DNA of 63,888 nt, filler included, from Octopus bimaculoides (Eukaryota), in assembly GCF_001194135.2 (NCBI RefSeq). It is 7 parts of 6 records of this genome, joined end to end, with 100 filler letters (N's around TTAATTAATTAA, not from the genome) between each part and the next. Parts side by side here need not be neighbours in the genome. Positions count along the whole stretch, not along the records: positions 17,420 to 37,638 come from NC_068982.1; 6 more parts are not named here. One strand, written 5' to 3'. Below, one piece after another: positions 1 to 63,888 of this stretch; positions within the stretch are counted from its first letter, which is position 1, and every line of letters starts with the position of its first letter. The notes under the pieces are model-generated. The model did not search any database. It was given only the letters and a program-made list of their open reading frames with translations, and was not told the origin of the DNA. Position numbers and translations under genes: made by a program.

Positions 1-13315: not shown

Positions 13316-13606
13316 ACTAATGAATGTAGTAAGCTAGCATGAAAGAGTGTAAGTGCAAGAATGACTATTTAGGTGAAAAAAAGTGCATTTGGGATGTTAG
13401 CTGAGTGTGTGGAATCAAAGTAGCAGAGAAGTGGTGTGAATATAAGCCAGAGACTGTGAAAGAGAATGAAGATTACATGATTTTATGTGAATTTCCCTTA
13501 AACACTGACCATACAACTAAAGTATGCAAAAACCAGATATGATTATAGGGTATAAAAGAATCAAAAAGTGTAAGATCATCAATTTTGTAATACATTGACT
13601 CCATAT

Positions 13607-14011
13607 GCGCAGGAGTGGCTGTGTGGTAAGTAGCTTGCTTACCAACCACATGGTTCCGGGTTCAGTCCCGGCACCTTGGGCAAGTGTCTTCTACTATAGC
13701 CTCGGGCCGACCAAAGCCTTGTGAGTTGATTTGGTAGACGCAAACTGAAAGAAGCCCATCATGTGTGTGTATGTATATATNNNNNNNNNNNNNNNNNNNN
13801 NNNNNNNNNNNNNNNNNNNNNNNNNNNNNNNNNNNNNNNNNNNNNNNNNNNNNNNNNNNNNNNNNNNNNNNNNNNNNNNNNNNNNNNNNNNNNNNNNNNN
13901 NNNNNNNNNNNNNNNNNNNNNNNNNNNNNNNNNNNNNNNNNNNNNNNNNNNNNNNNNNNNNNNNNNNNNNNNNNNNNNNNNNNNNNNNNNNNNNNNNNNN
14001 NNNNNNTATAC

Positions 14012-14043
<32 letters not shown>

Positions 14044-14230
14044 GTGTTTGTCCCCCCACCATCGCTTCACAACCAATGCTGGTGTGTTTACGTCCCCGTA
14101 ACTTAGCGGTTCGGCAAAAAGAGACCGATAGAATAAGTACTAGGCTTACAAAGAATAAGTCCTGGGGTCGATTTTCATGACTAAAGGCAGTGCTCCAGCA
14201 TGGCCGCAGTCAAATGACTGTAACAAGTAA
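13607..14230 (+). mobile_element. SINE family A, full length, internal microsatellite in a gap
   Basis: Head GCAGGAGTGGCTGTGTGG at 13609 and tail ...CAAGTAAAAA at about 14230. Confidence 0.85.
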
Positions 14231-15101
14231 AAAAAAAATATATTGACTGGTGCATATTTCATCAATCCAAAGTCAACCTAGGCAGGTTTCAAACTCAGAA
14301 TGCAAGGAGCTGGAAGAAATGCCACTAAGCATTTTGTCCAATATGCTAGCAATTTTGCCAGTTTGCCACTCTAATAGTAATACTAATAATAACTGTTCCT
14401 AAAATACGCACAAGACCTGAAATTCTAGCTGAAAAGGTTAGTTGATTAAATGAACCCAAGTAATTGACTGGTACTATATTTTATTAACCTTGGAAGGATA
14501 AAAGGCAAAGCTGAATTTAACAAGGTTCTAAGTTCAGAATCAGTAGTAGACCACGGAACAGAATGCCTTACATCCAGCTCCATCTGTAAAGATTCTGAGT
14601 TCAATCCTGTTGGAGATAGCTTTGTTTTTTATATATATTTTCAAGGTCCATAGAAAAAGTATTGGTAATAAAATAGAAAACCAGTTCAATCAACTGTATA
14701 TTTATAGCTTTCTGCCAATGTAAAAAATCATTATAATTAATTTTTGTTTTTAATTGGTCTACTTTGTGTGATGTTAATGTTCACTCTAAAATTCAACAAT
14801 GTTAAATGCCATTTGCATTTATATCTGAGAACAACAAAGTCAACTACATTATATTTTGTTTAATATTTGCTGCTGCTGATGTTGATGATGATGATGATGA
14901 TGATGATAGTAATGTGGTTTTTGCTAATGTTTACATTATTAGTTGTTGTTTTGTTCATTTATTTTCCTGTTTGTTGTTTATGAGAAAAATTCAATCTACA
15001 TCATTTTATTTAATTTTAGCGAAACTTTAATGAAACAAATATTAATATGCTTATATACTCGCTAATACACATACTTGCACACACACATGTGTGTATGACT
15101 C

Positions 15102-15142
<41 letters not shown>

Positions 15143-16342
15143 NNNNNNNNNNNNNNNNNNNNNNNNNNNNNNNNNNNNNNNNNNNNNNNNNNNNNNNNNN
15201 NNNNNNNNNNNNNNNNNNNNNNNNNNNNNNNNNNNNNNNNNNNNNNNNNNNNNNNNNNNNNNNNNNNNNNNNNNNNNNNNNNNNNNNNNNNNNNNNNNNN
15301 NNNNNNNNNNNNNNNNNNNNNNNNNNNNNNNNNNNNNNNNNNNNNNNNNNNNNNNNNNNNNNNNNNNNNNNNNNNNNNNNNNNNNNNNNNNNNNNNNNNN
15401 NNNNNNNNNNNNNNNNNNNNNNNNNNNNNNNNNNNNNNNNNNNNNNNNNNNNNNNNNNNNNNNNNNNNNNNNNNNNNNNNNNNNNNNNNNNNNNNNNNNN
15501 NNNNNNNNNNNNNNNNNNNNNNNNNNNNNNNNNNNNNNNNNNNNNNNNNNNNNNNNNNNNNNNNNNNNNNNNNNNNNNNNNNNNNNNNNNNNNNNNNNNN
15601 NNNNNNNNNNNNNNNNNNNNNNNNNNNNNNNNNNNNNNNNNNNNNNNNNNNNNNNNNNNNNNNNNNNNNNNNNNNNNNNNNNNNNNNNNNNNNNNNNNNN
15701 NNNNNNNNNNNNNNNNNNNNNNNNNNNNNNNNNNNNNNNNATATATATATATATATATACACTAGTTTAAAAGTTGCATTCTGTGTGTACTACTAAGCAA
15801 GCTCCTGCAGAGGGCTAATTGGGTCTGCAACCCAAAACTAAAGAGAAGTAAATAGCATGACTATAATACATTTATAATGACTATATGCCCTAGTAGTGTT
15901 TAATCAGAGGTTAAAGACAGAAGAGAATTAATTCTGTAATGCGATCATTCTATTGTTCCAGTCCCAAGTTGAATTCCAACTGTTATCCAGTTTGTCCCAA
16001 AGTTCTTACCTTGATGTAAAATTAATGAAGTGAATGTCTCCCCCTTGATTTCTGATGCCATCTGACAAACACCAACTCAGATGGCATGAATCAGCCAAGC
16101 TTTACCTGCTAGAAACAGTATCCCAAATGCTTTTAAATCAGATCCCAGTGCTGGATGTTCAAGAACCAAATGAAAGGCAGATTTTCAGTCCTGGGATCGT
16201 CCTGATTCCAAAAAGGTATAATATGTCTTTGTAGAGCAAATGTAGACTGAGATATAGGGGTCCCAGATGGATAGATAGAATTTTGTTTTTATTCATATAT
16301 ATATATATATATACATACATATATGTATATATACATATATAT

Positions 16343-16394
<52 letters not shown>

Positions 16395-18610
16395 ACAGAT
16401 AGATAGATAGATAGATAATGAACCTTGAACTTCATACATTGCTATGCATTTCTCTACATCAAATTCTCTCTACATCTCGACATAAAATTCTTCTGCTTAT
16501 TCTCTTACTTATATGCTTTATATTTCGTCTCCAATGACAGAATACCCAGTATATGGAATTGTAGATCAACACATCGATCCATTACCTGGGATATCCCAGA
16601 AACAGCTATAAGACACTATGGTTTTTATTTTTGCTTACTTCACTGCAGCATTAAACTAATTTAAATGAACTGATAATCTTGCCCTGCCTTGGTTTTGTTT
16701 TCCTTCTCTTTAAATTATACCTACTGGCTCAAAGGTAGGCTGCAGATCGCCAGTTCTTTTGCTACTGGACAATGGCTATCACAGCTCCAGCCACCTTTGT
16801 GAATTTGGATCCTAGTAGCTTATCAACTGGAGCACTCACACTGCTTACCTAATAGTTTAGGTTACCTGTGACCAAAACTCTTCTTCAACATCAATATTCC
16901 TCCCTATGAAATTTTGTATCCTTGCCGTAAGGCTTTATTTCCACACATGCCAGCTTAATTTCATTCATCCTTAGTTTAAAGACACCTGTTGTTATGTCCT
17001 GTTATTATTTTTATTGTATTTGTGTAACATTGTCCGTTTTTTTCCGCCCTTGTTTTTGGATACATTCGCTGCTTTCTTCCAAGGAATCTAATGCTCTTAG
17101 CTTAGTTTTTCCTTGGGGTTGGCCAGATTGGAGCAATCTCAAGTATGATCAGCCGAAATTGCAAAGATAACCTGGTACTTGACTGAGGAAAGAAAACTTC
17201 AAATGACCCATCCTTGTTTCCTTTGTATCGTCTATCTGGATGTTTTGTTGTCCCATTTTTGCATCACCTAACTGTCCAGATGTTTTGTGTTCTTGTCCCA
17301 TTTTGTATGGTATATATATNNNNNNNNNNNNNNNNNNNNNNNNNNNNNNNNNNNNNNNNNNNNTTAATTAATTAANNNNNNNNNNNNNNNNNNNNNNNNN
17401 NNNNNNNNNNNNNNNNNNNTATATATATATAAAGAAAATTCCCTTCAAATGGTTCCAGTACAGTTTCAACAAAAAGATTTGGAAGAATTAGATGAAATTT
17501 CTCCGGTAACTTTTCATGTAAATAAATATTTATGTTAATTTTAAAATTTGTCAGCAAAATCTTATAAAATGACAATATTCTGAAAGATGTACATGTTTAC
17601 ATATGAAACGTAATGGAATAAACATCCATTCTCTCTCATAACTTCTCTTATCTGTTCAATTTTTACATACATAACGACAGATAGATATAGATTAACTATT
17701 TTGTATACCATTATAATATTACTTCCACATAGATGTAGTGTGCTTTAAATACACATAAAAACGTCACTCGGAGTGCCACCCACCACCTTGCTGCCCTCCA
17801 CTCGAGTTACGCAACAGCTCAAGTACGTCATGGTTTTAAAGTTGGCAGTTTTAAGTTTATTCGTTTTCTCTCTTCTTCCATCTAAGGAAAGAGTTCATCA
17901 AAGACTGTGATATTTTTTATCTTCATCTTCGTGCTTTCATCTCTTCTAGAGTATCATTTCATTTCCTTTCTCTGATGTAATGTGCGTAGATCCCTATTAA
18001 GTTTACGTCATTCGTGTAAGAGATATTTTGAAGAGGTATCTATTAAATTATAGTTCAGCTATTACCGGAAAATGTAGATTTTCGAATTGCAGAAATATTT
18101 TAGTAGAACATGTACACTAGAAGCAAAAGGGTAACCTGGAATATCCACATTTCAAGAAATTAAATGAATATTAGAAATTCGCAGCTGAAACTTGATATCT
18201 CATCAAGTTAATATTTTCGATATTTGCTGTTCTTTTATCATCTTACTTGTTTCAGTCATTGGACTGTGGTCGTGCTGGGGCACTGAGGAGTTTAATCAAT
18301 CAAATGAATGCCATATATTAAAAAAAATTTAGTCTATCAAATAATTACCATACTTCAGCGTTTTTCAAACTTTTTTGTCGCAACCCATTGAAGGGTTTGA
18401 AAATGAGAATATCTGAAATAAAATTGACTGCTCTCACAAGCGAGAATACTAAAAATGAACCCGATCGCTCTAAAAAATAATCCAAATATATATATATATA
18501 TATATANNNNNNNNNNNNNNNNNNNNNNNNNNNNNNNNNNNNNNNNNNNNNNNNNNNNNNNNNNNNNNNNNNNNNNNNNNNNNNNNNNNNNNNNNNNNNN
18601 NNNNNNNNNN

Positions 18611-18646
<36 letters not shown>

Positions 18647-19207
18647 GCGGTGAAGGGAGAGGGGGTGAAATACTAATACAGTGAAGGAAAAGTAGTGAGA
18701 GTAATAGCCGTGACGGAGGAAGTGAGAGAGAGTAATGACAATGAGAAAGACGAAATGAAGTGGCAAGGAGAGCGTCGTATGAATGAGAAAGGAAGAGGTG
18801 ATAGATGAATAACGAAGGAAGGTGTGAAAAAGCCGATAAACAGCGTTTGAAGTGTGAGTAAATGTGTGTGTAAAAGAGAAGTATGTTTGCGCGCGCGTGT
18901 GTGCAGAATTGAAATGGGATTTTAATGTTCAATGCTGTTAATGTTCAACGTGAGTAAATGTATGTGTGCGCATGTATAAGAGAACTATGTGAAACTTTAC
19001 ATATACATGTAAAGTAAAAACAAAAAACGGAAAAATAATCCAGAATCCTTGTCAGGTACTATATAGATCCCAAAGTCTAGTCAGTTCATGCCAGTCACGA
19101 GGCCAAACATCCCTGAAAGTTTCATCCGAATCCATCCAGCGGTTCTTGAGATATCTTGTCCACAGACAAACAACTGAAAACAATATCTCCGCCTTCGCTA
19201 AGGCGGA

Positions 19208-19399
19208 GGTAATAATAACCCTTTCTACTATAGGCGCAAGGCTTGAAATTTGGTGGAGGGGGGTAATCGATTACGTCGACCCCCGAAAGGATGAAAGGCA
19301 AAGTTGACCTCGGTGGAATTTGAACTCTGTACGTAGCGACAGATGAAATAACGCTAAGCATTTCGTCAGCGTGCCGACGATTCAGCCATCTCACCGCCT

Positions 19400-19400
<1 letters not shown>
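19208..19400 (-). mobile_element. SINE family B-related copy
   Basis: Shares CGACCCCGAAAGGATGAAAGGCAAAG and GAATTTGAACTC with family B. Confidence 0.7.
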
Positions 19401-19434
<34 letters not shown>

Positions 19435-19629
19435 GTAGTAGTAGTAGTAGTAGTAAGCATCCGTCGGTCTCGAGAGGCCATAGATCTGCGCCCAAAGAAG
19501 TCGTGTCAGCTGCTGATAGTAGTGCAGCGCCTGCTGTGACCGAACAGGCCCACAGGGGAGTGGCAGTCGAGCATACAGCGACTGCATTTGAATGAGCTCT
19601 CTGCCGGTGCTGATGATTTTTACTTCCGT

Positions 19630-19890
19630 CGTGTGCGCTTTTCTTTGAAAGCGAATACCTGTTTTTTCTTCCACTCTCTTCATTCCCTTTCGCAGTAATT
19701 GTCTCCAGCATGGGTGATCATTTGCAATCTCCTTCCATCTCAAGAGACTTCATGTCCCTCTTGCAGACATCTTTGAAAAGAAGATGAGGCCAGCCAATTC
19801 CCCATACAAGAGGTCTTTTGGAATCCTTCTGTCTGACATGCGATGAGCATGATCGAACCGGCGCAAACGACGCTGCTGAGCAAGATGTGT
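19630..19890 (-). mobile_element. RTE-BovB-like LINE, C-terminal fragment
   Basis: QQRRLRRFDHAHRMSDRRIPKDLLYGELA matches the RTE motif LRW.GHV.RM.D.RIPK.LLYGEL. Confidence 0.8.
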
Positions 19891-20639
19891 ATGCTGGGTA
19901 TCTTGGCTCGGTTGAGGACTACTACTACTACTACTTAATAATAATAACAAAGACCAGGAAATAGAGGTAACTCTAATGTGGAGCCTATCATAGTAGGCGC
20001 ATTAGGTATGGTAAAAAAAAATATTCAGACAAATACATAACAAAAACACCAGGACTTACAAGTTTCCTACGTAAAGCACTTTCAATACAGTGAAAATAAG
20101 AGCATCACAGCGAACCACAGCACATACCCAAGACACACACAGCTACACTCGGTTGTGCTGTGAAAACACGTGATAGAAATAAGACTACTGAATAATAATA
20201 ATGTCAAATGTTTTGGTGAATGACTTTGGCCCACTCTATATGTGTGCGTGTATGTGTAAGAAATAAGTTTAAAATAATGGTCGTTACATACTTTCTTTTA
20301 TTGGAGCAAATTTGGCTTACAGCTGTTTCCAGTAGTCATTATAGGTTCATTTCTGATAAGTTTACTCAATTGGTCTATTGATCAATTAAGGAAATTTGAA
20401 CGGCCTAAGAAAATTAATGCTTCTTTCATAAGAGCCATTTCTGGTTAAAACCAGAAATGGCTCTACATCCAGAGCGTACGAAGGCTCCACGATGTAGAGT
20501 TACTTCAATTTTAATATATGGTCTCAGATCAAGTCACTTTGAGACTGTGAATGGAAACTGAAGCATGTACATCGTGGAACAGACATTCTAGCCATTTAAT
20601 CACGCGATCACTTGATCGACCGAGTTATAGGATGTTATA

Positions 20640-20830
20640 CATCGCTAGTTACAGTGTGCTTTGCATCGTTTTAATTTTCGAATGATGCCACCTCGCCGCA
20701 CAGCTGAGTGAACTGTAACAATGTGAAATGAAGCTTTTTGCTCAAGAACACAACTCGCTGCCCGGCTCGGGTATCGAACTCACAATCTAGCAATCGTGAG
20801 TTCAACACCATAACCACTACGTCATTGCTT
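20640..20830 (-). mobile_element. tRNA-derived SINE, family E; related copy at 21340-21500
   Basis: Minus-strand head GTAGTGGTTATGGTG...GAGTTCGATACCC followed by GTGTTCTTGAGCAA. Confidence 0.7.
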
Positions 20831-23800
20831 TCACAACCATTTAATAATACACAAAATCTGTTATACTTACTTTAATTTTATTACATGAGTTGCCAAAATT
20901 TTCGTCTCACAACTGCAACCTTGTGACTGGTTCATTTGCAGTAGAACTGTGTCAGAGACCAGGTCAAAGTTATGCGACGAAAATTTTGACATATCAAATA
21001 AATTCAGAGTGAATTTAACGGCTTCATCTTTACTCATTATTGTCTCGAGTCTCTGACAAAAACGGCCGGTTATCTGGTTTCCATGGCGTATAAGTGACCG
21101 AGATCAAGACATTCCCCTTGGACGGAACGCCGGTAATAAAGTCGCAGAAAAAAAAGTCACAGTAATAAAGTCACAATTTTGGCTTGGAACAAAAAGTCAC
21201 AACTTATGGGATCCGGACAAAACTCTGCTAGGACACTACCACCCCAGGACAAAATACCTCTAGAACAAAAACTCCTCGGACACCCCCCCCCCCCGGGCAA
21301 AACCCATGTGACTTTCTTTTACCTGGATTCGAGACGCCAGTCCTTTGCAGGGTTAAACTCACTTTTAGCTGAGTGAACTGAAACGACGTGAGACGAAGTG
21401 TTTTGCTCAAGAATACAACACATCGTCCGGTCCAGGAATCGAAACCATGATCTTGCGATCGTAAGTGCAACACCCTAACAACTAGGCCACGCACTTTCAC
21501 AATTTATGAGTTAAATGGTTTCTCTGCGAGGCAATTGTAATACTTTTATTCATTGGTTTTCCTAACTTTGAAGACAACATATCCAGTCTTTCAACATGGA
21601 TAAACGTTTAAGAGATTCAAAACATGGTTTACTGTTACTTCTTTTAACTACAGATTTTATGAAGTCATTGAAACTAATTTGACATAACTCTACTTCTGTA
21701 CTTTACAGAGACATCCATCTTGTCTTCGCGATATGACTGTTTTATCTTTTACTTGTTCAATCGGACAAATCGCCCCCAGTACTTACTTTTAAGGCTGCTA
21801 CTCATTATTGCGGTCGCTTTCTCTCACTAAGTTATGGAAACGTAAACCAACCAAAGCACCGTGTAGTGGGACCGAACCTGGAAGTGCTAGAATTAATAAT
21901 ATACTTCAGGCTCATATTCATACCTCGTTTTATTTCATTTATTTCTAATGTTCGTTTATTTAGTAACACAATATGTTTATATAGCTGAAATACCTACCGT
22001 TTTATTTTGCTTAATATAAAATAATTTCAATTGCAGCGTAGAAGGTGTTTATAAGCCATTTAAAAACGCACGAAAATCGTTAGATTCACTTCAACATTTA
22101 AATTTAATTTGTCATATTTTCGTCGCTTTGAAACCGCGACAAAATTCCGTGCTGCCTAAAATAATTTCATTTAATGAGAAAAAGCAGAATTTGTTTCTTC
22201 GAGTCATACGCAGTTAAAATAGGCCAATTTTCTTCGCTCAGAATGCTAACCAAAATACTAGCATAGGAAAATAGAATACATATAATTATAATATAATATT
22301 TTGAATTGTCAGGGCGTTTTATGGTGATCATATATATTACTGATTAGTGTTTCGAATAAACATTGTAATATGCAAATTGCACCAATGAATAACAACAGGC
22401 CATCATGACTTCTTACGAACAGTCATTTCCACACAACTGTCTCTGACTTATGTCAGAGTGAGTCGTTAATTTTCCGTGTGACAGTTGCAGATTCCAACTT
22501 TGTTGTATTCTCAAGATTAAAATTATCTTTAAGCTTGCCAGCATTCTATAAATGAATGTTGGGTTCAATGCTGCCTTAAGACATGATTACTCTTGGCAGT
22601 TGTCCAGGGACCTCATGAGCCTGGATGGCACAATTCTGATCTATGTATATTCTTTGGCTTCTTGTCAATAAACATGTATTATGGGACCAGTGCTCTGATT
22701 TGCCCTCGGGCAAATCAAATGGTGCTAAAACGGTCTTGGTTTGGGTTATCACTATCGACGAATTGCAGATGAAATTGTGTGCTATGTATTTTTTGTATGT
22801 ATAACAATTTATTACAATCGTTTATGGAACTTAACTTTAATATGCTGTATCACAGTCGTTTCAAGCATGTATAGTGTATTGCAGCAACTGTAAAGATATT
22901 TGTTGCGTGTGTGTGACAGATTGCTAATTGGTCAGTACGGCAGTCGCTGAAATTGGTGTAGTCGTAAGTGATGGAGATATCTGTGTAGAAAAGTAACTTG
23001 GCTCGCGTGTTGAAATGGTGATTAAACTAGGTCAAAATGCTTTCTTGTATCAGTAGCAAAATAGATGGCTAAGAGCGTGAATGAATTCTGAGTTTAAACA
23101 GGTTATTAAATGAGATATAGGTCACAAAAAGTTGAGTAGAACCTTCGAAACGGCTTTCTGTCTCCATCGTAGATAAAAAAGGAAAAAATGATTACAAGAT
23201 TGTTAGCAATAAGAACAAAGCAAAGCCAAAACCTAAACCAAGCAAACTGAAAGGTTAGTAGACGGATCGCGGCAAGATTTCCCGTTATAACATACCATAA
23301 TAATAATGGCATTACTCTTCTCCAAAATGCTCTCTCTCTCACATACTGCCCAAACACCATGCATTACATTGCTATCAGCTACAAGTAATGGCACAAGTGC
23401 TTTCTCAGATTAGGCCGCAGTAAGTGTTAATGGAAACGTTATGAGCGGAGCCATAAGTAAATAGGTGGAAGGTGTTATTAACCATTTTTCATTTGTTTGT
23501 GGTGTCCTCTATACAAAGGTCCCACGTTCGTAAAAAGGCTAAAGTAAAATAAGCTAAATCAGAGGAGTCGAAAAGCCGAAATATATGAACGTAATTCAAA
23601 TTCAAAGGAATGAATAAAACTACGTAAATATGTCAGTTAGCAAGCGATGTTTGTGAAAATATAGCTCTGTACTCACACAAACTATTTGGATTTCGTAAAC
23701 AAGACAATTAGAGAATGCTAGTCATCAAATGTGTGTGTGTGTGTGTGTTAAATTAAGGATGTTATTAACAGAAATAAAATGACTGACAAAGCGGATGAAA

Positions 23801-24510
23801 CTTTCGTCAAAATGCATCATTATTTCCGTTGATTTTACGTTTTACTTATCTATTTATTTCTATATTAAAAAAGAAAAAAATGCCGGAAACATATTTTAGC
23901 ATGGATGGTAATGGGTGGGACTAGTTAAATGACGGAATGGGTTGCGTATTCTAAAAAGTTTAAGATAAACAAATGTTATAAAAAAAAACATACAAAAGTA
24001 GTTTATCGCATGTAATGACGATCATAAGAGGGATGGGGATAAAGCTGACGGCATCGACGATAAGAACGATGACATCAACAACAATGAGGATGATGCTGAT
24101 GACGGTGATTGTAATAATGTTAAGAAGGGAAATAACTCCGATGCAGAAAAATCTCAAAATCTGTTTAATGCAGATGTTACAATATCATTGAAATAGGTTA
24201 ATGGAAATGCTATCATATATCAACCTGTTGCACTCAGAAAGTTTTTTTTTTTTTGCTTTTTAAGGTTTAGTCAGAGAAAAAAATAAAAGAAACATTGAAA
24301 GATGTTTGGTGATAATAAGGAAATGATAATGTCACGAAGGACAGAGTTTATAAGTTCATTGTTCATTATCAAAAGCTTGCTGAATCGTAATTTCAAAACA
24401 TGGGTGAAAAGAAAAAAGAAAGATGACAGAAAAAGAGTTTAAGAGATCAAAGGGTTAGCGATCTGGAGTTGTTTTGACATACAATTGTCCTCTGGTGAGG
24501 TAGTGAATTT

Positions 24511-24850
24511 CATCATCATCATCGTTTAACGTCCGCTTTCCATGCTAGCATGGGTTGGACGATTTGACTGAGGACTGGCGAACCAGATGGCTGCACCAGG
24601 CTCCAATCTGATTTGGCAGAGTTTCTACAGCTGGATGCCCTTCCTAACGCCAACCACTCAGAGAGTGTAGTGGGTGCTTTTATGTGCCACCGGCACGAAG
24701 GCCAGTCAGGCGGTACTGGCAACGGCCACGCTCAAAATGGTGTATATTACGTGCCACCTACACCGGAGCCAATCCAGCGGCACTGGCAACGATCTCGCTC
24801 GAATGTCTTTTCACGTGCCACCAGTACAAGTGCCAGGAAGGTGACACTGG
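24511..24850 (-). mobile_element. RTE LINE 3'-UTR copy with (GAT)n tail
   Basis: CATCATCGTTTAACGTCCGCTTTCCATGCTAGCATGGG..., the same terminus as the LINEs at 2313 and 33299. Other copies at 28342-28640 (-), 28985-29287 (+), 30213-30900 (-), 32040-32360 (+) and 36020-36290 (-). Confidence 0.85.
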
Positions 24851-25714
24851 TAAACTTTTTGGTGACCAAAATTAGCTCTCAGATTTTAGATTCTAAACCA
24901 GGTATCAGCAATTTCTTTTCTTTTTGTAAAGACTCACTTTTAATTTGTTTTCTTTTATATTTGCCCATGACCGGCATATCTTCTAATATATAAAATAGAG
25001 ATGTCTGTGTATTCGCTTTTCACGTGAAATCGACTTCACCAAATGCTTCCATACTTGTGATGCATGAATAATTTGACCTCGGATAAATGTTAGGCTCTTC
25101 ATTTGATTTTTTTTTTATTAAAAATAAATAATATTGCTTTATATTTATGATTCACTTCTTTAAAAAGGTTCCTCAATGTCAACTTCCGGTATCGACGTAA
25201 CAACGGCAAAAAGCTTCACTCTCTAATTTGACGTTTTTGTACCAAATGCTTACATACTTGTGATGCAATGTCAACTTCTGGTATTGACGTAGCANNNNNN
25301 NNNNNNNNNNNNNNNNNNNNNNNNNNNNNNNNNNNNNNNNNNNNNNNNNNNNNNNNNNNNNNNNNNNNNNNNNNNNNNNNNNNNNNNNNNNNNNNNNNNN
25401 NNNNNNNNNNNNNNNNNNNNNNNNNNNNNNNNNNNNNNNNNNNNNNNNNNNNNNNNNNNNNNNNNNNNNNNNNNNNNNNNNNNNNNNNNNNNNNNNNNNN
25501 NNNNNNNNNNNNNNNNNNNNNNNNNNNNNNNNNNNNNNNNNNNNNNNNNNNNNNNNNNNNNNNNNNNNNNNNNNNNNNNNNNNNNNNNNNNNNNNNNNNN
25601 NNNNNNGTGTGTCTTTGTAAATATGTTTGTATACATTTATGTATGTGTGTGTTTGTAAGAGACAGAATGTGAGTGAGTCAAGGGGTGTGTTGTCATATGC
25701 ATCCATCATTTTTG

Positions 25715-25752
<38 letters not shown>

Positions 25753-25755
25753 ATA

Positions 25756-25803
25756 TATACTAGCAGAGGCACCCGACGTTGCCCGGAAATGAAATTGTTG
25801 CTT
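25756..25803 (-). mobile_element. Helitron-type 3' end (hairpin + CTAG|T)
   Basis: Reverse complement of 26233-26280. Confidence 0.6.
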
Positions 25804-26232
25804 GGTACTTGGAAACTTTTACGAAAATTAAAATGGAGATTAAATGAAAAAAATGATTTACGTGAATATCCTCACAAGAGTAATTGAAATAAATGGCGAT
25901 TGTGGAACCCCCCACGCACGCACGCACACAGTATTACACATCAGATGAAATGGACGTGTATGTGTGTGCGACAGAGAGAGAGAGAGTGAGAGAGAGAGGT
26001 TTGTTGTTATGTATACGTACATGCATAAATATGCATACATCTTTGTGTGTGTGTGCGTGTGTATGAGAGAGAGAGAGAGAGAGTAAATACTACATACACA
26101 CCACTCTCTCACAAACACGCACACATACATCCAAAAATGATGGATGCATATGACAACACACCCCTTGACTCACTCACACTCTGTCTCTTACAAACACACA
26201 CATACATAAATGTATACAAACATATTTACAAT

Positions 26233-26280
26233 AAGCAACAATTTCATTCCCGGGCAACGCCGGGTGCCTCTGCTAGTATA
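26233..26280 (+). mobile_element. Helitron-type 3' end (CCCGG-GCAACG-CCGGG hairpin, then CTAG|T)
   Basis: A GC-rich hairpin lies about 8 nt upstream of CTAG followed by T, the canonical Helitron 3' terminus. Confidence 0.65.
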
Positions 26281-29200
26281 CCATATATCTTACATGTAAA
26301 AAATATCCCCGTGTATTCTCCACCATTTCTTTCACTAGCAAAAATTAAACAATTCATGATTTAAAGACTATTTAAAAGTTATCAATGGTTCAATGACCCA
26401 CAAATACACTAAATTTTAAACTTTTCAGAACCGTTCTGATGCCTACAGAGAACAACATCTCAGTGAACCATTTGTTGGCTGCAGCCCACCTCCTGCTGGC
26501 ACCTATTCTCAACTTTGCACTATAAGTTGATACAAATGGTGATTGGTCAAAAAACAGCCAATGAAGTACTAAAAGCAAAAATTAATCAGTAATTCATTGA
26601 AAGCAAAGCTGTTTGATGAACCACTTTTAGGAACAAAACGATAATTTAAGCATGATTGAATGAGCTGCAAGACAAAATATTTATGCAAGAAATACATCTT
26701 ATATGAAATGAACATTTTGTTACTGTTTATATCCTTTTATCACCTCGAAATAAAAAAGAAAAAAACAAAGAACTTTATTTCTCAACACAGTTGACCAAAA
26801 GTGTTACTCCTTCTTCATCCCCCACCGCCTATCTAAAAGAAAACAACAAAAAATTCTCCCAATTGCTTTATCTTCTTCCAGCTATGCTACTGTGTGTGTC
26901 GTCATCATTCAACATCAACTTTTCCATGCTTGCATGGCTGAGATGGAATTTATTGAAGCGGAATTTCTATGACTGGAGGCCCTTCCAGTCAACACTCTTC
27001 ACCTGCTTTCAAGCAAGATAATATTTCTCCATGGTCAGACATGTTTTTCATGAAACACTGGAAACGAACACCAATTGTATGATGGTGATGCTTATTTATA
27101 ACCATCACATGATGTCATGATAAGGGTATATACAAATGCACACAACACACACACGTGTGTGCGTGTGTGTGTGTGTGTGTGTACTTACACACCCATAATG
27201 AACTTCTTTTAGATTCCATCTACCAAATCCACTCACAAGGCTTCTTGGTCAGCCCTTGGCTATAGTAGAAGACACTTGCCCAAGGTGCTGCATGCTGAGA
27301 CTGAACACTGAAACTACATGTTTCAGAAGAAGCTTCTCGGTCATACACCAACACTAGAAAAAGTGGGATACATTTAAAACTATTCCTCTCTACCACAAGG
27401 AAACCACTGTCTCTTCTAAATCCTGGCATCAATGAAAAAAACTAGAAGAAAGAGAAGAATGGCATTCACTGGAACTTGTTAGACTAATGGCGATTGTTTG
27501 TATTTGCAAGAATCAACTTTATAATAAACACTTAAAGGGTGTATGTTTTTCATTCATATCAATTCACCTAGTTTCTTCTTTGATAAAGAGAGCTGCTCAA
27601 AATGTTATTTACTACTTCCTCCTACACCACAACATATAACTATGCAAATTTCAATCACAATCTACAGAAAGGATGGTTGAGAACAGAGTCGTAGGTAGCT
27701 ATTCATCAATGTACACTAAGTTCACTGTGGCTACTTTTAACAGCCTCATACAAAGCCAGGATTGTTCTTGCTACTAATACTCCTGCATATAGCATTGAAT
27801 AAAATTACATCAATGTAATACTAAAGATGGCCTTTTTCTTTCTTATCATTGCTTGAGGATATCAAATAATTACATAGAATTGATTTATTATGTTGACACA
27901 AAGACTTAAATTAGTAATGGTAGAGAATGGTTGACTGAATAGACACCGGTACATGACTAGTACTTATTTTATTGAAATAAGGGGATACAAACATAGCTGA
28001 ATGGTTAAAAAGTTTGCCTTGCAATAGAGAGGTTCTGAGTTCAATCTTGCTACATGGTATCTTGAATATATATCTATAATCATAGCCTCAGGTTGACTCA
28101 TCCTTTCTAAGTGAAATTCAATAGATAGGAGCCTTTTTGAAAGGCTGTTGGGTGGATTGTTCCTAGGGTCTTTACACATTGTGTCATGCTGATTTATTAC
28201 GCTAAGGCAGTGTTTCTCAACCCTTTTACCCTTGTGTAATCCTTAAAATAAATCACATGTCTCAAGGAACTCCTGCACAAAAAAAAAATTATGTGTCATA
28301 TCTTTCTCATATTTTTTCATCATAGTTCATATGGTAAATATCATATATATATATCATCATCATCATATCATCGCTTAACGTCCATTTTCCATGCTGGCAT
28401 GGGTTGGATGGTTTCACTGGGGTCTGGGAAGCCAAGAGGCTGCACCAGGCTCCAATTTGATCTGGCAGTGTTTCTACAGCTGGATGCCCTTCCTAACACC
28501 AACCACTCTGAGAGTGTAGTGGGTGCTTTTTACATGCCATCAACACAGGGGCCAGAGTAGGCTGGCATCGGCCACATTTGGATGGTGCTTTTACATGCCA
28601 TCAGCACAGGAGCCAGTCACACAAAAGGTATGCCTTGGCACTTGCCACCATCTATATCTCTCTCTTCCTTTACTCAACCATCCCATTTATATTCTGATCC
28701 TTGTTCCTTGTGAGTATGCCCAGCATTTTGCCACCATCTCTATCCTGCTGTCTCTCAGTCTCTCTCCTTCTCTTGCACTTCCCTCAAGTTGCTTAATCAT
28801 GTATCTCTTCTCAGTAGCATACCTGTTTCTGTCTTCTTTCTTGATCTCTCTCTCCCTCCAGCCAGGTAACCTTGTACCTCTACAGCAAGACACCTGTTTC
28901 TGTCTCTCTATCTTGCCATAACCTTTCATCATCTGACACAAGGATCACCTTCTCCAATGCCTCCTCTCCTCACAAATGATTTTCTGTCTTGCAAGTTACT
29001 TGGTGACCCTGTCAATGTAGGTGCCACTTAAAAAGCATTGAATCCACACATTATAGTGGTTGGTGTTTGGAAGGGTGTCCAGCTGTAAAAAAACTTGCCT
29101 GTTCTTGTGCAACATAAAAAGCACTTAGTCCATTCTGCTGAGTGGTTGGTGTTAGGAAGAGCGACCAACTGTAAAAATCCTGCCAAAACAGTTACAGAAG

Positions 29201-29874
29201 CCTGGTGCAGGCTCCTGCCTGGCCAGTTCCTGGCAAACCATCCCACCCATGTCAGCATGTAAGGTGGACATTAAACAATGATGATGTTAACTAGCTCAAA
29301 TATGCTGGAGGCATTTTCGAACCTGTAAGAAAGCCATTTTCTGTACTTTGCCATGGAGAAGGTTTCTTGCTGTAGATAAATAGGTGTAAATACACCAAAT
29401 CCTGCTTATGCAGCTCCCTAATCAGACTGTTGAATGTGTGTATTACTGTATTTATTGCATATGTATGCAGGGATGCATGTTTGAATGTGTGTAAATGTGT
29501 GATACAACAGTGCATATGGCTTGGCAAGATGTACTATGCCTTCACAAATTGTTTTAGTTGCCTGTGATGTCACAGGCAGGCACTGACACCTTCACAGCTC
29601 CTTCACCTTTGACTCAGAGGAACATCCAGAATGTGACAGCAAGAGGGAGAAAGGGTTCCATCAGCACTTGACTAGTACTCATTAAACAACATTTGGCCCA
29701 GGATTTGAACACATGACGAGTGTCAAAATACTTGGCTCCTGATAGCTGAGTTTATCAAGTTCTAAGTTGTTATTATTAGAGCTTGGCTCATCTTTGCATA
29801 CATGCTCTTTTGACTATTACGCACACAAAGCAGGCATGCTAAGCTAATATTTTTCCCTCTTGTTCTGTTAACGA

Positions 29875-29881
29875 TATAAAA
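29875..29881 (+). promoter_or_regulatory. Possible TATA box of the small secreted-peptide gene
   Basis: TATAAAA about 200 nt upstream of the ATG exon, with a weak donor (TTT|GTAAAC, 29925) that could close a short 5'-UTR exon. AT-rich background makes this weak. Confidence 0.25.
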
Positions 29882-30078
29882 AAAGGGTTATTTTACTTGA
29901 AATACCAGAACTAATTAAATATTTGTAAACTAGCATTTCAATATCTTTGTTATTTTTATTATTGATGTTTAATATTTGATCTGCATTGCTATAGGCTTTC
30001 TGTAACACAATGATTTTCTAGATTTAATTAATTGGAAAAAGACATTAAATATGATTTTATTAATTTTCCAGAATAAAT

Positions 30079-30130
30079 ATGAAACAATACATTTCCTTGA
30101 TTCTTTTGCTGTGTGGGGCAGTTCTCATTG
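30079..30130 (+). CDS. Signal-peptide exon of a small secreted Cys-rich peptide gene (MKQYISLILLLCGAVLI + G, phase 1)
   Basis: Acceptor TTAATTTTCCAG at 30071, ATG at 30079, 17 codons of N-basic/hydrophobic signal type, and donor G|GTAACG at 30131. The leftover G joins CT of the 36712 exon to give Ala in frame. Confidence 0.8.
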
Positions 30131-30396
30131 GTAACGTATCAAACCTTTATTTATTAACATAACACTAACTCCTAAAAGAAGGTTGAAACTAAATAAAGAA
30201 AAAATACTATTCACCATCATCAACATTTAACGTCTGTTTTCCATGCTGGCATGGGTTGGACAGCTTGGCAGGAACTGGCAATGCTAGGGACCTCACCAGG
30301 TTTCTTAGTTTGATTTCGTAGGGTTTCCGTAGCCAACCATTTTACAGAGTGTATTGAGTGCTTTTTACATGACATCATCACTCACACCAATGCTTT

Positions 30397-30787
30397 TGTA
30401 GTGGCGCGTGTGGCCGCCATCTTGGGAAGTGCCATTGCGCATGTGCAAGGGATTTGCCGTCAGCGGAAGTACCCGGGCACGCGTGCGCAATGCAACAGGT
30501 GGAGAGAGAGCAATAGCGTTTGTCTTCTTCTCTATCTAACAGCGGTCGTGACAACACATATCTTCCAGTGCTCTCTCAACTCGATACTGATTTGTGGTCA
30601 AAGCTTCCTTGGTATTCTAGCGGCATGCCTGTTCACCCAGGAACGAAACGGCTCTACACCTACCTAGAATAAATTATTGATCTGTTGTTACCGTTATCCC
30701 TCGTGTTGTTGTATTTCTGGATTTTAATGATTAATATAAGAACTGGGGAGAGATGGCTGAGCCGTCATATCTCATCCAATTCTTATA
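30397..30787 (+). mobile_element. Probable solo LTR (391 bp, 4-bp TSD CTTT)
   Basis: Starts TGTAG and ends TTATA (TA rather than the canonical CA), flanked by CTTT on both sides (30393-30396, 30788-30791). It interrupts an RTE 3'-UTR copy that resumes afterwards. GC-rich 5' part and AATAAA at 30668. Confidence 0.6.
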
Positions 30788-31042
30788 CTTTGTTTGTGGC
30801 ACCTTGGTTTTAGGATCTCAGTTCTGTTATAGTGGGTGAATATTCTTGATTACAGCAATGCATCACATATCTTGGTCCTCTCTCATCTCTTTTGTAAGGT
30901 TCAGAATTTTGACATCAACCTTCAATACTTTGTCCCCTGTTTTCCTGGGTCTATTACATTTATTTAATGATCTGATATGGAAGAAGGTGCTATGCTTATA
31001 GTTTTCACGGGTTCTCAAGATGGAATGCTTTCTCCTGTTAGT

Positions 31043-31320
31043 CATCATCATCATCATCGTTTAACGTCCGCTTTCCATGCTAGCATGGGTTGGACGATTT
31101 GACTGAGGACTGGTGAAACCGGATGGCAACACCAGGCTCCAGTCTGATTTGGCAGAGTTTCTACAGCGGGATGCCCTTCCTAACGCCAACCACTCAGAGA
31201 GTGTAGTGGGTGCTTTTACGTGTCACCCGCACGAAAACGGCCACGCTCGAAATGGTGTCTTTTATGTGCCACCCGCACAAGCCAGTCCAGGGGCACTGGC
31301 AACTCCAGGGGCACTCAAAG
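31043..31320 (-). mobile_element. Young RTE 3'-UTR copy
   Basis: Differs at about 2 positions over about 220 bp from 37739-37972 (inverted), and at only a few positions from 35021-35226. Confidence 0.9.
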
Positions 31321-33298
31321 GCAGAAATCATTAATATATTTGGTATTTATTTTACCAACCTCCAAAAGGACAACTAGCAAACTTGACTCTTGTCAGATAT
31401 TAATTTCAAAAAATGACAGATGGAATTTATTATAAGTAATTTAGTCTGTCAAACTAGCACAGTTGTTAGCATGTGGAACAAATTGTTTTGTCTCATATGA
31501 CAAATTATTCAGACTTGGCTGTGTGGTTGAGAAGCTTCTTTTCCAACTATGTGGTATCAAGTACAGTCTTACTGCATGGTACCTTGGGCAACCAAAGCCT
31601 TGAGTAAATTTGGTTGATGGAAACTGAAAGAAGCCTATTATTTAAATATTTATATATTAGCCCTGTTTATATATTTACTCTATAGGTTACATATATCATA
31701 CCTTAGTACTGTGTGGACTAGATCCCCATTAATAGGCTCCTGATATTAAAGTGTTAACATGCACGGTATGCAAATTAGTAGCCTCAATTCTCTGTAGCTG
31801 CTGGAATTGTTGAATATATAAACTGATTGGCTGCTTATTTCTCAGGGATTGGTCAAATTGATGTAAATGCTTCTGACGAGAATCCTATAAGATTTGAAAA
31901 TCGATTGGTGTTGTTTGTCATTTTTTAGATCTATGGAGAAATAGCTAAATTAACGCTGTTTCTATACCTACTACATAGGTTTTATATATATATATATATA
32001 TAAATAAATATATATGGGTCTGGGTCTCATGTAGGCAAAGTGGCTGAGCTCCTTTCAAGTGTTGGGTCTCATGGAGGCAATGACCAAAACACTTTGGCGT
32101 TATGTCATGCTTGATAAGAAGACCCATCAAACTGAGCGAAATCACAGTTGTGGCAGATACTGGTGTCACGCAAATAGCACCCATGCTGGTGGCACATAAA
32201 AGCACCCATTACACTCTTGGAGTGGTTGGTATTAGGAAGGGCATCCAGCTGTAGAAAACCATGCCAAATCAGCCTGGAGCAGCCTTCCAGCATGCCAGCC
32301 CAATCAAACCGTCCAACCCATGCTAGCATGGACAATGGACGTTAAATGATGATGATGATGTGCGTGTGTTTACCCTTGTCTTAACATTATGTGATGGTTG
32401 TAAAGAAATATCCTTATCATACAAGCAATCTTGTTTCTTTCCCTGAAAAACATGCCTGGCTAAAGGGACATATTACCTTGCTTGGAAATAGATGAGGGTT
32501 GACAACAGGAAGGGCATTCAGCTGTAAAAAATCCACTTCAGCAAATGTCATCTGGCATGTGTGAGTTTAAAAGCGGAAGTTAAATAATATTTGTTCTAGT
32601 TCACTGCATTCTGAGTTCAAATCACACCAAAGTCGACTTTACTTTCCTTCCTCTTGAGAATTGATAACTAACTCAAGCTTTGTGAGGCAGAAACCGTGTG
32701 AAAGCCCATCTGATGGGTCATACCTGTTATTTAAAGCTGCAACCTTGTCACACACTCTGAACAAGAACTCTACATTAGAACAATGAATGACGACTATGGC
32801 TATAGTGTCCTTGCTATCCAACGTGATTGCTTTCCCAGTGGACTAATGTCAGATGTAGTTAACATTTGTGAAGGATATGGTGAACTCATTTGTCAGAGTT
32901 GGCTCAACCCACCCTGGGTAAATGCCTCTGCAAATGCAAGTAGTACAATACACACCTATGCTATGCTTAATCCATCTGAAAATGTTAAGGGGACATATGT
33001 TTGTGGGGTAGTAAGTCACGGAGGTGCTAATTCAATCACATAAGTATTTCAGTCAATCAAACAATTGAAACACTCCACATTGAAACTACCACAGATCTGT
33101 TTTCTCTACTTTCATTAAAAATAATAAATTTCAAATTTAAAGATACATGAATTCTGTTAAGTTTTCTTGGATTTGATGATAAAGTAAGTGAAAAGAAGTC
33201 GTCGGGTTCAGATGTCAAAAATAGATGTAAATTTTTCTTATTTATTTTAATTTGACTTGATGTTCTTAATTGGTATAATTTTATGTTAGGTTTTTATA

Positions 33299-34935
33299 TT
33301 CATCATCATCATCGTCGTTTAACGTCCGCTTTCCATGCTATCACAGGTTGGACAGTTTGACTGAGGACTGGTGAGCACCAGGCTCAATCTGATCTGGCAG
33401 AGTTTCTACAGCTGGATGCCCTTCCTAACGCTAACCACTCTGAGAGTGTAGTGGGTGCTTTTATGTGCCACCAGCACGAGGGTCAGTCAGGCGGTTCTGG
33501 TAACGACTACACTCAAAAGGTGTTTTTTACATGCTACCTGCATGGGAGCCAGTCCAGCAGCACTGGCAACGACCATGCTCGAATGTTGTTTTCATGTGCC
33601 ACCAACACGGGAGCCAATCCATGGCCCTGGCAATGATCATGCTCAGATGTGCCTTTAACGTTCCACTGGCACGAGTGCCAATCAGGTGGTACTGTTATCG
33701 ACCACGTCAGCGATTTTGATTTGATTTCACTTGCCTCAATAGGTCTTCGCAAACAAAGTTTATTGTCCAATGAATGAGATGGTACTCATAAGTGGGGTGA
33801 TTACTGTGGTACTGGCCAGTTACGATATTGGTTTTATTTGACTCAGCAGCTCATCTCAAGCATATCATATCGCCCAAAGCATGAGGGGTATTCTTAACTG
33901 GACCAGACATGCATGGCTGCAATCTCACTTTAGTTGCTGGGTCTTCTCAATCCCAACATATTACCAAAGGTTTCAGTCTCCTGTCATTGCCTCTGTGAGG
34001 CCCATTGTTCGAAGGTCATGCTTCATCACCTCCTGTCATGTTTTTCTGGGTCTACCTCTTCCACACACAGCTGTTCTCATCCATACGTGACACAAGAAGA
34101 TACCACTGCAATTGTCTCTCTTACACACCACATTTGATGCTTCTTGTGTCCAACTTTTCTCTCAGGGTGCTTACACTCTGTCGTGAATGCACACTGATAT
34201 TACACATCCAGCAGATCATACTAGCTTCATTTCTTTCAAGCCTATGCATGTCCTCAGCATCCATGGCCCATATTTCACTGCTGTGTAGCATGGCAGTTCG
34301 CACACATGCATCATACAGTCTGCCTTTCATCCTGAGCGAGAGGCCCTTACCTGAACTTTGCCCAGGCTATTCTTATTCTAGCCGCTACACTCTCAGAGCA
34401 GCCACCCCCACTTCAGACTTGGTTGCCTAGGTAGTGGAAGCTATTAACGACTTTTAGTTCCCCTCCTTGGCATGTGATGGAATCTGTTTTCTGTACATCT
34501 TCAGTGTTTGTTGCCCCTGTGCATCCGTCACTTACAAAAACTATCTTCCTGGTTAGCCTTCCTTTGATATTACTGCACCTTTTATGTGTCCATAGCTTAC
34601 ATCGGATACATCGTATGGAGTTTCTATCCATGCCTCTTCTACAGATTGAGCAGGGCCATCAACCTGAAGGAATTTGGGATTTGACAGCCTTCCTATTTAC
34701 TAAGGCTTTGGTTTTTGCTAGGTTAACCCTAAGGCCCTTTAATTCTAGACCTTGCTTCCACACCGCAAACTTCGTCTCTAGTTCTGGCAGTGACTTGGTT
34801 ATTAGAGAAGGGCATCAGCATAGAGGAGCTCCCAGGGGCAACCTGTCTTGAATTCCTCTATTGCCTGGAGGACTATAATGAATAAGAGGGGTCTGAGGAC
34901 TGATCCTTTGTGAACCCCTACTTCTACTCAGAATT
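33299..34935 (-). mobile_element. 5'-truncated RTE-clade LINE (RT C-term, PHD-like cluster, 3' UTR, tail)
   Basis: MDRNSIRCIRCKLWTHKRCSNIKGRL and KGRLYDACVRTAMLHSSEIWA, contiguous with the (GAT)n-tailed 3' UTR. Confidence 0.85.
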
Positions 34936-35020
34936 CTATCATTTAATGTCTGTTTTCCATGGTGGAAAGCCAGAAAATTGCACCAGGCTTCACTGTCATT
35001 ATATATATATATATATATAT

Positions 35021-35226
35021 CATCATCATCATCATCATCGTTTAACGTCCGCTTTCCATGCTAGCATGGGTTGGACGATTTGACTGAGGACTGGTGAAAC
35101 CGGATGGCAACACCAGGCTCCAGTCTGATTTGGCAGAGTTTCTACAGCTGGATGCCCTTCCTAACGCCAACCACTCAGAGAGTGTAGTGGGTGCTTTTAT
35201 GTGTCACCCGCAAGAAAACGGCCACA
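35021..35226 (-). mobile_element. Young RTE 3'-UTR copy
   Basis: Near-identical to 31043 and 37739. Confidence 0.9.
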
Positions 35227-35695
35227 CTCTATACGAATACTTTTTAATTATTATATACTTTCCACTGTTGAGATTCCCAGATTTTTAGAAAGCACAGTGA
35301 AATTAATTTATACCCTAAACTCAACTATTGTCTTTTTGATAGTCGAACACCCTGCATAGAGCTTACCTTGAGTACTGTTCCCCATTTCCAAGTTATGGCT
35401 ATAGTCAGTTGTTGAACCTAGTTTGTGAAGTGGGCTAACAGAGAACTTGCTCGAAGTTCTTGACACTGGATGACACAGCAAAAGGAAATCCTGGTGTTTT
35501 CTTCCTCTCACACCATCCTACCAACAATGCAAGTTGTCTAACAATATGGAATGGTGGTGGTTTGCTAAGTAACTTATATATATATATATAATTCCAGTAT
35601 AGGATAAAATCTTTATAAGAATTTATCAAGTAGTTAACGTGAAAAAACCTCATATGGGAAAAATCCATCATTTATTCCCTATAAATATATTTATT

Positions 35696-35897
35696 TATAT
35701 AAGGGCATTACTATACATAAATGCCTCACGCTAAGAGGGACTCTAAAGTCAAACTACCATAATAAACACATTTTTACAGAAAGCAAGGGAATGCAACTCT
35801 CAAAGCTAGCCTCCTAAAAACAGACTAAATGTGTTTATTATGGTAGTTTGACTTTAGAGTCCCTCTTAGCATTTATGTATAGTAATGCCCTTATATA
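35696..35897. mobile_element. Fold-back element / MITE with about 70-bp inverted arms, TA-flanked
   Basis: 35696-35773 is the reverse complement of 35827-35897 apart from a short indel, with a spacer of about 55 bp. Confidence 0.75.
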
Positions 35898-36711
35898 TAT
35901 ATATATGACAGACACACACACATACATACATATATATATATATATATACACAGACATACATATATAATGTGTGTGGGGAGGTGTATTTGAGAGTGTATGT
36001 TTGTGCCCCCTTGTTTTCACATCATCATCGTTTAACATCTGCTTTCCATGCTGGCATGGGTTGGATGGTTTGACTGAGGAATGGCAAGCCAGGAAGCTGC
36101 ACCAATCTAATCTGTCAAGGTTTCTACAGCTGGATGTCCTTCCAAACACCTACCACTCCGAGAGTGTAGTGGGTACTTTCTATGTGCCACCAGCACGGGG
36201 GCCAGTCAGGCGGCACTGGCATCGACTACGCTCAAATGGTGTGTTTTATGTGTCACTGGCATGGGAGCCAGCCAGGCGGCACTAATGAGTTTCACCTTCA
36301 TACAAGTGGTGTCATTCATTTTACAGTCTTCCATGTAAATGAGTTCAGTCACAAGGAAATATTAGTTTCCTTGGAAACAAGTTAAGGTTGACAACAAGAA
36401 TGGGAACCAATCATAGAAAATCTGCTTCAACAAATTCCATCTGATGCATGAAAGCATGGAAAAGTAGATGTTAAAATGATAAATATTTCTTACAAGTGAT
36501 ATATCTTGCAAGGAACTTGGTGATGCTTTCAGTGATGGCATCATGTAAAAGGCATCAAACTGTAGAAAGCATGCCAAAACAGACAATGGAGCCAGATGTG
36601 GCTCCCAGCTTTGACAGTTCCTGTCAAACCATGCAACCCATATCAGCATGGAAAATGGATGTTAAATGATGATTGATAATATTATTCCAAGTATCCATTT
36701 CTTTTTTCCAG

Positions 36712-36872
36712 CTACAGTAACTAATGTGGAGGCAACACTCTGCTATGATAGCATGACTAACTGTAATGCTGCCTGTGGAGGAAGTGATGAGCATTGTAGC
36801 CAGTACTCGTGTACTACCTGGACTGCCAGCTGTATTGTATGCAACTGTGACCTACCAAATTTTCAAACATAA
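36712..36872 (+). CDS. Terminal coding exon of the small secreted peptide: (A)TVTNVEA|TLCYDSMTNCNAACGGSDEHCSQYSCTTWTASCIVCNCDLPNFQT*
   Basis: Strong acceptor CATTTCTTTTTTCCAG at 36711 and a phase-1 start matching the 30079 exon. 8 Cys in 36 residues, TAA stop, and AATAAA 40 nt downstream. No similarity to the repeat families seen in the window. Confidence 0.85.
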
Positions 36873-36911
36873 TACACCAGCACCAATGGAATCTCCTTAT
36901 TGCTCATTCCC

Positions 36912-36917
36912 AATAAA
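36912..36917 (+). terminator. Polyadenylation signal AATAAA of the peptide gene
   Basis: Canonical hexamer 40 nt after the stop, followed by T-rich sequence. Confidence 0.55.
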
Positions 36918-37344
36918 GACCACTGTAATTGAAAGACTTGGATAAAAGATATTTTTAATGTTTTATTTTTCAATGTCATCATGATTTACAAAAATATGTG
37001 CAAATTTTTCCCAGCGAGAAAAAAAAATTAAAGAGAGTATACTGAATTTTTTTTTTTTTATCAACTTAATTTTTGCTGATTAAACAAGTTATCAACTTGC
37101 TCACTTCTTTTGTTCCTGTTTTTGCTTACCTCACTCAACTTGCAACTCCCAGATAATTACTTTGATTTCATTTTATATAAGTTTTTATGATATATTCCAC
37201 TTTAGCTGTAGATAGTTCTCTCTCTCTATGTATATATATCAGTGGCAACTCTGGCACTCAGGCTTAGCCCAAATATAAATTTAGCAAAAGTGAATGTGTA
37301 TTTACTAGCTGATATAACTATCAGAACTAGAGGAGAAGTTTCAG

Positions 37345-37638
37345 GTGTGGAAGCAAGGTCTAGAATTGAAGGGCCTTAGAGTCAACCTAGCTAAAACCAA
37401 AATCCTAATAAGTAGGAAGGTAGATAAAACACAAACCCCTTCAGGTAGATGGCCCTGCTCAGTATGTAGAAAAGGAGTAGGTAGTAACTCTATAAGATGT
37501 ACCCGGTGCAAGCTATGGACACATAAGAGGTGCAGCAACATCAAAGGCAGGTTAACTAGCAAGTTAGTTTTTGTTTGTGGCAGATGTTCAGGTGCAATAA
37601 AGACTGCAAACAAACAGGAAACAACTTCTATCTCATTC
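37345..37638 (+). mobile_element. RTE-clade LINE fragment with PHD-like Cys cluster
   Basis: GLRVNLAKTKIL...GRWPCSVCRKGVGSNSIRCTRCKLWTHKRCSNIKGRL...FVCGRC. Runs into a gap. Confidence 0.85.
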
Positions 37639-37738
37639 NNNNNNNNNNNNNNNNNNNNNNNNNNNNNNNNNNNNNNNNNNNNTTAATTAATTAANNNNNN
37701 NNNNNNNNNNNNNNNNNNNNNNNNNNNNNNNNNNNNNN

Positions 37739-37972
37739 GGCACATAAAAGACACCATTTCGAGCGTGGCCGTTTTCGTGCGGGTGACACGTAAAAGCACC
37801 CACTACACTCTCTGAGTGGTTGGCGTTAGGAAGGGCATCCAGCTGTAGAAACTCTGCCAAATTAGACTGGAGCCTGGTGTTGCCATCCGGTTTCACCAGT
37901 CCTCAGTCAAATCGTCCAACCCATGCTAGCATGGAAAGCGGACGTTAAACGATGATGATGATGATGATGATG
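37739..37972 (+). mobile_element. Young RTE 3'-UTR copy with (GAT)n tail
   Basis: Inverted, near-identical partner of 31043 and 35021. Confidence 0.9.
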
Positions 37973-37984
37973 TACTTTTGTGAT

Positions 37985-38400
37985 CCTTTCTAATAATTCA
38001 TGTAAGACTCCGACGGTCCCTATCTAAAAGTTTTGGTTTTCTTTCGGAGTTTTGTTTTGACAATGAGATTTTTCCCTCTTTCTTAAGGGCTGTCATTACT
38101 TTCAAGACAGTACTTCTTGAAACACCAAACATTTTGGCTGTTTTCGTTATGCAAGCACCTGCCTTACGAGCACCAGCAATTTGACTTCTTTGAAAGTCCG
38201 ATACATCTATCATTTTAATGAATTTTAATTACCTTTTTCTGATAATATCTGAAAAGAAACAGCAATTTTAGCAAAACATTAAGAAACACTACTAATAAAT
38301 CAAAATACATAAAAATAAACAAGCTTTTGATGGTTTTATAGATATTTCAAAATTATGATACTATGATACTAGGTGTTTCCATTATTTTGTCCAACCCCTG
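37985..38400 (-). mobile_element. Tc1-type transposon, 5' end (TIR + paired-like HTH fragment)
   Basis: TA|CAGGGGTTGGACAAAATAATGGAAACACC TIR, then DVSDFQRSQIAGAR...AKMFGVSRSTV...RKPKLLDRDRR. Confidence 0.8.
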
Positions 38401-38689
38401 TATATCTTCTATCTTTCACTTGTTTCAGTCATTTGATTGACGATTTGGGGGCACCACCTTGAAGGGTTTAGTTGAATAAATTGACCTCAGTACTTAATTT
38501 TTCAAGTATGGTGCTTAATGTATGAGTCCTTTTCACCAAACTACTAAGTTGTGGGAACATGAACAAACAAATACCAGTTATCAAGAAATGGGGCAACACA
38601 CACACACACATATATATAACAAGCTTCCACACAGGTTTCATCTACTACAGTGACTGGCTGGTTGACTGACTGATCGACCAACTGTCCGA

Positions 38690-38882
38690 CCAATTAACTG
38701 ACTAACCAACCGACTAACCAATCAACTAACCAATCAACTAACCAACCAACCAACAAACCAACCAACTAACTAACCAACTAACTAACCAATCAACTAACCA
38801 ACCAACTAACCAACCAACTAACCAACCAACTAACTAACCAACCAACTAACTAACCAAGTCACTAACCAACCAACCAACCAAC
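38690..38882. repeat. (ACCA/ACTA)n tetranucleotide repeat
   Basis: Directly visible. Confidence 0.9.
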
Positions 38883-38929
38883 CTGCATGCATGCATGCAT
38901 ACATACATACATACATGATGATGATGGCC

Positions 38930-41400
38930 ATCCACTCGTGACCAAGGAAAGCCATTACTGATCTTTAGGAACATTGTGTGCTCAAGACTACCTTATACTT
39001 TACATTTGTGGTTCCATTGGTGACTAACGAGCCCTGCTTTTCACAAACATACACAACTGCAAACATTGCAGAACAAGCTTTCCCCATTCATTGCACTAGC
39101 AGTATGTTTTTGAACAGTGCGCTTAAATTCTTCATGAAGAATACATGTTCTTTCAAAGGTATCAAATCCTTCCTTTACCCGTTTCCTCCATCCATGCCAA
39201 TGACAATCATTGCTCACCCAGTCAGCCACCCACATTTCACAGGCCTTTAATGAGGACTTTACACAGCCAACATTCAGAATGCCTCACACATCTCTGATGG
39301 AAGCGTTCAAGGACCTTTACATGATGTTTGTAAAGGGTCCATGCCTCACATGAGTAAAGGAGTAATGTCAGTACACATGCATGGGACACAGCAATTTTTG
39401 TTTGCCTTGTGATGCCATGCTGGGACCAGACATGAGACCAAAGAGGCCGGAAGGAATCAGTTGCTCTCTGCAGCTTGAAAGATATTTCATCATCCACGAG
39501 CAAGAATGGCTGAATGCCCAGGTAGACAAACTTGTCTACCACTTTCAGTATTGTTCCTTCAACCAAGATAGCTGGTTCCATATACAGTTTTCCTGATGCA
39601 AGCTGGAACATTACAACAGTCTTGTCCAGACTAATGCTGAGTCCAAATGCCAGGCAAAAAGCAGAAATATGTTTCACAAGTATCTGCATATCATCCACTG
39701 TATTAGAGACTGAGTCACAGTTATCTGCATAAAAGAGGTCACAAATAAGAGACTGAAAAACTTTGGAATTGGCAGCAAATCAATAAAGATTAAAAAGATG
39801 GCCAGAAGATCAATACCTAACATATGTCCCAAGAGAGCTGTCCACAGCAAAAGCATGAATTATGAGTAGCAGCAAAGTACAGAGAAAAGAGAGTTGGGGC
39901 AAGGATGTCACCCTGCTTGGCACCATTCTCTACAGGGATGGGTCCTGCCATGCCACCACCAACATTGACCCAAACCTCCATTTCATCATGAAATGATTTA
40001 ATTATAGATACAAAGTGATCTGGACATCCAAGTTTGCCAAGTATTTTCCATAGGGAGTATCAAAGGCCTTGGTTAAATCAATGAATACCTGGACAAGATC
40101 CATATTCCATTCATAGCACTTCTGCATCTGTCTAGCTGTGAAAATCAAATCCATCATTCCCATTTCAGATCAGAAACCACATTGAGATTCAGATAGGATA
40201 TCATTTACAAGACACATACTCAGGTGGGTAAGAATACTTGCCAGAACATTGCCAGCAGCTGATAGTAAAGCAATACCTCTGTAGTTCCCACACTCTACTC
40301 TGGCTCCTTTCCTTTATAGAGAGGAAGAATAATTGCATCCTTCCAGTCCTTAGGCATTGCACCATCCCTCCAGATTACACTAATAAGTTTAAGAAGGGAC
40401 CATGTGATGTGATCAGCACCAAATAATAGGACCTCAGCAAAAATAACATCCTTACCAGGTGTCTTAACAAGATTCAATTAACTTATTACTGCTGTTATCT
40501 CATCTGTTGAGGGTGTGGAATTTAAGGAACTAATGACAGGTCTTTGTTGCATAGTGTCAATCACTGCTTCATACACAAGTGACTCATGATTTAGGAGTTC
40601 AGAAAAATGTTCAATCCAGCGACCCGTGATCTCTGTTGATTTAGTAAACAGAGTAGAAAACACCTTGGAAAGCAAGGGAGCTGATGCAGAGATCTTAGGT
40701 ACATAAACTTGCTTCATAAGATGGTAAAGCTTCTTGCTGTCATTTGCATCAGCAGCAGCCTGAACATCACAAACAAGATCCTCTCATCAGGTGTTCTGCA
40801 TCTTCAAGAGAGTTCGCTGCAGTGTAGTAGGCAAGTGCTAGATTTCATTGCACAACTGAAAGTCTTTTGTGCAGTAATACGTAGTGGGCATGGTACTTTA
40901 CAACCAGCAGTCACTGAACTATGGCACCATTTTCATCAAACCAGTCTCTGTGTCTGGCAGTAGCATATCCCAGTGTTTCAGTAGCACATTGAAAAACCTG
41001 GTCTCGAAAATCTTCCTACACTGTAGTATTTTCAATGGAGGAAAAACGATTCTGAAGCTCTTTCCTCACAACAGCATCATATATCTTATGGACATTCAGA
41101 TGCCAAAGAATGCCAACTGACCCTCTTCTTTCTTTCATTCTGATCAACATCCGGAACTTTGATCGCACCAAGCTGTGGTCTGTCCAGCACTCCAAACCAT
41201 GAAAGGACTTAACATTATAAATGTCATAGACATTACACTTGTGAATGATGATGTAATCCAGCAAGTGCCAAACTTTAGACCTGGGGTGCATCTACATTGT
41301 TGTGATCACCTCTGCTTAAAATGAGTGCTTGCAATGTTAAGTCTGTATTCCTTGCAAAGCTCCAGAAGCATGTGACCACTGGTGTTCATCTCCCCTATAC
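38930..41400 (-). mobile_element. Degenerate RTE-BovB-like LINE (APE endonuclease end through RT to C-term)
   Basis: MHPRSKVWHLLDYII..CWTDHSLV (APE), PKDWKDAIILPLYKGK, FGLSISLDKTVVM, and LLYSCEAWTLYKHHVKVLERFHQRCVR. Many stops and frameshifts. Confidence 0.9.
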
Positions 41401-41550
41401 AAAAACATCAAAAACACACACACACACATTTTCATACATCATCCTGTAATGCACCTGGAAATATCATGAGAGAAGTTTCCTGGGGTCATAAGGTGTTTTG
41501 GGTCTTTCATCATCAAACCCCCTCACCCATGCACTCCAACCCAGCTGGGA

Positions 41551-41594
<44 letters not shown>

Positions 41595-42012
41595 TGTGTA
41601 AAAGCAGTATCTAAATCAAAATCTTTGTGCAAGAATATAGATTTTAAATAATAACAAATACATATATGTGCATAACCCAATAACTATAAGCAGTTATTTA
41701 AACACAAGCCAAATTCCTTAGATCTGCTGATACTTGCACCTTTAATATAATCTTTAAGAAGACATATTGTGGGATAAACTTGACTCTTCAGTCGCAGATA
41801 CATACTATCCTAAGGGTTTCCATACAGGTTCTTTCTGCCCAATTTTACTTACAGGGCTATTGTAGAAAATATTTCCTGAAATATCAGATGGAGGCATAAA
41901 ACCCAGAACTTGTGGTAAAAGAATGAACTTCTGAGTTTATACACACTAATATTCATTAAACAGACATAGATAGACAATTCAATAATAGAGAATGAAGCTT
42001 GTTTTAACTTAC

Positions 42013-42107
42013 TTGCATTTTTCATCAGAAAACCTACATTTACCATTGAGAAAGTACTGACAAGGAACCATGGTACGATGCATGGGATTACAAAACATAA
42101 CTTGTAC
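42013..42107 (-). CDS. ZGPAT: ZGPAT coding exon, CCCH zinc finger: VQVMFCNPMHRTMVPCQYFLNGKCRFSDEKC
   Basis: Acceptor TTCACCTTACAG|GTA (phase 0) and donor AA|GTAAGT (phase 2). Matches the ZGPAT motif V.V.(F/Y)..P.H..(M/L).PC.(Y/F)FL.GKCRF...C and continues in frame from the 44065 exon. Confidence 0.93.
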
Positions 42108-42229
42108 CTGTAAGGTGAATCAAAACAATAACTAATAAAAGATCATTCTACATACATATATGTATGTGTATACATGCATAAATATGTGTGTGAACATATA
42201 TACAAGTATGAATGCATATAGATTGCTTA

Positions 42230-43398
42230 CTTATATTTGACCTTGAATTCTGCTGTGCATGTGCACTAAGCTTTAACATTCTAGCTCACTTCCATTATTT
42301 GCAGCAGTGCTTGGAAGGAATGTGTATAGCGTATGATCATCGCATTGACCATGACAGCAAGTTGAGCAGAGAATCTACATCAAATTTTGCCAAAAGCTTG
42401 GCCTATGCAAAGTTGCAGAAAGTGTGCAGAGAGGAGTGTATGAGCTGTAAAAATGTCAATAGTGATGAACGTTCTGGAAGACTTGCAACCAGCAGTACTG
42501 AGGAAAACATCGCAGATGTGCATGCAGCTGTGAGGGAAAATTATTGAATCACCATCCATAAGTTATCAGAGGATGTGCAGTTTAGTTACGGTTCAGTTCA
42601 GTCCATTATCACTGAAGATTTGGGTATGAGACACGTGTTCGCCAAGTTTGTACCAAAACTGCTTTCAGCTGACCAAAAAGACACTCAGGTCTCAGTTGCA
42701 CAAGATCTCCTTGATTGTGTCAAGAATAATGGAAACTTTTTTGAAAACAGTCATAACAGGTGATGAATTGTGGGTCTATAGCTATGACCCTGAAACAAAG
42801 GTTCAGTGTTCACAGTAGAAGACCCCAACCTCTTTAAGATCAAAGCAATGTGAAGACACTGTTGACTGTTTTCTTCGACTACAAGGAGATTATTCATCAT
42901 AAGTATTCTCCACCTGGTCAGACAGTAAACAAGGAGTACTACTGTGACATTTTGCAGTGTTTGCAGGATGCTATTTGTCAGAAAAGGCCACAACTGCATG
43001 TGTCTGACGAGTGACAATTGCACTATGACAACACACCTGCCCTTTCAGTGCAGCTTATGCAGCAGTTTTTGTCTAGGCACAGCATTCCCCAGGTCTGACA
43101 GCCACTGTATTCCCCAGATATTACACCTTGCAACATTTTCTTTTTTCCAAAAATCAAATCTCGCTTGAAAGGAAGAAGATTTCAGGATGTTGAGAAAATC
43201 AAAGTGAATGCAACAAGGCAGCTGCTGATTATCCCAAAAACCGAGTTCCAGGAATGCTTCCATCAATGGAAACAGTACTGGATTAAGTGTGTGGCTTCCG
43301 AAGGGGACTACTTTGAAGGCATTTAAATGCTAAATGGGTACGAGTTGTAGGTCTGTTTTTATAGCACCAGTCCTGATACTTATTGATCAGACCTTGTA
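42230..43398 (+). mobile_element. Degenerate mariner transposon occupying most of a ZGPAT intron
   Basis: MRHVFAKFVPKLL, WVYSYDPETK, (Y)SPD..PCN.FFFPKIK..LKGRRF, and 3' TIR ...GATACTTATTGATCAGACCTTG|TA. Confidence 0.9.
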
Positions 43399-43769
43399 CA
43401 TGGATAACTTGGGTAGGGTTAATATGGCTAATGCTTAACTAAGAGCTAAATGTTGTACAACAGGGTACATAAGTGGAAAAGATATAACTAACTGCATTAA
43501 TAAAGTGAGCTATTAAAATATATACATAAAAGTGAATTAACAGGATCCATGGCTACAAAAGATGAAATAACTGAATACATGTGATGAAAATGTGATACAT
43601 AATCAGGGAAAACAATTTCTAAAAAATAACCAATAACAGGCTGAGGAAAATGAGGATATATCATAACTATGATACAGTATACAACTGAGTACATAAACGG
43701 AATGAAATAGATAAGAGAGTAGATATCTAAAGAATGAAAGACAAGAACCTCATGTCAGCTTGACCTTAT

Positions 43770-43950
43770 TTTCCTAGCAGTGTCACTAACCAGCACTCCC
43801 TTACTTTTCTAGCAATGTCATTAACCAACTCTCCTTAACTCTTCTCACAGACACCAACCAATCTCCCTTATTTTTCTAGCAATACCACTAACCAGCTCTC
43901 CCTTATTTTTCTAGCAAACCAGCTCCCTTTTACTTTTCTAGCAGTGTCCA
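43770..43950. repeat. Minisatellite, about 36-bp unit CCTTATTTTTCTAGCAGTGTCACTAACCAGCTCTC, about 5 copies
   Basis: Directly visible. Confidence 0.8.
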
Positions 43951-44064
43951 GCAAAGTGAATTCTTCTTTCTCTAAAAGGTAGATAAACAGAGTAGTCCAA
44001 TATCAACACAAGTGTCAATGCAGCCTATGACTTCACCATTGCCAACACAATAGCTGAAAATTAC

Positions 44065-44421
44065 CTTAGCAGGGGACATGGAATCAAAGGGCAACACATC
44101 TGTTATAAGAGCATTGTGATAGCCATACATGGCCCAAGAGGTATTGTAGGTAACACGACATTTGGTTCCAACCAACTCTTGTAGTCTTTCAGTCAACTTT
44201 CTGTTTTCTTCTTCCTCTTCAGCCTCGTCCTCCTCCTCCTCATCATCATCATCCCCATTTTCTCTCTTGTCTGTTTCTCCATCATGAAACTTTTCCTTCA
44301 TGTCAACAATTTCACCTCTGACATCACTGGAAGAGTCTTCATACTGCAATTTACTACTAGAAGAACCAACTGAGATATCTGGTGACAAATTTTTTAAGTT
44401 TCCATCAGAGGAGAGTGAAGC
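44065..44421 (-). CDS. ZGPAT: ZGPAT coding exon (357 nt, phase 0-0): ASLSSDG...acidic run...LQELVGTKCRVTYNTSWAMYGYHNALITDVLPFDSMSPAK
   Basis: Acceptor TTTATACTTGCAG|GCT and donor AAG|GTAATT. An acidic run followed by GTK......SW....YHNA matches ZGPAT (human ELSGTKVSAPYYSSWGTLEYHNAMV, recalled from memory). Confidence 0.92.
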
Positions 44422-45689
44422 CTGCAAGTATAAAAGAGTATGCTTTAATTAATAATTAGGGAGAGGAAATATGTATGTATGTATGTATGTACATATCATC
44501 ATCATGGTTTCAACAATCATTTTTCCATGCTTGCATGAGTCAGTTGGAATTCACTCAGGCAGATTTTCTTTCATGATGTTAACTTTCACTTCTTTCCAAC
44601 CAAGTAATATTTCCCTATGATCAAACATATTTTTACAGAAGTTTGGAAACAAATAACACAGCTTGTATGAGAGTGAGACTCATTTACAACTATCACCTGA
44701 TGTGTGTGAGTGTATGTGTGTGTGTGTGTATGTATGTGTATGTATATATATATATATATATATATNNNNNNNNNNNNNNNNNNNNNNNNNNNNNNNNNNN
44801 NNNNNNNNNTTAATTAATTAANNNNNNNNNNNNNNNNNNNNNNNNNNNNNNNNNNNNNNNNNNNNTATATATATATATATGTGTGTCAATATATAAACAT
44901 ATATATATATCTGGGGAGAGAGAGAGATAGACAATTTTATATACATATACATATATGTACACATACACACACATACGCACGCGCGCGTCCGTGTGTATAT
45001 CTATCTATATAGATAAATAGATGAACAAAACAAAACAAAATAAACAAATAAATATATAAAAATACATTATGAATATTATTTGAAATAACTTATTTACTTA
45101 TAATAGCATGCTTACGATTATTTTTGATAAACAGGAAAACTATGAATAAATAAGGCTTTTGATCATTTTGTTCTTCCATACAATATTCAGAATATGTTCT
45201 CTTCAGATTGCCTGTGCTCTGTGGTTTATACGATACTTCGTAGATATATATATATATTTTTTTTTTTCAGACCATAAACTGAGGTATTTCTCTTTATTTC
45301 ACTTGATAAAGCCACTTTCAGATCGCTTAACCCGTAACACATTTTATTCTTCTGAACTCCAGTTATAGTTTAGAAGAGGTGGGTTCTTTTTTTCTTTGGT
45401 TCTTGTTCTTGTTGCTGTTGTCATTGTCATTGTTACTGCTGCTGTTGTTGTGTCCGTTTGTATATATATATATATATACTTCTTTAAAACAAAGAGTTAT
45501 GTATATGACAAAGAGGCACATATATATATATATNNNNNNNNNNNNNNNNNNNNNNNNNNNNNNNNNNNNNNNNNNNNNNNNNNNNNNNNNNNNNNNNATG
45601 CAATTATGCAAGAATTTGATTTTTATCTCAACGACTGAAAATCAACGGTACTCGGTAGTTTGGATCATGGTGTTTTGTTGGAGTTTGAT

Positions 45690-46390
45690 AAGAGAGAGGA
45701 AAGGGAGGAGGGGAGAAAGAGAGGGGGAGTGAAAGAGAGGAGACAAGAGCGACAGACAAACACAGGGAGAGAGGAGAGAAGAGAGATAGGTAGACAGAGA
45801 GAGAGAGAGAGAGAGAGACTGAGAAATAGACATAGTTAGAGATACAGAGCGAGACAGACAGACAGAAAGACAGACAGGACAGAGATAGCAAGAAACTGAC
45901 AGACAGACAGACGGAGAAAGAGACGGAGAGTCAGAGAGACACAGACAAACACAGAGAACGAGACACTAAGAGAGGACACTACACTACGAGTGAGACAGAG
46001 ACAGACACACTGATAGTCAGATAGAGAGAGAGAGAGGGGGAGAGACACACAGAGAGACAGAGAGACAGAGAGACAGAGAGACAGAGAGACAGACAAGCAG
46101 ACAGACACACAGTCAATGACACAGAGTGAAGTAAGCAGAGAGACAGACAGAGACGGCAACTGAGAGAGAGAAGCGGAGAAGGCAGATAGTCCGAGAGAAA
46201 CAGAAAGAGAGAGAAAAAGACGGATAGAAAGATTGACGGAGACAGAGAGAGTAAGACAACCAAACAGAAAGACAACGGATGGACATGAGAAAAAGAGAGA
46301 GACTTACAGAGACAGAGAGAGGCACAGAGAGAGATAGACAGAAAGAGAAAGATACAGAGAGGGACAGACAGAATGCGACAGAGAGAGGCC
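45690..46390. repeat. GA-rich low-complexity tract (AGAC/AG units)
   Basis: Directly visible. It explains the S/L/C-rich ORFs in the track. Confidence 0.9.
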
Positions 46391-47187
46391 CTTGATCATT
46401 TCGTATTTGGTCACTGGTTGTTTTATGTGTCCCCAGCAAAGATAGCTTTAAAACAACTAAACAAATATAATAAAATGAAATATCACACATAAAGCGTAGC
46501 CAAGAGCACCTACATGTAAATAGGTACCATGCGTAAGTGGAAGCACAGCTCCACACATATCGCAGATTGAAGCAAGCGGACGACGGTCTGTACTATTAAT
46601 TATAGTTTCCTTGCCGCTTGCAGGATGCAGTTCCGGTTTAGCTCTGGGTCTGCCGTACAATAGAAGCGCTCATGTCGCGGCTTTGTTTCATTCATCTCTA
46701 CCAACACTCCCCGTTTAAAGGATGACTATCAACACCATGTGAAGTCGGTTATAAATGAAGCGGGACTGTAATGTTCTATTGTTCATGAATACGGGGAAAT
46801 TCATTCTTTGTCTATAATTCGTGACTTAAATGCCCTATATTTTGAATTAACGTGTGTGTTGTGTGCGGGTCTATTTATAATATTTCGAATTATCTAGCAC
46901 GATAATAACTTAAGAATTGTCCCGTCTATTATCATCTGAAAGTCTAAGTCTTCGTGTTGACGTAACTGTAGTTGTTGTTGTTGCTGCTACTGCTACTGGT
47001 GCTGCTGCTGCTGCTGCTGCTGCTGTTGTTGTTGTTGTTGTTGTTCGTTCGGTGAAGCTTTTTGAACTCAACACCAACACTCCACCTATTCGCTTTTCAT
47101 TTATTCCAGTTGTATACGCCGCCTGCAGCAGCGAGCTACACCTCGCTCCGTGGAACTATGTTTAGCCCAAGGGTTAACTACACACAC

Positions 47188-47276
<89 letters not shown>

Positions 47277-49760
47277 CACACATACACATACATATACACA
47301 GACACTGAAAAGCACAAACATAGAAAATATGTAGCAGGAGTGTGTATGTGTGTGTGCGTGTGTGTGTGCATCTTTATGTACACATACATATATACATGCA
47401 CGTTTACGTACATGCATATATACGTATATGTCTGAAAGTTAACTAAGGTACGTATACGTATGTGTACCCATGGGGTGTTAGTGTGTGCGTGTGTTTCTAT
47501 GTCTGTGTGTGTGTGTGTGTGTGCGTTTGTGTGTATTTTTCTGGGTTAGTTTGTTAGTGTGTGTGTGTGTGTATTTCTCTGCGTTAGTTTGTTAGTGTGT
47601 GTGTGTATTTCTCTGCGTTAGTTTGTTAGTGTGTATGTATGTGTATTTCTCTGCGTTAGTTTGCTAGTGTCTGCGTGTGTATGTGTGTGTGCGCGCACGT
47701 GTGCTTCTGCCGTGTAGCTAAAGGGTAAGAAGTTCGCTCCACAACCACGTGGCCCCGGGATCGATTCTGCTATGAGTTATATTCGGCTCGGGTTGCCTCG
47801 CGTCTTCAGAGTGAAACTGAATCGACGACAGAAATTCTGACCTGTCACTTTAAGACTTAACCTCGCCCCGCATTGTGCCACGCTGATTTCCTCAAAGAAA
47901 TACGTTACGGGAACATATGGTGTTGGAATACTCAGTCATGTTATACATTAATTTAAAAGAAGGTCATTCGGATAGTCAAGCTACGCTGAACCCATCAGTG
48001 CAATTGAGGAAAGACATCCAAACGCACGTATGTATGTATGTATGTATGTATGTATGTATGTATTTATGTATGTATGTCTCTTCTATTTTTTGAATTATTA
48101 TAAATCTTCCACGGAGCGGGGACCCAGTTTTCAACAAAGATACAAGGATCCCTCTTTGTGATATAGATAACACACAAATTCACATTTGGAACTTGAAGTA
48201 TGTATGGATGAATGTATGGGTGGATGCGTGGATGATTGGATGGATGCATGACCTGGTGGTTGGATGGATGGATGGATGGATGGATGTCCTGGGTATGGCA
48301 TTAAACTGAATCTGGGATGAGGCTCCAGTTCAGGAATTCGGGAGCTGTTGATTTGCATGGAATCATCCCAAAACTTTCTGCAAATGAAAACTTAGTTCAA
48401 TCTCCGCTGCACCAATCAAGTAAAGCATAAAGGTCAAGGGGCGAAACGCTTGTAGCCCCGAGATATTCAAGGGTCACAAGCGGAAGGTGATGATACGGAA
48501 GTGCGTCCGACATTGTGATGTATTCAAAAGAAGAGCTTACAAAATACTCTGAGGATCTCTGGCATTTTCTGCGTAGGAAAAGTATCTGCGATATTTTTCC
48601 ACCCATTTATGTATAAATGGGGGTCCCTGCTCAGAGCTGTCAACCCGTTGATGGCTCCTAGTTATTCTGTTAATTCTTAGCTGGTCATATGTCTGCTCTG
48701 TCCAGTCAAAGGTTCGAGTATTTAACCACCACCACGTATATTACGACAGTAATAACAGCAGAAACTTTAACAAAGAGAGAAGTAGACATTGAGCAATAAT
48801 CAGATTTGTGAAATCTGTAGTTATTTATTTTCGAGATTGATTTTCTTAAATCAAGATATGTGCATTGTCTGTTTCTTAAATATGTGCAATAGTAATATTT
48901 CTAATTATACGTTGGAAACTTCTCTACCACGAAATGTAATTTCATGGATTCCTGCACTCAACTTAAGCGGCGTTTTCATCCCTTCCATGAACTAAAAGAT
49001 TACCAGACGAGGACTACTGGATGTAACAACACTATATTAATGATATAGCTTCCTTTTCTAAGATAGCGGTCAAAGAGAAATCAGCAAAAAGTTTCTGGTA
49101 TCAAGAAGAAGATGTAGGAGCGGCTAATCATCGTCATCATCGAGAAGTTCATAGGCTGTGACGAAAGAATATTGATAGAAAGTAATCAATTATTTAATCA
49201 ATTATTAATTATCAAACCGATTATCTAATGTGTCTATTATAAAATTAATGCAGAAAGCAACATGTACGCATGTTTTAATAGGCAATATTCTCCACCACCA
49301 CCACCACCACAGTAAAACAATATCTGTGTAGCATATTATTTCACATCCGGCATCTTGCAAAAACAAATGCAAAAATGAAAGTTTCCTAGCTTGTTTAACT
49401 AATTGAACTCTGACCTCCGAACTCTCAAAGCTTTTGAAACGCTCCTCAGTTTGACAGAACGCTGCTCTTCGTTTTGTTAAGTCGTTCTTGGCTGACTGTT
49501 TCTACTTAGAAACAAGTTCATTGATTCATGAGAGAATTAAATGTCTTCCTTCACCACGAACCAAATATGGTATTGATTACTTGTTGACATCCATAAGCTC
49601 ACTTTGTTGGTCGGTGCCATCTGTATTCTCCTTTAATTCTGTGAACACAATAAGAAATTTGCTCCCCAGTAGAATAGTACTAACACTTAAACACGAAACG
49701 CACTATCCACATGGCAATGAGGTAGCTTTTCTTATAGTCACAGACCTGTATGAAATGACA

Positions 49761-50165
49761 GCATGAGTGGCTCTGTGGTAAGTAGCTTGCTTACGAAACA
49801 CATGGTTCTGGGTTCAGTCCCACCGCGCGGCACCTTGGGTAAGTGTCATCTATTATAGCCTCGGGACGACCAAAGCCTTGTGAGTGGATTTGGTAGACGG
49901 AAACTGAAAGGAGTCCGTCGTATATATGTATATATATGTATGTATGTGTATATGTTTGTGTGTATGTGTTTGTCCCCCAACATCGCTTGAAAACCGATGC
50001 TGGTGTGTTTACGTCCCTTTAACTTAGCGGTTCCGCAAAAGCAACCGATAGAATAAGTACAAGGCTTAAAACGAACAAGTCTTGAGGTCGATTTCTTCGA
50101 CTAAAGGTGGTGCTCCAGCATAGCCACAGTCAAATGACTGAAACAAGTAAAAGAGTAAAGAGTAA
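49761..50165 (+). mobile_element. SINE family A, full length
   Basis: Head GAGTGGCTCTGTGGTAAG through to the AAGTAAAAGAG tail. Confidence 0.9.
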
Positions 50166-50469
50166 TCTTACATCACACGCAACCGTTTAATAAAATGAAG
50201 GTCACGTAATGAAATCCACGATATATTTGCTTATAAATGTTGGTTAATGCTGGAACATTATTTTTCGTAAGTTACTTTGAATATGACAAGATTCGCGGCT
50301 AAGAACACAACAGCAACAACAGAAACAAGCATACAACAATTGTGTACAAAATAGAAAATTCTTTGCGACACCAAACAAATGGTCTTTCACTATGCTGGAA
50401 GCTCTCGGACATCAACATATTTTTTTACGCATACCAAAAGTCGCTGAGTCTGTGTGCTAGTCTTACAAA

Positions 50470-63888: not shown

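Follow-up and report, generated by a model that had tools for sequence, protein, structure and literature searches.

A putative secreted, acidic, four-disulfide peptide with defensin-like cysteine spacing, encoded by a two-coding-exon gene model of Octopus bimaculoides

Several families of small, disulfide-rich secreted peptides offer a frame in which an octopus peptide with eight Cys can be placed. In four-disulfide scorpion toxins of the alpha-KTx6 group (e.g., maurotoxin), a CS-alpha-beta core bears eight Cys, with loops similar in length to those of the octopus peptide and a CxCxxC end; these basic toxins use a critical Lys to block K+ channels. Big defensins combine an N-terminal hydrophobic domain with a C-terminal, six-Cys, beta-defensin-like domain that has a CC at its end. 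Mollusc defensins (Mytilus MGD-1, PDB 1fjn; Crassostrea Cg-Def, PDB 2b68) and myticins are made as signal-peptide precursors of mature peptides of ~40-45 aa, with eight Cys arranged as CxxxC and a later CxC. They further show an aromatic residue before the fifth Cys, a Trp in the hairpin loop, a CxCxxC end and a strongly positive net charge. In the ten-Cys reference array of cis-defensins, the cysteine-stabilised helix motif corresponds to reference Cys 3, 4, 8 and 9 (PMC5116183). Cephalopods have yielded no reported cis-defensin, and attempts to find their antimicrobial peptides by homology were unsuccessful (PMC5116183, PMC7551771). Octopus genomes are reported to contain big defensin genes that lack annotation (PMC7203481). 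ShKT peptides (ShK, aurelin, OspTx2, ShKT-Ts1; PS51670/PF01549) are likewise small, secreted and disulfide-rich, with six Cys, x-D after the first Cys and a C-x3-C-x2-C end that usually includes TCG.

Here, we examine a locus in a window of 63,888 nucleotides (the whole stretch of DNA that was analysed), on the piece taken from NC_068982.1. Splicing 30079-30130 to 36712-36869 on the plus strand gives, by direct translation, the 70-aa precursor MKQYISLILLLCGAVLIATVTNVEATLCYDSMTNCNAACGGSDEHCSQYSCTTWTASCIVCNCDLPNFQT, closed by a stop; precursor, phase-1 intron, stop and AATAAA could all be read as the sequence-only reading had described them. The ATG lies at 30079, with A at -3, and opens a 52-nt coding exon (30079..30130) that specifies Met1-Ile17, the n- and h-regions of the signal peptide, and ends on the first base of codon 18. 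The phase-1 intron (30131..36711, plus strand) spans 6,581 nt from the donor G/GTAACG to the acceptor ccatttcttttttccAG/C, whose AG, at 36710-11, follows the polypyrimidine tract of ccatttcttttttccAG. The second coding exon begins with the predicted signal-peptide c-region A18-TVTNVEA25 (36712..36734, placed by hydropathy profile and the -3/-1 rule) and continues with the mature 45-aa peptide TLCYDSMTNCNAACGGSDEHCSQYSCTTWTASCIVCNCDLPNFQT (36735..36869), a TAA stop codon (36870..36872) and, 39 nt past the stop, an AATAAA poly(A) signal (36912..36917), all on the plus strand. The start of this exon at 36712 agrees with the earlier reading, but the end given there, 36872, counts the stop, coding sequence ending at 36869. 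The statement that the ORF track misses the gene does not hold for exon 2, which sits inside a 68-aa ORF at 36666-36872.

The identical 70-aa protein is present in UniProt as UniRef100_A0A0L8H122 from Octopus bimaculoides, where it was automatically named "ShKT domain-containing protein", and the product of coding exon 1 matches residues 1-17 of that entry identically. The gene had been called hidden; it is already a public gene model. Searches of 5.8 billion proteins and of 1.84 billion representatives matched the 70-aa protein only to itself, no paralogue of the peptide occurs within the piece, and we found no paper mentioning A0A0L8H122 in the literature. The likeliest reading is that O. 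bimaculoides carries a real gene here, with two coding exons, which public annotation already predicts.

The precursor starts with K2 and a 15-residue hydrophobic core, followed by V-E-A at -3 to -1; hydropathy and this site are consistent with the signal peptide claimed earlier, with cleavage predicted after V-E-A. Cys occupy positions 3, 10, 14, 21, 26, 33, 36 and 38 of the mature peptide, and these positions, together with Y24 and W29, are as previously listed. The acidic make-up was also described correctly: there is no Lys or Arg, against three Asp and one Glu, giving a pI of ~4.0 and a net charge of ~-4, in contrast to the strongly positive mollusc defensins. The mature 45 residues contain no N-glycosylation, dibasic or amidation site. 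Most likely, the product is a real secreted four-disulfide anionic peptide without Lys or Arg.

Whether the peptide belongs to the CS-alpha-beta class, as the sequence-only reading proposed, depends on which evidence is consulted. C10xxxC14 followed by C36xC38 reproduces the order of the cysteine-stabilised helix motif; this is weak evidence because 12% of random placements of eight Cys in 45 aa show the same CxxxC...CxC order. C3 and C26 are, by position, a candidate pair for the third bridge of the superfamily, which links an N-terminal Cys to one on the middle strand (reference C2-C6). The Cys loops (6,3,6,4,6,2,1) lie at an L1 distance of 5 from those of MGD-1 (5,3,6,3,7,1,2), a closeness reached by 3.9e-4 of random placements, although this P of ~4e-4 is not corrected for how many frameworks could have been compared; the distance to oyster Cg-Def is 6 (8e-4 of random placements as close). 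The MGD-1 sequence and Cys positions used earlier match PDB 1fjn exactly, and the octopus peptide shares with mollusc defensins an aromatic residue (Y24) before the fifth Cys as well as a Trp in the hairpin loop. A single-sequence AF2 model of the mature peptide, of low confidence (mean pLDDT 62.6), places a strand at 3-4, a helix at 7-13 and a hairpin at 26-30/33-36. Its elements thereby follow a beta-alpha-beta-beta order, in which the helix covers C10 and the hairpin C26/C33/C36. Of the structural check that had been suggested, this strand order spoke in favour, whereas the low pLDDT and the Foldseek search of the model against PDB (0 matches) did not.

Profile methods did not recover the family. 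Pfam models of defensins (PF01097), myticins (PF10690) and toxins gave no family at E<=10, our own defensin HMM scored -6.4 bits with 2,725 of 5,000 shuffles equal or better, and hhalign against defensins returned a probability of 0.2%. The GXC (gamma-core) motif at reference C6 is absent, the peptide reading Q23-Y24-S25-C26 where G23 and C25 are invariant in six reference defensins. Equally absent is the terminal CxCxxC of the mollusc eight-Cys array (reference C2-C6, C8, C9, C10). The octopus peptide ends in C33xxC36xC38 instead, with the extra Cys ahead of the CxC, i.e., at C7 rather than C10 of the ten-Cys array (PMC5116183). The differences from MGD-1 listed earlier (CxxCxC in place of CxCxxC, no gamma-core Gly, no Lys or Arg) are correct. 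The CS-alpha-beta claim itself is favoured by the MGD-1-like loops and by the strand order of the weak model but finds no support in Pfam, HMM, hhalign or Foldseek. Lack of Lys and Arg also separates the peptide from the alpha-KTx6 toxins. Identity as a big defensin was considered and rejected, since the peptide has no CC pair, no extra N-terminal domain and no Pfam match.

The UniProt name raises a different fold. The peptide would then be a divergent single-domain ShKT member, all-helical like ShK with its C1-C6, C2-C4 and C3-C5 bridges, would carry one disulfide more, and would act like other secreted mollusc ShK-like peptides. The name implies a PROSITE-type profile match (presumably to PS51670; our own ShKT tests used Pfam, an HMM and hhalign), the C-Y-D start of the mature peptide resembles the C-x-D start of ShKT sequences in PDB, and secreted single-domain ShK-like peptides are known in a gastropod (PMC6409789). 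However, Pfam ShK (PF01549) gave no match at E<=10, and an HMM built from six ShKT domains verified against PDB scored -2.5 bits, equalled or exceeded by 1,075 of 5,000 shuffles (P ~0.21). The hhalign probability was 0.4%, with only C10xxxC14G aligned, to the CxxTCG end. All six reference ShKT domains close with C-x3-C-x2-C and TCG, which is absent from the octopus peptide with its eight Cys and C-x6-C-x2-C-x-C end. Its sole x3 pair is C10/C14, with no Cys following at x2, so that no Cys pair fits both ShKT spacings and at least two indels would be needed. Furthermore, the weak AF2 model predicts a beta-hairpin where the ShK fold is all-alpha, and a Lys-Tyr dyad is impossible in a peptide without Lys or any other basic residue. 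We regard ShKT identity, in fold and role together, as improbable; neither Pfam nor ShKT profiles verified by structure reproduced the UniProt label, which calls for caution. Neither the defensin-like fold nor the ShKT label could be confirmed for the peptide.

A more basic doubt concerns the gene model itself, as short orphan gene models are the class most prone to misprediction. A hydrophobic ATG mini-ORF and a Cys-rich frame could have been paired by chance and never expressed, an ab initio predictor having taken the pair into the 2015 annotation and the sequence-only reading having found it again. We defined the construct as a signal-peptide-like ATG exon with GT, then a polypyrimidine-tract AG and an in-phase ORF with at least eight Cys, across an intron of <=10 kb. 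It occurs once in the real piece, scanned on both strands, and among 300 simulated strands of 20 kb, 3.7% produced an equivalent (27% if at least six Cys suffice). Since random positions are followed by an AATAAA at a distance of 5-100 nt with a background frequency of 0.12, construct and poly(A) signal together are expected at ~0.4% per strand (3.7% x 0.12). Open 45-codon windows with at least eight Cys are not rare: 32 of 200 simulated pieces reach that number, and another such window, with nine Cys, arises by chance at 29379-29513. Extrapolated from the 3.7% rate, thousands of chance constructs are expected genome-wide. The sequence features are thus only moderately beyond chance for one such piece and, at ~0.4% per strand, do not by themselves prove a gene in a 2.7-Gb genome.

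Orphan status in two very large protein libraries, the want of a paralogue in the piece and a family signal not above its own shuffles fit a false model as well. Set against it are several independent features that occur together: a well-formed signal peptide whose cleavage site obeys the -3/-1 rule, a strong acceptor with its polypyrimidine tract, an even Cys count, the AATAAA 39 nt past the stop, exons in unique DNA, and a Cys spacing near that of real defensins (P ~4e-4, uncorrected). The public annotation pipeline reportedly joined transcriptome evidence with prediction, and a 70-aa model across a 6.6-kb intron without evidence would be unusual for such a pipeline. A false model appears unlikely to us, though it deserves to be taken seriously. 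It is, by comparison, very improbable that the 70-aa protein is incomplete because the Cys-rich exon is part of another or a longer transcript, whose additional coding exons would lie within the intron or beyond the piece. An acceptor-like AG at 30070-71 precedes the ATG with no stop between them, and an upstream exon is therefore possible; yet M-K-Q ahead of a hydrophobic core makes a canonical protein start, the public model comprises the same 70 aa, the ORF is closed by a stop and AATAAA, no other protein has words in common with the 70-aa protein, and the piece holds no further coding-like non-repeat ORF.

Overall, we favour, with a probability of about 0.58, a genuine two-coding-exon gene for a secreted, acidic, CS-alpha-beta-like four-disulfide peptide that acts as an extracellular ligand or inhibitor. 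If expressed, the gene would yield the 70-aa precursor, whose N-terminal 25 residues would serve as an ER signal peptide, split by the phase-1 intron close to the end of the hydrophobic core and probably cut after V-E-A. Oxidative folding would turn the other 45 residues into a compact miniprotein with four disulfides, secreted without extra processing because dibasic, amidation and glycosylation sites are absent. The likeliest scaffold has a C-terminal beta-hairpin against which a cysteine-stabilised helix packs (C10xxxC14 to C36xC38, and C3-C26), and in which an unusual fourth bridge, C21-C33, would replace the C-terminal bridge of mollusc defensins. Being acidic and without Lys or Arg, the peptide would be neither a cationic membrane- or lipid-binding defensin nor a Lys-plug K+-channel blocker, and it would resist trypsin-like proteases. 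Its role may be that of an extracellular binding ligand or inhibitor, e.g., in signalling, pheromone-like, or as a salivary or mucosal component.

A validated octopus CS-alpha-beta peptide would fill a phylogenetic gap, and an anionic member lacking both Lys and Arg would document a use of the scaffold beyond cationic killing or Lys-plug channel block. Stretching further, we consider it speculative, and on balance doubtful, that this is the first cephalopod cis-defensin scaffold, with a previously undescribed cysteine array (reference C2-C9, fourth bridge C5-C7) and a fully anionic surface without Lys or Arg. If so, an ancestral mollusc defensin scaffold would have been put to a use other than killing microbes, for example as a signal carried in water or as a salivary or mucosal ligand that resists proteases. 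Otherwise, the peptide is one among many uncharacterised orphan Cys-rich secreted peptides in mollusc genomes, with a model that is public already.

The intron at 30131-36711 is filled by copies of SINE-like elements, along with a retroelement fragment in antisense orientation. Repeats lie at 30207-30381, 31039-31303, 32177-32360, 33295-33697, 35002-35229, 36015-36480 and 36548-36680, and a PHD-finger ORF runs on the minus strand at 34413-34631. Both coding exons occupy unique DNA between SINE copies, exon 1 being free of repeats in the piece. Upstream, the AG at 30070..30071 (plus strand; ttaattttccAG/aataaatATG, with a pyrimidine run before the AG) may, with some uncertainty, be the acceptor of a non-coding 5' exon; an in-frame TAA lies ahead of it at 30061-63. 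A rule-based scan also marked a second AG on the plus strand, at 36716..36717, 6 nt 3' of the main acceptor and in frame, which, if used, would give a 68-aa precursor (…VLI-V-TNVEA…).

Splicing the regions 29900-30300 and 36550-37100 in silico yielded exactly the two-exon construct proposed by the sequence-only reading, and its 70-aa product was reproduced letter for letter. On the plus strand, the start ATG at 30079 has an A at -3, lies 18 nt downstream of an in-frame TAA and opens a first coding exon of 52 nt (30079-30130) that ends in ...ATT G/GTAACG (the slash marking the splice junction). It is followed by an intron of 6,581 nt (30131-36711) with its acceptor AG at 36710-11 (ccatttcttttttccAG/CT), a second coding exon of 158 nt (36712-36869), a TAA stop at 36870-72, and a poly(A) signal, AATAAA, at 36912-17. 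The second exon had been placed at 36712-36872; its start holds, and its end needs correction because 36872 counts the stop codon while coding ends at 36869. The exon had also been described as missed by the ORF track, which is not the case, as it sits within a 68-aa ORF (36666-36872, +). The DNA of neither exon recurs elsewhere in the ~20-kb piece (17,420-37,638), and both exons lie between SINE-like repeat copies at 30207-30381 and 36548-36680. We noticed an alternative in-frame AG acceptor at 36716-36717, 6 nt inside exon 2, and an acceptor-like AG at 30070-30071, directly before the ATG; the latter hints at a non-coding 5' exon that is absent from the annotation.

The 70-aa product matches UniRef100_A0A0L8H122 (UPI000695861A), an Octopus bimaculoides entry named 'ShKT domain-containing protein', at 100% identity from end to end. 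The DNA is accordingly that of O. bimaculoides, and the public annotation chose exactly the 30130/36712 splice. The gene is therefore not hidden, as had been proposed, given that it is already in UniProt. The same match places the exon neither within a larger known protein nor within a repeat family, either of which had been named as an outcome that would speak against the gene. Overall, we consider the two-exon gene to be probably real, with a rough probability of 0.7.

Cysteine richness alone is not beyond chance, since a 45-codon open window with at least 8 Cys occurred in 32 of 200 simulated pieces. A second such window in the piece, at 29379-29513 (+), carries 9 Cys in DNA that is TG-rich and of low complexity. 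As a chance occurrence without start or splice signals, it illustrates that open frames rich in Cys are no rarity in the O. bimaculoides genome. A rule-based scan required a first exon that begins with ATG, encodes a basic n-region plus a hydrophobic core and stops at GT, and a second exon with a pyrimidine-tract AG within 10 kb and an in-phase ORF of 30-90 aa carrying at least 8 Cys. On either strand of the real piece, the 30079/36712 locus was the sole qualifier. Constructs with at least 8 Cys arose in 3.7% of 300 simulated 20-kb strands (second-order Markov), and those with at least 6 Cys in 27%. Combining the 3.7% with the background probability of an AATAAA 5-100 nt downstream (0.12) gives a joint chance of ~0.4% per strand, which is favourable for a single stretch of this size. 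Scaled up to the 2.7-Gb genome, it would still leave room for thousands of chance constructs, and the sequence features alone are thus no proof of a gene.

Searches for homologues returned only the known entry: a word-indexed search of 5.8 billion proteins gave a single candidate, A0A0L8H122 itself, as did a full phmmer search of 1.84 billion representatives (E<=0.001). Within the 20-kb piece, no paralogues came up in tblastn searches that used the precursor, its signal peptide or its mature part as query; a PDB sequence search with the peptide gave nothing meaningful, and a metagenome contig scan found no relatives of it. As a control, the ORF of the neighbouring retroelement was used as query; it recovered named matches from O. 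bimaculoides only, with no other cephalopod, and otherwise unnamed contigs from ENA and Logan. Proteomes of other cephalopods thus appear to be poorly covered, making the missing orthologues weak evidence. The gene appears to be single-copy and has no annotated paralogues, whereas families of venom or antimicrobial peptides are typically expanded. We found no paper containing the accession A0A0L8H122 or the peptide strings, nor did the supplements of a mollusc prohormone survey contain them.

The mature peptide after V-E-A comprises 45 aa, with Cys at 3, 10, 14, 21, 26, 33, 36 and 38. It contains 3 Asp, 1 Glu, 1 His and no Lys or Arg (pI ~4.0, net charge ~-4), and carries neither an N-glycosylation sequon nor a dibasic site. 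The acidic, eight-Cys, K/R-free character attributed to it earlier is borne out by the computed 45-mer.

Two family labels compete for this peptide, the CS-alpha-beta (cis-defensin) fold proposed from sequence and the ShK-toxin-like (ShKT) domain assigned automatically by UniProt. For the former, MGD-1 (1fjn) and Cg-Def with its variants were checked against PDB as references, and MGD-1 as described in the sequence-only reading matched 1fjn exactly; for the latter, ShK (1roo), aurelin, 7l2g, OspTx2a/b and ShKT-Ts1 were checked in the same way. At E<=10, Pfam assigned neither the precursor nor the mature peptide to any family. With local HMMs built from six structure-verified members per family, and 5,000 shuffles of the peptide as the null, the peptide scored -2.5 bits against ShKT (1,075/5,000 shuffles equal or better) and -6.4 bits against CS-alpha-beta (2,725/5,000), and hhalign probabilities were 0.4% and 0.2%, respectively. 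The ShKT signature, a C-x3-C-x2-C ending with an invariant T-C-G in all six reference domains, sets the peptide apart, as no choice of its cysteines meets both spacings. The UniProt label could not be reproduced with Pfam, the local HMM, hhalign or the signature. The minimal CS-alpha-beta order (C...CxxxC...C...CxC) is present in the peptide, although it arises in 12% of random Cys placements. The GXC motif, which all six reference defensins carry, is missing from the peptide, and the peptide ends in CxxCxC instead of CxCxxC. Its loop vector (6,3,6,4,6,2,1) lies at an L1 distance of 5 from MGD-1 and 6 from Cg-Def; random placements are as close at frequencies of 3.9e-4 and 8e-4, respectively, values that need a discount for the many possible frameworks. 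This closeness is the one quantitative point favouring the CS-alpha-beta reading.

Confidence was low in the single-sequence AlphaFold (AF2) models of both the precursor (pLDDT 66.8) and the mature peptide (62.6). In the model of the mature peptide alone, a short strand at the N-terminus is followed by a helix (7-13) and a hairpin (26-30/33-36); this low-confidence beta-alpha-beta-beta order would fit CS-alpha-beta but not ShK, whose fold is all-helical. A Foldseek search of PDB returned 0 matches. The defensin/toxin-like interpretation as a whole is plausible but unproven: loop spacing and, weakly, the CxxxC/CxC order speak for it, and Pfam, HMM, hhalign, GXC and the CxCxxC ending speak against it. 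Of the two labels, CS-alpha-beta-like is the better guess, with membership of either unproven; we hold a CS-alpha-beta fold to be possible at somewhat below even odds, and a ShKT-like fold to be unlikely. Big defensin, EGF, WAP/crustin, Kazal and pacifastin were rejected by Cys pattern, since they need a CC pair or other spacing, and by the lack of a Pfam match.

On the ten-cysteine reference array of CS-alpha-beta defensins (PMC5116183), the peptide would fill C2-C9, with an undescribed fourth bridge, C5-C7. No CS-alpha-beta defensin had been reported from cephalopods (PMC5116183), and up to 2020 no antimicrobial peptides of cephalopods had come out of homology searches (PMC7551771). Big defensins, which are trans-type, are the only ones noted in Octopus, as unannotated genes (PMC7203481); identity of our peptide with these was rejected (Cys pattern, no CC pair, no Pfam match). 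Secreted single-domain ShK-like peptides of molluscs have been described from a gastropod only (PMC6409789). Should the peptide be real and CS-alpha-beta, it would be a new variant of the cysteine array, in a class that is itself new; otherwise it adds to the orphan gene models rich in cysteine.

The 25-residue signal peptide would direct the precursor co-translationally to the ER, with cleavage after V-E-A, and the product would then fold oxidatively to four disulfides and be secreted as an unprocessed 45-mer. Classical defensins act by cationic membrane or lipid binding, and ShK and alpha-KTx toxins by a Lys-based pore plug; on established knowledge, both modes are excluded for a peptide that lacks any basic residue and carries a net charge of ~-4. 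Lacking Lys and Arg, it would also resist trypsin-like proteases. It would most plausibly act outside the cell, as a binding ligand or an inhibitor.

Sequence that recurs within the piece makes up about 22% of it, and no tRNA genes or Rfam families were found in it. A SINE-like interspersed repeat occurs in 8-10 copies in both orientations, some close to both exons (24508-24852, 28335-28619, 29104-29294, 30207-30381, 31039-31303, 32177-32360, 33295-33697, 35002-35229, 36015-36480 and 36548-36680), with no tRNA-like head by ARAGORN and no Rfam match. A retroelement tail encoding a PHD-type zinc finger (Pfam PF00628, E=1.3e-6) is present in two copies, one downstream of the gene (37345-37638, +) and one antisense inside its intron (34121-34786, -); its product is 74% identical to O. 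bimaculoides 'Zinc finger PHD-type' and 'Reverse transcriptase domain-containing' proteins. Public contigs of metagenomes and sequencing runs, from ENA (ERZ17499220) and Logan (ERR599226), carry an ORF 55% identical to this PHD-finger ORF, the ENA contig showing no nucleotide similarity to the piece. Overlapping ORFs on both strands at 19122-19711, with long poly-Thr, poly-Ser, poly-Val and poly-Leu runs, are a trinucleotide microsatellite and no gene. N runs at 18507-18610 and 25295-25606, flanked by GA/TC and TA-rich microsatellites, look like draft-assembly gaps.
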